The notes under the pieces are model-generated. The model had not been told where the DNA came from, ran no database searches, and worked only from the letters and a program-made list of their open reading frames with translations. A DNA stretch of 64,000 nucleotides, taken from the NCBI GenBank assembly GCA_017534815.1, contig JAFXVS010000018.1, positions 27,768 to 91,767 of the forward strand, given 5' to 3'. Below, one piece after another: positions 1 through 64,000 of the stretch. The first letter of the stretch is position 1. Every line of letters begins with the position of its first letter. The position numbers and the translations under genes were made by a program. Origin of the DNA: Bacteroidaceae bacterium (GTDB taxonomy: Bacteria; Bacteroidota; Bacteroidia; Bacteroidales; Bacteroidaceae).

Positions 1-248
1 TTGAGAAACCTACCCTTGAGGCTCGAATGAGCATCTGGCATGAAATGATCCCTACTCTCGATGATAGTGTCACACGTACTCTTGCAACGAAGTACGATTT
101 CAGTGGAGGCCAGATTGAGAACATCGCCCGCCATTATACCATCGGCAATATTCTTCATGGAAAGTTGGACAACGACATTGACATAATCACTTCATATTGC
201 GACAACGAGCGCTTAGATACAAGGGAAAGCAGAAAAATAGGTTTTTAA
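1..248 (+). CDS. Classical AAA+ ATPase, C-terminal fragment (gene begins upstream of window)
   Basis: Frame 3 is open from the window edge to TAA at 246-248. ...ARMSIWHEMIP...LATKYDFSGGQIENIARH... fits the AAA+ lid/sensor-2 helix pattern (compare G-x-SGADI in FtsH/Cdc48-type ATPases). Confidence 0.5.
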   Translation, partial: EKPTLEARMSIWHEMIPTLDDSVTRTLATKYDFSGGQIENIARHYTIGNILHGKLDNDIDIITSYCDNERLDTRESRKIGF

Positions 249-268
249 TAAACAATATTTTTGAGATT

Positions 269-673
269 ATGAAGCAAATAACAGTATCAGAATTATTTAA
301 AAAGTATGATTTCGAAAGCATACTACCGCATTTAGACCACCTCTTTATGGTGAATAGTGGGCGGCATTTCTCTGAAGCTAGTATTGAGGTGTTCAGGAAC
401 CTTTATAAGCATTGAACCGCATGTGAGACAAAACCGACGAATTGTCACATCCGGCTTGTCTCTCGTTGGGAACATACAAGTCCGTCCATTGATATGAATT
501 GTCATGTTAGGGAGAAGAATGTTTTTTGCTACTCAGTAGCAGATCAGAAAGACATGCTCGAGGTGCTAGGCATGAAAGTAGGAGTGGATAAAGATGTTGA
601 AATCAGTGAAGTGGAATTGGTAGCTGGTCTTTTCTGGGAGATGACCTATTATGATCCTAAAGGCAAAGGATAA
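269..673 (+). pseudogene. 134-codon ORF interrupted by one in-frame TGA (413-415); paralog of the N-terminal domain of 3234-4253
   Basis: I walked the codons by hand. ATG 269, TGA 413-415, then the same frame stays open to TAA 671-673. MKQITVSELFKKYDFESILPHL ... ELVAGLFWEMTYY parallels MTFKELLDSVSFEEVAPEL ... EIAACCLWHTSFYGY in the downstream gene. Confidence 0.5.
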
Positions 674-719
674 TTATACGAAAGATTGTTAATATGCACT
701 ATTATTCAAAATAAAGTTG

Positions 720-727
720 TATCTTTG
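720..727 (+). promoter_or_regulatory. Bacteroidetes -7 promoter box TATCTTTG (TAnnTTTG)
   Basis: Exact consensus match 27 nt upstream of ATG 755. Confidence 0.5.
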
Positions 728-754
728 TTGCACCTAAAATAATGAATAAGGCTT

Positions 755-1588
755 ATGAATAACGGATTTAAGGTTATAACCCTCTGTGGCAGCACCCGTT
801 TCAAAGATGAATTTCTTGAAGCGCAAAAGCGTCTGACACTTGAAGGTAATATTGTTATTTCCGTGGGACTGTTTGGTCATTCTGGAGATGATGAGGTATG
901 GACAGAGGGCGTGAAAGACATGTTGGATCGTCAACATTTGGCAAAGATAGATTTGGCCGATGAAATTTTTGTCGTTAATGTTGGTGGCTATATTGGTGAT
1001 AGCACAAGGCGAGAAATCGCTTATGCAGAAATCAAAGGCAAGTCTCTCGTATATCTTGAAAGATGCAGGAAACAATGTCTTTATAAAAATTATGCTGCAC
1101 TCCGTGAACTCCACGATGCAGGAAGAATCTCCGATGAGGATTTTGAACAGGCTGGACGTGTTTTTGATGAAAAACGCAAAATTGCTATTGCTGAATATAA
1201 TGCCTGTACAGGCCCTTGGCCCTATCAGTGGAAAGACATTGATACTGTTGTTTGTGGAATACTACAACAGAATGGTCTTGCTTCTATTGACTACCATGAC
1301 CTAGAATATCTCTATGAAGCTGATAATGTTTCAGAAATTCGCATAAAGGGAAAGGGCTCTAACGATAAAGAGCAGCTTCAAAGCATCATTGATACTATCC
1401 GAAATGATTATATGAATCTGTTGCAATTATCAAAGAAATTAGCAATAACCCTTATTGGCTCGTCCAATTCGACTACCCATATTGAAAAGATAGCTGATTG
1501 CCTGACAGGTAAAGATATCGTTTGGCAAATTAAGACACTCACTGCTGAAGAAACAGAAATAAGATTATCAATAGTAACAATTCAATAA
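755..1588 (+). CDS. Fusion protein: N-terminal nucleoside 2-deoxyribosyltransferase/DNPH1(Rcl)-like domain plus C-terminal FtsZ-C-terminal-like domain
   Basis: 277-aa ORF. KVITLCGSTRF..., ...KIDLADEIFVVNVGGYIGDSTRREIAYA..GKSLVYL fits the NDT/Rcl pattern. The C-terminal half resembles FtsZ T7 loop plus C-domain (see findings). The coding call is firm; the function is inferred. Confidence 0.6.
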   Translation: MNNGFKVITLCGSTRFKDEFLEAQKRLTLEGNIVISVGLFGHSGDDEVWTEGVKDMLDRQHLAKIDLADEIFVVNVGGYIGDSTRREIAYAEIKGKSLVYLERCRKQCLYKNYAALRELHDAGRISDEDFEQAGRVFDEKRKIAIAEYNACTGPWPYQWKDIDTVVCGILQQNGLASIDYHDLEYLYEADNVSEIRIKGKGSNDKEQLQSIIDTIRNDYMNLLQLSKKLAITLIGSSNSTTHIEKIADCLTGKDIVWQIKTLTAEETEIRLSIVTIQ

Positions 1589-1602
1589 CAAAGAGAAAGA
1601 AT

Positions 1603-2781
1603 ATGAGTAACGATAAAAGTCAAATTCAAGAAAAACTAGCAAGTTGGGCAAAGGAAACGGTTAATGTGTATAATCCAATTGCAGATACTTTAAATAAGGA
1701 GAGTTCAAATGAAAAATGGGGCTATTATACACAAACCCCATTGTCACTTGTTTCCCAATCACCAGATTTACTTATATTAGGAATTAATCCAGGATCCGGT
1801 GGCGGTAAAGATAATATGACGGGAGAAGAATTACTTAAAGGTAATCCTTGCTTCGAAGGCCTGAATAAAGAAGGTGTTGTCAAAGTGATGAGAGAGGTAC
1901 GAGATGATAATAAGAAAAGGAATGGATGGGCTTTGTGGCATAGATTGAACGATATGCTTGAAAAATCTCCAAATAATAAGAACCTACTAAAATACTTCGA
2001 AAATTTTGTCCTGTCTAATATGATTTTCTTTGGAACAGATCATGAAAACGAGATACCTAAGATAGATAAAGAAAAGTGTGCAAAGCAAACCTTAAAATTG
2101 ATAGATTATTTAGAGCCAAAAGTGGTCATATTACTTGGCAAACAAAGTAGAGATCTATATAATCGTATAACTGATAAGGGGAAATTAGAAGTTTTAGTAC
2201 CAAACTCCATTTATCATTGTATGTATGACAAAAGTCATATCCTTGCAATTAAACATACTGCATATCATTATTCATATGATGAGATAGTGGTTGTGGGGAA
2301 GACAATTGGATTTGTTCTGGATCATCACGAAGAAGCCATAAATAAGGAAACGATTTTTTCATCTTATATAAAAAATGATATTATTCGTTTTGAAGAGGGG
2401 CAAAAGACGAAGCAGTCTAAGAAAAAATTAAAAGTGAATAGTGCCAAAGTTATAAAATTATTAACTTCGAATCCGTGTTTTCAACTTACTATGGTTAAGA
2501 AAGATCATTATTACCTTTCTGAAAACTTGGTTATTCGAATTACAAATGCAGATAATGGATATTTGGCTATTCGTCACAAAAACTATGATGTTCAATACCC
2601 AAACTCTAAATATGTGTTTACTGAAGAATACAGAAATTTTCTTAATACAGAGAAACAAGGATGGAAATGTGACAATTATTGGCTAGCTAAAAAACACATT
2701 AATGATTTTGGAAATGATGAAAATGAAATCGTAAAAAACATTATTTCAGAATTAAACGACATAATAGAATTTGTAAGATAA
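1603..2781 (+). CDS. Uracil-DNA glycosylase-superfamily-like protein (GINPG motif) with uncharacterised C-terminal extension
   Basis: 392-aa ORF starting 14 nt after the previous stop. LLILGINPGSGGG (nt 1780-1794) matches motif A of Mug/TDG/SMUG-type UDGs. The last ~130 aa have no family I recognise. Confidence 0.5.
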   Translation: MSNDKSQIQEKLASWAKETVNVYNPIADTLNKESSNEKWGYYTQTPLSLVSQSPDLLILGINPGSGGGKDNMTGEELLKGNPCFEGLNKEGVVKVMREVRDDNKKRNGWALWHRLNDMLEKSPNNKNLLKYFENFVLSNMIFFGTDHENEIPKIDKEKCAKQTLKLIDYLEPKVVILLGKQSRDLYNRITDKGKLEVLVPNSIYHCMYDKSHILAIKHTAYHYSYDEIVVVGKTIGFVLDHHEEAINKETIFSSYIKNDIIRFEEGQKTKQSKKKLKVNSAKVIKLLTSNPCFQLTMVKKDHYYLSENLVIRITNADNGYLAIRHKNYDVQYPNSKYVFTEEYRNFLNTEKQGWKCDNYWLAKKHINDFGNDENEIVKNIISELNDIIEFVR

Positions 2782-2789
2782 TAAAAATT

Positions 2790-3134
2790 ATGGCACAAAT
2801 GATTTTGCACGGAAGGGAGTTAATCCGTATAAACGTTCCAAAGAATTATATCGAGTATTCAACGAATGATGGTCGAACTTGGCACACTCGATATACAGGT
2901 ACCCATGCTGGTACATTTATTGATCTCATAGATTATGGATCTGAGATTATTGCGTGTACCTCGAAAGGTATTTTCACTTCTAGTAATGGTGGAGGGAATT
3001 GGCATAGCAGATACTCTGGCAATCTCGCAGGCTCTTTCATTCAGCTAGTGTCTGATGGACGGAATTTGTTGGCAACAACATCTAAAGGTTTGTATTATTC
3101 AAACAATGGAGGTCTTAATTGGCATCGCAAGTAG
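2790..3134 (+). CDS. Small Asp-box (BNR-like) repeat protein, 2.75 copies of a 40-aa repeat
   Basis: STNDGRTW (aa 24-31), SSNGGGNW (64-71) and SNNGGLNW (104-111) sit at an exact 40-aa period, and the WH.RY.G..AG.FI.L...G...A.TSKG context repeats. Starts 8 nt after the upstream stop. Confidence 0.6.
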   Translation: MAQMILHGRELIRINVPKNYIEYSTNDGRTWHTRYTGTHAGTFIDLIDYGSEIIACTSKGIFTSSNGGGNWHSRYSGNLAGSFIQLVSDGRNLLATTSKGLYYSNNGGLNWHRK

Positions 3135-3167
3135 AAAAAACAATTCTTTCATCTACATTTCAAATAA

Positions 3168-3198
3168 CCTCTGCCTCAAAACGGCAGGGGTTTCTTTT
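3168..3198 (+). terminator. Hairpin + T-run terminator of the 755-3134 operon
   Basis: cctctgcc (3168-3175) / ggcagggg (3183-3190), an 8-bp stem with one G.U pair, followed by tttctttt. Confidence 0.6.
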
Positions 3199-3205
3199 AT
3201 CTTTG
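3198..3205 (+). promoter_or_regulatory. -7 promoter box TATCTTTG
   Basis: Consensus TAnnTTTG 29 nt upstream of ATG 3234. Part of the duplicated 49-nt module 3165-3213. Confidence 0.5.
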
Positions 3206-3233
3206 CGTCGTGATTATAGATAAAGAACGTATT

Positions 3234-4253
3234 ATGACTTTCAAAGAATTACTCGATAGCGTTTCCTTTGAAGAGGTGGCTCCAGAGTTAGTACGAATGT
3301 ACCCAAAAGTAGAGTATGATTTGCGATGGTATAAGATTCATTTTGATATGCTGCGCCTGATGACCCCAAAGCTTCATGATGATACAAATTCTGGTGTATG
3401 CAATATCTCCATGAGTAAATGGGACGAAGATTGTCAACCCCATCTAGATGCTTACCCGATGGAAGGCGATTGGTGGGGGCATTCGTTGACGAAGGAACTT
3501 GTTATTGCCCCAGAAGTCAAGGCTACCAATGCTGAGATTGCAGCTTGCTGCCTCTGGCACACATCTTTTTATGGTTATGTGGATGAACAACAGGAGGAAT
3601 ATTTTAGATTTGATGAAAGTGATATAGATATCAAAGACAGATGGGATGACTACATATATAATAAGATACGAGCAGAGAAATGCTTCTCCATCATTCGTAG
3701 AAATGGTGGCTACATCCCATCCGTTAAAGAGTTGACACCTGCGAAGAAACAAGAATTGACGAACAAAGCCAAGGAGTATTTTTGGTGCATAAGTCAATCG
3801 ATGAACAAGACAAAAAGGAAGAGGCTGTTTCGCAGGGAGTTTATGGCTCACTACTATGAGCGTATGATGAACATCAGCCGTTTCATCGTTCAGGCAATTC
3901 CTGCTTTGAAAGACGAGAGAAGCAATATGAGTATAGAGCAGCTTTGTGGATTGTTCTATTCTGACTTGTTCAGTTCAGAGGTGTTCACGTCGTATGCTGA
4001 TGAAAAGACAAGTGGGGCCAGGTATCTTTGTGAACTTTTTGAGAAATATGGTATAGAACCTAGATTAGACAGAATAGTAGTGGTGTTGACAACTGGGGAA
4101 TACCATCAAGAACTAACAGAAGATGAAGATTATTTGTGCAGACTTCTTGTTGGCGATTGCAAATCGAGTGACATCCTCTTGGCTACAGATCCTTCATTAG
4201 GCAGGCAAGTACGTATCAACTATGCTACTTTTAATTCAGAAAAGACATTATAA
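3234..4253 (+). CDS. Uncharacterised protein; N-terminal ~115 aa paralogous to the interrupted ORF 269-673
   Basis: Long ORF. I prefer ATG 3234 (MTFKELL...) over the track GTG 3210, because GTG 3210 lies only 4 nt past the -7 box. Confidence 0.6.
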   Translation: MTFKELLDSVSFEEVAPELVRMYPKVEYDLRWYKIHFDMLRLMTPKLHDDTNSGVCNISMSKWDEDCQPHLDAYPMEGDWWGHSLTKELVIAPEVKATNAEIAACCLWHTSFYGYVDEQQEEYFRFDESDIDIKDRWDDYIYNKIRAEKCFSIIRRNGGYIPSVKELTPAKKQELTNKAKEYFWCISQSMNKTKRKRLFRREFMAHYYERMMNISRFIVQAIPALKDERSNMSIEQLCGLFYSDLFSSEVFTSYADEKTSGARYLCELFEKYGIEPRLDRIVVVLTTGEYHQELTEDEDYLCRLLVGDCKSSDILLATDPSLGRQVRINYATFNSEKTL

Positions 4254-4280
4254 ATACCTATTCTCATGAATCCATTTTAA

Positions 4281-4311
4281 CCTCTGCCACAAAACGGCGG
4301 AGGTTTCTTTT
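4281..4311 (+). terminator. Hairpin + T-run terminator (second copy of the module)
   Basis: cctctgcc (4281-4288) / ggcggagg (4296-4303), then tttctttt. Confidence 0.6.
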
Positions 4312-4318
4312 ATCTTTG
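4311..4318 (+). promoter_or_regulatory. -7 promoter box TATCTTTG
   Basis: Consensus match 26 nt upstream of ATG 4344. Part of duplicated module 4278-4326. Confidence 0.5.
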
Positions 4319-4343
4319 CATCGTGAACAAAGATATAAGAAAT

Positions 4344-4652
4344 ATGAAATGGAATAAGAAAGTGAATGATTCTGTTGATTATATAAATGGTTATCCGATT
4401 AGTGAAGTCTGGGGGACATACCACTATTTGGCGCGAAAGATTGCACCAAGGTTGAAAGCATTCAAGGCCCTTAAAAAGCATGGATGGCCAGCTGATTTTG
4501 AGGACCAGGAAGATTGGAATGAAGTTATTCAGAAGATGATCGATGCATTCGAGTTGCTGAAGCAAATTACAACGTATAGCGAGGAAGAAGAGCAGACTAT
4601 TGAGGAAGGGTTGGATTTATTTTGCAAATATTTTAGAAATTTATGGGATTAA
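4344..4652 (+). CDS. Hypothetical small protein (102 aa)
   Basis: ORF with ATG 4344 (MKWNKKVN...). The track GTG 4323 falls right after the promoter box. No family recognised. Confidence 0.5.
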   Translation: MKWNKKVNDSVDYINGYPISEVWGTYHYLARKIAPRLKAFKALKKHGWPADFEDQEDWNEVIQKMIDAFELLKQITTYSEEEEQTIEEGLDLFCKYFRNLWD

Positions 4653-4655
4653 GGT

Positions 4656-5315
4656 ATGAACAGAAATGATTTAATTAACTATAGTCTTCGTGATGATAGC
4701 ATTGAGGCTATTGAGAAGAGGATTATAAACAGATACAATAGTACTCGTTGTTATGACTCCGATGACGATGTTCTATTGTCATTGCGAAGAGAAATTATTA
4801 ACAAGCGGGTTCATGCTCGCCAAGAAGAACTTCTGCCTGATATCATTGCATTCAATGATGCACTAACGGAGGCTCTTCGTAATATGTATGATCATGTTCA
4901 TCGTATTTGGAATAAAGTTGTTCAAAGCATAGAAGAGACTGATGGTGAAGGACTGGAACTTACAGCCAAATGCTACTTTGATTACACTTATCCAGAATTG
5001 CATCCTTTACAAGGCGATGATCGTCAGGATTTGTGGAATGCGCTTTGCGATGAAGATTTGAATCCATTATATGCCGATGGTGTTTCTGTATTGACCTTGA
5101 CACTCCCCAGAGATCATGGATGTTCCTTTGATTCTTTCATTGGCATGGATTGCCCACCACCTAATTGGAATGAAGGGCTTGATCAAAAGTTGACAAAGGA
5201 CTTACATCTCATAAGCCAGTTTCACAAACTCTTCATGCACATGAATTTCGCTCTCACAGATATTATCTATGTAAGAAAATTCAAAACGGAGATAGATATT
5301 ACAATTTATAAATAA
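4656..5315 (+). CDS. Hypothetical protein (219 aa)
   Basis: ORF starts 3 nt after the previous stop, so it is probably co-transcribed. No family recognised. Confidence 0.5.
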   Translation: MNRNDLINYSLRDDSIEAIEKRIINRYNSTRCYDSDDDVLLSLRREIINKRVHARQEELLPDIIAFNDALTEALRNMYDHVHRIWNKVVQSIEETDGEGLELTAKCYFDYTYPELHPLQGDDRQDLWNALCDEDLNPLYADGVSVLTLTLPRDHGCSFDSFIGMDCPPPNWNEGLDQKLTKDLHLISQFHKLFMHMNFALTDIIYVRKFKTEIDITIYK

Positions 5316-5352
5316 CCCGACGAAACGCTGTTCTGAAAGCCTCTCAAAAACC

Positions 5353-5410
5353 TTGACTCGAGTCAAATCATCGATTGGCTCGAGCCAAATGGCAAAATGA
5401 CTCGAGCCAA
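5353..5410. repeat. Three 14-bp palindromes TTGRCTCGAGYCAA at exact 22-bp spacing
   Basis: TTGACTCGAGTCAA 5353-5366 (perfect palindrome), TTGGCTCGAGCCAA 5375-5388 (perfect), ATGACTCGAGCCAA 5397-5410 (hybrid). Confidence 0.8.
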
Positions 5411-5453
5411 AGATTTTGGAGGCTCTATTGGCCGACTTTAGACACAAGTAAAC

Positions 5454-5488
5454 AAAAGGGTGGTTTCTTACCGAGAAACTATCCTTTT
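5454..5488. terminator. Bidirectional-looking hairpin flanked by A- and T-runs at the island/core junction
   Basis: aaaagggtggtttc / gaaactatcctttt, 12 of 14 complementary, 7-nt loop. Lies between convergent genes 4656-5315 (+) and 5571-6491 (-). Confidence 0.45.
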
Positions 5489-5523
5489 GTCGTAATGAAA
5501 CCCACCGTTAGTCGTAATGAAAC
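5489..5523 (+). repeat. Direct repeat GTCGTAATGAAAC x2, 22-bp period
   Basis: Copies at 5489-5501 and 5511-5523. Confidence 0.7.
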
Positions 5524-5570
5524 TCTTCGCCATTAACAAAGAAAGAAAAAATAATGACACATTTCTCCGT

Positions 5571-6491
5571 TCATCGGCTTCCGATGAAGAGGAAAAGCAT
5601 GGAGAGCAGGACGAGGGCGAGGTCGATGAGCTTGGAGCGGAGATTCTTCTCGTGGAAGACCATGGCACCGAAGAGGAAACTGACGACGACGGAGCCACGC
5701 CGCACCATGGAGACGATGCTGATCATGGCACCGTCGAGGCCGAGGGCGTAGAAGTAGGCAAAGTCGGCAGCAGAGAGGAATACGGAGATGAGGATGATGC
5801 ACCAGTCCCAATGGAATGGAGTGGTCTTTTTGTGGGTGGGCCACCACAGGAGGAAGAGCATGAGGAGCATCATGAAGAACTGGTAGATGTTGTACCACGA
5901 CTGCACTGCGAGTTTGTCGAGCCCCACCCCACCATTTTCGGGCGAGGCCATCAGGAACTTGTCGTACAACCCCGACACGGCGCCGAGCACGTTGGCCAGC
6001 ACGACATAGACAATCCACTTGTTGTGCTTAAAGTAGATTCCCTCCTTGCGGCTGGAACGTGAGAGCATGTAAAGCCCAATCATAGCTATGATGACACCAA
6101 TCCATTGCCACACATTAAGCCGTTCGGAGAAAAAAGTCAAAGCGCCGATGAGCACCATGACGGGACGCGTGGCGTTGATGGGACCGACAATGGTGATGGG
6201 CAGGTGCTTCAGTCCGAAGTAAGCGAAGAGCCAGCTGGCAAGCACGATGCACGACTTGAGCAGGATGTACTTGTGTTCAGCCCATCCGTAGGTGTGGGTG
6301 AAGAAGAGGCTGTCCTCTGCTATCACCCCTTGACGCGACAGAATGATGAAGGGCAGAAATATCAACGAAGAAAACAGCGTGTTGAGCAGCAGCACAGGAA
6401 TGACGGCGTTGCCCCGGAGCGATTTCTTCTTGAAGACGTCGTAGAAACCGAGCAATGCGGCGGAAAGGAATGCGAGTGAAAGCCAGAGCAT
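5571..6491 (-). CDS. EamA/DMT-family transporter
   Basis: 306-aa polytopic membrane protein. MLWLSLAFLSAALLGFYDVFKKK... is typical of a two-EamA-repeat architecture. Confidence 0.8.
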   Translation of the reverse strand: MLWLSLAFLSAALLGFYDVFKKKSLRGNAVIPVLLLNTLFSSLIFLPFIILSRQGVIAEDSLFFTHTYGWAEHKYILLKSCIVLASWLFAYFGLKHLPITIVGPINATRPVMVLIGALTFFSERLNVWQWIGVIIAMIGLYMLSRSSRKEGIYFKHNKWIVYVVLANVLGAVSGLYDKFLMASPENGGVGLDKLAVQSWYNIYQFFMMLLMLFLLWWPTHKKTTPFHWDWCIILISVFLSAADFAYFYALGLDGAMISIVSMVRRGSVVVSFLFGAMVFHEKNLRSKLIDLALVLLSMLFLFIGSR

Positions 6492-6538
6492 GTCAGCGGG
6501 AATTTATTTGATGCGTGGAACAGATGCCGGTCGGGCGG

Positions 6539-7153
6539 TCACTTGATGCCCTCTTCCGTCACCTGGGCTCGGACTCGACTCAGGGTCTCGGGCGTCATCT
6601 GCAGGAAGGAGGCGACATTGTGGAGCGGGGCGCGGCGGATGATTTCGGGATTTTCCCTCATGGTGCGCACATATCGTTCCTTGGCCGTCTCGAAGCGGAG
6701 CACGTCAGCCTTGCGCTGGGAGATGATGAGCGCCCGCTCGTAGAACTTGAAGATGAGCTGGCAGAGTTCGAACGAATGCCGGGCAATGGCCTCCATGGCA
6801 TCGCGGGGAATGGCGAAGATCACGCTGGGCTCGATGGTGGAGGCAACGATGCGGGAGGGTTCGCGCAGGAAGTAACTCTCGATGCAGACGACCATGTCGC
6901 CCTCGTGACTGATGTGCTCCGTTACAGTCGCATGATTTTTCTTGTACGTCTGGAGCACCATCCCGCGATCCAAATAATACATGCTGTTGCACACCTCGCC
7001 CTCAGCCACCAGCTTGACGCCGCGCAGCACCTTGGTGGGCACGAGAATGCTAGCGAAGGCATGCAGCGCCTCCACGCTCAGGGTCACACCGTAGATGCGG
7101 CAAATTTCCCTTGCCACATCACGTCGCCGGTCGTTCAGATTCAATGTTGCCAT
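6539..7153 (-). CDS. Crp/Fnr-family transcriptional regulator
   Basis: 204 aa. Cyclic-nucleotide-binding-like N-domain (..GEVCNSMYYLDRGMV..) and a C-terminal HTH region (..PLHNVASFLQMTPETLSRVR..). Confidence 0.8.
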   Translation of the reverse strand: MATLNLNDRRRDVAREICRIYGVTLSVEALHAFASILVPTKVLRGVKLVAEGEVCNSMYYLDRGMVLQTYKKNHATVTEHISHEGDMVVCIESYFLREPSRIVASTIEPSVIFAIPRDAMEAIARHSFELCQLIFKFYERALIISQRKADVLRFETAKERYVRTMRENPEIIRRAPLHNVASFLQMTPETLSRVRAQVTEEGIK

Positions 7154-7189
7154 TTTATAGTTTAGAGTTTAGGGTTTTAGGTTAAGAGA

Positions 7190-7861
7190 TTAGAGATTGT
7201 AGTTCCGTTCGCCAAAGATTTTGCTGCCCACTCGGACCATCGTGCTGCCATGTTCCTGGGCAATGAGATAGTCGCCGCTCATGCCCATCGACAGCTCCTT
7301 GAAAGCGGGCTCGTCAACGAAGAAATGATTCTTCAGCACATCAAAGAGTTGTGCCACTGACTCAAACTCTCTGCCAATCCTCGCCTCATCATCGGTGTTG
7401 GTCGCCATCGCCATCAATCCCACAATGCGCACATGACTCATCGTCCGCCATTCACCCGTGCTCAACATCTCCACCACCTCCTCAGGCGTGAATCCGAATT
7501 TAGTCTCTTCGGCTGCCACATGTATCTGCAGAAGCACGTCGATGACGCGTCCGCACTTCTGTCCCTGCTTATCAATCTCCTTCATCAATTTGACAGAATC
7601 CATTGAATGTATGAGACTTACGAACGGTGCCATATACTTCACTTTGTTCGTCTGAAGATGCCCGATGAAGTGCCATTCGATGTCATCAGGCAAAACCGGC
7701 TGCTTGGCCACGAGTTCCTGCACGTGGCTTTCGGCAAACACGCGCTGTCCCGCATCGTACGCCTCACGAATGGCCTCAACCGGATGAAATTTTGACACCG
7801 CCACCAACGACACGCCTGGTTTCAGCGTATCCTTGACCTGCTGCAAATTTTCTGCTATCAT
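7190..7861 (-). CDS. yggS: YggS-family pyridoxal-phosphate homeostasis protein
   Basis: ..LVAVSKFHPVEAIREAYDAGQRVFAESHVQEL..HFIGHLQTNKVKY.. The ORF extends to 7891, but MIAENLQQVK (7861) matches the usual family N-terminus. Confidence 0.8.
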   Translation of the reverse strand: MIAENLQQVKDTLKPGVSLVAVSKFHPVEAIREAYDAGQRVFAESHVQELVAKQPVLPDDIEWHFIGHLQTNKVKYMAPFVSLIHSMDSVKLMKEIDKQGQKCGRVIDVLLQIHVAAEETKFGFTPEEVVEMLSTGEWRTMSHVRIVGLMAMATNTDDEARIGREFESVAQLFDVLKNHFFVDEPAFKELSMGMSGDYLIAQEHGSTMVRVGSKIFGERNYNL

Positions 7862-7906
7862 GAATCCTTCCTCCATGAACTTTGCTATCATGAATATTGA
7901 TGCGAA

Positions 7907-8365
7907 CTACTCCTCTTTCTTCTCACGTGCCACGTAACGGAACACATCCATAATCTTCGTCTCCGCCACAGATGCGATGCGGTAGTCCATCAGCGAGCCC
8001 TTCATGCCCTTGACAAAGTTTTCGACCGCATCGTGGAACGTGCCAGCCTGCACCAGCATGTTGTTGGCAATCTCCTTCTCCGTCTGAGTCTTCTCGTCGA
8101 GCGTGATGAACAGGCAGCGAACCTTATACCAACGGTCAGCCACCTCGCTGTCGCAGGGGAAAATCTCCGCATACTTCACACGCTTGATGTCCGTCACATC
8201 CAAATTGCCGCTCGTGTAGGGTTTCACCTCTTCGATGATGCGCGACTCAGCCTCCGTGAAGTTGAGCGCATCGACCAGATAAATAAAAGACTGAGGTTTC
8301 GTGATGCCATCATCCTGCATCACATCCATCTTCACTTTACATTCAAACCAACTATTGATTTCCAT
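7907..8365 (-). CDS. DUF4494-like protein
   Basis: 152 aa. MEINSWFECKVKMDVMQDDG... is as I remember for this Bacteroidetes family. Confidence 0.6.
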   Translation of the reverse strand: MEINSWFECKVKMDVMQDDGITKPQSFIYLVDALNFTEAESRIIEEVKPYTSGNLDVTDIKRVKYAEIFPCDSEVADRWYKVRCLFITLDEKTQTEKEIANNMLVQAGTFHDAVENFVKGMKGSLMDYRIASVAETKIMDVFRYVAREKKEE

Positions 8366-8396
8366 TGTCGTTAATTATAGTTTAGAAAAAACGGCA

Positions 8397-8404
8397 CAAA
8401 GGTA
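8397..8404 (-). promoter_or_regulatory. -7 box TACCTTTG (minus strand)
   Basis: Plus-strand caaaggta, 32 nt upstream of ATG 8365. Confidence 0.45.
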
Positions 8405-8519
8405 AGGAAAAGAATTGAAAAAAGGAGGCTTTGAAGGGTTAAAAGTCAAAAAAAAGAGGCCAAGATTGCCTCAACCTCTTTCCATATATGCATCAAAGTG
8501 CTTTTATTTCTTAGCTGGC

Positions 8520-9482
8520 TTACTTCTTGGCTGCACGTGCTTCGTTCAGGAAGTTCACCATCTTCTGCAGATTAGCTTCTGAATACATGCCCATGCCGTG
8601 ACCACCCTCTGGCTCAAATGTCGCCTCGGTCTTCACGCCGGCAGCCTTCAGCAATTCGTAAAACTTCTTGCCCACGCAGCATGGCACCACATTATCCTTC
8701 TCACCATGGAAGATGATGATTGGCACGTCGTTCTTGTCCACATAATTAGTCGCACTCAGACCCAAATACTTGTCTGGTTCCTCCGACAATTTTGTTCCGC
8801 CCAGCAACTGATCTTCAGGACTTGAATTGCCCATCGACATATGCTCGCCGCAATCCATGCTCGTAAGGTCAACAGGACCCGACCAGTCGCAACCAGCATT
8901 CACCAAACTGCTCTCCTTGGTATAAGGACCAACAGCGCCTTCAATGTCCACGCTCTCTTTGCCAACCTTAGCGACCTTAATGCCGTTGGTCGTAGCACAA
9001 ACAGATGCCAGATGGCCGCCAGAAGAGAAACCCGAAGTGGCAATGAACGAAGTGTCAAACTTGTACTTTTTAGCCTCACCACGAATGAAACGGACAACAG
9101 CCTTGATGTCGTTGATCTGTGCCGGCCACTGTGCATCGCTGATAGCACGATGGTTTGGACAAACCACTGCATAACCAGCATCCAGCAATGCCTTCACGAT
9201 AGTACCCAAGTCAGCTGCGCCCTTGCTGCTGTTCGAGAACCATGCGCTGCCATAAACATGCACAACCACGGGATAAGAAGCCTTCTCCTGCTTGGGCAGA
9301 TAAATGTCGCAAGTGTGATAAGCCTTGTCATCCCCAGCATAGTTCACGTCTTTCCATTCCTGCGAAGTTTCAAGTTTCGTCTGTTGCTGGAAGCCGCCAA
9401 AGCCACCAAAGCCACCACCGAATCCGCCACCAGGCTGCGCCATCATGGCCGTTGCACTCATTAGTGTAGCACTAAGTGCCAA
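8520..9482 (-). CDS. Secreted alpha/beta-hydrolase (esterase); N-terminus disturbed by an in-frame stop
   Basis: ..VVVHVYGSAWF.., GFSSGGHLAS nucleophile elbow, ..IIFHGEKDNVVP.. The track start is TTG 9482. An upstream in-frame ATG (9503) is separated from it by TAA (9486-9488). Confidence 0.75.
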   Translation of the reverse strand: MALSATLMSATAMMAQPGGGFGGGFGGFGGFQQQTKLETSQEWKDVNYAGDDKAYHTCDIYLPKQEKASYPVVVHVYGSAWFSNSSKGAADLGTIVKALLDAGYAVVCPNHRAISDAQWPAQINDIKAVVRFIRGEAKKYKFDTSFIATSGFSSGGHLASVCATTNGIKVAKVGKESVDIEGAVGPYTKESSLVNAGCDWSGPVDLTSMDCGEHMSMGNSSPEDQLLGGTKLSEEPDKYLGLSATNYVDKNDVPIIIFHGEKDNVVPCCVGKKFYELLKAAGVKTEATFEPEGGHGMGMYSEANLQKMVNFLNEARAAKK

Positions 9483-9669
9483 AGTTTACAAATAACTCTT
9501 CATAAGTTTTGTTTAATTAGATGTTAGAGTGATAATATTAATAAATAATGTGTAAAAATACAACACTATAGATACGTCAAAAACTAAATAGTTTAATCAG
9601 ACAATGGATTTTTTCCATGTTTGACAAAGATAATCTGGCAGGGCGCTCTTTGTTTTGGAAAATAATTCG

Positions 9670-9677
9670 TACCTTTG
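9670..9677 (+). promoter_or_regulatory. -7 box TACCTTTG
   Basis: Lies inside the track ORF extension, 41 nt upstream of ATG 9719. Supports the shorter pyrB start. Confidence 0.5.
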
Positions 9678-9718
9678 TGCGATTTTTGAGAACTGAAGTA
9701 TTAAAGCTTAGGATATAT

Positions 9719-10666
9719 ATGGAAAATAGGAGCATTGTTTCGATTGCTGACTATGGGAAGGAGAAAATTCAGTATCTGCTGGACATGGCTGCTGAATTTG
9801 AAGCTCATCCGAACCGTCAGATATTGAAGGGCAAGGTTGTGGCCACGCTGTTCTTCGAGCCAAGCACAAGAACGAGGTTGTCGTTTGAGACGGCTGCCAA
9901 CCGTTTGGGTGCCAGGGTGATTGGATTCACCGATCCAAAGGTGACGAGTTCATCAAAAGGCGAGACGCTGAAGGACACCATCAAAATGGTAAGCAACTAT
10001 GCCGACGTTATTGTGATGCGTCACAAATTGGAGGGTGCAGCCTTGTATGCGAGTGAGGTGACGAACGTACCCATCATCAATGCGGGCGACGGCTCAAACC
10101 TGCACCCATCACAGACAATGCTTGACCTCTACTCCATCTATAAGACACAGGGCACATTGGAAAACCTCAACATCTACATGGTGGGTGATTTAAAGTATGG
10201 TCGTACGGTACACTCACTATTGATGTCAATGCGAAAGTACAACCCAACATTCCATTTCATCGCACCCAAGGAACTGGAGATGCCAGAGGAGTACAAGCTC
10301 TATTGCAAGCAAAATAACATCAACTACATCGAGCAGCAAGATTTCACGGAAGACACGATTGCCGATGCAGACATCCTTTATATGACACGTGTGCAAAGGG
10401 AGCGTTTCACAGACTTGATGGAGTATGAGCGGGTGAAGGATGCCTACATCTTGAAAACAAACATGCTGGGCAAGTGTAAAGAGAACATGAAGATCCTGCA
10501 CCCGCTGCCACGTGTGAACGAGATAGAATATGATGTGGACGAGAGCCAACACGCATATTATTTCGACCAGGCACAGAACGGGCTCTATGCACGTGAGGCA
10601 CTGATTTGCGATGTGCTGGGCATCACTCTTGACCAAATTAAGAACGATAACACAATCATTGGATAG
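9719..10666 (+). CDS. pyrB: Aspartate carbamoyltransferase catalytic subunit
   Basis: ..[14 protein letters not shown].., ..HPSQ.., ..HPLPRV.. signatures. Start at MENRSIVS (315 aa) rather than 9617. Confidence 0.95.
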
Positions 10667-10669
10667 GCC

Positions 10670-11125
10670 ATGGAACAGAACAAGGAAAATATGATGGTGG
10701 CAGCCTTGGAGAATGGCTCCGTCATCGATCACATACCAACAAACAAACTTTTCACGATTGTACAATTACTCGACTTGGAAAAGTTCAAGGAGGAAGTTGT
10801 GATTGCCAACAACCTGAAGAGTCAAGTGATGGGAAAGAAGGGGCTCATCAAGATATCAGGTAAGTTCTTCTCGGAGGCTGAAATCAGCAAGTTGGCAGTC
10901 GTTTGCCCCAACATTCGACTAACGGTCATCAAGGACTACGAGGTGAAGGAGAAGCGTGAGGTGACACTCCCTGAGAAACTGACCAACATTGTGAAATGCG
11001 CCAACCCTGTGTGCATCACGAACAACGAGCCAATGAAGACCGTTTTCTATCGCAAGGACATGGAGACATTAAAGTGCCGCTACTGTGGCAAGGAACAGAA
11101 ACTCAAAGACATAAAATTGAAATAG
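10670..11125 (+). CDS. pyrI: Aspartate carbamoyltransferase regulatory subunit
   Basis: 151 aa. ..NGSVIDHIP.. and the C-terminal Zn domain C..C...C..C (CANPVCITNNEP...CRYCGKE). Confidence 0.9.
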   Translation: MEQNKENMMVAALENGSVIDHIPTNKLFTIVQLLDLEKFKEEVVIANNLKSQVMGKKGLIKISGKFFSEAEISKLAVVCPNIRLTVIKDYEVKEKREVTLPEKLTNIVKCANPVCITNNEPMKTVFYRKDMETLKCRYCGKEQKLKDIKLK

Positions 11126-14100
11126 ATGAAATTTACAGAAAGAGCAAAACTGAACCTCTCAGATGTGAATAAGGAGGTTCTGGAGCAGTGGAAACAGGAA
11201 GACATGTTTCACAAGAGTATTGAGGAACGCGAAGGCTGTCCTCAATTCATCTTTTTTGAAGGGCCACCCTCTGCCAACGGACATCCGGGCATTCACCACG
11301 TGATGGGCAGAACGATTAAAGATACATTCCTCCGCTATAAGACGATGCAGGGCTTCCAAGTAAAGCGCAAGGCTGGTTGGGACACCCACGGTCTGCCTGT
11401 AGAATTGTCTGTGGAGAAGTCTTTGGGCATCACGAAAGAGGACATCGGCAAGAAAATCAGTGTGGATGACTACAACGATGCCTGTCGCAAGAACGTGATG
11501 ATGTACACCAACGAGTGGACAGAACTCACCGATAAGATGGGTTACTGGGTCGATTTGGAGCACCCTTACATCACCTATGATAACAAATATATCGAGACGC
11601 TATGGTACCTCTTGAAGCAGCTCTATAACAAGGGACTACTCTACAAGGGTTATACCATTCAACCCTATTCGCCAGCAGCAGGTACGGGTCTTTCGAGCCA
11701 CGAGCTGAACCAGCCTGGCTGCTATCGCGATGTGAAGGACACGACGGTGACGGCGCAATTTAAGGTGAAAGACATTTTAGAGGGGTTAGTAGGAGTTGAC
11801 AATCTTCCTGTTTACATTCTCGCTTGGACAACGACACCTTGGACATTGCCTTCCAACACTGCACTTTGTGTAGGTCCAAAGATTGACTATATAGCCATCA
11901 AAGGCAAAAACCCATATACAGAAGAGGAAGCCATATACATCATGGCAGAAGCTCGACTATCAGCCTACTTCCAGTATGGCGAAGATGAAAAGCCCGAGAT
12001 TCTCTGGAAGGGTCAGGGCACTGATCTCGTGGGTCTGCACTACGAGCAGTTGATGCCTTGGGTGAAGCCCTGTGCTTTAGAAGGCGATAAGGTGGTGGTG
12101 AAGGAAGATGAAGCTTTCCGTGTCATTCCTGGCGACTATGTGACAACCGAAGATGGTACAGGTATTGTACATATCGCTCCGACTTTTGGTGCTGACGATG
12201 CCAAAGTTGCTAAGGATGCTGGCATTCCATCGCTTTTCATCATCGACAAGGCTGGCGACACGCGCCCAATGGTCGATTTTACGGGTAAATATTTCGTAAA
12301 GGATGACATGAACGAAGAGTTTATAAGTCTTTGTGTAAATGAAAGTTATTGGAAGCATAGCGGCAACTTCGTCAAGAACGCTTATGACCCCAAATACAAT
12401 CAGGGTGGCAAGTATGATGAGAAGGCCGCCAACAAGGATATGGACTTGAATGTGGTGCTGTGTGTAGAGATGAAAGAAGAGGGAACAGCATTCAAAATTG
12501 AGAAGCACATTCACAACTATCCTCATTGCTGGCGCACAGACAAACCCGTGCTCTACTACCCGCTCGACTCTTGGTTCATCAAATCGACGGCGAAAAAAGA
12601 CCGCATGTTTGAGTTGAATCAGACCATCCAGTGGAAGCCCGAATCAACTGGTACGGGACGCTTCGGCAAGTGGCTGGAGAATCTGAATGATTGGAATCTG
12701 TCCCGCTCCCGCTATTGGGGTACGCCATTGCCCATTTGGCGCAATCGTGACACCCACGAGGAAATCTGTATCGGCAGCGTCGAAGAGCTCTACAACGAGA
12801 TAGAAAAGGCTGTAGAAGCAGGCGTGATGGTTTCAAATCCATTGAAGGACAAGGGCTTTATTCCTGGCGACATGAGTCAGGAGAACTACGATAAGATAGA
12901 CCTGCACCGTCCTTATGTGGACGACATCAAGCTGGTGTCGGGAAAGGGCAATGTGCTCACTCGCGAACTTGACCTCATTGACGTTTGGTTCGACTCAGGT
13001 GCCATGCCTTACGCTCAAGTGCACTATCCATTTGAGAACAAGGATCTGATCGACAAGGGCATCGCTTATCCCGCAGACTTCATTGCCGAGGGTGTGGATC
13101 AGACACGCGGTTGGTTCTTTACCCTACATGCCATCGCCACAATGGTGTTTGACTCAGTGGCATATAAAGCTGTGATATCCAATGGCCTCGTGCTCGACAA
13201 GAACGGCATCAAGATGTCTAAGCGTCTGGGTAACGTCATCAACCCATTCGAGTGCATCGGAACTTATGGTGCTGACGCTGTGCGTTGGTACATGATCACC
13301 AACTCCTCACCTTGGGACAACCTCTCCTTCGACCCCGAGGGTGTAAAGGAAGTGACGAGCCAGTTCTTTATCAAGTTGCAGCAAGCATATTCGTTCTTCA
13401 CGATGTATGCCAATGTGGATGGCTTCGAGTACAAGGAGGCTGATATTGCCTATGCCGACCGTCCTGACTTTGACCGTTGGTTACTATCCGAACTCAATAC
13501 ATTAGTAAAGAATGTACTGGCCTACTTCGACGACTACGACCCGACCCCTGCAGGTCGTCTCATCCAATCGTTCGTCATCGACAATCTCTCCAACTGGTAC
13601 ATCCGTCTGAACAAGCCACGCTTCTGGGGTGGCGAGATGACCACCGACAAACTCTCGGCCTATCAGACCCTTTATACTTGCCTCGACACGTTGAGCCGAC
13701 TCATCGCACCAATTGCTCCGTTCTATGCCGATCAACTCTTCCGCGACCTCAACAGCGCTACCGGCAAGGATTCCGCAAAGAGCGTCCACTTGGCCCAATT
13801 CCCGACCTTCAACGAGGCTTACATCGACTCCGAACTGGAGGTTGCGATGGAGTCTGCCATGAAGGTGACCTCAATGGGACTCTCTATCCGTAAAAAGGTA
13901 AAGATTCCTGTAATTCAGGCCTTGCAGTCGATTGCCATTCCCGACACAGACGCCCTCTTCAGCGGTCGCATCGAGCGAATGAAGGACATCATCATGAAGG
14001 AGGTGAACGTGAAGGAGCTCCAGCTGATGGACGGCAAGATGCTCGTGAAGAACGTAAAGTGCAACTTCCGTGTCATGGGCAAGAAGTTCGGTAAGATGAT

Positions 14101-14566
14101 GAAGGCGGTAAGCAACGCCGTGGCAGAGATGTCGCAGGCACAAATCGCCGAACTCGAAGCCAACGGACAGGTTACTCTGCAGGCCGATGGACAGGATGCA
14201 GTGATTGAATTGGCCGACGTGGACATCATGTCTCAGGACATCCCCGGATGGAGCGTTGCTAACGAAGGCACGACGACTGTGGCTCTCGACATCACCATCA
14301 CGCCAGCCTTGAAGAACGAAGGCAACGCCCGCAAAGTCATTAAGCAGATTCAGGGTCTCCGCAAGTCACAAGGCTTCGAAATCACAGACCGCATCCAAGT
14401 CGTCATCACCGAGACCCCTGAGACTAAGGCTGTGCTTGACACCTTCAAAGATAACATTGCTTCACAGGTGCTGGCCAACTCCATCACACTCGGCAACCCT
14501 GAAGGTGAAGCAATTGACTTCGACGACTTCAAGGCAGTCATTTGTGTTGAGAAAGATAGAGATTAG
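11126..14566 (+). CDS. ileS: Isoleucine--tRNA ligase
   Basis: 1146 aa. HIGH-type motif PSANGHPGIHHV, KMSKRLGN, and class-I editing-domain context. Confidence 0.95.
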   Translation: MKFTERAKLNLSDVNKEVLEQWKQEDMFHKSIEEREGCPQFIFFEGPPSANGHPGIHHVMGRTIKDTFLRYKTMQGFQVKRKAGWDTHGLPVELSVEKSLGITKEDIGKKISVDDYNDACRKNVMMYTNEWTELTDKMGYWVDLEHPYITYDNKYIETLWYLLKQLYNKGLLYKGYTIQPYSPAAGTGLSSHELNQPGCYRDVKDTTVTAQFKVKDILEGLVGVDNLPVYILAWTTTPWTLPSNTALCVGPKIDYIAIKGKNPYTEEEAIYIMAEARLSAYFQYGEDEKPEILWKGQGTDLVGLHYEQLMPWVKPCALEGDKVVVKEDEAFRVIPGDYVTTEDGTGIVHIAPTFGADDAKVAKDAGIPSLFIIDKAGDTRPMVDFTGKYFVKDDMNEEFISLCVNESYWKHSGNFVKNAYDPKYNQGGKYDEKAANKDMDLNVVLCVEMKEEGTAFKIEKHIHNYPHCWRTDKPVLYYPLDSWFIKSTAKKDRMFELNQTIQWKPESTGTGRFGKWLENLNDWNLSRSRYWGTPLPIWRNRDTHEEICIGSVEELYNEIEKAVEAGVMVSNPLKDKGFIPGDMSQENYDKIDLHRPYVDDIKLVSGKGNVLTRELDLIDVWFDSGAMPYAQVHYPFENKDLIDKGIAYPADFIAEGVDQTRGWFFTLHAIATMVFDSVAYKAVISNGLVLDKNGIKMSKRLGNVINPFECIGTYGADAVRWYMITNSSPWDNLSFDPEGVKEVTSQFFIKLQQAYSFFTMYANVDGFEYKEADIAYADRPDFDRWLLSELNTLVKNVLAYFDDYDPTPAGRLIQSFVIDNLSNWYIRLNKPRFWGGEMTTDKLSAYQTLYTCLDTLSRLIAPIAPFYADQLFRDLNSATGKDSAKSVHLAQFPTFNEAYIDSELEVAMESAMKVTSMGLSIRKKVKIPVIQALQSIAIPDTDALFSGRIERMKDIIMKEVNVKELQLMDGKMLVKNVKCNFRVMGKKFGKMMKAVSNAVAEMSQAQIAELEANGQVTLQADGQDAVIELADVDIMSQDIPGWSVANEGTTTVALDITITPALKNEGNARKVIKQIQGLRKSQGFEITDRIQVVITETPETKAVLDTFKDNIASQVLANSITLGNPEGEAIDFDDFKAVICVEKDRD

Positions 14567-14585
14567 AAATGAGAGGTAAGAATTT

Positions 14586-15209
14586 ATGACAAGGAAGAAC
14601 AAACATATCCTTTCCATCGCCCTCTTCATGGCCGTTCTTGTCATAGACCAAATTATCAAGGTCTGTGTCAAGACGGGCATGTATCTGGGAGAGCGCATCG
14701 AAATCACCAGCTGGTTCAGTCTCGTTTTCGTCGAGAACAACGGTATGGCATTCGGATGGGAACTCTGGGGAGGCAAACTCTTCCTCACCCTCTTCCGCAT
14801 CGTCGCTGTATGCCTCATCGGATGGTTTATCTACAGCGAGATTCAACGCCGACGACCAACTGGCTATATAGTCTGCCTCACCCTTATCGCGGCAGGAGCG
14901 GCAGGCAACATCATCGACTGCCTCTTCTACGGACTCATCTTCAACAACCCGCCCTTTCCCGAGGTCGCAGACTTTCAACCCTACGGATACGGATACGGAG
15001 AATTCCTTTACGGACGTGTTGTTGACATGTTCTACTTCCCGCTCATCGAATGGGAAATGCCTACATGGATGCCCATCTACTCCGGACAGCACTGCGTCTT
15101 TTTCTCCCCTATCTTCAACTTTGCCGACGCAGCCATCTCCTGCGGCATAGTAGCCCTCCTCATTTTCTACCACAAAATCGTCAGTCGCTACCAGTTCCAC
15201 AAAGATTGA
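14586..15209 (+). CDS. lspA: Lipoprotein signal peptidase (signal peptidase II)
   Basis: ..VENNGMAFGW.. and ..FNFADAAISCG.. motifs, four TM segments, follows ileS. Confidence 0.9.
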   Translation: MTRKNKHILSIALFMAVLVIDQIIKVCVKTGMYLGERIEITSWFSLVFVENNGMAFGWELWGGKLFLTLFRIVAVCLIGWFIYSEIQRRRPTGYIVCLTLIAAGAAGNIIDCLFYGLIFNNPPFPEVADFQPYGYGYGEFLYGRVVDMFYFPLIEWEMPTWMPIYSGQHCVFFSPIFNFADAAISCGIVALLIFYHKIVSRYQFHKD

Positions 15210-15252
15210 AGAATTGCAGTTCATTTAGCTCAACGGTTAATTGACGTATCCC

Positions 15253-16206
15253 ATGAGAAGAATCCTCCCACTCATCCTCGCCCTCATCCTCCTCGCCGCC
15301 TGCGATGACCGTCCCAAAGACGTTCTGTCACGCGGCAAGATGGAAGATGTCCTCTACGACTACCACATCATGCAGGGCATTATCAACCAGCTACCCGACA
15401 ATGAACGCGAGGCCAAGGCTGAGGACTACATCAACGCAGTCTATGCCAAACACGGCATCACCGAAGCCCAGTTCGACTCATCCATCGTCTATTACAACCG
15501 CCACTCTAAAGAACTCCACAAGATCTACACCAACCTCAAGGAACGCTATTCCATCGTCAATGACGAAATCCAACTTGTCAACGGCAACAACGACATGATG
15601 GCCATCTTCGCTACAGGAGGCGATACCACCAACCTATGGAACTCTGCCCGCCTCCTCACCCTCCGCAACAAGAACCTCCTCAACAAGGAGAGCTTCACCA
15701 TCCTCGCCGACACCAGCTTCCGCCGCAGTGATCAGTTTATCCTTACCCTCACTCCCGTCTTCATCAAGGAGCGCCGAGAGGACTACGACATTGCCCTATA
15801 CGTCGGGCTCTCAGTCCTCTACACCAGCGGCAAGCATGTAGGCACCACCCGTGTCATCAACAACGATGGGCTCCAGCAACTCACCCTCCAGACCAGTGCT
15901 GCTGATGATGTCAAAAGCCTCACCGGCTTCTTCTACTACCGAGGAAAGAAAACCATGCGCAACCTCTGCCTCATCGACAATATCTCTCTTGTCCGTATGC
16001 ACGCCAAGGAGGTTGAACACACCGAGTCTGCCGACACCATTACAGCCGATACCATCATCGCCGACACCATTACTCGCCCTATTGAGCGCCGCCTCACCCC
16101 TGAGGAATTCCGACAGCAGAACCGCACCGGCAAGCATATCAACATCCAGACTGCCCCATCTGTCCGCACGCCGAACAGCATCGGACCAAGAAGAAAGAGA
16201 AGATGA
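15253..16206 (+). CDS. DUF4296-like lipoprotein
   Basis: MRRILPLILALILLAACDD lipobox, then ..RGKMEDVLYDYHIMQG.. ATG 15253 preferred over the track TTG 15241. Confidence 0.65.
   Translation: MRRILPLILALILLAACDDRPKDVLSRGKMEDVLYDYHIMQGIINQLPDNEREAKAEDYINAVYAKHGITEAQFDSSIVYYNRHSKELHKIYTNLKERYSIVNDEIQLVNGNNDMMAIFATGGDTTNLWNSARLLTLRNKNLLNKESFTILADTSFRRSDQFILTLTPVFIKERREDYDIALYVGLSVLYTSGKHVGTTRVINNDGLQQLTLQTSAADDVKSLTGFFYYRGKKTMRNLCLIDNISLVRMHAKEVEHTESADTITADTIIADTITRPIERRLTPEEFRQQNRTGKHINIQTAPSVRTPNSIGPRRKRR
16030..16074 (+). repeat. In-frame 15-nt tandem repeat x3 (ADTIT/ADTII/ADTIT)
   Basis: gccgacaccattaca / gccgataccatcatc / gccgacaccattact. Confidence 0.8.
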
Positions 16207-16460
16207 GACGAGTCGCCGCATCCCGCGTATATATTAACGAAAAAGATTTCCACACCAACTATGTTGTGGAAATCTTCAGTCATCATGTCGTCAACCACTA
16301 TCCTCTTCAGGGTGAACTTCCTATGACCGAGTGGCTCGGCGGTACCATCATTATTCGTAACCGCATCGCTTACCACACACCACAGATACTCTCTCCTGAC
16401 GATTTAACTTTGAAGGAAGGTCTCGGCCTTGGCAATGGTATCGAGCTTACCGACGTCTAA
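16203..16460 (+). CDS. Hypothetical small protein (85 aa)
   Basis: ATGA start/stop overlap with the upstream gene suggests translational coupling. However, the 3' 57 nt overlap the convergent gene 16404-17162, so the true end or even its reality is uncertain. Confidence 0.4.
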   Translation: MRRVAASRVYINEKDFHTNYVVEIFSHHVVNHYPLQGELPMTEWLGGTIIIRNRIAYHTPQILSPDDLTLKEGLGLGNGIELTDV

Positions 16461-17162
16461 AAGCTGGAGACGCGAGTCGAAATGACTGCGGATGCTCACC
16501 TTGTCGCAGACGGAAAGGTAGAAGTCGATGATGGAGAACTTGCCCTGCCATGAGTCCATTAGGGGAAGCAAGGAAGGGTGAAAAACCTGAATGCCTGAGA
16601 AAGCAAACTTTTTGAGTTGCCCAGCCCATGCGCTGGGCGTTTGTTTTTCTAAGGCCTTGATTTCGGGGAATGGCGAGCGTACTTCTCCTGTGGCGATGTT
16701 AGTCCATCCGACGAGTCGGTCTGTGTCATCGAAGAGGAGGTAGCGCTGGGTCTGACGGTCAGATACGAGGAGAGTCGTGGTGCCAGTGGCAAGGACTTCA
16801 TCGTACAGACCCACAAGGTCCGCATTGGAGAGGATATCAACGTTGTGGACGAGGATGGGCTTGTCGTTGGAGAAAAGGCGGGCAGCTTTCTTGAGTCCCC
16901 CACCCGTCTCGAGCAACATATCGGTCTCGTCGCTGAAACGGATATCGATGCCGAAGCAATGGTTGGCATTGACGAAGTCGATAATCTGCTGAGCAAAGTG
17001 GTGAACGTTAATGACGACTTCTGTCACACCGATGCATCTCAGTTTCTCGATGAGTATCTGTACGAGGGGCTTTCCATTGATGGGCACCATCGCCTTGGGC
17101 ATGGTGTCGGTGAGAGGTTTGAGTCGGGTGCCGAGACCGGCAGCAAAAATAAGTGCGTTCAT
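16404..17162 (-). CDS. Sugar-1-phosphate nucleotidyltransferase, MurU-like (N-acetylmuramate-1-P uridylyltransferase family)
   Basis: MNALIFAAGLGTRLKPLTDTMPKAMVPINGKPL.. NTP-transferase signature. Immediately downstream of an AmgK-like kinase gene. Confidence 0.75.
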   Translation of the reverse strand: MNALIFAAGLGTRLKPLTDTMPKAMVPINGKPLVQILIEKLRCIGVTEVVINVHHFAQQIIDFVNANHCFGIDIRFSDETDMLLETGGGLKKAARLFSNDKPILVHNVDILSNADLVGLYDEVLATGTTTLLVSDRQTQRYLLFDDTDRLVGWTNIATGEVRSPFPEIKALEKQTPSAWAGQLKKFAFSGIQVFHPSLLPLMDSWQGKFSIIDFYLSVCDKVSIRSHFDSRLQLLDVGKLDTIAKAETFLQS

Positions 17163-17179
17163 TTTCTAGAGGCAAGAGA

Positions 17180-18664
17180 TTAGAATTTGGAAGTGATGCC
17201 TTGTTCACGATGGCAAAGATGGACTTCAACTCCGAACTTTTGGTGGATATGTTCGGCGACGTGCTGAGCACAATAGACGGAACGGTGACGTCCACCAGTA
17301 CATCCGAAGGAAACTTGCAAGTGGGTAAAGCCTCGCTGTTGGTAACGAGCCACGTGAAAATCAACAAGTTTATAGACACTTTCAAGGAAGGTGAGAATTT
17401 CACCATCCTGTTCAAGAAAGTCGATAACGGGCTGGTCTAGTCCGGTTAGAGGCTTGTACTCGTCATAGCGTCCAGGGTTGTTAGTGCTACGGCAGTCGAA
17501 CACGTAGCCACCACCATTGCCACTCTTGTCATCGGGGATTCCCTTCTTGAAGGAGAAGGAGAATACATCGACAACGAGGTGTCCCTGCCCTACCCTCTGC
17601 TTCTGCTCTTCAGCGTTGAGGGCGATGAGCGACTGCGCCACATCTTTTAAATAAGGATAGGGTTCGCAAGTGCCTATGGAGAGTTCCTTCTCCAAGTTGT
17701 CAATGGCTAACGAAATACTGTTGGCGAAGTAAGTTTTCTTCTCCCAAAGTCCCCGATAGCCGTATGCTCCCAAGACCTGAAGGATGCGGAAGAAGACAAA
17801 GAGGTGGAGACGCTGTTGGAAAGTTGAAAGTTGATAATTGAAAGTTGATAATTGGGAAGTTGATAATTGGGAAGTAAGGGCATCAAGATATTCATTGATA
17901 AGGAGGTTGCGCACTTCGTCGGAAAACTTAGCTGATGACTGCCAGAGAAAAGAGGCGACATCATAGTATATGGGGCCGCGGCGACCACCCTGGAAATCGA
18001 TGAAATAGGGCTTACCTTCTTTTAGCATGACGTTTCGTGACTGGAAGTCACGATAGAGGAATGTATTCTCCTGATCGTCAAAAAGGTCATCAGCCAAACG
18101 CTCAAAATCTTGCTGGAGCTTGAATTCATTGAACTCGACGCCCTTGAGTTTGAGGAAGCAGTACTTGAAGTAGTTGAGGTCGAACATGACGCTCGTTCTG
18201 TCCATTTCCTGCTGAGGGAAGCAATGGCAGAACACCTCGTCTGCCTCATCACACCCCACCGTTGAGAACTGGAAACGGGGCAACTCTCGGATAGTTGCTT
18301 TTAGAGCCTCCAGCGCCTTTGCATCGAGAGCACCATCTTCCTGACGATGTTGCGCCATAAAAGCATAGAGGGACAGGTCGCCACAATCCTCTTGTAGATA
18401 GACCATCCCATCCTCCGACACGGCCAGCAACTCTGGCACGGGCAAACCCTTTTGTTTGAAGAAACGAGCCAAGGTGATGAAGGCATCGTTCTCTTCCCTG
18501 TTGGTACCAATAACGGCGATGAGAGGAGATAGGTGAGAAGAGGCAGACTCCTCTCCACCAAATACGCGAAAATATTGGCGATTGCTGCCAGCACCGGCGA
18601 GGGACTCGATGCGTTGCGGCTCAACGCCTGTCAGTTTTTGAAATAATTGAGAAATCCGTTCCAT
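17180..18664 (-). CDS. Fusion: AmgK-like phosphotransferase (APH/choline-kinase fold) plus RapZ-C-terminal-like domain
   Basis: N-part: ..FLYRDFQSRNVML.., ..YFIDFQGGRRGPIYYDVASF.. (APH kinase motifs). C-part: ..VDVFSFSFKKGIP..YVFDCRSTNNPGRY..LTGLD..V..FL....SFGCTGGRHRSVY.. matches my memory of the E. coli RapZ C-domain. Confidence 0.75.
   Translation of the reverse strand: MERISQLFQKLTGVEPQRIESLAGAGSNRQYFRVFGGEESASSHLSPLIAVIGTNREENDAFITLARFFKQKGLPVPELLAVSEDGMVYLQEDCGDLSLYAFMAQHRQEDGALDAKALEALKATIRELPRFQFSTVGCDEADEVFCHCFPQQEMDRTSVMFDLNYFKYCFLKLKGVEFNEFKLQQDFERLADDLFDDQENTFLYRDFQSRNVMLKEGKPYFIDFQGGRRGPIYYDVASFLWQSSAKFSDEVRNLLINEYLDALTSQLSTSQLSTFNYQLSTFQQRLHLFVFFRILQVLGAYGYRGLWEKKTYFANSISLAIDNLEKELSIGTCEPYPYLKDVAQSLIALNAEEQKQRVGQGHLVVDVFSFSFKKGIPDDKSGNGGGYVFDCRSTNNPGRYDEYKPLTGLDQPVIDFLEQDGEILTFLESVYKLVDFHVARYQQRGFTHLQVSFGCTGGRHRSVYCAQHVAEHIHQKFGVEVHLCHREQGITSKF
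17820..17876 (-). repeat. Imperfect 14/15-nt tandem repeat inside the kinase gene (encodes TSQLSTSQLSTFNYQLSTFQQ)
   Basis: agttgataattg at 17829, 17843 and 17858 (offsets 14 and 15), plus partial copies on both sides. Confidence 0.8.
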
Positions 18665-18667
18665 TCC

Positions 18668-19876
18668 TTATTCTTTGCGTTTCCAGATGCTCATCACTTT
18701 TCCATGTACAGCGATGATATTGAAGATGCTGACGATGACCAGCAGAATCACACCCACAAGGAGGGCTTGTCCGATGCCAGGCACCTCAAGATCAGGGAAG
18801 AAGTTCTCGAACATCTCGAGATAGATGCCTCTGACCACCAGCATGATGACCACCGCCAAGATAAGCACCAATACATTCAGCCCCACGGTAAGTGCCTGAT
18901 ATGGGAACGAAACCTTGACGGGTGAATAGCCGATGAGCAAGAGGTTTTCCAATTTCGTACTGTTCTTCTGTACGAGGAGGAAGACGCTGAGCATCAAGAT
19001 ATAGAACGAAAGAATGCTGATCACCACGCCCACCATCATGACGATGCTGACAATGACGCGCAGGATGAACGTCGTCTTCGAGGCATCCAGCTTATCCTCA
19101 TCCGTCTCGTAGTTGTGGTCTTGCAGGAAGCTCGTGATGCGGTCATCCGTCGGGTTGCTCACTTCGACAATCAGACGCGTCGGCTCTTTGGTGGCATCTC
19201 CACTGGCATACTGCTGATTAGCCCACTGCATGAACTGCTCAGGCACAAGAATCGTGTTCAGACGCTGCGAGAAACCGACAATCCGACCATAGTAATCGCC
19301 ATGTTCTCCGTTCCCGTCTATCTGAATCTGGAGCTTCATCGCTCCAAGGATGCCTTCGCTGAGCTTAGGAAGTCCCTTGCCCTGCGCATAGCCGAAGTTG
19401 TAGAGGTCGAGGTAGTTCTTAGGCAAAATGATGGGAATGTCGGCGCTGCCCTCCTGATAGTGCCAAGCATCACTCTCCACATCCACGAAATCATCGGGAA
19501 CGCTCTCGAAGAACATCTCGGTGGAGAAGCTCACGAAGCCCTCCACATCGAATCGGGCACGTACATTATAAGAACTGGGGGTAAAGGCGCCGATGCGTTC
19601 CACGAAAGGCTCAGCCTTCAACTCGTTGATGTCCTCCTCGTCGAAGGTGTTCTGCGAGCCCGTCAGTCCCGACAGCGCACCAATCTTCTTGTTGACAATC
19701 AGGTAGTCAGCCTTCATGAAGCTGTCCTCATTGTCCAAAGCTCTGTAGTCGTTATAGAACTGCACACCCAGCAGGATGATGACCACGCCGACCAGGTTGG
19801 CGAAAAAGAATCCCACAAACTGCGGAATGCTGATGTGCTGCCTTAAAAGTTTCCAAACCAAATTCATCTTCATCAC
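18668..19876 (-). CDS. ABC transporter permease, FtsX-like
   Basis: 402 aa. N-terminal TM, large extracytoplasmic loop, C-terminal 3-TM FtsX-type bundle. Confidence 0.75.
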   Translation of the reverse strand: MMKMNLVWKLLRQHISIPQFVGFFFANLVGVVIILLGVQFYNDYRALDNEDSFMKADYLIVNKKIGALSGLTGSQNTFDEEDINELKAEPFVERIGAFTPSSYNVRARFDVEGFVSFSTEMFFESVPDDFVDVESDAWHYQEGSADIPIILPKNYLDLYNFGYAQGKGLPKLSEGILGAMKLQIQIDGNGEHGDYYGRIVGFSQRLNTILVPEQFMQWANQQYASGDATKEPTRLIVEVSNPTDDRITSFLQDHNYETDEDKLDASKTTFILRVIVSIVMMVGVVISILSFYILMLSVFLLVQKNSTKLENLLLIGYSPVKVSFPYQALTVGLNVLVLILAVVIMLVVRGIYLEMFENFFPDLEVPGIGQALLVGVILLVIVSIFNIIAVHGKVMSIWKRKE

Positions 19877-19879
19877 ATT

Positions 19880-20524
19880 TTAGAGGTTAAACACTTGGTC
19901 GTAAGGCAGGTCGATATGCTTGCCAATACTGGTCAGGATAATGCCAGCCCCCTGCTTCTTCGCCTCCGCTGTCATGATTCGACCCATGATGGCAGCGTTA
20001 GTGTCGTCGAGGTGGCTGATGGGCTCATCCACAAAGAGGAAGTCGAAGGGCTGACACAAGGCTCGGATGAGGGCGACACGCTGCTGCTGACCGAACGACA
20101 TGCGTCCCATCTTGGCATTCAGCTTGTCAGAGATACCCAACATCTCAAACCACTCCAGCACCTGCTCCTTCGTCTGATGACCCGTCAGTTTGTTCTTGAT
20201 GTCCACATTCTCCCACGCAGTCAGTTCGGGGAACATTCTCAGTTCCTGCCACAATAGGGCGAAGTGCTTCTTGCGGATGTCCGTCCAGCGAGCCACCGAG
20301 TACTTGCGGATGTCCTCGCCGTCGAAAAGAATCTGTCCTTGATAGTCGTGGCGATAGCCATAGATGTAACTGCACAGCGATGATTTGCCCGTGCCCGAAT
20401 TGGCTTCCACGAGATACAATTTTCCCTTCTCAAAATCCACCCGTTTGTGCCAGATGTCGCTCTCGATGTCAGAGCGACTCTGGAACACATTAGGTAGAGT
20501 GTCAATCAGTTCTATCTTGTTCAT
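19880..20524 (-). CDS. ABC transporter ATP-binding protein
   Basis: Walker A ANSGTGKSSL, signature MSFGQQQRV, Walker B LFVDEP. Confidence 0.9.
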   Translation of the reverse strand: MNKIELIDTLPNVFQSRSDIESDIWHKRVDFEKGKLYLVEANSGTGKSSLCSYIYGYRHDYQGQILFDGEDIRKYSVARWTDIRKKHFALLWQELRMFPELTAWENVDIKNKLTGHQTKEQVLEWFEMLGISDKLNAKMGRMSFGQQQRVALIRALCQPFDFLFVDEPISHLDDTNAAIMGRIMTAEAKKQGAGIILTSIGKHIDLPYDQVFNL

Positions 20525-22005
20525 TTAAGTAATTGCTTCAAGAAATTCTCGTCGTTGTCCTTCAGTTCAACAACCAGCATGCCCTCGTCGGTCGTTTCGC
20601 TCTTCAGCACGATGGACTTCAGTTTGTCAAGCACATCAGCCACGGCAGCCATATCCCTGTCCTTCTGAGCCATCTCCTTGAACGGGATCTTCGCCAGGTT
20701 CACATATATATATACCTTGCTGTTCTTGATGTCGGACTTCTTTTCGAGCAACGGATTGAGTCCATTGCCTTTGCGGCTGGCATTCTCTGACGAAAGGAAG
20801 AGATCCTTGTCCTGAACGCCCCAGAAATACGTTGCTTCGTCCGTGGTGAGTTCATACTGGTTCTCGCCATTCTTCACCATTGACATTTCATATTCCTTCA
20901 TCGTCTCCATCCAGTCATCAACGTCGGCGAGGAAGTCTGAGTTCTTCAGGTTGGCATAGACGATGTATTCAGGATTGTCCTGCTCCACAATGTCGTCAAT
21001 TTGGAATTCCACAGCCATATCGCCATCCACTGACATCAGCATCTGCTCAATGTCGATGGCACGTTCCAACATGAAGAGACTTTCCTTCAGAGACTTGTTG
21101 TTCTTAATCTTATCCAGCATCCACTCACCCTTCACATTCATGCCGACCCAAATCAGCGCATTGTCTGCCACGCGGTCGAGATATTTGCCCTCGATCTTGC
21201 CGACGTTCTTCTCAGCCTCCTCAATCATCGCCTTGCCTTGGTCGTTGGTACCCCAAACCTTGGCCTTGAGCGTAGCCTGGCCATCCTCAAAGTTCAGGCT
21301 CATGAGCGCATCCATATCCTTCATGTCCACCGACGATGGCATGACGGCTTCCAGCGCATCCTTCAGAGCAGCCTTGCTCAACTTGCCGTTCAAGTAGAGC
21401 GACACATCCTGATCTTCAGCGTTCATGCGGCTGAATGCCTCCGTGCTGGCGAAGCTGTCCGACTCCTTCATGGTCATCAGCTCTTTTGCCATGGTGGCTG
21501 CCTTGGATGCACCCTTGTTCTCCATCGATGCCAACAGCAGGAAGGTGTTCTTGTCGTAGGCAAAACTGATTTCATCCACCAGCGTGCCGGTCGTCAATCC
21601 ATCCTTCTCTGAGATTTTCGATGCCATGCCCTGCTTGTTGAGCATGTCGAGGAACTCCTTCAGGTCGGCCTCGTCACCCGTCTTCAGGGTCATGCCGACA
21701 GTCTCCTCGCCCACCAGGAAGATGTAGAGTGGCGTGCTGAGGTCGAAGCCCATCTTCTGAGGGTCGTTCATGTATTCCTTCACCACCTTCAGATCTTCGC
21801 CCTTCACAGACGAAGCGATGGCGGCGTCAAGCAGCATTTTATACTTCGAGTTCTTGAAATCAGCCTTGTCGGCGATGGACTGGACATCCACTTTCATCAC
21901 CAGCGTGGCGTTTGCCGGGATTGCCTTCTGATACTCGGTGTTGGTGCAGGAGCACAATGCCATGATGACCAGAGCCATCATCGAAATGAAACGAATTTTC
22001 TTCAT
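20521..22005 (-). CDS. DUF4836-like lipoprotein
   Basis: MKKIRFISMMALVIMALCSC lipobox. 494 aa. 4-nt overlap with the ABC ATPase gene. Confidence 0.6.
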   Translation of the reverse strand: MKKIRFISMMALVIMALCSCTNTEYQKAIPANATLVMKVDVQSIADKADFKNSKYKMLLDAAIASSVKGEDLKVVKEYMNDPQKMGFDLSTPLYIFLVGEETVGMTLKTGDEADLKEFLDMLNKQGMASKISEKDGLTTGTLVDEISFAYDKNTFLLLASMENKGASKAATMAKELMTMKESDSFASTEAFSRMNAEDQDVSLYLNGKLSKAALKDALEAVMPSSVDMKDMDALMSLNFEDGQATLKAKVWGTNDQGKAMIEEAEKNVGKIEGKYLDRVADNALIWVGMNVKGEWMLDKIKNNKSLKESLFMLERAIDIEQMLMSVDGDMAVEFQIDDIVEQDNPEYIVYANLKNSDFLADVDDWMETMKEYEMSMVKNGENQYELTTDEATYFWGVQDKDLFLSSENASRKGNGLNPLLEKKSDIKNSKVYIYVNLAKIPFKEMAQKDRDMAAVADVLDKLKSIVLKSETTDEGMLVVELKDNDENFLKQLLK

Positions 22006-22035
22006 AATGCTTTCGGTTTTAATTGGTTAATAATA

Positions 22036-22778
22036 TTATTGGTTAATAATGTTCATGATGTGTACAGCCACCAGCGCCGCCGTTTCCGTCCGCAGACGGC
22101 TCTTGCCCAGCGTGGCGCTCTGGAATCCCATCTCCTCCGCCTCTTTCACCTCTTCGATGGAGAAATCTCCTTCTGGTCCCACCATCACCAGCACGTCCTC
22201 GCCCCTCCTGATGGCATCCTTCAGTGCTACCTTCTCGCCCAATCCTTCCTCCTCGTGGCAATGGCAGATGAACTTCTGCATCGGCTTGCCGCTTTCCTCC
22301 TCTCTTTTCTTGATGGCTTGCACAAATGCCTTAAAGTCTGTCATCTCGTTCAGCACAGGTTTCCATGCCTTGTGGCTCTGCTTCATCGCCGACACGAGAA
22401 TCTTCTCGATGCGTTCCGTCTTGATGACCGTCCTCTCCGACCATCGGCTCCGCAGGAACGTCAGTTCGTCGAAGCCTATCTCTGTGGCCTTCTCTGCCAA
22501 CCACTCCGTCCTGTCCATGTTTTTCGTCGGAGCCATCGCCAGATGCAGATGTGGCAACCATTGACGTTCCTGAGGCAGCGTCTCCTCGATGCGATAAAGG
22601 CAGCGCTTCTTGTCGCCTCCGTCACGACGGCACGGTAGAACACGCCCTCGCCGTCCATCAGCATCATCTCGTCGCCCATCTCCATCCGCAACACACGCAC
22701 CGCATGCTGAGCCTCATCCTCGGACAACTCATTCACGTTCGCAGCGTCAGGCACATAGAAGAAACGAACCTCTTTCAT
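22036..22778 (-). pseudogene. rsmE: 16S rRNA (uracil1498-N3)-methyltransferase RsmE, split by a 1-nt frameshift near 22612-22616
   Basis: ORF 22476-22778 gives MKEVRFFYVPD...FYRAVVTEA. The family sequence continues in another frame: DKKRCLYRIEETLPQERQWLPHLHLAMAPTKNMDR... (ORF 22036-22557). Confidence 0.75.
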
Positions 22779-22812
22779 TAATAATTAAGAATTAAGAGTT
22801 AAAAATTAAGAG

Positions 22813-23826
22813 TTAAGAATTGACTCTCGCGTAAGCAGGTAAATCTATCGATGCAAAGTCCTTGTCAAGATACTTGAAGTAGCCCGTGATACCGATCATC
22901 GCCGCATTGTCGGTCGTATAGGAGAACTTCGGGATGAAAATCTTCCAGTGATAGCGTCGGGCATGGTCACGGAACGCATTGCGCAGCCCGTTGTTCGCGC
23001 TCACCCCGCCAGCCACAGCCACCTGCTTGATGCCCGTGTCCTTCACCGCCTTGCGCAGTTTCTTCATCAGGATGTCCACGATGGTCTTTTCCAACGATGC
23101 TGCCAAATCCTCCTTGTGGTGCTCGATGAAGTCCGGGTCTTCCTTCAGCCAGTCTCTCAGATGATAGAGGAATGACGTCTTCAGACCCGAGAAACTATAA
23201 TCATAGCCCGCGATGTCAGGTTTCGAGAACTCAAACGCCTCCGGATTTCCCTGACGTGCCAGCTTGTCGATGATCGGGCCGCCCGGATAGCCCAGCCCCA
23301 TCACCTTCGAGCACTTGTCAATCGCCTCGCCAGCCGCATCGTCAATCGTCTGACCCAGAATCTCCATATCCTTATACGAATTCACCTTCACAATCTGGCT
23401 GTTGCCACCGCTGACGAGCAGACACAGATAAGGGAACGTGGGCTGGTCGTGGTCATCCTCGCTTTCTCTGATGAAGTGCGCCAGCACATGCCCCTGCAGG
23501 TGATTCACGTCAATCATCGGGATGCCCAGACTCCTCGCGAAACCCTTCGCAAAGCTCACCCCCACCAAGAGGCTCCCCATCAGACCCGGCCCTCTCGTGA
23601 AGGCCACCGCATTCAGATCCTCCTTCGTGATGCCAGCCCGCTTGATGGCGGCATCCACCACCGGCACGATATTCTGCTGATGCGCGCGGCTCGCCAATTC
23701 CGGCACCACGCCACCATACTCCTCATGCACAGCCTGCGAAGCCGTCACATTGCTCAGCAAGATGCCATCCTTCAGCACCGCCGCACTCGTGTCGTCGCAC
23801 GAACTTTCTATTGCCAGTATATACAT
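22813..23826 (-). CDS. tsaD: tRNA N6-adenosine threonylcarbamoyltransferase
   Basis: MYILAIESSCDDTSAAVL.., ..HLQGHVLA.., Kae1/TsaD family. Confidence 0.95.
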   Translation of the reverse strand: MYILAIESSCDDTSAAVLKDGILLSNVTASQAVHEEYGGVVPELASRAHQQNIVPVVDAAIKRAGITKEDLNAVAFTRGPGLMGSLLVGVSFAKGFARSLGIPMIDVNHLQGHVLAHFIRESEDDHDQPTFPYLCLLVSGGNSQIVKVNSYKDMEILGQTIDDAAGEAIDKCSKVMGLGYPGGPIIDKLARQGNPEAFEFSKPDIAGYDYSFSGLKTSFLYHLRDWLKEDPDFIEHHKEDLAASLEKTIVDILMKKLRKAVKDTGIKQVAVAGGVSANNGLRNAFRDHARRYHWKIFIPKFSYTTDNAAMIGITGYFKYLDKDFASIDLPAYARVNS

Positions 23827-23827
23827 A

Positions 23828-24694
23828 TCAATACGTCAGTATTTCCAATCCTTCCTCCGTCATCACATACGTATGCTCCCACTGCGCCGAGTCGCTGTAG
23901 TCATCCGTCACCACCGTCCACTCATCGTCACTATCGACAAACACCTGCCAGCCACCCGCATTGATCATCGGCTCGATCGTGAACACCATGCCCGGCACCA
24001 GCAGCATGCCCGTGCCCTTCTTCCCATAGTGCTCCATGTCAGGATCCTCGTGGAAGGCATTGCCCACACCGTGTCCGCAGAGGTCGCGCACCACCGTGCA
24101 GCCGTTCCTGTGCGCATGCTTCGTAATCGCCGCCGCCGAGTCACCCACAAATGTGTAGGGCTTGCAAGCCTCGGCACCGATCTCCATACACTCCTTCGCC
24201 ACCTGCACCAGTCGCTCCCGCTCCGGCGTTGTCCTGCCGATGATGAACATGCGGCTCGCGTCAGCAAAGTAGCCATCCAGAATCGTCGTGCAATCCACGT
24301 TGATGATGTCACCCTCCTCCAGGATCTCCTCCTCATTCGGGATGCCGTGGCACACCACCTCGTTCACGCTCGTGCAGCAGCTCTTCGGGAAGCCCTCATA
24401 ATTCAGCGGCGCAGGGATGCCCCCGTGCTGCGTCGTATAGTCATACACCAGCTGGTCAATCTCCAGCGTGCTCATGCCCTCGCGGATTTTCTCCTGCACC
24501 AGGTCCAGCACCGCCGTGTTCAGCACACCCGCCCTGCGGATGCCCTCAATCTGCTCCGGTGTCTTGATCAGCTCACGTTTCGGCACCAGGCAGCCCTTAT
24601 TTTGGAAATACAAGATTCTCCTGTCCATTTCCGTCAGCGGCTGTCCACTCTTCACGTGCCAATTTCTCGGATTTTTCTTCTTCAACAATCCCAT
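23828..24694 (-). CDS. map: Type I methionyl aminopeptidase
   Basis: ..EVVCHGIPN.., ..INVDCTTILDGYFAD.., ..CGHGVG.., ..FTIEPMI.. metal-ligand motifs. Confidence 0.95.
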   Translation of the reverse strand: MGLLKKKNPRNWHVKSGQPLTEMDRRILYFQNKGCLVPKRELIKTPEQIEGIRRAGVLNTAVLDLVQEKIREGMSTLEIDQLVYDYTTQHGGIPAPLNYEGFPKSCCTSVNEVVCHGIPNEEEILEEGDIINVDCTTILDGYFADASRMFIIGRTTPERERLVQVAKECMEIGAEACKPYTFVGDSAAAITKHAHRNGCTVVRDLCGHGVGNAFHEDPDMEHYGKKGTGMLLVPGMVFTIEPMINAGGWQVFVDSDDEWTVVTDDYSDSAQWEHTYVMTEEGLEILTY

Positions 24695-24713
24695 ACATTT
24701 ACAAATTATGGTG

Positions 24714-24721
24714 CAAAGGTA
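24714..24721 (-). promoter_or_regulatory. -7 box TACCTTTG (minus strand) for map
   Basis: Plus-strand caaaggta, 20 nt upstream of ATG 24694. Confidence 0.5.
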
Positions 24722-25126
24722 CGATTAAGTGAGCACAATACAAAGGGAAAATTGTTTTTTTCACTTTTATTGTCGAACGATAGTACCTTCGGCGTAGCCA
24801 ACGGTAGTGAAAATCGAGAGAAAAACCAAATTTATTCGAGTTCTTCCGAACGAGAGTACGTTCTTTATCCACGTTGTTACGAAAGCGCAAGCGATGACGG
24901 CGAAGCCAAAGGTACAAAAAATACAAGTATTATTACATCTCGTTTATCGAATGCTTACAATCAATCTTTCTTCATCACAATATTTATGGAACTTTTTTCA
25001 ATAAGGCACGCTTATTTTTCAGCAGAGGCGGGTTATTTGGCAATAAGGCTGGGTTATTGTAGAAGAAAAAAAGAGAAATATTGCAAATGTAATATGGAAA
25101 AACTTGGAAGATGGAAAAGAAATACT

Positions 25127-25134
25127 TACCTTTG
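25127..25134 (+). promoter_or_regulatory. -7 box TACCTTTG
   Basis: Consensus match about 185 nt upstream of ATG 25319, implying a long 5' leader. Confidence 0.45.
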
Positions 25135-25158
25135 CAGTCCATTTGTGTAGGCTTTTGT

Positions 25159-25250
25159 CCAGTTGTTGTTCAGTTGTTGTCCAGTTGTTGTTCAGTGAAT
25201 AACTGTACAACAACTGAAGAACAATAGAGGAACAATTGAACAACAAAGGA
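25159..25250 (+). repeat. 92-bp imperfect palindrome built from 11-nt units (YCAGTTGTTGT x3.5, then inverted ANAACAAnnGA x4)
   Basis: ccagttgttgt 25159, tcagttgttgt 25170, ccagttgttgt 25181, tcagtg 25192. The right arm acaacaactga 25207 is the exact complement of a unit; agaacaataga, ggaacaattga and acaacaaagga follow. Confidence 0.85.
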
Positions 25251-25318
25251 AGGTGAACGTGATGTGAGGTAAAGTAAAGACGAAGTTAATATAACCCAGA
25301 AGAAAGGAGACAATAAAT

Positions 25319-26032
25319 ATGAAAAAGAAAAGTGTAGGAAAAGGATTGATGATGATTGGCAGCCTACGCACGGCTGGTGTAACCACTTACCTGAAACAAG
25401 GAAAGATGATTACCAGATCCTCGAATTCGAACGAGAAGCGAAGCAACACCTTGGCACAGTTTGTTCAGCGGCAGAAGATGCGGCACACCATTGCATTGTG
25501 GAAGATGCTGAGGCTCAATTGTGAAGTTACGTTCACCGAACGTCAGACGGCTTATCTGAATTTTGCATCGCTGACGAACAGGTTGTCTGCTGTGTATGTG
25601 CCCAAGCACATGAGGGATGCCTCGTTTCTGATGCCAGGAATACCAGTGAGTGATGGCACACTGCCTGCAATCAAGCAGGAACTGGGTGGGGTTGATGGCG
25701 TTCCCGCCTTGATAACCGACCTAAGGGCTGCTGAATGGCTTCGCAACGAGAAGCTTTTGTTTTATACTGCAGAACAGCACATCGAACATAACATGCCAAG
25801 GACGCGCTTCAGCATGCGTGAAGTGTCACGACTTGACATGACTGTGGTGGATGGTCATTTGGCACTTGTGAATGAGGAGTTTGCTGACGAAATGAAGGGC
25901 TGGGCGCTGGTGCTGGTGATCGGTGAACGTTGCTCACCACAGACGATTGTCACCCGCTGCACCCTGTATCAACAGTATATGACTGACGAAGCCCTTCAGA
26001 CTGCCGCCAAAAGTTATGGAGGCCTTACTTAA
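25319..26032 (+). CDS. Hypothetical protein (237 aa), family not recognised
   Basis: Clean ORF with native-like G+C (31/60 in line 25561-25620). Preceded by a strong AAGGAG 9 nt from the ATG. Confidence 0.6.
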   Translation: MKKKSVGKGLMMIGSLRTAGVTTYLKQGKMITRSSNSNEKRSNTLAQFVQRQKMRHTIALWKMLRLNCEVTFTERQTAYLNFASLTNRLSAVYVPKHMRDASFLMPGIPVSDGTLPAIKQELGGVDGVPALITDLRAAEWLRNEKLLFYTAEQHIEHNMPRTRFSMREVSRLDMTVVDGHLALVNEEFADEMKGWALVLVIGERCSPQTIVTRCTLYQQYMTDEALQTAAKSYGGLT

Positions 26033-26046
26033 GACCTCCATAACTT
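26011..26046 (+). terminator. 12-bp hairpin enclosing the stop codon (no clear T-run)
   Basis: aagttatggagg (26011-26022) / cctccataactt (26035-26046). TAA 26030-26032 sits in the loop. Confidence 0.4.
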
Positions 26047-26192
26047 TACAAACATTCCCCTTTTATGCCCAAATCCCTCTTTTTGAAGATTTTGAATCCG
26101 ATTTTTGAAAATTATGAGTGAATGCGACCCCAGATAGGAACAAATACACATATTTTTGAGGGGAAAGTGGGGAATGTTCTGGGAATTATCAT

Positions 26193-26200
26193 TATATTTG
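26193..26200 (+). promoter_or_regulatory. -7 box TATATTTG
   Basis: Consensus match 28 nt upstream of ATG 26229. Confidence 0.45.
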
Positions 26201-26228
26201 CCACGGTTTTGACATTAAACACGACAAA

Positions 26229-26831
26229 ATGATTGTAATTATGAGACAAAAGAAGTTTTTCATCGCCATTCTCGCAGCTATGCTGCTGGCGATTCCCGTT
26301 ATGGGACAAAGCAAAAAGGGTCAGGGCAAGAGCCTTGAAGTGTCATTCAACTACCAGAAGCAGGCTGGCCCTGGCTCCAACCAGTATGCCGTCTGGATTG
26401 AGAACGACAAGGGGGAGGTCGTGAAGACTCTCTTCGTCACCTCGTTCACCACCAAGGGACGTGCCCGTGGAAATGCACAACCACAACGTGGCTACGTTAT
26501 GCGTCCAGCCTGTGTGCCTACATGGGTGAAGGCATCGAAAGCCAGCGAGAAAACTGACCAACAGTTGGATGCCGTCACGGGAGCCACTCCACAGGCCGAT
26601 GGCGTTCAAACCTTTACATGGAACTTCACCGACCAGCAGGGAAAGGCTGTACCACAGGGAAATTACAAGGTGTTTGTCGAGGCAACCCTCTACAACGACA
26701 GCGACATCATCTATTCAGGCACTTTCTCCACCAAGGGCAAGGCCGAGAACGTTGCCCTCACCTCTACCATCACCAAGTCTGACGAGCAACACAAGAATAT
26801 GTTGACCAACGTGAAGGCTGTGCTGAAGTAA
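26229..26831 (+). CDS. DUF2271-like secreted protein
   Basis: Signal peptide MRQKKFFIAILAAMLLAIPVMGQ (possible start 26241). ..QYAVWIEN..G..VKTLFVT.., ..DAVTGATP.., ..QGNYKVFVEA.. Confidence 0.6.
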   Translation: MIVIMRQKKFFIAILAAMLLAIPVMGQSKKGQGKSLEVSFNYQKQAGPGSNQYAVWIENDKGEVVKTLFVTSFTTKGRARGNAQPQRGYVMRPACVPTWVKASKASEKTDQQLDAVTGATPQADGVQTFTWNFTDQQGKAVPQGNYKVFVEATLYNDSDIIYSGTFSTKGKAENVALTSTITKSDEQHKNMLTNVKAVLK

Positions 26832-26847
26832 TACAGCGAGGCTAAAC

Positions 26848-28113
26848 ATGCAGTTGTTTTCATCGAAATATTTCATCTTGTCAGTTGTGTGTGCCATGTT
26901 GTGTGTGGCGTGCAGCGATGATGATGGGACAAGCCAGAAGGTCAATCTGTATGTGGCTAACGATGTCGAAGATGACCTGCCCACATACACGGGACTACCG
27001 ATTGTGGAAATCAGGACGGAAGACGGCCAGACGCTGACGGACAAGGAAACTTGGAAGACGGCCAGCATCACGTTTCATGGCATGGGTGAATATGACGACT
27101 TCACGGACGAGGTTCTCATCAAGGGACGAGGCAACTCCACTTTCAAACGCCCCAAGCTACCTTTCAACCTGAAGTTCAGCAGCAAGCGGAGTTGGCTGGG
27201 GATGAAGAAGAGCAAGCATTGGGCGTTCCTCGCCAACTATTACGACCCCACACTCATCCGTAACGACCTGACTTTTCATTTGGGAAAGCTCACCACCCAT
27301 TTGGAATGGACACCCAGCGGAGAGTTTGTGGAGTTGGTGTTCAATGGTCACCATGTGGGCAACTACTATGTGACTGAGCGTATCAAGGTAGAGAGCAACC
27401 GTCTGAACATCAAGGAGATTAAGGAAGAGGACGCTGACATCCTGACCGGCGGCTATTTGGTGGAGGTGGACAAGTGGTTTGATGAGATCAACCAATTCAA
27501 GACAGCCATCAACCAGTGGCCTATCTGCATCAAGTCGCCCGACGAGGAATGGTGTACAGCTGAGCATGTGGCCTATATCTCCACTTACATCAACACGTTG
27601 GAGAAGCACCTTCAAGAGGGTCGCTTCGACCAAGTACACGAGTTGATTGACATGCCGAGTTTCGTGGACTACTACATCATTCAAGCCTTCTGTGGCAATC
27701 CAGACTTCGACAAGGAACGCAGCGTCTTTTGCTACAAGAATCGCAATGGAAAGCTGTATGCAGGACCGCTATGGGACTTCGACTACGGCACTTATGTTCT
27801 GACAAAAGAGTATCTCCACAGGGATTGCCTGTGGTACAAATACCTCTTCAATGACCCGCTTTTTGTCACTATGCTGAAAGAACGGTGGGCAGAGTTGGAA
27901 GAGACTTTGTGTCGGGAGGCCTTGGCACGCATTCAGCAACGTGAAAGAGAATTGGCAGCCTCTGCAGCTGCCAATTTCCTCATCTTTCCTCCTCCCTCGA
28001 AATCCGTGTCAAGAAATCGCAATGACCGGAAGTGGGACGAAGCCGTTGCGGCTATGAAAGCCTATATTCCTCAGCGCAAAGCGTATCTCGACACGTTCAT
28101 CAACGGATTGTAA
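26848..28113 (+). CDS. CotH-family protein (atypical kinase fold), lipoprotein
   Basis: Lipobox ..MLCVACSDD. ..IKGRGNSTF..PKLPFNLKF.., ..KHWAFLANYYDPTLIRN.., ..GGYLVEVD.. fit CotH as I remember it. Confidence 0.7.
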   Translation: MQLFSSKYFILSVVCAMLCVACSDDDGTSQKVNLYVANDVEDDLPTYTGLPIVEIRTEDGQTLTDKETWKTASITFHGMGEYDDFTDEVLIKGRGNSTFKRPKLPFNLKFSSKRSWLGMKKSKHWAFLANYYDPTLIRNDLTFHLGKLTTHLEWTPSGEFVELVFNGHHVGNYYVTERIKVESNRLNIKEIKEEDADILTGGYLVEVDKWFDEINQFKTAINQWPICIKSPDEEWCTAEHVAYISTYINTLEKHLQEGRFDQVHELIDMPSFVDYYIIQAFCGNPDFDKERSVFCYKNRNGKLYAGPLWDFDYGTYVLTKEYLHRDCLWYKYLFNDPLFVTMLKERWAELEETLCREALARIQQRERELAASAAANFLIFPPPSKSVSRNRNDRKWDEAVAAMKAYIPQRKAYLDTFINGL

Positions 28114-28155
28114 AAACTTATTCTGTCAATTAAATCATCGGCAGGGTCACTGCCT

Positions 28156-29679
28156 TTATTCCCATTCTATCGTTGCTGGTGGTTTGGAGGATACGTCGTA
28201 GCAGACGCGGTTGACACCCTTGACGTTACGGATGATCTGATTGCTGACGTCGGCAAGAAAATCATAAGGGAGTTTCGCCCAGTCAGCCGTCATGGCATCG
28301 GCAGAGGTGACAGCACGGAGAACCACAGGATACTCGTAGGTGCGTTCGTCGCCCATGACGCCCACGCTCTTCACGTCGGAGAGGAGGACAACGCCTGCCT
28401 GCCAAACCTGGTCGTAGAGGTTCCAGTTGCGGAGTGCACGGATAAAGATGTCGTCGGCATCTTGCAGGACGCGTACTTTCTCTGGAGTGATGTCACCCAA
28501 GATGCGCACAGCCAAACCAGGACCAGGGAATGGATGGCGAGTGATGAGGTGTTCGGGCATCTGGAGCTGACGACCCACGCGGCGCACCTCATCCTTGAAG
28601 AGCCACTTGAGGGGTTCGCAGAGTTTCAGACCCATCTTCTCAGGCAGACCGCCGACGTTATGATGGCTTTTGATGACCTTGCCTGTAATGTTGAGCGATT
28701 CGATGCGGTCAGGGTAGATGGTGCCCTGAGCGAGCCACTTGGCACCTGCTATCTTCTTGGCTTCAGCTTCGAACACTTCGATGAAGCCTGCACCGATAAT
28801 CTTGCGTTTCTTTTCTGGTTCGGACACACCTGCCAGCTCTGTGTAGAACTTCTGGGAGGCATCGACGCCCACGACGTTGAGTCCAAGGCATTCGTAGTCA
28901 CGCAGCACGTCGGTGAACTCGTTCTTACGGAGGAGGCCGTTGTTGACGAAGATGCAGGTGAGGTTCTTACCGATGGCACGGTTGAGCAGCACGGCTGCCA
29001 CAGAGGAATCGACACCACCTGAGAGTCCGAGAATGACTTTGTCATCGCCCACCTGTTGACGAAGTTCGGCCACCGTCTGGTCAACGAAAGAGGCTGGTGA
29101 CCAGTCTTGCTTGCCTCCGCAGATGTCCACCACGAAGTTCTTCAGGAGTTTGGTGCCGTCGATGGAGTGAAACACTTCGGGATGGTACTGCACACCCCAA
29201 ATCTTCTCGTCGTTGGCAGCATAGGCTGCGTACTTGACGGTGGCAGTGGAAGCGATGCAACGGAAACCTTCGGGCAGGCAGGTGATGGTGTCGCCATGTG
29301 ACATCCAAACCTGGCTGTTGTCAGCAAAGCCCTTGAGGAGCGGATTGCCGGCTTCCATGAATTCGAGGTTGGCACGACCGTACTCACGGGTGCCTTCTGG
29401 CTCCACTTTGCCGCCAAACGTGTGAGCCATCAATTGGGCGCCATAGCAGATGCCGAGGATGGGATACTTGCCGCGGATCTGGGAGAAGTCGAGCTTGAAA
29501 GCGCGCTCCTCATAGACGCTGTAGGGTGAACCCGAGAGGATGACGCCAATCACATCGGGGTCATCCTGCGGAAATTTGTTGTAAGGCATGATTTCGCAGA
29601 AGGTGTTCATCTCACGAACACGCCGACCAATCAACTGGGTGGTCTGCGAACCAAAGTCTAATATGATAATCTTTTGCAT
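28156..29679 (-). CDS. guaA: GMP synthase (glutamine-hydrolysing)
   Basis: [23 protein letters not shown].., ..GICYGAQ.., ..LSGGVDSSV.., ends ..PPATIEWE. The track start 29724 overlaps the promoter box. Confidence 0.95.
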
Positions 29680-29721
29680 ATTATATAATATGTATATGTG
29701 AGTGTTTGTCGTTGGAAGGTG

Positions 29722-29729
29722 CAAAGGTA
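29722..29729 (-). promoter_or_regulatory. -7 box TACCTTTG (minus strand) for guaA
   Basis: Plus-strand caaaggta, 43 nt upstream of ATG 29679. Confidence 0.5.
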
Positions 29730-29846
29730 GTGTTTTTTAACGAAAAAGTGAAAAATGGAAAGTGAAAAATCCATATTAACAGCCATTCAGATGAGTCGTA
29801 ACTGAGTTTTTTCACATTTCACTATTCTGTTTTCATGATTTTTTCT

Positions 29847-29854
29847 TACCTTTG
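29847..29854 (+). promoter_or_regulatory. -7 box TACCTTTG
   Basis: 20 nt upstream of ATG 29874. Confidence 0.5.
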
Positions 29855-29873
29855 CCGAAAATAAGTCATATAT

Positions 29874-32258
29874 ATGAAACACGTGTTTTGGCGCTTTAAG
29901 ACTTTTGCGGCCCGTCTCAGCCTCTGGGTGACGCTGACTGTGACCATTATTCTGGTGGTCACAGCGATTGTTGCAAATGTGTTTGTGCGTGAAGGAATCC
30001 TGCGTGAGGAGGAACTGAGAGCGAACCTGATGCTGGACAATGCCGAGCAGCACATAGATGCCGTCTTCATCGCTGTAGAGACGGCTGTTAAGAACAAAGC
30101 AAACGAGGTGACGCTGCACCTGAATGAGCCCCACGAGGAGATGTACCGTATCACCCGTGAAATGCTGATAGACAATCCCATCATCGTAGGCAGCGCCATT
30201 GCCTTCGAGCCAAACTATTACGCCGATCAGGGCTATTATTTCTCTCCATACAGTTATAGGGAAGCTCCAAATAACATTAATCAGACATCTAATAAAGAAG
30301 GAGTTATCAAGTCGAAACAATTAGGTACAAAAACCTACGACTATCCGACGATGGAGTGGTATCAGATGCCGAAGCAACTGAAGCAAGGCTATTGGAGCGA
30401 GCCCTATTGCGACACAGGTGGCGGCGAGATGATGATGACTACCTACAGCTATCCGCTGAAGAATAAAGACGGAGAGGTCTATGCCGTGTTGACTGCCGAC
30501 GTGTCGCTTGAATGGCTGTCACAGATGATGGACTCGCTGAAGTATTACGAGAAGTCCTACAGTTTCGTCCTTTCACGTAACGGCACCTTCATCACGCATC
30601 CCGTCAAGGAGGTTGTGATGAACCAAACCATCTTTGAAGGCGCTGAAGAGATAGGTAACCCCATACTGGCACAGATCGGCGAGGAGATGGTGCAAGGAAA
30701 CAACGGCATGTTGCAGATTAACTCGCCCCACTTAGGCAAGTCATTCGTCTTCTTCAAGCCCGTGAAGCACACAGACTGGTCGATGGCCATCATGTGTAGC
30801 GCTGACGAGTTCTTCAAAAATGCCCGACAAGCTGGACTTATTGTGGCGGCACTCATTCTGCTCATGATTCTGGTGCTCATATTTATCTTGCGTGAAGGTG
30901 TGCGACGGCTCACCCTACCCCTCACCCAACTGACACAAGCTGTGAATGAGGTGGCACACGGCAATATGGAAGCTACGCTGCCCAACGTGAAAACGAAGGA
31001 CGAGATGATGAGGTTGTGCCATTCTTTCAGCATGATGCAGAAGTCGCTGACTTGGCAGATGGACGAACTCAAGCGGGTGAACGAGCAGAAGGGACGCATC
31101 GAAGGCGAGTTGAAGGTGGCAAGCAACATCCAGCGAGCCATGCTGCCCAAGATATTCCCGCCCTACCCTGATCGTGACGACGTTGACATCTACGGACAGT
31201 TAACCCCAGCCAAGGAAGTAGGTGGCGACCTCTACGACTTCTACATCCGCGACGAAAAACTGTTCTTCTGTATCGGCGATGTATCGGGCAAAGGCGTTCC
31301 TGCCTCTCTGGTGATGGCGGTGGCACGGTCGCTGTTCCGCACCCTCTCCGTTCATGAACCACATCCCGACCGGATCATCGCACAGATGAACAACCGCATG
31401 GCTGAAGACAACGAACAGAACATGTTCGTCACCCTTCTGATTGGCGTACTCGACCTGCCCACAGGCCGCCTCCGCTATTCCAACGCGGGACATGATGCGC
31501 CCATCCTCCTGACCCACACATCAGAGGGCGTACAGAAAGCCTACCTTCCCTGCGACAGCAACCTCCCTATCGGCGTGATGAGCAATTGGAAATTCTCCAT
31601 TCAGGAGACCACTATCAATCCCGACACGACAATCTTCTTATACACAGACGGTCTGACCGAGGCTGAGGACGTGAATCATAATCTCTTTGGAGAAGAGCGC
31701 ATCATGAACGCCCTCATCGACTCCACCTCGCAGGACATCATTGAGCGAATGACCGATGCTGTGCATGACTTCACAGGCGATGCCGAACAAAGCGACGACC
31801 TGACCATGCTCACCATCCGATACACCAAACCCGAAAACCAAGTGCGCTTTCAGAAAAGCATCACGCTGAACAATGACGTCAATCAGGTGCCGCAACTGGC
31901 TGAGTTTGTTGATGAGGTTTGCGAGGCTGTAGAATTCGACATGGGCACCACCATGCAGATGAACCTCGCACTGGAAGAGGCTGTGGTGAATGTGATGAAC
32001 TACGCCTACCCTAAGGGAGTCACTGGCGACATCCAAATTGAGGCTATCGCCAACGACAAGCGTCTCAAGTTCGTCATCAGCGACAGCGGCATGCCGTTCG
32101 ACCCTACCATTCACCGTCCTGTGGACACAACACTGTCGGCAGAGGAACGACCCATCGGTGGCTTGGGCATCCACCTCATCACACAACTCATGGACAGCAT
32201 CAATTACGAGCGCAAGGACAACATGAATGTGCTGACACTCCGCAAGAAACTACTGTAA
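29874..32258 (+). CDS. Membrane sensor: Cache-like + HAMP + PP2C (SpoIIE/RsbU-type) phosphatase + RsbW-like HATPase domain
   Basis: 794 aa. N-terminal TM, extracytoplasmic domain, second TM plus HAMP. ..GGDLYDF...GDVSGKGVPASL.., ..TDGLTEA.. (PP2C). C-terminal ..NLALEEAVVNVMNYAY...GGLGIHL.. (anti-sigma-kinase-like ATPase). Confidence 0.8.
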   Translation: MKHVFWRFKTFAARLSLWVTLTVTIILVVTAIVANVFVREGILREEELRANLMLDNAEQHIDAVFIAVETAVKNKANEVTLHLNEPHEEMYRITREMLIDNPIIVGSAIAFEPNYYADQGYYFSPYSYREAPNNINQTSNKEGVIKSKQLGTKTYDYPTMEWYQMPKQLKQGYWSEPYCDTGGGEMMMTTYSYPLKNKDGEVYAVLTADVSLEWLSQMMDSLKYYEKSYSFVLSRNGTFITHPVKEVVMNQTIFEGAEEIGNPILAQIGEEMVQGNNGMLQINSPHLGKSFVFFKPVKHTDWSMAIMCSADEFFKNARQAGLIVAALILLMILVLIFILREGVRRLTLPLTQLTQAVNEVAHGNMEATLPNVKTKDEMMRLCHSFSMMQKSLTWQMDELKRVNEQKGRIEGELKVASNIQRAMLPKIFPPYPDRDDVDIYGQLTPAKEVGGDLYDFYIRDEKLFFCIGDVSGKGVPASLVMAVARSLFRTLSVHEPHPDRIIAQMNNRMAEDNEQNMFVTLLIGVLDLPTGRLRYSNAGHDAPILLTHTSEGVQKAYLPCDSNLPIGVMSNWKFSIQETTINPDTTIFLYTDGLTEAEDVNHNLFGEERIMNALIDSTSQDIIERMTDAVHDFTGDAEQSDDLTMLTIRYTKPENQVRFQKSITLNNDVNQVPQLAEFVDEVCEAVEFDMGTTMQMNLALEEAVVNVMNYAYPKGVTGDIQIEAIANDKRLKFVISDSGMPFDPTIHRPVDTTLSAEERPIGGLGIHLITQLMDSINYERKDNMNVLTLRKKLL

Positions 32259-32316
32259 AGTTTAGAGTATAGAGTTGAGAGTTTGGAGATTAAAGATTAG
32301 AAAGAAATAGAGATAA

Positions 32317-34119
32317 ATGGACGCATTTAATGCAATGGAAGACTTGGTCTTTTGTGGACTGAACCTTGGCGCATGGGTCACTATTGTCACCGTGCTGGTG
32401 ATGTTTTTGACCTTGCTCTTCACGAAACTGCGCGAGGACGTCGCCTTTCTGGGCGTCATCGCCATACTTATATTGACTGGCGTGCTCGACACGAAAGAGG
32501 CGTTGGGCGGATTTTCGTCAGGTTCTGTAGTTACCATCGGTGTACTGTTCGTCGTAATAGCTGGACTGGTGCATACGGGTGTACTGCAATGGATTGTGCG
32601 CTACCTGTTAGGAACGCCTAAGAATTATCCGACAGCCATCGTACGGCTGATGCTGCCAGTGGCGGTAATGAGTTCCGTGTTGAGCAATACGACCGTCGTG
32701 GCGCTCTTCGTGGGTATCGTCAAGGTGTGGGCAAAGAAACTTCACACCGTACCATCCAAACTGCTCATTCCTCTGAGCTACGCATCAGGATTGGGCGGCA
32801 TCTGCACCCTTATCGGCACACCTCCCAACCTCATTATCTCAGGACTCTACGCCACTGACACTGGTGAGCACCTCAACATCTTTGTGACTACCATCCCTGG
32901 TCTGGCCTGTCTCTTTGTGGGTATCTTGTCGATAATAGCCTTGCGCAAGCTGTTGCCCGAACGCCGCAGCGCCGATGAGTCTTTTGAGCAAACCGCTGAC
33001 TACACCGTCGAAATGCTTGTACCAGCCGACTGCCGACACATCGGACAGACCATCAAGGAGGCTGGGCTGGATGCCATTGAAGGCGGAAAGCTCATTGAAA
33101 TTGTACGCTTCGATCATGAGGTCATATCACCCGTACCTGCTGACGAATTTCTCATGGGTGGCGATCGGCTTGTCTTCTCTGGACGAGTAGATGAAATTCT
33201 TCGTCTGCACAAGAGTTTTGGACTGGTCAATGCCGACCATCCCGTGTTCTCCATCAACGAACTGGATAAGAAACGTCGACTGCGGACAGCTTACATCATG
33301 CAGGGCTGCGAACTGGTCGGAAAGCGCATATCAGATACGACCATTGAACACGACCACCGGTTCACGCTGGTGGCAGTGGCACGTCAGGGTGAACGCATCA
33401 AGGAGAGTCCTCGTGACATCGAACTGAAAGTGGGCGACACGCTGCTCATCGAATGCCCGCCGGGCAGTAAGAATGCTGAGATCATGCGCGGGCTGCAATT
33501 CTTCGATGGTTCATCCATCATCCCCAACATCGGAGGAAAGACCATCGTGTCGAGTCTCATCATGATTGCTATGATTGTGCTGTCGAGCCTTGAAGTCATG
33601 CCGCTTCTCCAGAGCGCTATGCTTGCCGCTATCGCCATGCTTGTGTTCCGATGCTGCACACCCACCCAAGCAATGAAAGCCATAGATTGGAACATCCTTA
33701 TGATCTTCGCTGGCAGCGTTGTCATTGGTACTGCCATTCAGAATACAGGTATCGCTGAGGTCATGGCTGGCGGAATGATGAATCTCTGTAGTGACAACCC
33801 GCTGCTGGTAATGTCCATGATGTGTCTGGCAGCCACCTTCCTCACAGAATTCATCTCCAACACGGCAGCAGGCGCCATCTTCTATCCCATCGTCTATCAA
33901 GCTGCTGTGTCCATGGGTGTCAACCCACTGCCTTTCATCATCTCATTGATGATAGCCGTTTCATGCAGTTTTGCCACCCCCATCGGATCTCCCACCCACA
34001 TGTTAGTGTATGGTCCTGGAGGTTACCGCTTTGGCGACTTCCTCAAGATTGGCCTTTGGATGAACATCATCATCCTTGCTGTCAACCTCCTGATCGTCAA
34101 TCTCATCTATCCGTTATAA
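32317..34119 (+). CDS. SLC13/DASS-family permease with central TrkA-C domains
   Basis: 600 aa. Hydrophobic N and C halves with two soluble TrkA_C-like inserts (..GQTIKEAGL...GDRLVFSG.., ..GKRISDT...GDTLLIE..). Confidence 0.75.
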   Translation: MDAFNAMEDLVFCGLNLGAWVTIVTVLVMFLTLLFTKLREDVAFLGVIAILILTGVLDTKEALGGFSSGSVVTIGVLFVVIAGLVHTGVLQWIVRYLLGTPKNYPTAIVRLMLPVAVMSSVLSNTTVVALFVGIVKVWAKKLHTVPSKLLIPLSYASGLGGICTLIGTPPNLIISGLYATDTGEHLNIFVTTIPGLACLFVGILSIIALRKLLPERRSADESFEQTADYTVEMLVPADCRHIGQTIKEAGLDAIEGGKLIEIVRFDHEVISPVPADEFLMGGDRLVFSGRVDEILRLHKSFGLVNADHPVFSINELDKKRRLRTAYIMQGCELVGKRISDTTIEHDHRFTLVAVARQGERIKESPRDIELKVGDTLLIECPPGSKNAEIMRGLQFFDGSSIIPNIGGKTIVSSLIMIAMIVLSSLEVMPLLQSAMLAAIAMLVFRCCTPTQAMKAIDWNILMIFAGSVVIGTAIQNTGIAEVMAGGMMNLCSDNPLLVMSMMCLAATFLTEFISNTAAGAIFYPIVYQAAVSMGVNPLPFIISLMIAVSCSFATPIGSPTHMLVYGPGGYRFGDFLKIGLWMNIIILAVNLLIVNLIYPL

Positions 34120-34165
34120 AGTACAAAATATACAAATTAAGTTACATTCAATAAAAATTATCATT

Positions 34166-34468
34166 ATGAAAACAACATTCAAAGAAGAGAACAACGAGTA
34201 TGTAATGTATTTCGAAGGTCGCCTCGACACTTCCTCTGCCCCACAGGTACAACAGGATGTGCAGCCCCTCATCGACAGTACAGGACACGACATCGTCCTT
34301 GACTGCACCCAGATGCAGTACATTTCCTCCAGCGGCCTGCGTATCTTCCTCAGCATCCTGAAGAGTGCCAAGGCTGATGGCCAACACGTTTACATCCGCG
34401 GTCTGAACAACGACCTGCGCCAGGTCTTCACCATGACTGGCTTCATCACCCTGTTCGAGTTCAAATAA
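34166..34468 (+). CDS. STAS-domain anti-sigma-factor-antagonist-like protein
   Basis: 100 aa. ..LDCTQMQYISSSGLRIFLSI.. carries the conserved phospho-Ser context (SpoIIAA/RsbV type). Confidence 0.8.
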   Translation: MKTTFKEENNEYVMYFEGRLDTSSAPQVQQDVQPLIDSTGHDIVLDCTQMQYISSSGLRIFLSILKSAKADGQHVYIRGLNNDLRQVFTMTGFITLFEFK

Positions 34469-34482
34469 GATATCGCACAGCT

Positions 34483-34524
34483 AAAAAAAATCTCCAGATT
34501 CTGTCAAGGAACCTGGAGTTTTTT
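34483..34524. terminator. Bidirectional terminator between convergent genes
   Basis: A8 run, ctccag (34492-34497) / ctggag (34513-34518), T6 run. Confidence 0.5.
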
Positions 34525-34536
34525 ATGTGAGGCGTA

Positions 34537-35316
34537 TCAATCTTGCGCTATTCGCCTAAATTCAGCACACACGATGGCAGTAGCAATGGCAACATTGAGA
34601 GATTCGGAGGTCGGACGACCTGCAGGATAGTTGGGGATGTGGAGCCGATCGGTGACGTGGGCGGCGACATCAGGCGAGATGCCATTGCCCTCGTTGCCCA
34701 TGACGATGATTCCACGATTCTCAAGAGGTTTCCCGTAGAGGTTGTCACCATCAAGGAAGGTACCATAAACAGGGATGTCGGCAGGCAGATGACTAAGCAT
34801 CTCAGGCAAATCGACGTAGTGAACCTGCACATGAGCAATGCCGCCCATCGTAGCCTGCACGGTCTTTGGATTGTAGATGTCGGCACAGCCACGAGAACAG
34901 AAGATGTGCTCAATACCGAACCAGTCTGCCAAACGGACGATAGTGCCAAGGTTGCCAGGGTTCTGCACGTCATCGAGAGCGAGGCAGAGTTGGCGGCTTG
35001 CCACGTCGGCAGGATTCACTTCATAGACAGGCTGACGAAAGATGGCAAGCACCTGTTGGGGCGTTTCCTGAAAACTCACTCGCCGCAACTCATCGTCCGT
35101 CACCTCGTCAATCTCGATGCCCTTGTGTCGCTGATTGTCCACCCAAGCCGCATGCGCTGACAGCCATGAAGCCGTAGCGGTAAGGTAGGTGCATTGAAAC
35201 ACATCAAGCTGATCGCCCACCAATTTGTGACCCTCTGCCACAAAAACGCCCTCCGCCTTCCGATGCTTCTTCATCTCCAGCGAACGCACAAACTTAAGTC
35301 TGTTCTTGCTAATCAT
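34537..35316 (-). CDS. TrmH/SpoU-family RNA 2'-O-methyltransferase
   Basis: ..LDDVQNPGNLGTIVRLADWFG.., ..IVMGNEGNGI.., ..SLNVAIATAI.. SpoU motifs. Confidence 0.85.
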   Translation of the reverse strand: MISKNRLKFVRSLEMKKHRKAEGVFVAEGHKLVGDQLDVFQCTYLTATASWLSAHAAWVDNQRHKGIEIDEVTDDELRRVSFQETPQQVLAIFRQPVYEVNPADVASRQLCLALDDVQNPGNLGTIVRLADWFGIEHIFCSRGCADIYNPKTVQATMGGIAHVQVHYVDLPEMLSHLPADIPVYGTFLDGDNLYGKPLENRGIIVMGNEGNGISPDVAAHVTDRLHIPNYPAGRPTSESLNVAIATAIVCAEFRRIAQD

Positions 35317-35332
35317 GCTACAGATTTTTGTA

Positions 35333-35340
35333 CAAAGGTA
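35333..35340 (-). promoter_or_regulatory. -7 box TACCTTTG (minus strand)
   Basis: Plus-strand caaaggta, 17 nt upstream of ATG 35316. Confidence 0.5.
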
Positions 35341-35393
35341 CGAAGAATTATGAAAAAATGAAAGAATGGGAGAATGAAAAGTGAAAAAATTCG

Positions 35394-35401
35394 TACCTTT
35401 G
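35394..35401 (+). promoter_or_regulatory. -7 box TACCTTTG
   Basis: 24 nt upstream of GTG 35425. Confidence 0.5.
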
Positions 35402-35424
35402 CAAAAAATTAGCAGTTCTCATAC

Positions 35425-37716
35425 GTGAAGACCCTTCTTACATATATTTTTATTATAGGGGCACTGTGCATGACAATCTCGTGTTCAGTGGACAAATATA
35501 TTCCAGAGGGTGAGCACATGCTGACAGGGGTGGCGGTGACTTGCGACAATGAGGAGGTGATGAAGACCTACATGTTGGCAGACTACAACACGCTGCAAAC
35601 GAACTCGAAGTGGTTTGGCGCAAAGGTGCCACTGAAAATATACATGCTCTCGGGCACAGACACGACCAAGCGTTCATGCCTGTTCTGGAGGAGATTGGGC
35701 GAGGCTCCCGTGCTCTACGACAGCGTGAAGGCCAGTCGGATGATGGATGACATCGAGAAGGTACTTAACAATGCAGGCTACATGAAGGCGGAAGTGGAGG
35801 AGTTCAAGATGGTGAAGGGCAAGAAGATGAAAGTACTTTACAATGTCCATCCAAATGAACGCTACACTATGCGCAACATTGAGCGCATCGTAGAGGACGA
35901 AGGGTTGGAAGAGTTTATCATGGTGGAAGACACAGCTCAGTCGCTGCTGAAGCCAGGACTTCCATTCGAGGTTACCGCCTTAAACGGAGAGAGGAACAGG
36001 ATCGCTTCCCATTTGAGAAACAATGGTTACTACAAGTTCACAAAAGAAGACATCAGATTCAGCGCCGACACCGCCAAGAACTCAACAGAGGTGGATGTAC
36101 TGATGCGTGTCAAACTACAACAGGACAATGGCCGTACGGAGGCCACAGAACATAAGCAATACACCATCGGCTCTGTCCGTTTTCTAGCAGACATCGTCAA
36201 TCAGAACGAGCCCATCGACAGCATCCACTACAAGGGTTACGACTTTCTGCATCAGGACAATCTGCACTTCCGTAAACGAATGCTCATCAGCCATTCGATG
36301 GTTAAGCCCGGCGAGCTCTACAACGACAGCTACTTCCGCCGCACCTACACCAACTACACACGCTTGGGAGCCATCTCGTTCTCCAACATCAACCTGACGG
36401 AACGTCCAGGTACAGACACCCTCGACTGCAACATTTTGGTTAATCACGCCAAACCTCACTCCTTCGGCTTCGATGTCGAGGCGACCAACTCAGCTGGCGA
36501 CTTGGGAGCAGCCCTTTCTACATCCTATCAGAACAAGAACCTCTTCCGAGGCTCCGAATCTTTCATGTTCAAGATCCGTGGAGCATACGAAGCCATCACT
36601 GGGCTGGAAGGCTATGAAGGCAGTAACTATGTCGAGGTTGGCGCCGAGTCCACTCTGGGTTTCCCTATCTTCCTGTTCCCTTATGTTAAACGCGAATGGG
36701 GAACAGAACACAACGCATCCTCCGAGATAGCATTGCAATACAATCTGCAGAACCGTCCAGAGTTCCAACGCAGAGTCCTCTCCGCTGCATGGCGATACCG
36801 CTGGACAAGCAAGAACCAGCACGTACAGAACCGTTTTGACCTCTTGGAAGTGAACTACGTCTATATGCCCTGGATATCGAAGACCTTCAAGGAGCAATAT
36901 CTCGACTCCCTCGGCAAGACCAACGCTATCCTGAAATATAATTACGAGAATCTGCTCATCACCAAGACGGGTTATACATACACCTATAATTCTCTCGGAG
37001 CACGCGAACAGACTTATGGAAAGAATGCATACACCATCCGCTTCAACATCGAGACCTCCGGCAACTTGCTCAGCCTCGCCACACACATGGTGAACGGCAA
37101 AAAGAACGGCGACGGCCAATACACCTTCTGCGGCATCGCCTTTGCCCAATATGTACGTGGTGACTTGGATTTCTCCAAGAGCATACGCATCGACAAGAAT
37201 AACTCCGTCGCTCTGCATGGAGCCGTCGGCATCGCCTATCCTTATGGAAACTCCAACCAGTTGCCCTTTGAGAAGCGCTACTTCTCAGGCGGTGCCAACA
37301 GCGTTCGCGGATGGTCTGTCCGTTCGCTCGGCCCCGGCACCTACAACGGCAAAGACAAAGGAATCAACTTTCTCAACCAGTCGGGAGACCTCAAGCTCGA
37401 CCTCAATCTGGAGTATCGCGCCCAACTTTTCTGGAAATTCAGCGGCGCGGCCTTCGTCGATGCCGGTAACATTTGGACTATCCGTGCTTACAAAGACCAA
37501 CCTGGCGGTGAATTCCATTTCGGCACCTTCTGGAAGCAGATTGCGCTGGCCTACGGCATTGGCCTACGCATGGATGCCAACTTCTTTATCGTCCGCTTCG
37601 ATGCAGGCATGAAAGCCATCGACCCTGCCTTTACAGGTCGTGCCCACTACCCCATTCTCCACCATGACCTCAACCGCGACTTTGCCTTCCATTTCGCCGT
37701 CGGTCTTCCATTCTAA
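35425..37716 (+). CDS. BamA/TamA-family outer-membrane protein (surface antigen D15-like)
   Basis: 763 aa. POTRA-like N-region and a C-terminal beta-barrel ending ..FAFHFAVGLPF (aromatic terminus). GTG start, so the start is uncertain. Confidence 0.75.
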   Translation: MKTLLTYIFIIGALCMTISCSVDKYIPEGEHMLTGVAVTCDNEEVMKTYMLADYNTLQTNSKWFGAKVPLKIYMLSGTDTTKRSCLFWRRLGEAPVLYDSVKASRMMDDIEKVLNNAGYMKAEVEEFKMVKGKKMKVLYNVHPNERYTMRNIERIVEDEGLEEFIMVEDTAQSLLKPGLPFEVTALNGERNRIASHLRNNGYYKFTKEDIRFSADTAKNSTEVDVLMRVKLQQDNGRTEATEHKQYTIGSVRFLADIVNQNEPIDSIHYKGYDFLHQDNLHFRKRMLISHSMVKPGELYNDSYFRRTYTNYTRLGAISFSNINLTERPGTDTLDCNILVNHAKPHSFGFDVEATNSAGDLGAALSTSYQNKNLFRGSESFMFKIRGAYEAITGLEGYEGSNYVEVGAESTLGFPIFLFPYVKREWGTEHNASSEIALQYNLQNRPEFQRRVLSAAWRYRWTSKNQHVQNRFDLLEVNYVYMPWISKTFKEQYLDSLGKTNAILKYNYENLLITKTGYTYTYNSLGAREQTYGKNAYTIRFNIETSGNLLSLATHMVNGKKNGDGQYTFCGIAFAQYVRGDLDFSKSIRIDKNNSVALHGAVGIAYPYGNSNQLPFEKRYFSGGANSVRGWSVRSLGPGTYNGKDKGINFLNQSGDLKLDLNLEYRAQLFWKFSGAAFVDAGNIWTIRAYKDQPGGEFHFGTFWKQIALAYGIGLRMDANFFIVRFDAGMKAIDPAFTGRAHYPILHHDLNRDFAFHFAVGLPF

Positions 37717-37722
37717 AAACAA

Positions 37723-38640
37723 TTATTTCATTTTGGCATTTTTCTCCAACGTCCAGTTTTCACGCTGCAGAATGCCTGGGTTGTCGCCCACGAACATCTT
37801 TGAAGCCTCCTTGTTTCCTTTAAGCTGCCAGTCAAGCCATGCACGGGCAACGATGGCAAACTCACCGCCATGAGGCTGGTTGTAAGTTCCTCCATGTCCA
37901 ACGGGAAGATTTGCAGCAAGAGCAGGCACGTGAGAGATACGCTTAAAATCATCCATACCATTGGCATAAGCGATGTCGGAGTCCCCGCCAAGCATATACA
38001 TGATGGGGCAATGAATGTCCTGAAGTTTCTCCTTCGGCACGCTTGGCATACCGCCCATAGGAGAGTTGCCGCCACCGTTGAAGAGACCGCTGTTGCAGAT
38101 CAAGATGGAGGTGACGCGTTTGTCGAAGCAGTTGAAGAGCGCCTGCAAACCACCACAAGACATACCAGAAATACAGATGTTTTTCGTATCAATCTTCTGA
38201 TAGTAAGGGCTGTTCTTGTCAGCATTCTGAGCAAAAGCCCAGTCCATCGACTCTACTTGCTGTTCGGAGCGAGACTGGCTACCCATGCCGCCACCCATGC
38301 CACGAGGAGCGTCCTGTGCTGGCATGACACCAGTGGCGAGAACGAGGTAGCCATATGAAGCGATGTCGTTGAGGAACTTCTCATGCCCGCGAGGTGAGTT
38401 GGCACATCCGCCATTGCCCCAAACGAGCACTGGCAGCGGATTCTTGGCGTCGAACTTTGACAAGTCTTTGGGGGCAAACACAGTATGTTCTGCAAATCCT
38501 TCGACTTCGTACATGACTGCCTTGTAAGGGCCTGTACCACCCTCTTCAAGTTCAGTACTGTTAGTTTGCGCGTAAAGCGTAGCTGACTTCATCGTGAAGA
38601 CAAGCATCAAGGCAAGAATAAGTTTAGTTTTCATAATCAC
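37723..38640 (-). CDS. Secreted alpha/beta hydrolase
   Basis: Signal peptide. ..LVWGNGGC.., nucleophile elbow ISGMSCGG, ..GGDSDIA.., ..PVGHGGT.. Confidence 0.7.
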   Translation of the reverse strand: MIMKTKLILALMLVFTMKSATLYAQTNSTELEEGGTGPYKAVMYEVEGFAEHTVFAPKDLSKFDAKNPLPVLVWGNGGCANSPRGHEKFLNDIASYGYLVLATGVMPAQDAPRGMGGGMGSQSRSEQQVESMDWAFAQNADKNSPYYQKIDTKNICISGMSCGGLQALFNCFDKRVTSILICNSGLFNGGGNSPMGGMPSVPKEKLQDIHCPIMYMLGGDSDIAYANGMDDFKRISHVPALAANLPVGHGGTYNQPHGGEFAIVARAWLDWQLKGNKEASKMFVGDNPGILQRENWTLEKNAKMK

Positions 38641-38677
38641 ATTGTTTTAGGTATTGATAATAAATGTTACACAGCTG

Positions 38678-38685
38678 CAAAGGTA
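38678..38685 (-). promoter_or_regulatory. -7 box TACCTTTG (minus strand)
   Basis: Plus-strand caaaggta, 38 nt upstream of ATG 38640. Confidence 0.45.
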
Positions 38686-38738
38686 ATACTTTTTTGCAAT
38701 ATTAACAGCATCCATTTGCAAGATAATTGAAAATGTGT

Positions 38739-38746
38739 TACCTTTG
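38739..38746 (+). promoter_or_regulatory. -7 box TACCTTTG
   Basis: 19 nt upstream of ATG 38765. Overlaps the track GTG 38735 start, which I therefore reject. Confidence 0.5.
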
Positions 38747-38764
38747 CAACGATTTTCAACGAAT

Positions 38765-39862
38765 ATGAGAAAACTCTTACACATTATTATATATATAGGA
38801 GCACTATTATACACCCTACCCGCCTCGGCAATGACCGAAGGAGGACAATTTGTGGTGGTACTTGACGCTGGACACGGAGGAAAAGACCCTGGAGCCATAG
38901 GCTCTTCGTCTGCCAATCGTGAGAAGGACATCAATTTGGCCATTGCACTGGAGGTAGGAAGATTATTGAAGGCGAACTGTCCAGACGTGAAACTTATTTA
39001 CACAAGAAGTACAGACGTGTTCATTGAGTTGGGACGGCGTGCGGAAATCGCGAATAAGGCCAAGGCAGATCTCTTTGTGAGTATCCACACTAATGCCTTG
39101 CCAAAAACGGCACGTAAGGCTACAGGAGTGCAGTCCTACACCCTCACCCTGCGCACAGCTTCAACAAATCTGGCGGTGGAGAAACGAGAAAATTCGGTCA
39201 TCGCCCTCGAAGGTGAGGCCGCCAAGAAATACAACTACAACCCTTCGCCCGAAAGCAACATCATGTTCGAATTGATGCAAGATCATGACATGAAGGAAAG
39301 CGTGAACTTCGCCAAATTGGTACAAAACGAGATGGTGCATACAGGAGGAAGAAATGATATGGGTGTACTGCAGGCGAACCTTGCTGTGCTACGTCTCACC
39401 TATATGCCGAGCGTACTACTTGAGGTGGGTTATATCTCCACCCCTTCGGAAGAGAAATTCTTAATGTCTGCTGAAGGTCGCCAGACGATGGCCAAAAGTA
39501 TTTATAACGCCATCGCGAAATATAAAGCACAGCGAACGGGCAAGGATTCGAAGTTAGAAAAACCAACAGTCACTCCACCACAGACGGCAAACGACACTCA
39601 ACCAACAACGGAAGCCACACCTGCTGTTGTGGCATCTGATGGAACCACAAAGATCGTGTATAAGGTGCAAATTTTCTCGCTCAGTTCGCAACTGAAAAGC
39701 AACGACAAGCGATTCAAGGGATTGCAATGTGAGATGCATGAAAAAGATGGAAGATACACATACACTTATGGTTCTGCCACTACGATGGAAGACGCCCAGA
39801 AACTGCGTAAGTCCATTCTCGATAAATTCCCTCAGGCATTCATCGTGACATTTGAGGAGTAG
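38765..39862 (+). CDS. N-acetylmuramoyl-L-alanine amidase (Amidase_3) with C-terminal SPOR domain
   Basis: ..VVVLDAGHGGKDPGA.., ..REKDINLAIAL.., ..LFVSIHTNA.. The C-terminal ..YKVQIFSLSS....YTYTYGSATTMEDAQKLR... looks SPOR-like. Confidence 0.85.
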   Translation: MRKLLHIIIYIGALLYTLPASAMTEGGQFVVVLDAGHGGKDPGAIGSSSANREKDINLAIALEVGRLLKANCPDVKLIYTRSTDVFIELGRRAEIANKAKADLFVSIHTNALPKTARKATGVQSYTLTLRTASTNLAVEKRENSVIALEGEAAKKYNYNPSPESNIMFELMQDHDMKESVNFAKLVQNEMVHTGGRNDMGVLQANLAVLRLTYMPSVLLEVGYISTPSEEKFLMSAEGRQTMAKSIYNAIAKYKAQRTGKDSKLEKPTVTPPQTANDTQPTTEATPAVVASDGTTKIVYKVQIFSLSSQLKSNDKRFKGLQCEMHEKDGRYTYTYGSATTMEDAQKLRKSILDKFPQAFIVTFEE

Positions 39863-39947
39863 TTGAAAGGTAAGAGGCTTGTAGAAATTAGAGATAAGAG
39901 GTCCGTCAATAGAAGTTAGAGATTTTAAATAGACAAAACAACAAGAT

Positions 39948-40847
39948 ATGAAAATCAGTAAAGAAATAAAAATCGCTTTGGTGGCAGTACTTTCCGCCAT
40001 CATCGTTTATGTAGGCATCATCTTCCTTAAGGGGCTCAAGCTCTTCAACGATGAAGTGTCTTATTTTGTGGAGATAGCTGACGTGCAGGGTATGCCAACA
40101 GCATCTGACGTACGTGCCAACGGACTGAAGGTGGGCACAGTGAAAGCCATCAACTTCAATCCTGCTCGTCAGAACTTGACAGTCGAAATCACCATTGACC
40201 CAACATTCAAGATACCACAAGGCACCAGTGTCTATATGACTAAAGAGATGTTAGGCAGTGCCATGATGAATTTGAAATTGGGACCCAACCCTACAGCATT
40301 CCTTCAGCCAGGCGATACCATCCAAGGCACTCCGTTGGTAGACCTGATGACAGAAGCTGGCAATATGCTGCCACAAGTGGAGGCCCTCTTACCCAAGATG
40401 GATTCCATCCTGACAGCCCTGAACACGCTGACCAATGACCCGGCCATAGCCTCCTCGCTTCACAACATGGAAGCCGTTTCTGCCGATCTCCGTGTGACCA
40501 CCACACGTCTGAACGGACTGCTCGGACATGATGTGCCACAACTCATGGCAAAAACCAACAACATCTGCTCTAATCTGGAAACCACCACAAGCAATCTAAA
40601 TCAGATTGACATGATTGGAATGGCACAGAAAGCTGACGCAACCATGACGGGTGTGCAGGAGATGACATTCAAGATGAACACAGCCATGAACAGTAAAGAC
40701 AATTCGTTGGGTATGCTGATGAATGATAACTCTATTGCATTGCATATTGACTCCACCATGCAGAACTCATCACGTCTGCTTGAGGACTTCAGATTGCACC
40801 CAAAACGCTACGTTCATTTCTCTCTTTTCGGAAAAAAAGACAAATAA
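39948..40847 (+). CDS. MlaD/MCE-domain protein
   Basis: N-terminal TM (IKIALVAVLSAIIVYVGIIFL), then an MCE-like beta domain (..GLKVGTVKAINF..). Confidence 0.75.
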   Translation: MKISKEIKIALVAVLSAIIVYVGIIFLKGLKLFNDEVSYFVEIADVQGMPTASDVRANGLKVGTVKAINFNPARQNLTVEITIDPTFKIPQGTSVYMTKEMLGSAMMNLKLGPNPTAFLQPGDTIQGTPLVDLMTEAGNMLPQVEALLPKMDSILTALNTLTNDPAIASSLHNMEAVSADLRVTTTRLNGLLGHDVPQLMAKTNNICSNLETTTSNLNQIDMIGMAQKADATMTGVQEMTFKMNTAMNSKDNSLGMLMNDNSIALHIDSTMQNSSRLLEDFRLHPKRYVHFSLFGKKDK

Positions 40848-40871
40848 CGGGACAGTCAAAAAAAGATGGAA

Positions 40872-40910
40872 GAAGGATGTTATTTGAATTTCGTTCAAAC
40901 AACATCCTTC
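40872..40910 (+). terminator. Hairpin terminator after mlaD-like gene
   Basis: gaaggatgtt(a)tttgaa / ttcaaa(c)aacatccttc, followed by ttt. Confidence 0.55.
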
Positions 40911-41215
40911 TTTGTAAAGTGCTTTTCCGAAAGGAGTGAAAGACTATCAAAAACAAATAATTAAGCAACATAAAAAAACATTTATCGTCAATTGTTTCAT
41001 GTGTGAAACAAATACATAAAAGTCTAATTATCAAGCTACAAGAAAATAACAATATAAATCAAGAGCGCAGACAACTTGACAAACGTAAATGGCTGAAATG
41101 AAGCACTTTTTAGTTTGTCCTTGAAAACGACTCAAAAAACAAATTTTGCCATATCAAAAAAAATGGCGAACTTTGCATTCGAAAATCAAAACATGAGAAT
41201 TACCAAAACGCTAAA

Positions 41216-42640
41216 ATGGTAGAAACAGAACAAAATCCAAAAGTTCTTTGGGGTCGATGCCTCGAGATTATTCGAGATAACATCACCCCTGAACAATTCG
41301 CGGCCTCGTTTGCCTTCGTCGAGCTGAATAGTCTCGAAGACGGTAAGCTGGTACTCGATGTACCCAGCGAGTTCGTCAAGGAATATTTGGAGGAGCACTT
41401 CTTGAATCTCATGGCTTCTACCTTCAAGCGTGTGTTTGGCAAGAGCGTCACCTCTTTATTTTATAATGTGAAACTGGTCAAGAACAGGAAAGGTGGTGAC
41501 ATCGTGGAGAAAGGAACAATGCCGATTAAGGTGATCAGTGGTCCGACTCGTAAAGATGCACGCAAAGCGCCAGATGTTGTGACCGCTCCTCAGGTGCAGG
41601 ATCTCGATTCTCAGTTGATACCCGACTACAATTTCGCAAACTATATCGAAGGTGAAAGCAATCGTCTGGCACGTTCTGTGGGCGAATCTATTGCTAACAA
41701 TCCTGCCAAGACATTCAATCCCCTCTTCGTCTATGGTCCTTCTGGCTGCGGCAAGACACACCTCATCAATGCCATTGGCCTGCGCATCAAGGAGCTGCAC
41801 CCAGAATTGCGTGTGCTCTACCTGTCCGCTCACCTCTTCACCGTACAATACACAGATGCTGTCGTACAAAACAAACTGAACGACTTCATCCGCTTCTACC
41901 AAAGCATTGACGTGCTGATTCTTGATGATGTGCAGGAACTCGCTGGCAAGACAAAGGCCAAGACCCAGAACACTTTCTTCTACATCTTCAACCATCTGCA
42001 CATCAACGGCAAGCAGATCATCCTTTCTGCCGACCGTCCTCCTATTGCCATCCAGGACTTGGAAGACCGACTTCTCACCCGTTTCAAGTGGGGCATGCAG
42101 GCAGAGATAGAGAAGCCTACGCAAAGTCTGCGTTTTGACATCTTGTCTGCCAAGGTGGAGAAGGAAGGTTTGAAAATTCCAACCAACGTGCTCAAGTTCA
42201 TCTCTGAGAACATTGATGAGAGCGTGCGTGACCTCGAGGGCATCATCAACTCGCTCATGGTCAACTCTGTAGTGTACAACTGCGACATCAACATGACCTT
42301 GGTACGGAAACTCATGCCGCAGTTCGTCGAGAAGCACAGAAAGAAGGAACTCACCGTCGAGGATGTGAAGCAAACCGTTTGCGAGCACTTCAACTTGAAG
42401 GTCAGCCAAATTGACTCACGTTCACGCACCCTACGAGTCGCTCATGCACGTCAACTGGCCATGTATCTGGCCGAACGACTGACCGACAAATCCCACATGC
42501 AGATTGGTCATATCATTGGCAATCGCAATCACGCCACAGTGGTTCACGCCTTGAAGCAAATCTCCGACATGATCAAGACAGATGATGAGGTGCGTGAGGA
42601 AGTGGAAGAACTGACAATGAAAATTAAAGCATTACAATAG
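41216..42640 (+). CDS. dnaA: Chromosomal replication initiator protein DnaA
   Basis: ..LFVYGPSGCGKTHL.. Walker A, ..VLILDDVQ.. Walker B, and the C-terminal DNA-binding ..RVAHARQLAMYL...IG..IGNRNHATVVHA.. Confidence 0.95.
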   Translation: MVETEQNPKVLWGRCLEIIRDNITPEQFAASFAFVELNSLEDGKLVLDVPSEFVKEYLEEHFLNLMASTFKRVFGKSVTSLFYNVKLVKNRKGGDIVEKGTMPIKVISGPTRKDARKAPDVVTAPQVQDLDSQLIPDYNFANYIEGESNRLARSVGESIANNPAKTFNPLFVYGPSGCGKTHLINAIGLRIKELHPELRVLYLSAHLFTVQYTDAVVQNKLNDFIRFYQSIDVLILDDVQELAGKTKAKTQNTFFYIFNHLHINGKQIILSADRPPIAIQDLEDRLLTRFKWGMQAEIEKPTQSLRFDILSAKVEKEGLKIPTNVLKFISENIDESVRDLEGIINSLMVNSVVYNCDINMTLVRKLMPQFVEKHRKKELTVEDVKQTVCEHFNLKVSQIDSRSRTLRVAHARQLAMYLAERLTDKSHMQIGHIIGNRNHATVVHALKQISDMIKTDDEVREEVEELTMKIKALQ

Positions 42641-42697
42641 GTTTAAAGTAATAAAGAATCCATACTAACCAATTCCTATAGATAACTTATGTTTAAT

Positions 42698-42740
42698 GGG
42701 AGGAGAGGGCTCGTGGTGAGTCCTCTCCTTTACTTTTTGT
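42698..42740 (+). terminator. Hairpin + T-run terminator after dnaA
   Basis: aggagagg (42701-42708) / cctctcct (42722-42729), then tactttttgt. Confidence 0.6.
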
Positions 42741-42787
42741 GTTCCATCAGGATGTTTGAAAATGTGTTTTTGGGGCAGCCAAATATT

Positions 42788-42847
42788 CCAAGTTAACTAA
42801 GAACAATAATCTAAGTTAACTAAGAGCACCATTCTAAGTTAACTAAG
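42788..42847. repeat. Three copies of YYAAGTTAACTAAG (palindromic core AGTTAACT) at exact 23-bp spacing
   Basis: AAGTTAACTAAG at 42790-42801, 42813-42824 and 42836-42847. Confidence 0.85.
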
Positions 42848-42851
42848 ATTT

Positions 42852-43598
42852 TTAGACCATGTTAAGGAACCCCTGGTTCTTCAATGTCTGCAGCATTCCT
42901 TCCGACATCGCCACATTGTCCTTGCGGGTGTAGCGGCAATCGGTGAAGACCTGCGCGAGATTCTCCTTCTTGTTGATTTCGACGAACTTCTGGTTCTCCT
43001 CCAACTGTTCCTTGAAGTAATAGATGATGTCCAGCTGGTTCGGTGTGTAGTCGTGATAAGTCTCTTCGTGGATATACGCCAGATGTGGCAAGCGGTCGGG
43101 CTGTTCAGGGCACTCGTCAGGAACCCCTACCGTAATGGTGGCAATGGGGAACGTCAGTTTGGGCAGTTTCAGCAGGTCGATGATACCCTGCGGATTGTAG
43201 AGCGTCGTACCCAGGTAGCAAGTGCCATAGCCCGCTTCCTCCGCCAAGGTGCAGAATGCCTGTACATATAATAATGTGTCGCTGGCTGCATTCATGAACG
43301 ACAGCAGGTTGTCATAGCCCGCATCGGCATTTCGCTGTTCGCACCATTTTGTGAAACGGTTGAAGTCTGCACAGAACGTGAGCACCACAGGAGCGCCCTT
43401 CACCATCGGCTGACCGAAATGCAGCGGAGAGAGCTTCTCCTTCATCTCCTCCGAACGAGTCACCACCACGCTGTACAGTTGCATGTTGCCCATTGTGGCA
43501 GCTCTTGATGCCTGGAACAGGAGCATGTCAATCTTCTCCTGCGGAATGTCCTCCTGCTTATACTTGCGGATGGTGCGTCTATTGATAAATGATTCCAT
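42852..43598 (-). CDS. Nitroreductase-family NAD(P)H oxidoreductase
   Basis: ..INRRTIRKYKQEDIP...RAATMGNMQLYSVVV.. ATG 43598 (MESFINRR) preferred over the track TTG 43610. Confidence 0.8.
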   Translation of the reverse strand: MESFINRRTIRKYKQEDIPQEKIDMLLFQASRAATMGNMQLYSVVVTRSEEMKEKLSPLHFGQPMVKGAPVVLTFCADFNRFTKWCEQRNADAGYDNLLSFMNAASDTLLYVQAFCTLAEEAGYGTCYLGTTLYNPQGIIDLLKLPKLTFPIATITVGVPDECPEQPDRLPHLAYIHEETYHDYTPNQLDIIYYFKEQLEENQKFVEINKKENLAQVFTDCRYTRKDNVAMSEGMLQTLKNQGFLNMV

Positions 43599-43636
43599 AA
43601 AAGTGTACAATTTAACGGTTTATGATTTCAATTATG

Positions 43637-43644
43637 CAAAGATA
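43637..43644 (-). promoter_or_regulatory. -7 box TATCTTTG (minus strand)
   Basis: Plus-strand caaagata, 39 nt upstream of ATG 43598. Confidence 0.45.
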
Positions 43645-43688
43645 AGCATTTCCTGCCACATTTATTTTGTCATGTCGCAAAATCCTTG

Positions 43689-43696
43689 TATTTTTG
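43689..43696 (+). promoter_or_regulatory. -7 box TATTTTTG
   Basis: 35 nt upstream of ATG 43731. Overlaps the longer track ORF start 43686. Confidence 0.4.
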
Positions 43697-43730
43697 CCTC
43701 TACTTTACAATTATTGCAACAAAAACAAAC

Positions 43731-44399
43731 ATGTCACCAGTACAATCTTTATCTGCAACCATCCTGAACACCATCGCGGAGTTTGGCGACAAGAAGTTGA
43801 AGAAGGCCTTGAAAGCCACCGACCCCGCACTTGGAGTGAACAAGGAGCGCGAAGAGTTGATGACTCTGCTCGACAACGAAATCTATTCCTTCCGTCCACA
43901 GTTCGAGATTACTGAGAAACGCCCCATCAGCCTGGAGTGCGATGTGGTCAAATTTCAAAACAAGAAAGAGAAGTGGGTTGCATTTGTCGGACTCCTCGAC
44001 GGCTATCCCTATGAGATCTTCACCGGCGTGCTCGACGACGAGGACGGCATCGCCCTGCCCAAGACCGTGACCAAGGGACACATCATCAAGCACATCGACC
44101 CGGACGGCAGCAAGCGCTACGACTTCACATTCGTCAACCGGCGCGGCTACAAGACCACCATCGAGGGACTGTCCGAACGCTTCAACAAGGAGTACTGGAA
44201 CTACGCCAAGCTCATCAGTGGCGTGTTGCGCTACAGGATGCCACTGACCAATGTCATCAAGCTGGTCAGTTCTCTGCAACTGGAGAACGAGAACATCAAC
44301 ACGTGGACAAACGGAGTGGCACGTGCCCTGAAGAAGTACACGACGGACGGAGACGACCTCGCCGACGACTTCAAGGATGACTCCAAGTCTGCAGAATAA
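43731..44399 (+). CDS. Stand-alone protein resembling the C-terminal region of class II (B12-dependent, NrdJ) ribonucleotide reductase
   Basis: ..RPISLECDVVKFQNKKEKWVAFVGLLDGYPYEIFTG...YWNYAKLISGVLRYRMPLTNVIKLV....WTNGVARALKKY recalls the NrdJ tail (RP..L.CD...KW...VGL..G.PYE.F.G ... LRHG.P ... AR.LKKY). Recollection only. Confidence 0.5.
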   Translation: MSPVQSLSATILNTIAEFGDKKLKKALKATDPALGVNKEREELMTLLDNEIYSFRPQFEITEKRPISLECDVVKFQNKKEKWVAFVGLLDGYPYEIFTGVLDDEDGIALPKTVTKGHIIKHIDPDGSKRYDFTFVNRRGYKTTIEGLSERFNKEYWNYAKLISGVLRYRMPLTNVIKLVSSLQLENENINTWTNGVARALKKYTTDGDDLADDFKDDSKSAE

Positions 44400-44785
44400 T
44401 GCCCCGACCCATGCAGCACAAAATCATCATCAGCGGACTTCGGCTCTACGCCTACCACGGCGTGATGGAGCAGGAACGGAAAATCGGAGCAGACTTCATC
44501 ATCGACTGCGAAGTGGAAACCGACTTCACCACAGCCATCGACACCGACAGGCTCGACGGCACCATCTCCTATGCCGACATCTTCGCCACCATCAAGCGCG
44601 AGATGTCCCAGCCCTCCAAATTGGTCGAGCATGCAGCAGGACGCATCGCCAAAGCCATCCTCCGCGACCACCCCGCAGCCCACTCCGTCCGTCTCCGTCT
44701 GCTGAAAAAGAATCCACCCATGGGCGCCGACTGCCAAGGAGCGGGAGTGGAGATATTCCTCGAAAATAATTTAACTAATCAATAA
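44399..44785 (+). CDS. folB: Dihydroneopterin aldolase
   Basis: ..ISGLRLYAYHGVMEQERKIG..F.ID.E......DRLDGTISYADI.. TAATG overlap with the upstream gene. Confidence 0.85.
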   Translation: MPRPMQHKIIISGLRLYAYHGVMEQERKIGADFIIDCEVETDFTTAIDTDRLDGTISYADIFATIKREMSQPSKLVEHAAGRIAKAILRDHPAAHSVRLRLLKKNPPMGADCQGAGVEIFLENNLTNQ

Positions 44786-44798
44786 ACAACCAAAAACT

Positions 44799-46265
44799 AT
44801 GAGTTCAACAACCAACAAAATGACCAACTACCGTTGGGTCATCTGCGCGATGCTCTTCCTCGCCACCACGGTCAACTACATGGACCGCCAAGTGCTCTCA
44901 CTCACATGGAAAGACTTCATCGCCATCGATTTCCACTGGTCTGACGCCGACTACGGCTTCATCACCGCCGCATTCTCCATCTTCTACGCCTTCATCTCCC
45001 TCTTCGCCGGAAAATTCATCGACAGGATGGGTACGAAGAAAGGCTACATCTGGGCCATCATCATCTGGTCCATCGGCGCATGCCTCCATGCAGCCTGCGG
45101 CATCGTCACCATGTCCATCACAGGCATTGAGAACGAAGAAGCCCTCCGCGCCGTCAAAGCCGGAACCGACCTCGCCCTCCTCATCAGCACCGTCAGCGTA
45201 TGGCTCTTCCTCGCCTGCCGCATCGTGCTCGCCACAGGCGAAGCCGGCAACTTCCCTGCAGCCATCAAGGTGACCGCCGAGTACTTCCCCAAGAAAGACC
45301 GAGCCCTCGCCACCTCCATCTTCAACGCCGGAGCCTCCGTCGGAGCCCTCGCAGCTCCACTCACCATCCCCGTCCTCGCCGAGCACCTCGGCTGGGAGAT
45401 GGCCTTCATCATCATCGGCGGCATCGGCTTCATCTGGGCCATCCTCTGGGCAGTGCTCTACAACAAGCCATCCGAAAGCAGCCGCGTGAACGCAGCCGAG
45501 CTCGACTACATCCAGCAAGACAACAACGCCCCGGCCCCCGACCAGCCATCAGCCGCCACGCCCACTCGCCAACAAGCCAACGACGCCCTCCAGATCTCCT
45601 TCATGAAATGCTTCACCTACCGCCAGACCTGGGCATTCATCGTAGGCAAGCTACTCACCGACGGCGTGTGGTGGTTCTTCCTCTTCTGGGCACCCGCCTA
45701 CTTCTCCGAACTCGGCTACAAATCCTCCGACCCCATGGGACAGGCACTCATCTTCGTCCTCTACCTCATCGTCACCGTCGTCAGCATCGGAGGCGGCTAC
45801 CTGCCCAAATACTTCGTCGAGAAGAAGAACATGGAGCCCTACTCTGGACGTATGCTCGCCATGCTCATCTTCGCCTTCTTCCCCATCTTCGCCATGTTCG
45901 CCCAGCCACTGGCCGGCACCTCCGTCTGGTGGCCATGCATCATCATAGGCCTCGCAGGCGCCGGACACCAGTCCTGGTCAGCCAACCTCTACTCCACCAT
46001 CGGCGACATGTTCCCCAAGTCAGCCATCGCCTCTATCACCGGAATCGGGACCATGTTCGGTGGCCTCTGCTCCTTCGCCATCAACTGGGGATCAGGCCTC
46101 CTCTTCACCTACGCCGACGAGCAAGGCACAGCCTTCGAGTTCTTCGGCGTAACCGGCAAGCCCGCAGGCTACATGATCGTCTTCTGCTACTGCGCCGTTG
46201 CCTACCTCATCGCCTGGGCGCTCATGAAGGTGCTCGTGCCCAAGTACAAGCCCATCACGAAGTAG
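44799..46265 (+). CDS. MFS transporter, hexuronate (ExuT)-like
   Basis: ..YRWVICAMLFLATTVNYMDRQVLSL.. and a 12-TM profile. Confidence 0.8.
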   Translation: MSSTTNKMTNYRWVICAMLFLATTVNYMDRQVLSLTWKDFIAIDFHWSDADYGFITAAFSIFYAFISLFAGKFIDRMGTKKGYIWAIIIWSIGACLHAACGIVTMSITGIENEEALRAVKAGTDLALLISTVSVWLFLACRIVLATGEAGNFPAAIKVTAEYFPKKDRALATSIFNAGASVGALAAPLTIPVLAEHLGWEMAFIIIGGIGFIWAILWAVLYNKPSESSRVNAAELDYIQQDNNAPAPDQPSAATPTRQQANDALQISFMKCFTYRQTWAFIVGKLLTDGVWWFFLFWAPAYFSELGYKSSDPMGQALIFVLYLIVTVVSIGGGYLPKYFVEKKNMEPYSGRMLAMLIFAFFPIFAMFAQPLAGTSVWWPCIIIGLAGAGHQSWSANLYSTIGDMFPKSAIASITGIGTMFGGLCSFAINWGSGLLFTYADEQGTAFEFFGVTGKPAGYMIVFCYCAVAYLIAWALMKVLVPKYKPITK

Positions 46266-46331
46266 CGAGAAAGAACGTTTGTGACACGCAAGTTTGAACA
46301 CATATATATTTGTACACATATAATAATAATA

Positions 46332-46361
46332 AAGCCCCCTGGCCGATTGGTCAGGGGGCTT
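46332..46361. terminator. Bidirectional terminator between convergent genes
   Basis: aagccccctg / cagggggctt, a 10-bp stem flanked by an A-rich run and cttttat. Confidence 0.7.
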
Positions 46362-46403
46362 CTTTTATCCATCCGATGGTTTCGTGATGGTTTTATGGAT
46401 AGT

Positions 46404-48524
46404 TTACCAAACTGATTCGGTAAAGTACTCGCTGTTGTAAACGGAGCTTGGGCACAGCTCGATGAAGTCGAACGGCAGCTCATTGTTTTCAGACTCCATC
46501 TTCTGCTGGATGCGCAGATATTGATCCTTTTTACCATCAGTCGTGAAAGTGCCGAAAATCTTACGGATCTGCCTTCCGTTGGAGTCGCCATTGCGGAGGT
46601 TCGGGTCGCCGTCTGATGGAGGAGTCGTGCGATTTCCCGCCGTGTAGCACTTTGGACCCTTCATCCAGCCGAGATTGTGAATAGCCTTGTCGAATGCAGC
46701 CACAGCGTCCTCGTCACCCAAATCAGCATCAGCTTTCCAGTTGAACAGTTCCACACCGTTCTTGCGCATGTCGAATGGGATGCCTTGAGCCTCCAATTTG
46801 TTTGGATCATCACCCAAATAAACCTGAATGATGCCTCGTGTGTCATAACCAGCGTTAGTGAACATACGAACCTCGTACGTGCCAGCAGGAACAGCTGGAA
46901 GCGTGAGCGTGAAGTCGTAACGTCCCTTGAAGAGCACCTCATCGGCCTCATAGCATCCGTAGTAAAGTGAGCGACAACGGACATGCATCTTGGTATGAGT
47001 AGACAAATCGAAGTTGCGCACATAGCCTGGCTTGAAGGCGACATTACGACCTTGGTTGTTAGCAGGGTCGGAGTTGTTCGAACCGCCAGGATACTTGTTA
47101 CTGCCGTTTCCGTGACCACGTGCCACCTCACCATCAGTAAGCTTGGTCATGAAGTCAGGAGACAAAGTAGTGCAGTCGAGACGAATGCAGTCGTTCATAA
47201 CAGTATTCTGCATCGTGAGGTCGTATGCAACGATTTCGTCGATGTAGTGGTAAATACCATTCAAACCAGTTCTAACCACCTTGTAGTTACTCTTCTCCAC
47301 CTTGGCACCACGGTTGTAGCCACCACGTTCGTCGGCATGATGGCGGACACCACGACGGTTAATGTACAGACCTGGCTTCGTACCCGATGGGAAAGAGAAT
47401 TTCATCAGCGAATGAGGCATCAGCGTGCCGTACCAGTCGCAAATGTCATACTTCATACGATTGAAGTTGTACTGTAGCTGGTCGTTGTTCATACTGGTGA
47501 GGGTGTAGTATTCACCATAACGATCAAGGATATGGTAGGATATGAAACGGTTGAGCGCATTGCGACGGTCAGTTTCATCGGTGACGTCCACATCATCTGG
47601 ATAAACGGGGTCGTAAAGTTCGTGAGCCTTAGCACGCAGGTCATCCAACGTCTCGATGCCATATTTATCTCTCAGGATAGAGTCTGGACACAAGAAGACG
47701 GTGTAGTTGAAGTAGCGCTTGATGGGATAAGCCACATTGTCGCGCTCATTACCCGACGCCGTAAGAATCAACAAACTTGGGTTCGTCCATGTACAGGAGT
47801 CGATACGATCCTTGTCGGTCTTCCAACCGTAGGTCTCATCCACGTAATGATCCTGCAACGTGTCCATAATGCCCGTCACCAGAAGAGCCTGACTGTAGAG
47901 CTTACAAACGGGATCTTGCAGGATGACGGCACCAATCAGGTCGTTAGGAGAGCCAACTACCGTGCTCACTGTATGTACGACGCCGTTGGCAACAGAGTCA
48001 TCAGCGTGAGTGATTTTCGAAGCCTGGTTCACATACATGCCCAACACAGAATCCTGCTTCTCTGCATCCCATTCCTTATAAGAGTTGATGCTGAGGATGT
48101 GCTCCAGCATGTTTGACTTCGGATATGGACCATCATTGACGTCGGTCGAGAAATAAGCAGCCTCGATGATGGAGTTCAGCGCGATGGTGTCGCAGTCAGC
48201 CACAGACAGCTCGTCCACCGACGTGAGACCACGCCCTGCCAGATACTTCTCCACCGCCTCGTTCGTCGGAGCGAACACAGTGTAGTCGCCATAAGTGCCC
48301 AACATGTCCACGAGGCGGAGATCGTACTCGCCTCTGGCACGTGCAAGGATTTTCAAATACTCAGAATACTGGCTGCGATTCTGCAGATACGTCGATGCAT
48401 ACTCTTTCGACTGTGTGTAGTAATTCTCCACACCTGGGTCGTCAGAACAGCTCACGACTGCAACCTGCAAGGCCGCAACAACAAAGAGGCCAAGCGCCCC
48501 AAATCTTAACTTTGTAAAATTCAT
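46404..48524 (-). CDS. Fasciclin (FAS1) domain-containing surface lipoprotein
   Basis: Lipobox ..VAVVSCSDD. ..YTVFAPTNEAVEKYL.. FAS1 motif. 706 aa. Confidence 0.65.
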   Translation of the reverse strand: MNFTKLRFGALGLFVVAALQVAVVSCSDDPGVENYYTQSKEYASTYLQNRSQYSEYLKILARARGEYDLRLVDMLGTYGDYTVFAPTNEAVEKYLAGRGLTSVDELSVADCDTIALNSIIEAAYFSTDVNDGPYPKSNMLEHILSINSYKEWDAEKQDSVLGMYVNQASKITHADDSVANGVVHTVSTVVGSPNDLIGAVILQDPVCKLYSQALLVTGIMDTLQDHYVDETYGWKTDKDRIDSCTWTNPSLLILTASGNERDNVAYPIKRYFNYTVFLCPDSILRDKYGIETLDDLRAKAHELYDPVYPDDVDVTDETDRRNALNRFISYHILDRYGEYYTLTSMNNDQLQYNFNRMKYDICDWYGTLMPHSLMKFSFPSGTKPGLYINRRGVRHHADERGGYNRGAKVEKSNYKVVRTGLNGIYHYIDEIVAYDLTMQNTVMNDCIRLDCTTLSPDFMTKLTDGEVARGHGNGSNKYPGGSNNSDPANNQGRNVAFKPGYVRNFDLSTHTKMHVRCRSLYYGCYEADEVLFKGRYDFTLTLPAVPAGTYEVRMFTNAGYDTRGIIQVYLGDDPNKLEAQGIPFDMRKNGVELFNWKADADLGDEDAVAAFDKAIHNLGWMKGPKCYTAGNRTTPPSDGDPNLRNGDSNGRQIRKIFGTFTTDGKKDQYLRIQQKMESENNELPFDFIELCPSSVYNSEYFTESVW

Positions 48525-48773
48525 AACTACTATATAGGTTTTTGTTTTGTATTCGTCATTGGTAAAGTGCTTGATACATACAGAGTATGTAGTTTAGCGA
48601 GGACAAAATTAAGGTTTTATAAGAGATTGACCAAACAAACGCTCATCTTTTCTTCATTTTTTAACACATCAAGAATATTTGTACCACCTTTTTAAACTAT
48701 TTATGTCAAATTAGGTCTTTTAATACAGATAATTTGCAAATTAATATTCATTCAAATCTAACCGACAAAACAA

Positions 48774-50153
48774 ATGGTAAAACTATTGACTAAGGTCGCG
48801 CTTGCAGCATGTCTGTTGATGGCGGGACAGGCGGCATTTGCTGCAGCCCCATGGAAGAAGGGGGCATTTGAGACAAAGAAGTACAGAAACCTCTTCGTCG
48901 AGATGGGCTACTCCAAGAAAGACGTGGACGCCAAGCTCCAGGAAGTCTTCAACGACTGCTTCTACGGACCCAACAAGGTCTATTTCGAAGTGGGCGACTC
49001 CATGGGCTACGTCTCCGACATCAAGAACCACGACGCACGTACCGAAGGTATGTCATACGGCCTTATGATCGCCGTACAATTTGACAAGAAAGACATCTTC
49101 GACCGTCTGTGGCGATGGAGCAAAAAATACATGCAGCATCAAGACGGCATCCGTGAGGGCTACTTCGCATGGAGCTGCCGCACCGACGGCACCCAGAATT
49201 CCCCTGGTGCAGCTTCTGATGGTGAGCTTTACTTCATCACAGCACTCATCTTCGCCTCCAACCGCTGGGGCGACGACACAGGCATCAACTACAAGGCAGA
49301 GGCACAGCGCATCCTCAACTGCACCATGCCGAAAGAATACGACGCTCCACAGCGTCCTGGTGGCTTCGGAGGTTTTGGAGGATTCGGCGGCTTTGGCGGT
49401 GGACAAGGACAAGGTCAGCAACAGCAGGACAATGCCGCTCCGCAAAAGGCGAAAATGTACCTCATCAACCCAGACAGCAAGCTCATCACCTTCACTCCCG
49501 ACGGCGGCGGACAGACCTACACCGACCCCTCTTACCACATCCCAGCCTTCTACGAAGTGTGGGCAAAGTGGGCTGATGACGGTCGCGCAGAATATTGGAA
49601 AGAATGCGCGCAGAAGAGCCGCGAGTTTCTCCACAAGGCCATCAACGAGAAGACCGGTCTGAACCCCGACATGTGCCAGTTCGACGGCAGCGAGATGCAG
49701 GGATGGGGAGGACGCCGCAACGCCAGCAACAACTTCCGCTACGACTCTTGGCGCGTGCCCATGAACATCACCCTCGACTACGAGTGGAGCTGCGCCGACC
49801 AGGAATGGCAGCAGCACTACGGCGAGACCATCCAGAACTTCTTCTACTCACAGGGCGTCAACGACTTCATGGATCAGTACCGCACCGACGGCACCCTGCC
49901 CGAGGAGAACGAGATACTTGGTGCAGGCGGCTTCCGCAAGCTCCGCCACTCCATCGGTCTCGTAGCCACCACCGCAGCAGCCTCCATGATGTGTAACCAC
50001 GACAAGAGCAAAGAGTTCGTCGATGCCCTCTGGAACGCCAAGCACGAGCCCTTCGAGGACGGTTACTTCGATGCCTACTACGATGGTCTCCTCCGCCTCT
50101 TCGCCTTCATGCACCTGAGCGGAAACTACCAGATCATATTCCCCAAGAAATAA
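48774..50153 (+). CDS. Glycoside hydrolase family 8 (reducing-end xylose-releasing exo-oligoxylanase-like) with a Gly/Phe/Gln low-complexity insert
   Basis: ..ARTEGMSYGLMIAVQ.., ..DGELYFITALIFASNRWG.., ..DPSYHIPAFYEVWA.., ..FRYDSWRVPMN.. Confidence 0.75.
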   Translation: MVKLLTKVALAACLLMAGQAAFAAAPWKKGAFETKKYRNLFVEMGYSKKDVDAKLQEVFNDCFYGPNKVYFEVGDSMGYVSDIKNHDARTEGMSYGLMIAVQFDKKDIFDRLWRWSKKYMQHQDGIREGYFAWSCRTDGTQNSPGAASDGELYFITALIFASNRWGDDTGINYKAEAQRILNCTMPKEYDAPQRPGGFGGFGGFGGFGGGQGQGQQQQDNAAPQKAKMYLINPDSKLITFTPDGGGQTYTDPSYHIPAFYEVWAKWADDGRAEYWKECAQKSREFLHKAINEKTGLNPDMCQFDGSEMQGWGGRRNASNNFRYDSWRVPMNITLDYEWSCADQEWQQHYGETIQNFFYSQGVNDFMDQYRTDGTLPEENEILGAGGFRKLRHSIGLVATTAAASMMCNHDKSKEFVDALWNAKHEPFEDGYFDAYYDGLLRLFAFMHLSGNYQIIFPKK

Positions 50154-50212
50154 CCCTGCGTTATTGAACGATAACCCTGCCTTATTGAGCAATAACCCTG
50201 CCTTATTGAGCA
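50150..50212 (+). repeat. 21-bp tandem repeat x3 (ATAACCCTGCSTTATTGARCR), each unit holding CAATAA-N7-TTATTG-type inverted arms
   Basis: Units at 50150-50170, 50171-50191 and 50192-50212. The first overlaps the GH8 stop codon. Confidence 0.85.
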
Positions 50213-50235
50213 ATAAGCAGGCCTTATCGAAAAAA

Positions 50236-50400
50236 GTGACACGAGTGACAGTGACAAAATGACAATAAGCACCTTCCAATGTGCGGAAAGTAGATAATAT
50301 TAAGAATATTATTATATTAATATAATAATAAAATTCTACTCCACCATTTTGGGAGGTCGGGAAAGACCTTATTGTCACTTTGTCATTTGTCACTTGTCAT
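50236..50400. repeat. About 33-bp GTGACA-rich inverted repeats flanking a ~100-bp AT-rich core (MITE-like or complex hairpin element)
   Basis: Left arm gtgacacgagtgacagtgacaaaatgacaataag (50236-50269). Right arm cttattgtcactttgtcatttgtcacttgtcat (50368-50400). Confidence 0.7.
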
Positions 50401-50471
50401 TTTTTTGTTTGTTTTTTTGCGAATCTCAAAAAATCTCCGTACCTTCGCCGCCGTAAACCAAAACATGATTG

Positions 50472-52331
50472 ATGATGCGAAAACGTATATTGATGTCCCT
50501 GATGATGGGAATACTTACGGCCAGCACCTTGTTGGCTCAACCCGCTTATGCTCCCGACATTCAGAAGGAGAAATTGGGGCGTGGAATGGTGCTGCTTAGA
50601 GATGGCGACAGCTTGGTCGTTTCGTGGCGGAGATTGGAAGGAGAGGAGAAAGTTCCATTCAACGTTTACATGAATGGTAATCCATTGAATAATCAGAATA
50701 TATGGGATGCTACCTTCTTCAAAACATTAGCACCTGAAACAGAGGCAGAAATCAAGCTGATTGCCATCAAAGACCAGCGTCAATTCATCTACGAGCAGAC
50801 CTACCGACCCGATTTGAAGGACTACATCTCTATCCCTTTGGAGAAGCCCGCCGACAGAGTGACGCCCAATGGGCAGCGCTATACGTACTCGGCCAACGAT
50901 GCAAGTGTGGGCGATGTGGACGGCGACGGCGAATACGAGATCATCCTCAAGTGGGATCCTTCCAACTCTCGCGACAACAGCCACGAGGGCTACACAGGCA
51001 ACGTCATCATCGACTGCTACAAACCCAATCTCGCCTCTAAGACCTCACCCCAAAACGCCAATCCTCTCTGGCGCATCGACCTCGGCCCCAACATCCGAGC
51101 TGGAGCTCACTACACGCAGATGCTCGTCTATGACTTCGATGGCGACGGACGCTCTGAACTCATCGTCAAGACAGCCGACGGGAGCATCGACGGCACAGGG
51201 CAGGTCATCGGCGACGCCAATGCCAACTGGGTGGACAACGGGCAAGGAAAAGGAAAGGGAAAGACCGTGGGACACATCCTCACGGGTTCTGAATACCTGA
51301 CTGTGTTCGACGGTCAGACGGGCAAGGCGCTGAAGACGGTTGATTATCAGCCACCTCGTGGCGATGTCTCGTCGTGGGGCGACAACTACGGCAATCGCAG
51401 TGACCGTTTCCTCGCCGCCGTAGCCTATCTCGACGGCAAGCATCCCTCAGCGGTCATGTGCCGGGGCTACTACACCAAGTCCTATTTGGCCGCCTACGAT
51501 TGGAACGGCAAAGACCTGACGCTCCGCTGGCTCTTCGACTCTGAACAACATCAAGGCTATTCGGGTCAAGGCAACCACAACCTGCGTGTGGCAGACGTGG
51601 ATGGTGACGGGTGTGATGAAATCACCTACGGCGCAATGGCTGTAGATCACGACGGTTCCCCACTCTACACGACCCGTACAGGACACGGTGATGCCATTCA
51701 TCAGTACGCCTTCTATCCCGACAGCACGCAACTGCAAATATGGGATGTACACGAGAACGAGCGTGACGGTTCCACCTTCCGCGACGCCCGCACAGGACGC
51801 ATCATCTTCCAGATATGTTCCTCCAGCGATGTGGGACGAGGTATGGCTGCCGACATCGACCCTACGAACAAGGGGTTGGAGATGTGGTCATCTGCTCAGC
51901 TTGGCTACTTTGATGTGAAGGGGCAGCTGCATTGTCCCAACGCACGTCTGCCTCAGAACAGCGCTGTATGGTGGGACGGCGACAAACTGCGCGAGCTGCT
52001 CGACCGCAATGCTGTCCTCAAGTTCAACTGGAACAATCAGAAGGTGGAGACCCTCAAAGATTTTAGGTCGGAAGGATGCACCTTCAACAACGGTAGCAAG
52101 CAGAACGCCTGCCTCTCTGCCGACATTCTCGGCGACTGGCGCGAGGAGGTCATCGTACGCGACAACGCCAGTACAGAACTCCGCATCTATTCCACCACGG
52201 TTCCTACTGCATACAGTTACCCCTGTCTCATGCTCGACATCCCCTACCGGCTAAGCGTCGCCACAGAGAATGTAGGCTACAACCAGCCTCCCGAACCAGG
52301 CTTCTATCTGGGTGTGGACAAGCGTAAATAA
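50472..52331 (+). CDS. Rhamnogalacturonan lyase, PL11 (YesW/YesX-like)
   Basis: Signal peptide. ..YSANDASVGDVDGDGEYEIILKW.., ..MLVYDFDGDGRSELIVKTADGS.., ..VADVDGDGCDEI.. FG-GAP/beta-propeller repeats typical of PL11. Confidence 0.8.
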   Translation: MMRKRILMSLMMGILTASTLLAQPAYAPDIQKEKLGRGMVLLRDGDSLVVSWRRLEGEEKVPFNVYMNGNPLNNQNIWDATFFKTLAPETEAEIKLIAIKDQRQFIYEQTYRPDLKDYISIPLEKPADRVTPNGQRYTYSANDASVGDVDGDGEYEIILKWDPSNSRDNSHEGYTGNVIIDCYKPNLASKTSPQNANPLWRIDLGPNIRAGAHYTQMLVYDFDGDGRSELIVKTADGSIDGTGQVIGDANANWVDNGQGKGKGKTVGHILTGSEYLTVFDGQTGKALKTVDYQPPRGDVSSWGDNYGNRSDRFLAAVAYLDGKHPSAVMCRGYYTKSYLAAYDWNGKDLTLRWLFDSEQHQGYSGQGNHNLRVADVDGDGCDEITYGAMAVDHDGSPLYTTRTGHGDAIHQYAFYPDSTQLQIWDVHENERDGSTFRDARTGRIIFQICSSSDVGRGMAADIDPTNKGLEMWSSAQLGYFDVKGQLHCPNARLPQNSAVWWDGDKLRELLDRNAVLKFNWNNQKVETLKDFRSEGCTFNNGSKQNACLSADILGDWREEVIVRDNASTELRIYSTTVPTAYSYPCLMLDIPYRLSVATENVGYNQPPEPGFYLGVDKRK

Positions 52332-52416
52332 CCACATTATTACATATTATTTCACGAGTTTAGGACAAAAAGTGAGATAAATGGGGAGATAGACGCGTTA
52401 TTCAGATTATTTTTCG

Positions 52417-52424
52417 TACCTTTG
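52417..52424 (+). promoter_or_regulatory. -7 box TACCTTTG
   Basis: 12 nt upstream of ATG 52436. Confidence 0.45.
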
Positions 52425-52435
52425 CAACCGCAAAA

Positions 52436-53680
52436 ATGGTTACACTCGTACGACATATTCTCATATTAACGTTGTTGATGCTGACGTGGTTCCCCGTGTC
52501 GGCTCAAGATGCACAGACGGACAAGGAAATGGCTGTGGCTGAGGATTCCGCCACCATCACGCCTCGGTTGGATTCAATCGAGGTTTCCCTTTTGACTTGC
52601 ACGCCTGGCAAGGATATGTATGCAAAGTTTGGACATACGGCTTTGCGTGTGAGGGACTTCACCATCAACAAGGATGTAGTGTTCAACTACGGATGCTTCG
52701 ACTACAATGCCAACAACTTCGTCTTGAAGTTCCTTTTGGGTCAAACGGATTACCTGCTTGATGCAGAGGAATTTGAATTCCTGAAATATCGTTACGGCAT
52801 GTTGGGCAACGGTGTGTCGGAACAGGTGCTGAATCTGAGTCAGGAGGAAGCGAACCGTCTGTTGCTTCTGCTCTTGGAGAACCTCCGTCCAGAGAATCAG
52901 GAATACCGTTATAATTGGCTGTACGACAACTGCACAGAGCGTGCCCGCGATGTGATTGAGAAGGCCGTGAACGGAAAGATTGAATATGCCAAGGTGACCA
53001 ACCCTGAAATCACGGTGAGGGAGATGTTGCACCATTGTCTGGAAACCTCACCCTGGGTAGCATTTGGCATCGACCTCATTTTAGGTTCAGAGATTGACCA
53101 AAAGGTGACTGACCGCATCATGATGTTCATCCCCGACGTCTTGAAAAGAGAGTCAGACGCTGCACACATCATCCGAGAGGACGGCACACAAGTGGAGTAC
53201 ATCAACAGAAGAGCCATTGTGTTGGAAGACACGAACGAACCCGAGAAAGCATATACTGTAGGATCACCATTGTTTGTGTTCTCGCTCCTGCTGTTGGGTA
53301 CGATGGCATTGTTCGCTTATGAATTGAGGAACCGTCGCTACGTGATGTGGTTAGATGTGGTGATGCATGTGTGTCAGGGATTGGCAGGTTTGCTGGTGGC
53401 ATTCCTATTCTTCCTGTCCGAACATCCAGCTGTAGATAGCAACTGGCTCGTCATCATCCTGAACCCCCTACCCCTCTTCTATGCCGGATGGATTATCTAT
53501 TGTCATCGAACGCATCGCCACAATCGGATGGCGTACATCAACTTGGCAGTCTTGTCGGCATTTCTGGTCATCATGACCTTATGTCCGCAGTCGTTCAACC
53601 CAGCCATGTGGCTGCTTGAGGTCAGTTTGCTCATCAGAGCCCTGTCCCAAGCTCATTTTGCTTATCACAGAAAAAGATGA
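52436..53680 (+). CDS. DUF4105-like membrane protein
   Basis: ..VSLLTCTPGKDMYAKFGHTALRV...FNYGCFDY.. N-domain, plus C-terminal TM segments. Confidence 0.65.
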   Translation: MVTLVRHILILTLLMLTWFPVSAQDAQTDKEMAVAEDSATITPRLDSIEVSLLTCTPGKDMYAKFGHTALRVRDFTINKDVVFNYGCFDYNANNFVLKFLLGQTDYLLDAEEFEFLKYRYGMLGNGVSEQVLNLSQEEANRLLLLLLENLRPENQEYRYNWLYDNCTERARDVIEKAVNGKIEYAKVTNPEITVREMLHHCLETSPWVAFGIDLILGSEIDQKVTDRIMMFIPDVLKRESDAAHIIREDGTQVEYINRRAIVLEDTNEPEKAYTVGSPLFVFSLLLLGTMALFAYELRNRRYVMWLDVVMHVCQGLAGLLVAFLFFLSEHPAVDSNWLVIILNPLPLFYAGWIIYCHRTHRHNRMAYINLAVLSAFLVIMTLCPQSFNPAMWLLEVSLLIRALSQAHFAYHRKR

Positions 53681-55239
53681 AGAAACAGATACTTACAACA
53701 TTCTTTGCCTCCATCGCAATGGCTGGCACAATGGCACAGACAGGCTCTGTGCCACGCTTGGTTGTAGGCATCACCATCGATCAACTCCGCTCCGACTATC
53801 TGAATGCCTTCATGCCGCTCTACGGCGATGGCGGTTTCAAACTGCTTTTGGAGCAGGGTCAAGTATATTCAAACGTGCAGTATCAGCACGCTCCTGTTGA
53901 CCGTGCTTCGGCTATCGCATCGGTAGTGACGGGAACCGTTCCTTACAATCATGGCATCATCGCTGAGGAATGGATGAACCGCGCCGAACTGCACACGAAC
54001 TATTGCGTGGATGACCGCAACTACAAGGGTGTGGGCACCAGCGACTATTCATCTCCCAAGCATCTGCTGGTCAGCACCATCGGTGATGAACTGAAAGCCG
54101 CCACGAAAGGAAAAGCCTTTGTCTATAGTGTGGCTCCTAACAGGGAAGCCGCCATCCTTGCTGCCGGCCATGCTGCCGACTGGGCGATGTGGATGGACAA
54201 TCAGAGCGGCAACTGGGCTGGAACCACCTATTACGGAGAGGCTCCCACATGGTTCCGCTATCTTGACGGCAATGCCATCGCTGACAAGATTGCCTCTTTA
54301 ACTTGGAAACCTACCAACGATGCCGCTGGAACCTACAATTACTATCTGGCCACAGCACAGAAGTCCTTCTCTCACCGCTTCACGGGTGACAGCAGATTCA
54401 GGGTGTTCAAGACTTCTGGTTTGGTGAATGAGGAGGTGACAAAAGCCGCACGAGCCTGTATGGAGAGCGGCAATGCTGGCATGGATGAGGTAACGGACTT
54501 CCTGTCGGTCTGCTATTATGCAGGAAATTTCCATGCTGACAATATCATCAGCACAACCACAGAATTACAGGACACCTACATCCGTTTGGACGATGAGCTG
54601 GCGACGCTACTGAAGAAGATTGACCAGTTAGTCGGATTGGACAAGACGCTCATTTATCTCACTTCCACAGGATATGATGAGGTGGACAATTCAGAGGAAC
54701 TGGCGAAATACCGCATTCCAACGGGTGACTTCAACATCAACCGCTGCGCCACGCTGCTGAACATGTACCTCTGTGCCATGTATGGCAACGGGCAGTACGT
54801 GGAGAGTTGCTACGGCAACCAATTCTATCTGAGCCATAAACTCTTGGAGCAGAAGCAGCTGAAACTGGCAGAAGTGCTGGAGCATTGCGAGGATTTCCTC
54901 TTCCAGTTCAGCGGCGTAAGGGATGTATTCACTTCCCATCGCATCACGCAAGGGGCGTGGACACCAGGCATCAGCACCATCCGCAACGGTTTCAATCCTA
55001 AATGCTCTGGCGACATTCTTGTGCAGGTGACGCCAGGATGGAACCTCGTCAATGAGGATCGCGACACCAGAAGGATGCAACGCGACTCCTTCTTTGAGTT
55101 CCCTTTGATTTTCTTTGGATATACGATAAAGGCCGAGAAGGTGGCAACGCCTGTCACGGTAGATTGCATTGCGCCAACTGTTGCGCATCACATCCGCATC
55201 AGGGCACCGAATGCTTGTTCTACACCACCGCTCTTCTAA
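53677..55239 (+). CDS. Alkaline-phosphatase-superfamily protein (nucleotide pyrophosphatase/phosphodiesterase-like)
   Basis: Signal peptide. ..[15 protein letters not shown].. metal-site context. ATGA overlap with the upstream gene. Confidence 0.65.
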
Positions 55240-55310
55240 GAAAAACCAATGAGACAGGTATAGCAGTAAAACAAGCAATAATCATCAACGAATATAAAAC
55301 AAAATACAAT

Positions 55311-58300
55311 ATGGGATTTTCATTAAATAAACTTCTCAGCACATTGTTTGGCAACAAGGCGGCTCGCGACATAAAAGAGATTCGCCCGATTGTGGAGCAG
55401 GTGCTGGCTGTGGAACCTGAAATTCAGAAACTCAGCAACGACGAGCTGCGCGCCAAAGTCGATGAAATCAAGGCACAGTTGCAGGACAAGGTAAAGGACA
55501 AGCGTGCTGAGATCGCTGAACTGAAGAACAAGATTCAAGAAACTGAAATCGATAAGCGTCAACCTATCTTCGAGACTATCGACAAAAAGGAAGCAGAGGT
55601 GCTTGACCTTTTCGAAGAGGGATTGACCGAGGTGTTACCAACAGTTTATGCCATCGTGAAGGACACGGCACGCCGTTTTGCCGAAGCTGAAAATGGTGAC
55701 ATCATCGTGACTGCCACAGATTTCGACCGCGACCTCTCCATCGAGCACGACTTTGTGGATATTGATGGCGACAAGGCCATTTGGCACAACCACTGGGTGG
55801 CTGGCGGCAATGAGATGACGTGGAACATGATTCACTATAACGTACAGCTCTTTGGTGGTATCGTGCTTCATCAGGGTAAAATCGCCGAGATGGCAACAGG
55901 TGAAGGTAAGACCCTCGTGGCAACCCTCCCCGTATTCCTCAACGCCCTCTCCCGCAATGGTGTTCATGTGGTGACGGTGAACGACTATCTGGCCAAGCGT
56001 GACTCCGAATGGATGGGACCGCTCTACATGTTCCATGGTCTCAGCGTGGATTGCATCGACAAGCATCAGCCCAATTCCGAGGCTCGTCGCAAAGCTTATC
56101 AGGCCGACATCACATTTGGTACTAACAACGAGTTCGGCTTTGACTATCTGCGTGACAATATGGCGATGGCTCCGAAAGACCTCGTACAGCGCATCCACAA
56201 TTACGCCATTGTCGATGAGGTGGACTCCGTGCTGATTGACGATGCCCGTACCCCACTCATCATCTCTGGTCCAATACCCAAGGGCGACGTGCAGATGTTC
56301 GAGGAATACTGCCCCATCGTGGAACAGCTCGTCGAGGCTCAGCGTCGTTTGGCTCAGAACTATCTATCTGAGGCTAAGAAACTCATCGAGTCAGACAACA
56401 AGGAGGATGTGACTGCAGGATTCCTCTCATTGTTCCGTGCATACAAGAGTCTTCCCAAGAGCAATGCACTCATCAAGTTCCTCTCGCAGCCAGGCATCAA
56501 AACTGGTCTGTTGCAGACAGAGGAAATTTATATGGAGAATAACAACCGACGCATGCCAGAAGCCATCGAGCCTCTGTTCTTCGTGGTGGACGAAAAGTTG
56601 AAGTCGGTGGAAATGACCGACAAGGGCAATCAGCTCATAGCCAACATCGTGAAAGACGACACCTTCTTCGTGCTTCCAGACATCACCACGCAGTTATCCG
56701 AATTGGAGAACGAGAAGTTCGACAGCGAGGAAGAGCGTCTCGCCAAGAAGGACGCCCTTATGCAGGATTATGCGTTGAAAGCTGAGCGCGTTCACACCAT
56801 CCAACAGCTGTTGAAGGCCTACACCATGTTCGTGAAGGACGACGACTATGTCATCATGGACGGTGAGGTGAAGATTGTCGATGAGCAGACAGGCCGTATC
56901 ATGGAAGGTCGCCGTTGGAGCGACGGTCTCCATCAGGCAGTCGAGGCCAAAGAGCGCGTAAAGGTCGAAGCCGCCACGCAGACCTTCGCCACCATCACTT
57001 TGCAGAACTATTTCCGTATGTACCATAAACTGGCGGGTATGACTGGTACCGCCATCACCGAGGCTGGTGAGTTCTGGGACATTTACAAGCTCGACGTCGT
57101 GGAGATTCCGACCAACCGTCCGATTGCCCGAAAGGACATGAACGACCGTGTGTACAAGACCAACCGCGAGAAATACAACGCCGTAATTGAAGAGATTGTG
57201 AAGATGCGCAATAGCGGACGTCCCACGCTCGTCGGCACTACTTCTGTCGAAATATCTGAATTGCTCAGCCGTATGCTCAACATGCGCAAGATACCTCATC
57301 AGGTGCTCAACGCAAAACTCCATCAGAAGGAAGCCGACATTGTGGCTCTGGCTGGTCAGAGCACAATGGGAAAATACATCGAGACCGATGCCGACGGCAA
57401 CAAAGTCGAGAAAGAAGGAATGCTCGGAGCTGTGACCATCGCCACCAACATGGCAGGACGTGGTACCGACATCAAGCTCTCCGATGAAGTAAAAGCAGCA
57501 GGAGGACTCGCCATTATCGGCACAGAGCGCCATGAGAGCCGCCGTGTAGACCGTCAGTTGCGAGGACGTTCCGGACGTCAGGGTGACCCAGGTTCCTCCG
57601 TTTTCTATGTGTCGCTTGAAGACAAGCTCATGCGCCTCTTCGCCAGCGACCGCATCTCCAAAGTCATGGATCGCCTTGGTTTCGAAGACGGAGAAATGAT
57701 CGAACACAAGATGATCAACCAGAGCATTGAGCGCGCTCAGAAGAAAGTCGAGGAAAACAACTTCGGCATCCGTAAGCGTCTGCTCGAATACGATGACGTG
57801 ATGAACAAGCAGCGCAAAGTCATCTACGAGCGTCGCCGCCACGCCCTCATGGGAGAGCGCATTGGTATGGACATCTCCAACATGATTTGGGATCGCGTCG
57901 TTCATATCCTCCACAACGGTGACTATGAAAGTTGCAAGGAAGATTTCCTCCGCATCTTCGCTATGGAAATCCCCTTCGATATGGAAACCTTCGAGAATGA
58001 GAGTCGCGAGAAACTCGAAGATAACGCATTCGACATCGTCATCGACTCTTTCAAGAAGCGCACCGCACGACTCGCAGCTGTCGCATTCCCCGTCATCAAA
58101 AAGGTCTATGAGAACAGCGGTTCGAGATATGAGAATATCCTCGTGCCCATCACCGATGGCCGACGCGTCTATCAAATCAGCGTTCCCCTCAAAGAAGCCT
58201 ACGACACGGAAGGGAACTCCATTCTCGTTGCTTTCGAGAAGGCCATTCTCCTCCACACCATCGACGACGCTTGGAAGGAGAACTTGCGAGCCCTCGACGA

Positions 58301-58706
58301 GCTCAAGCACTCTGTCCAAAACGCCTCCTACGAGCAGAAGGACCCGCTTCTCATCTTCAAGCTGGAGTCTGTCAACCTCTTCGACACAATGGTCAACGAA
58401 ATCAACGATGGCACCATCTCCGTGCTTATGCGTTGCTCCATTCCTATCGCCGAAGAGCGTGATGTACATCAGGCACCCGCTTCAGCCATGGAAGAGCCAA
58501 GACATGAGCACCTCACCGAGACTCACCAGAACCTCGACGAACCATCTGAGACACAACGCCAGCAGGCTCAAGCAGCCCAAACTGATACCCGCGCTCGCCA
58601 GCCCATCAGTCCGATTGTAAACAACGGACCGAAGATTGGTCGCAATGATCCATGTCCATGCGGCAGCGGCAAGAAGTACAAGAACTGCCACGGGAAAGGA
58701 TTGTAA
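55311..58706 (+). CDS. secA: Preprotein translocase ATPase SecA
   Basis: ..[14 protein letters not shown].., ..[22 protein letters not shown].., ..[12 protein letters not shown].., C-terminal Zn motif [14 protein letters not shown]. Start at MGFSLNKLL (55311), not 55164. Confidence 0.95.
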
Positions 58707-58731
58707 AAATAACAATATCAGAAATCATTAT

Positions 58732-58774
58732 AAAAATGACAGCCTTGGTTTAACGAACTAAGACTGTCATTTTT
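58732..58774. terminator. Bidirectional terminator between secA and the kduI-like gene
   Basis: aaaaatgacag (58732-58742) / ctgtcattttt (58764-58774). Confidence 0.6.
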
Positions 58775-58800
58775 ATATGATATAAGAAGTTTTGGCAAAG

Positions 58801-59772
58801 CTACTTCAGATCAATGACATTGATAACATCTTTGTCGTTATAGTCAAGGTTCTCGCCAGCCATACCCCATATAAAAGTATAGAAGTAGGTAGCAGAAGCA
58901 GCATGAATAGACCACTCTGGCGACATGATGGCTTGTTCGTTGTGGAGCCAGACAACACGGCTCTCCTGTGGTTCTCCCATAATGTGACTGACGGTTTGAT
59001 CGGCGGGTAGATTGAAATAGTAATAGGCTTCGATGCGACGACCATGAGTGTGTGGCGGCATTGTGTTCCAAACACTACCCTCCTGCAACTGTGTCAGCCC
59101 CATCTGCAACTGGCATGGACCTTCCTCCAAAGCGGTGTTGACTATGAGCTGGTAGATGGTTCTTTGGTTGGATTCCGCCAGCGAGCCCAGATTGCGCATC
59201 ACCGTGGCCTTGAGTGACTGCATTTTGCCATTTTTCCGACCGTCGAGGGTAATCCACTGGGTCTTATAGTGTTGATGAGCAGTCGCTGAATTGATGTAGA
59301 ACTTGGCGGGCTTCTGCGGGTCTTTCGAACGGAAGATAACCTCCTGATTCGATTCGATGCCCTTGCCGTTCTTGTCTTTGCCAAGGTTGCCACGACCGAT
59401 GTAGAGCGCCTCCCGTTCGTTCAACGGATACTCAACACCATCGACAATGACCACACCATCACCAGCCGTATTGATGATGCCGATCTCTCGGTTATGGAGA
59501 AAGTAAGGAGCACGGAGCTCAGGAAAGGCTTCCAACTTCAGATCCTTGTGGACAGGCATGGCACCGCCGAAGATGAAACGGTCGTACATTGAATACGTCA
59601 AATTGATTTCATCAGGTGCCATCACCTTCTCCATCACGAAACGTTCGCGAAGAGTCTTCGTGTCATAGTGCTTAACGTCATCAGGATGGCAGGCCTTTTG
59701 GAAATTCACCTTCACCTGTGCCGACATCGTAAGAGACGCAGCCAATGTTGTAAGTAGTAAAATCCTTTCCAT
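58801..59772 (-). CDS. kduI: 5-dehydro-4-deoxy-D-glucuronate isomerase (KduI)-like cupin, apparently with an N-terminal signal peptide
   Basis: ..[22 protein letters not shown]...[16 protein letters not shown].. fits KduI. The ORF N-terminus [19 protein letters not shown] looks like a Sec signal. Alternative start ATG 59727. Confidence 0.7.
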
Positions 59773-59814
59773 TGTTAGTTGTTAGTTAGTTATTTTAAGT
59801 TCTTGGTTATTGAA

Positions 59815-61164
59815 TTATTTCCTGTTGATGCGGATGCGGTTCCAAATCACCATACCGATGGTGATAGCTGCAAGAATGCCTGCGCCCACCCATTTTAGAT
59901 AAGCTACACATTTGTAGATAACCCATCCGAAGAGGCTCGACGCAAAATCGAGGGCACCAGCCTCAAAACCCTCCGGTATCTTAGCAGCATCGTTCTGCGT
60001 GGAGGCATATACCTCATGAGCAGCCTGCGTGAAAGCTGGAGCCATGTCTGTGACAAAATAAAGTCCCACTACCAATGCGACAAAACCTATGATGAGACTT
60101 TTCACCACATTGCCCTTGGTGTAAGGCAGGATGAGAGGGAACAGATAGAACATGCCAGCCAACGATGCCAACGGCAAGAACTGATTGCCCGGAACTAACA
60201 CAGCCACCGCCAAAATGACGGGGATGAGAATCACGGAGCACACCAATGTGGTAGGGTGACCTATCACCAATGCAGGTGACATACCTATATATATTTCTTT
60301 CCCCTTAAACTTCTTTTTCACCACCTCCTGCGTTTTCTCCGCTATGGGTTTCAGCCCATCGATGAAAAGGCTCGTGATGCGAGGGATCAGTTCCATTACA
60401 GCACCCATCGTCACTCCAAGTGCCAATATCATCTTGATGTCCAACTGGGCGGCAACGCCAATGAGAACGCCCACGATGACACCCAGCACCAATGGCTCAC
60501 CCAAAACGCCAAACTTACGCTTCAAGCCCTCTGCATCGATGTCGAGTTTGGAGAAGCCAGGAATCAGATCAAGCCCCTTGTTGATTATTACAGCAAAAGG
60601 CGTGAAACTCTGGCAGAAAGGTTGTGGAATGGATATGCCTGGCAGATCGTAGTGTGTCTGAAACTTCTCGGCAGTTAAATCAGCCATCACCAAAGTGATG
60701 ATATAGCATACAATGGCTGCGAAGTAACCCCATGCCAGTGACTCATCCATCACGAAATATGCAACCGCCCCGATGAAAGCGAAGTGCCAGTAGTTCCACA
60801 GGTCAATGTTCACCGTGCGCGTACATTTCGTAATGAGTAGCAAGAAATTAACACCCAACAGGATGGGAATAATCAACGCACCTACCGCTGTATTATATGC
60901 GACAGCTGCTGCTGCTGGCCATCCCATGTCAAACACCTTCAGCGCCAACTGGTAAAGGTCGGAGATATTCTCCAAGGGAGATTTGAAATTCTCTGTGAGC
61001 AATTTGGTGACCACATTGAGCCCTACAAAGCCGACTCCCACATAGAGTCCACTCTTTAGAGCCTTGCCGAACTTCATGCCTATGCATAAACCAATCAGCG
61101 TAAAAAGAATCGGCATCATTACGGCTGCACCCAGCCCAATAATGTAAGCAAAAACTTGTTCCAT
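59815..61164 (-). CDS. PTS EIIC-type permease (galactitol/GatC-like), orphan
   Basis: 449 aa polytopic. MEQVFAYIIGLGAAVMMPILFTLIGL...GKALKSGLYVGVGFVGL.. is as I remember for GatC-type EIIC. No EIIA/EIIB/HPr genes are nearby. Confidence 0.65.
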   Translation of the reverse strand: MEQVFAYIIGLGAAVMMPILFTLIGLCIGMKFGKALKSGLYVGVGFVGLNVVTKLLTENFKSPLENISDLYQLALKVFDMGWPAAAAVAYNTAVGALIIPILLGVNFLLLITKCTRTVNIDLWNYWHFAFIGAVAYFVMDESLAWGYFAAIVCYIITLVMADLTAEKFQTHYDLPGISIPQPFCQSFTPFAVIINKGLDLIPGFSKLDIDAEGLKRKFGVLGEPLVLGVIVGVLIGVAAQLDIKMILALGVTMGAVMELIPRITSLFIDGLKPIAEKTQEVVKKKFKGKEIYIGMSPALVIGHPTTLVCSVILIPVILAVAVLVPGNQFLPLASLAGMFYLFPLILPYTKGNVVKSLIIGFVALVVGLYFVTDMAPAFTQAAHEVYASTQNDAAKIPEGFEAGALDFASSLFGWVIYKCVAYLKWVGAGILAAITIGMVIWNRIRINRK

Positions 61165-61231
61165 AATGTTGTTAGTTAGTCAGTTAGTCAAGAATAAATC
61201 GCGAGATGAGTCGCTCAGTTAAATACAAATT

Positions 61232-63001
61232 TTACACTCCTTTCAAGCGTGTGCCCATACGAGCCTCTACCACATTGACCACGTAGTCGCCGAGTTTCTC
61301 GCACTCGTTGATGATGTCCATATATACTGTTCCGACAGCATAGGTGTACTTGTGGTTGTTTACGTCGCTGATGTTTTGCGACTTGAGCTGGTTACGGAAG
61401 TTGTTGATTTCGTTCTCCGTGTTAAAAGTGCGATTAACATCGAAAGATTCCTTACGACCAGACATCAACTCGTTCATCTGTGTGAGAGCTGATTCTGTGA
61501 GATCCATCATCTGGTGGATGTTGTCATATTGCTGATCGTTAAAATGTTCTTGCTTGCTGCTGTACTTGCGATTAATGGTGCGAGCAAGATTGTAGCAAGA
61601 ATCGCCAATACTCTCCAGTTCAGAAATCTCACGCAACATGGCACGAATCTTTGCCTTCGTCTCATCAGACAAATGAGCATCACTCACTTGATCCAGGTAT
61701 TTGGCAATCTCCAATTCCATATTATCCGAGATATCCTCATATTTCTCAATACGCGAGAACAGCTTGTTGAAATCTTTGTTTTGTGAGCCCTTTTTGTTGG
61801 CTGTATTAGTGCTCGAGAGCACAAGCAATTCACGTACCATGTCAAACATGCGCTGCATACGGTCAGCAAAAGCCTGAATCTCCTTCTGTGCTTCAAAGAC
61901 GGAAAGTTCTGGCGTCTTCATGATTCCAGCAGTAATGAAATGCAAGCGGAAATCTTCCTCTTCATCCACCTTCTTTGGCTTGATAACCCAGCAGACAAAT
62001 TTCTCAATTTGAGGAATAAACCAGATGAGGATGGCGGTGTTTACCACATTGAACGTGGTATGGAAAGCAGCCAATACGAAATTCAACTTACCAGCATTAG
62101 CAAGGAATGCAACATCATTGACACTTTCCTTTGTCATTTCAACATCGTAGTCCACCCATCCACAAACCATGTCGATGAAATAACGGAAGACAAACAGAAT
62201 CCATAGGACACCAAACACATTGAAAAACATGTGGGCAAGAGCGGCACGACGAGCCTGTGTGTTAGCCGACAGGGCAGCAAGGTTTGAGGTCACAGTTGTT
62301 CCGATATTCTCACCCAGCACCAAAGCAATACCTTGATAAATTGGCATGGCACCTGTGGAGCACAACAACATCGTGATGGCCATCACGGCAGCAGATGACT
62401 GAACACAAAATGTCATAACACCACCCAAGAGCAGAAAGACGAGCGTTGTCAAGAAGGAGTCAGGATCAAACGACTTAAAGAATGATGTGATGGTCTCATT
62501 GTTAGCCAAATCCATTGACATACCCGTAGCCTTCAATGTGGTTAGACCCAATAACAACAGACCGATACCAAACAGGAAATCACCAATATATCGATGCTTC
62601 TTCATGTAGATGAGCACTATACCAACGAAGAAGCCTATATAGGACACGATGCTAATATCGAATGGAGAGACTTGGCTTCCTGATGTACCTACAGCCATAA
62701 TCCAAGCCGTCAGTGTCGTACCGATATTCGCACCCATAATGACTGAGATGGCCTGAGCCAGCGTAAGCAAACCTGCGTTGACAAACGAAACCGTCATCAC
62801 TGTTGTAGCTGTTGAAGATTGTACAGAAGCCGTGACTACTGTACCCGTCAACATACCAGTGAAACGGTTGGTGGTCATGGCACCAAGCACATGGCGCAAC
62901 TGCGGACCTGCCATCTTCTGGAGGGCTTCACTCATGGCCTTCATACCGAACATGAGCAGCGCCAGCGATCCCAGAAGCTTGAAAATAATCCAAATCGACA
63001 T
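61232..63001 (-). CDS. Na/Pi cotransporter-family protein with C-terminal PhoU-like domain
   Basis: ..LLGSLALLMFGMKAMSEALQK..., ..ASVQSSTATTVMTV.., duplicated Na_Pi_cotrans repeats plus a helical C-domain. Confidence 0.8.
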   Translation of the reverse strand: MSIWIIFKLLGSLALLMFGMKAMSEALQKMAGPQLRHVLGAMTTNRFTGMLTGTVVTASVQSSTATTVMTVSFVNAGLLTLAQAISVIMGANIGTTLTAWIMAVGTSGSQVSPFDISIVSYIGFFVGIVLIYMKKHRYIGDFLFGIGLLLLGLTTLKATGMSMDLANNETITSFFKSFDPDSFLTTLVFLLLGGVMTFCVQSSAAVMAITMLLCSTGAMPIYQGIALVLGENIGTTVTSNLAALSANTQARRAALAHMFFNVFGVLWILFVFRYFIDMVCGWVDYDVEMTKESVNDVAFLANAGKLNFVLAAFHTTFNVVNTAILIWFIPQIEKFVCWVIKPKKVDEEEDFRLHFITAGIMKTPELSVFEAQKEIQAFADRMQRMFDMVRELLVLSSTNTANKKGSQNKDFNKLFSRIEKYEDISDNMELEIAKYLDQVSDAHLSDETKAKIRAMLREISELESIGDSCYNLARTINRKYSSKQEHFNDQQYDNIHQMMDLTESALTQMNELMSGRKESFDVNRTFNTENEINNFRNQLKSQNISDVNNHKYTYAVGTVYMDIINECEKLGDYVVNVVEARMGTRLKGV

Positions 63002-63046
63002 ATTGGTAAATTGTGACTATTGGGTAAATAATTAGTTTTTGCCTTA

Positions 63047-63054
63047 CAAAGGTA
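63047..63054 (-). promoter_or_regulatory. -7 box TACCTTTG (minus strand)
   Basis: Plus-strand caaaggta, 46 nt upstream of ATG 63001. Confidence 0.45.
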
Positions 63055-63117
63055 CGTCATTTTTAGCTTTATCACAAGAAAATGATGAAAAAGTTTGTAG
63101 AAAATCGAAAGATACAG

Positions 63118-63125
63118 TAACTTTG
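63118..63125 (+). promoter_or_regulatory. -7 box TAACTTTG
   Basis: 34 nt upstream of ATG 63159. Confidence 0.45.
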
Positions 63126-63158
63126 TCGGGAGAAATCTAATTTAAACCTATTTATATA

Positions 63159-64000
63159 ATGAGAAAAATCATCTATTTGTTTTCCCTCGTGGCTGCCATG
63201 ATGACGGTCACACCTGCTTTCGCTCAGAAAGCCAAGGGTACTTTCGAGGCTGGCAACGGCACGTTCCTACTGAATGGCAAACCCTTCGTCGTGAAGGCTG
63301 CCGAGATTCATTATCCACGTATCCCCAAGCCTTATTGGGAGCACCGCATCAAGATGTGCAAGGCGTTGGGCATGAACACCGTCTGCATCTACATCTTCTG
63401 GAACATCCACGAACAGCGTGAGGGCGAGTTCAACTTCACCGACAACAACGATGTGGCTGAGTTTTGCCGACTGGCTCAGAAGAACGGCATGTATGTCATC
63501 GTGCGTCCTGGCCCCTACGTTTGCGCCGAATGGGAAATGGGCGGTCTGCCTTGGTGGCTGCTGAAGAAGAAAGACATCAAACTCAGAGAGCGCGACCCTT
63601 ACTTCATGGAGCGTGTGAAAATCTTCGAAGAGAAGGTGGGTGAGCAACTGGCTCCGCTGACCATACAGAACGGCGGTCCCATCATCATGGTGCAGGTGGA
63701 GAACGAGTATGGTTCCTATGGCGAGGACAAACCTTATGTCTCTGAGATTCGTGACTGTCTGCGTGGCATCTACGGTTCCGAGTTGGCACTCTTCCAGTGC
63801 GACTGGTCTTCCAACTTCGAGAAGAACGGCCTCGACGACCTCACTTGGACGATGAACTTCGGTACAGGTGCGAACATCAACGACCAGTTCCGTCGTTTGG
63901 GCGAACTTCGTCCCAATGCACCCAAGATGTGCTCGGAGTTTTGGAGTGGATGGTTCGACAAATGGGGCGCTCGTCATGAGACACGTCCTGCCAAGGACAT
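63159..64000 (+). CDS. Beta-galactosidase, GH35 family (5' part; runs off window end)
   Basis: Not in the ORF track because it has no stop. My translation: MRKIIYLFSLVAAMMTVTPAFAQ...FLLNGKPFVVKAAEIHYPRIP..YWEHRI...GMNTV..Y.FWN.HE...G.F.F...NDV..F...A...G..VI.RPGPY.CAEWE.GG.P.WL...IIMVQVENEYG. Confidence 0.85.
   Translation, partial: MRKIIYLFSLVAAMMTVTPAFAQKAKGTFEAGNGTFLLNGKPFVVKAAEIHYPRIPKPYWEHRIKMCKALGMNTVCIYIFWNIHEQREGEFNFTDNNDVAEFCRLAQKNGMYVIVRPGPYVCAEWEMGGLPWWLLKKKDIKLRERDPYFMERVKIFEEKVGEQLAPLTIQNGGPIIMVQVENEYGSYGEDKPYVSEIRDCLRGIYGSELALFQCDWSSNFEKNGLDDLTWTMNFGTGANINDQFRRLGELRPNAPKMCSEFWSGWFDKWGARHETRPAKD

Follow-up and report, generated by a model that had tools for sequence, protein, structure and literature searches.

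A conserved gene pair for a predicted DUF4406-like protein and a predicted UDG-fold protein in low-GC islands of Prevotella, probably an antiviral module

The gene for P1, a protein of 277 residues, and a UDG-family gene form a real and conserved pair, which sits as one cassette in a low-GC island of ~9–13 kb found across Prevotella and which, judging by its genomic context, is probably an undescribed antiviral module. Our analysis started from a stretch of 64,000 nucleotides (the window), in which the pair is followed by a third gene. Taken together, the statements on fold and architecture made below are ones we hold with high confidence. The function is more tentative: from the context, we put a probability of about 0.45 on the reading that P1 and P2, with or without P3, are an antiviral module targeting nucleotides and DNA bases, as one cassette of a multi-cassette 'conflict' island.

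The gene pair and its immediate surroundings

720–727, + strand: promoter box TATCTTTG (−7 element, Bacteroidota type), 27 nt 5' of the P1 start codon
755–1588, + strand: P1, 277 aa
1603–2781, + strand: P2, 392 aa
2790–3134, + strand: P3, 114 aa (111 aa if the start is at 2799)

After dereplication, P1 adjoins a UDG-family gene in 38 of 46 distinct loci (83%), comprising 30 matches to a UDG HMM and 8 UDG-family variants; in 4 of the 46, Nmad2(+Nmad3) occupies the UDG slot. The pair is fused in at least one protein, P0241, which consists of the N-terminal module of P1, its C-terminal domain P1C and a UDG-like domain. Values of dN/dS of 0.07–0.34, with mosaic dS, indicate that P1 and P2 are under purifying selection. 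Co-occurrence across genomes, considered initially for all three genes, holds for P1 and the UDG-family gene; P3 is optional.

P3 contains three boxes of the Asn-variant form S-x-N-x-G-x-(T/N)-W, and the Pfam BNR/Asp-box model (PF02012) matches it in two stretches with 29 bits, the cut-off being 27, in agreement with its earlier description as an Asp-box repeat protein. The 40-aa repeat had been called exact, which applies to the period but not to the copies, as these are only 50% identical (20/40). Because there are only three repeats, P3 alone makes no complete propeller. About a third of the islands carry P3, an optional cassette gene; the gene 5' of it belongs to the UDG family in 29 of 32 cases, and the gene 3' of it encodes a two-transmembrane (2TM) protein with a C0 domain in 16 of the 22 copies with room to read on. 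This partner is absent from the island in the window. The three-gene architecture therefore does not stand as a conserved unit, P3 being facultative and its usual partner missing here.

The three same-strand ORFs, the gaps between them (14 nt between P1 and P2, 8 nt between P2 and P3), the TAnnTTTG box, the terminator and the motifs of the initial annotation were all verified in the sequence. TAnnTTTG is a promoter element of Bacteroides. In the window, TANNTTTG is enriched, with 49 occurrences against 27 ± 5 expected, and its intergenic copies on the + strand lie at 256, 720, 3198 and 4311; the window scan found none 5' of P2 or P3. The terminator 3' of P3 is a 10-bp hairpin (3166–3192; ΔG −16.3 kcal/mol, z = −5.0) followed by UCUUUU. 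The proposed three-gene transcription unit may begin further upstream: neither the AAA ATPase gene nor the DUF6557-like gene is separated from P1 by a terminator, so that read-through into P1 is possible and the unit may exceed three genes. The base composition was likewise revised. In place of the ~33% G+C given earlier, 755–3134 measures 35.1% versus 50.2% outside the island, and the low-GC region, rather than spanning just the three genes, already includes the start of the window and ends near nt 5400.

Domains of P2 and P1

P2 residues ~40–245, + strand: predicted UDG-fold domain, preceded by an N-terminal helix
1780–1794, + strand: motif A of P2, GINPG, LLILGINPGSGGG, with Asn62
~2398–2778, + strand: C-terminal domain of P2, ~127 aa, type 'C1' in the C-domain typing
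764–1063, + strand: module of P1, residues 4–103; predicted DUF4406-like, N-(deoxy)ribosyltransferase clan, ~104 aa, ultra-conserved
1073–1585, + strand: P1C, residues 107–277; island-specific C-terminal domain of P1, no assigned fold

P2 had been proposed to combine a UDG fold with a GINPG motif and Asn62, and structure prediction bears this out. Its AF2 model has a pLDDT of 88, and the top 50 Foldseek matches in the PDB all belong to the UDG superfamily (family 4, SMUG1, TDG, MUG and UdgX; probability 0.96–1.0), with TM-scores normalised to the target of 0.5–0.63. The segment I61-N62-P63-G64 is invariant in 40 homologues (48–92% identity). So is K217-H218-T219-A220, which directly follows strand 211–216 of the model, where motif B would sit; in UDG families 2 and 3, motif B is a loop of the (N/M/H)PS type. 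The Pfam UDG profile (PF03167) scores 20.1 bits on P2 (E 7e-4), below its gathering cut-off of 24.3, while precomputed matches to it exist in many P2 homologues, and P0245 reaches 27.1 bits, above the cut-off. From the model, a UDG fold is highly likely for P2, whose GINPG is of the MUG/TDG type. We rejected an assignment to MUG/TDG (family 2) at the sequence level, as neither phmmer nor a profile hmmsearch of all PDB sequences retrieved a UDG chain and, by fold, families 2, 3 and 4 match equally well. In relatives, the 'C1' domain is exchanged for unrelated 'C0' types; this C-terminal domain swaps fast and displays no catalytic-looking invariant residues.

The AF2 model of P1 is poor (pLDDT 61), and its fold matches are uninformative for that reason. 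P1 matched no family in Pfam (E ≤ 1), NCBIfam or PHROG, and the window protein itself did not match the DUF4406 profile (PF14359). That profile is matched by 8 of 14 divergent members of the module, over profile positions 10–91 of 91, one of them with 27.5 bits (cut-off 22) and the others with 15–19.5 bits, and clan CL0498 (Nribosyltransf) holds both DUF4406 and Nuc_deoxyrib_tr. By way of these relatives, the N-terminus of P1 can probably be placed in the N-(deoxy)ribosyltransferase clan as DUF4406-like. Its original description as an NDT/DNPH1-type protein therefore holds for the clan, but not for a match to PF05014, PF15891 or DNPH1. Identity of the module with NDT or DNPH1 was rejected as undetectable by profile or pairwise comparison: PF05014 and PF15891 matched neither P1 (E ≤ 1) nor the 14 divergent members (E ≤ 10), profile searches of PDB sequences returned no NDT or DNPH1 chain, and hhalign of the module profile with human DNPH1 (numbering in agreement with PMC10603095) gave an E of 0.085 over 34 columns, covering the CGS-R loop only. 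The top PDB sequence match of the module was the LOG protein 1ydh (E 0.08), and 2 of the 14 members have a weak similarity to LDcluster4 (SLOG/LOG).

The module is characterised by the invariants TLCGST, H42, H61, K64 and Y79-x-G-x-S-T-x-x-E87. Glu87, earlier singled out as the candidate nucleophile, is present in its motif, GDSTRREIAYA, and is invariant across module homologues, even in copies from Caulobacter, Anabaena and an archaeal virus. DNPH1 has a catalytic triad of Tyr, Asp and Glu, with E104 as the nucleophile (PMC10603095). By motif alignment, the positions of Tyr24 and Asp80 would correspond to Thr9 and His61 of P1, and the triad other than Glu87 is not evidently conserved. With 7,599 clusters at 50% identity, the module is very abundant; it retains 51–85% identity across phyla and is mostly a standalone protein in phages and in gut or rumen bacteria. 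Against L001, its dN/dS is 0.075 and that of P1C is 0.18; P1C had no match in Pfam or the PDB.

The Prevotella island

27–248, + strand: C-terminal part of a gene for an AAA+ ATPase, truncated at the window edge; same position as a PF00004 gene of 545 aa in the sister contigs L009–L013
256–263, + strand: promoter box of F2, TATTTTTG
269–673, + strand: F2, DUF6557-like gene of ~134 codons, with DUF6557 matches
3166–3205, + strand: cassette junction element, copy 1; 10-bp terminator hairpin, T-run and TATCTTTG as promoter box for the unit that follows
3234–4253, + strand: P4, 339 aa; N-terminal DUF6557 (Pfam, 36.3 bits) and ~200 aa without assigned function
4279–4318, + strand: cassette junction element, copy 2
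4344–4652, + strand: P5, 102 aa
4656–5315, + strand: P6, 219 aa
5355–5408, + strand: palindrome array at the right-hand boundary of the island; three GACTCGAGTC-like palindromes of 10 nt, with 22-nt phasing

The ATPase shows IetA-like similarity in PADLOC (E 1.8e-28) over its ATPase part. In most loci with a readable upstream gene, this gene is F2; in the window F2 carries an in-frame TGA at 413–415, which is Trp in homologues, and tblastn with intact F2 proteins yields one frame with 57–66% identity and one stop. P4, the next transcription unit, keeps its position in all islands. P5 and P6 form the conserved final unit, and in sister contigs a P6 paralogue is the first gene of the island and a matching palindrome array lies at the left boundary. 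A match of P5 to PHROG 11543 is limited to its C-terminus. Across 93 related island loci there are 98 copies of the 40-nt junction element, against almost none elsewhere, and its stem is preserved by U-A/U·G alternation.

Most related islands begin with a WYL-WCX regulator, often with a DEDDh exonuclease near the start. PADLOC matches in them include RhuM-Fic as PDC-S23 (3e-134) or PDC-S05, the exonuclease as PDC-S48/DEDDh, and WYL, and 2TM proteins with a C0 domain and a YgjP-like peptidase are found there as well. The lineage of the window lacks the WYL and exonuclease genes; because of this, the nonsense codon in F2 and the missing 2TM partner of P3, its island looks eroded.

Housekeeping genes, PAP2 and EamA, flank the island. 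No phage structural genes were found within ±10 kb of it and no integrase, capsid, terminase or relaxase in or beside it; the window and L009 contain no tRNA genes. The operon does not lie in a prophage, a placement named at the outset as one that would speak against a defence role, and on the same grounds of flanks and absent phage structural genes we rejected a prophage nucleotide-metabolism module. None of the families in PADLOC-DB v2 matched P1, P2 or P3 (E ≤ 1), consistent with the initial annotation, which had not recognised a known defence system.

Proposed role and comparison with known systems

In the antiviral reading, P2 would flip a non-canonical (phage-modified) base out of invading DNA and excise it, with specificity or partner binding set by the variable C-terminal domain, and P1 would act on the matching free (deoxy)nucleotide, whose N-glycosidic bond it would cleave or exchange. 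The attack on the modified base would thus reach the pool as well as DNA, much as with eukaryotic DNPH1 and SMUG1. P3 would be part of a separate BNR and 2TM cassette whose membrane partner was lost in the window lineage. A bolder version, which we regard as unlikely in full, would have the islands be an integrase-less, integron-like immune super-locus of Prevotella, in which the 40-nt junctions anchor cassette swaps, P1 destroys a modified dNMP and P2, retargeted through its C-domain, excises the same base, making the pair a prokaryotic counterpart of DNPH1 and SMUG1.

Were the antiviral reading true, the pairing of a UDG-fold with an NDT-clan protein would extend glycosylase defence to a joint attack on pool and DNA, and the swappable C-terminal domain of P2 would offer a route to retargeting. 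The analysis also exposes a very abundant phage and mobile-element protein of ~104 aa that in this window is recognised by no curated model, and the repeated junction element offers a possible mechanism for the shuffling of defence cassettes in Prevotella, a genus that is dominant in gut and rumen and for which tractable phage–host systems are few.

Since the module is mainly a phage gene, the cassette might instead serve an element's own nucleotide metabolism. P1 would then be a pool enzyme and P2 a UDG-type repair or replication accessory, both within the replication/nucleotide-metabolism module of an island derived from a phage or of a cryptic mobile element, an alternative that we consider rather unlikely. 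Standalone phage copies do sit beside genes for dNMP kinase, thymidylate synthase, RNR and dUTPase (as in phage CcrPW), beside NrdD/NrdG, dUTPase, dATP/dGTP diphosphohydrolase and NDT (in IMG/VR), and beside SSB and ligase, and the copy in Anabaena phage A-1(L) adjoins an RNase T-type exonuclease/polymerase gene. The islands occupy different chromosomal sites in different genomes, and the related ones owe their replication-module look to DnaB, truncated Pol III alpha and exonuclease genes. These Pol III alpha and DnaB genes, however, are often truncated (Pol III alpha/DnaB of 400–427 aa and ~805 aa, DnaB_C-only of 217 aa), the housekeeping flanks and the lack of mobility or virion genes noted above argue against an element, and the hypervariable C-domain, 2TM proteins, RhuM-Fic/PDC-S23 and YgjP-like peptidase are typical defence-island content.

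It is improbable that the cassette modifies or exchanges bases in self DNA, the UDG-fold protein opening the glycosidic bond and the NDT-clan protein or Nmad2/Nmad3 making or inserting a non-canonical base. The substitution of Nmad2 and Nmad3 ('nucleotide modification associated domains') for the UDG gene in the same slot, an archaeal-virus module copy next to a queuine/DpdA-like transglycosylase, and the P1–UDG fusion would suit such a role. NDT-clan enzymes act through a covalent deoxyribosyl-Glu intermediate (DNPH1 mechanism, PMC10603095), which makes base exchange possible. Yet we recognised no cognate restriction or modification-dependent nuclease in the island, the UDG fold is not known to insert bases in any system, and the variable C-domain of P2 fits arms-race target recognition better than self-marking.

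We attach a similarly low likelihood to abortive infection through NAD+ or ADP-ribose, with the NDT-clan domain of P1 as an NAD+-consuming effector or signal generator and P2 as the DNA sensor. NAD+-depleting NDT-like effectors have been reported for retron Ec86 (review PMC13276650) and set a precedent, and putative macro-domain-like sequences, judged by eye, occur among the phage neighbours. Fusions of the module to NADAR, YjeF_N and GNAT point the same way but are rare, with one each among 42 proteins scanned; the SLOG and LOG similarities lie below significance, and dNTP rather than NAD+ metabolism dominates the phage neighbourhoods. A decaying remnant without function in this genome, as the stop in F2 and the lost WYL, exonuclease and 2TM genes might suggest, is scarcely probable either, given intact P1, P2 and P3, a P1 that does not vary among 16 contigs obtained from different samples, a dN/dS of 0.11–0.34 versus a related island, and an intact promoter box and terminator.

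Antiviral glycosylases of the UDG family, the validated Brig1 and Brig2, were described only in 2024–2025; Brig2 homologues are reported from Bacteroidetes, and both proteins were apparently tested as single genes (10.1101/2025.10.29.685425; PMC11078745). They share with the present cassette the UDG fold, a location in A/T-rich mobile or defence regions and a proposed action on phage-modified bases. Unlike them, P2 has a hypervariable C-terminal domain and a paired or fused NDT-clan protein, and the established likeness is at the superfamily level only; among the top 50 PDB fold matches of P2 there is no Brig entry, the best being family 4 UDG, SMUG1 and TDG. With MUG/TDG (family 2) and SMUG1 (family 3), P2 has in common the fold and a GINPG motif A with Asn, but it differs in its candidate motif B, KHTAY, its extra N-terminal helix, its C-terminal domain of ~130 aa and the lack of a sequence-level PDB match. 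P1 resembles DNPH1 and NDT in its βαβ Rossmann-like pattern, in the C-G-S-x-R loop after β1 (Y24-F-C-G-S-I-R30 in DNPH1) and in the invariant Glu of its G-x-S-T-x-x-E helix, comparable to E104 of DNPH1 (PMC10603095), whereas its module, of only ~104 aa, has invariant residues of its own in His42, His61 and Lys64.

Base- and nucleotide-processing enzymes in defence are also known from the DefensePredictor study, whose supplementary table lists a validated E. coli unit, 'NTTI', of a 5-hmU kinase and Nmad2, and which predicts NMAD/UDG/MazG/dUTPase units (PMC13092281); Nmad2 is the gene found in the P2 slot of sister islands. In the portions of that study available to us, the E. coli units have other gene sets, and none is described as combining a DUF4406-like protein, a UDG and a variable C-domain. 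The related islands resemble WYL-governed (BrxR/CapW-type) defence islands in the leading WYL-WCX gene, the cassette-like variable content, the low G+C and the presence of the PADLOC candidates PDC-S23, PDC-S05 and PDC-S48, although the window's own island is without the WYL gene. Finally, in contrast to integron-like arrays, the island has neither integrase nor attC, and its cassettes are divided by conserved 40-nt terminator–promoter junctions.

The P1-P3 operon and its conserved unit

P1, P2 and P3, the proteins encoded by three adjacent plus-strand genes, lie in a region with a G+C content of 35.1%, versus 50.2% for the remainder of the window. Our ORF calls and motif scans agree with the initial annotation on the reading frames and the gaps between them, on the TAnnTTTG box, on the closing hairpin with its T-run, and on the positions of GINPG in P2 and Glu87 in P1.

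Operon features and boundary elements (window coordinates unless a contig is named)
720-727, +, promoter box TATCTTTG ahead of P1
755-1588, +, P1, 277 aa
1603-2781, +, P2, 392 aa, 14-nt gap after P1
1780-1794, GINPG motif of P2, containing Asn62
2790-3134, +, P3, 114 aa, 8-nt gap after P2
3166-3192, terminator hairpin, 10-bp stem, then T-run; ΔG −16.3 kcal/mol, z = −5.0
3166-3205 and 4279-4318, junction element copies
5355-5408, right boundary palindromes GACTCGAGTC, GGCTCGAGCC, GACTCGAGCC
L009 (a related contig) 6593-6646, left boundary palindromes, GAGTTAACTC three times

The sequence TANNTTTG is over-represented in the window (49 copies observed, 27 ± 5 expected). Scanning the plus strand of the island that holds the operon placed its intergenic copies at 256, 720, 3198 and 4311, with none ahead of P2 or P3. 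No terminator was found between the upstream AAA ATPase gene and P1, so transcription may read through into P1. Scanning the window for Rfam families and tRNAs gave no matches.

Ninety-three related loci were compared, L001-L013 found by exact protein sequence look-up and L179-L258 by a metagenome scan. For 46 distinct P1 genes the contig extends far enough to read what follows: 30 are followed by a gene that is UDG-like by HMM, 8 by a UDG-family variant and 4 by Nmad2; Nmad2 and then Nmad3 occupy the UDG slot with Pfam E values of 2e-39 and 2e-61. One protein, P0241 (532 aa), is a fusion of both parts of P1 with a UDG-like domain. P3 is found no more than four genes away from P1 in 10 of 28 loci. 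Where the gene after P3 could be read, it encodes a 2TM coiled-coil protein with a C-terminal C0-type domain (see below) in 16 of 22 copies; in five copies the DUF6557 gene comes next, and all five are on contigs of the window's lineage. These counts make P1 and its UDG-family (or Nmad2/3) neighbor the conserved unit, while P3 is facultative and goes with a membrane protein absent here. The proposed co-occurrence of three genes thus holds for P1 and the UDG-family gene (38 of 46 loci) but not for P3, whose usual partner is the 2TM protein, and we abandoned the idea of a three-gene system. The repeat in P3, initially described as exact, does have an exact 40-aa period, but its copies are identical at just 20 of 40 residues. 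A T6SS or polymorphic-toxin immunity array was also rejected, the sole pointer to it being a weak Tli3 match of P3 (E 0.013).

Domain composition of P1 and P2

P1 is a two-part protein, with an N-terminal module (residues 4-103; window 764-1063) and a C-terminal domain, P1C (residues 107-277). Clustering at 50% identity yields 7,599 clusters of the module, and any two of the compared copies, which span five bacterial phyla, megaphages and an archaeal virus, are 51-85% identical. MAGs of Bacteroidales, Clostridia, Chloroflexi, Spirochaetes and Actinobacteria carry it, as do at least 283 viral contigs of IMG/VR, including jumbo phages; further copies come from the Caulobacter phages CcrPW and CcrColossus, from Anabaena phage A-1(L), from a 735-kb phage and from an archaeal virus. 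Judged from loci L014-L173 and L259-L261, it appears to be among the most conserved and widespread unannotated proteins of phages and mobile elements. Most copies on the scanned viral and genome contigs stand alone, as proteins of 102-110 aa; most of the best 150 representatives of the 50%-identity clusters carry an N- or C-terminal extension. Its fusion partners, at either end, are many and unrelated (NADAR, YjeF_N, GNAT, DUF1643, UDG, DUF7666).

Phage copies of the module have genes for nucleotide metabolism and replication around them. Nearby are dNMP kinase, thymidylate synthase, RNR and dUTPase in CcrPW, an RNase T-type exonuclease in A-1(L), a TGT/DpdA-like gene in the archaeal virus, and, in IMG/VR, neighbors including NrdD, NrdG, dUTPase, dATP/dGTP diphosphohydrolase, NDT, SSB and ligase.

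The window's P1 matched no Pfam, NCBIfam, PHROG or PADLOC model. Eight of 14 divergent module members matched Pfam DUF4406 across nearly the full length, one member exceeding the gathering score (27.5 versus 22 bits), and DUF4406 shares clan CL0498 with Nuc_deoxyrib_tr. Invariant in the module are TLCGST, H42, H61, K64 and Y79-x-G-x-S-T-x-x-E87, with Glu87 of P1 in the context GDSTRREIAYA. The module loop resembles the Y24-F-C-G-S-I-R30 loop of DNPH1, and E87 falls where E104 of DNPH1 would (PMC10603095); however, hhalign between the two covers the loop only (E 0.085), and neither PF05014 nor PF15891 matches P1. P1 is therefore probably a DUF4406-like member of the NDT clan and belongs to neither the DNPH1 nor the NDT family; of the NDT/DNPH1-like N terminus first proposed, the clan link and Glu87 remain, but not the match to those families.

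For P1C, Pfam and PDB profile searches detected no relatives outside the island family. Sequence and profile searches of PDB sequences with the module, P1C and P2 returned nothing significant, the LOG protein 1ydh being the top match once (E 0.08). An AlphaFold2 model of P1 from 31 close homologues was too poor for use, with pLDDT 61. Foldseek paired it with Cap5/SAVED, NMDA receptor and other structures at TM ~0.24 and rmsd ~18 Å; these matches are meaningless and allowed no structure-based assignment.

P2 scores 20.1 bits against Pfam UDG (E 7e-4; cut-off 24.3), a cut-off that several of its homologues pass. Its AlphaFold2 model, built from 40 homologues, has a mean pLDDT of 88, and all 50 best PDB matches in Foldseek belong to the UDG superfamily (probability ~1.0), with family 4 UDG, SMUG1, TDG, MUG and UdgX among them. 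Invariant in the alignment are I61-N62-P63-G64 and K217-H218-T219-A220, the latter located after the last core strand, in the place of motif B. The model thus shows P2 as a predicted UDG-fold protein with a MUG/TDG-type Asn. Since no UDG chain was retrieved for P2 from PDB sequences, by sequence or profile search, it is probably a remote superfamily member, not assignable to family 2 or 3; the fold and GINPG stand from the initial family 2/3 assignment, the family does not. PHROGs and NCBIfam gave no match to P2. Its final ~130 residues are unconserved, and relatives bear unrelated C-terminal types, which group as C1 (the window's type) and a diverse C0 set. The C0 set has no catalytic-looking invariant residues, its profile retrieved just 20 proteins, all short, and revealed no new architecture, and hhalign found no relationship between C0 and P1C.

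The low-G+C island, its boundaries and its evolution

The P1-P2 cassette is housed in a low-G+C Prevotella island of ~9-13 kb, with a gene order shared among related loci. A full island, with both the WYL and the exonuclease gene, is present in Prevotella sp. khp1 (CP071890.1, region 1,250,700-1,271,872).

Gene order of the island
Slot 1, WYL/WCX regulator
Slot 2, DEDDh (RNase T-like) exonuclease
Slot 3, optional, RhuM-Fic, Fic or AAA ATPase
Slot 4, small DUF6557-like gene
Slot 5, P1
Slot 6, UDG-family gene or Nmad2/3
Slot 7, optional, BNR + 2TM
Slot 8, optional, DnaB_C, TM protein or YgjP-like peptidase
Slot 9, DUF6557-containing gene (P4)
Slot 10, optional, truncated Pol III alpha or DnaB
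Slot 11, P5
Slot 12, P6
Slot 13, optional, RhuM-Fic

PADLOC has no model matching P1-P3, and the initial annotation likewise knew of no described defense or toxin system with this architecture. Matches to PADLOC models were obtained for RhuM-Fic (candidate PDC-S23, 3e-134), the exonuclease (PDC-S48/DEDDh), the WYL protein and the AAA ATPase (IetA-like). Housekeeping genes, different ones in different genomes, flank the islands, and the idea of an intact prophage was dropped on this ground; neither integrase nor phage structural genes were found in the islands.

Several further island genes were noted. The gene truncated at the 5' edge of the window (27-248; L009 7857-9494) encodes a 545-aa IetA-like AAA+ ATPase (PADLOC E 1.8e-28), with no IetS-like protease partner seen. 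After or around the DUF6557 gene, related islands encode truncated proteins similar to DNA Pol III alpha (400-427 aa or ~805 aa), DnaB of about 500 aa or a C-terminal-only DnaB of 217 aa (L004 13491-14774, L001 13690-14952, L227 7181-9598, L006 7115-8638 and L004 11260-11913); candidate roles are replication, decoy or fragment. A 211-aa paralogue of P6 (L009 7125-7760) opens the island in sister contigs, and P6 (4656-5315) closes it; the two have a 131-nt stretch in common (70% identity). P5 (4344-4652) and an unrelated small island protein (L004 8224-8658) end in the motif RN(L/W)WD, and PHROG 11543 matches the P5 C terminus alone (E 4e-10).

All boundaries between cassettes in the island family are marked by a highly conserved 40-nt junction element, AACCTCTGCCcCAAAACGGCaGgGGTTTCTTTTATCTTTGCA, which joins a terminator hairpin to a −7 box, TATCTTTG, and whose stem is kept by U-A/U·G alternation. 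It occurs in 98 copies in 93 island loci and almost nowhere in other loci, and could serve to anchor recombination or to bind a regulator. At each end of the island in the window's lineage lie three 10-nt palindromes with the same 22-nt phasing, which could be operators or boundary sites; no such arrays occur in islands outside this lineage. They are the sole boundary feature; a search for att-like repeats found no simple direct repeat flanking the island.

Between window 755-3134 and L001 9162-11533, synonymous divergence is 1.15 for P1, 0.12 for P2 and 0.44 for P3. This roughly ten-fold variation among adjacent genes indicates that cassettes were exchanged independently and recently between islands, and dN/dS of 0.07-0.34 shows purifying selection on P1-P3. 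The window's lineage also displays signs of erosion: its island has neither WYL nor exonuclease genes, P3 has no 2TM partner, and the DUF6557-like gene upstream of P1 (269-673) contains a single in-frame TGA at 413-415, a Trp codon in homologues. That gene is otherwise intact in one frame; it is likewise split into short ORFs in the sister contigs L008-L013. The TGA is a nonsense mutation that has become fixed or else a codon that is read through.

Candidate functions of the cassette

With a probability of about 45%, we read the P1-P2 cassette as a base- or nucleotide-targeting antiviral module. Tight pairing and fusion of P1 with a UDG-family gene, alternative Nmad2/3 cassettes and defense-candidate genes in the same island are observed directly, and profile matches show a putative NDT-clan module with an invariant Glu. 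P2 would remove a non-canonical base from foreign DNA, its variable C-terminal domain supplying specificity or partner contacts, and P1 would cut or exchange the glycosidic bond of the matching free nucleotide.

Alternatively, the cassette could help the island itself to replicate and to supply nucleotides, functions whose genes surround the phage copies of the module; we consider this unlikely. An NAD+/ADP-ribose effector function of the P1 cassette would fit the rare NADAR and YjeF_N fusions of the module and the NDT-like effector of retron Ec86 (PMC13276650), and is improbable. We give equally little credence to a non-functional remnant, in view of both the erosion and the purifying selection, and the chances of a self DNA-modification or base-exchange system are just as slim.

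The base-targeting antiviral reading is made plausible by known systems. Two reports describe Brig1 and Brig2 as antiviral UDG-family glycosylases (PMC11078745; 10.1101/2025.10.29.685425), and a third describes a validated E. coli defense unit that contains Nmad2 and a 5-hmU kinase, along with predicted NMAD/UDG defense units (PMC13092281). Neither the PADLOC models nor the papers searched describe a DUF4406-like protein paired with a UDG-fold one, and the same holds for the C0/C1 domains and for the junction element. Glycosylase- or nucleotide-targeting defense in a variable island is a known kind of system, to which the cassette, with its predicted function, would add a new architecture joining a DUF4406-like protein to a UDG-fold partner.
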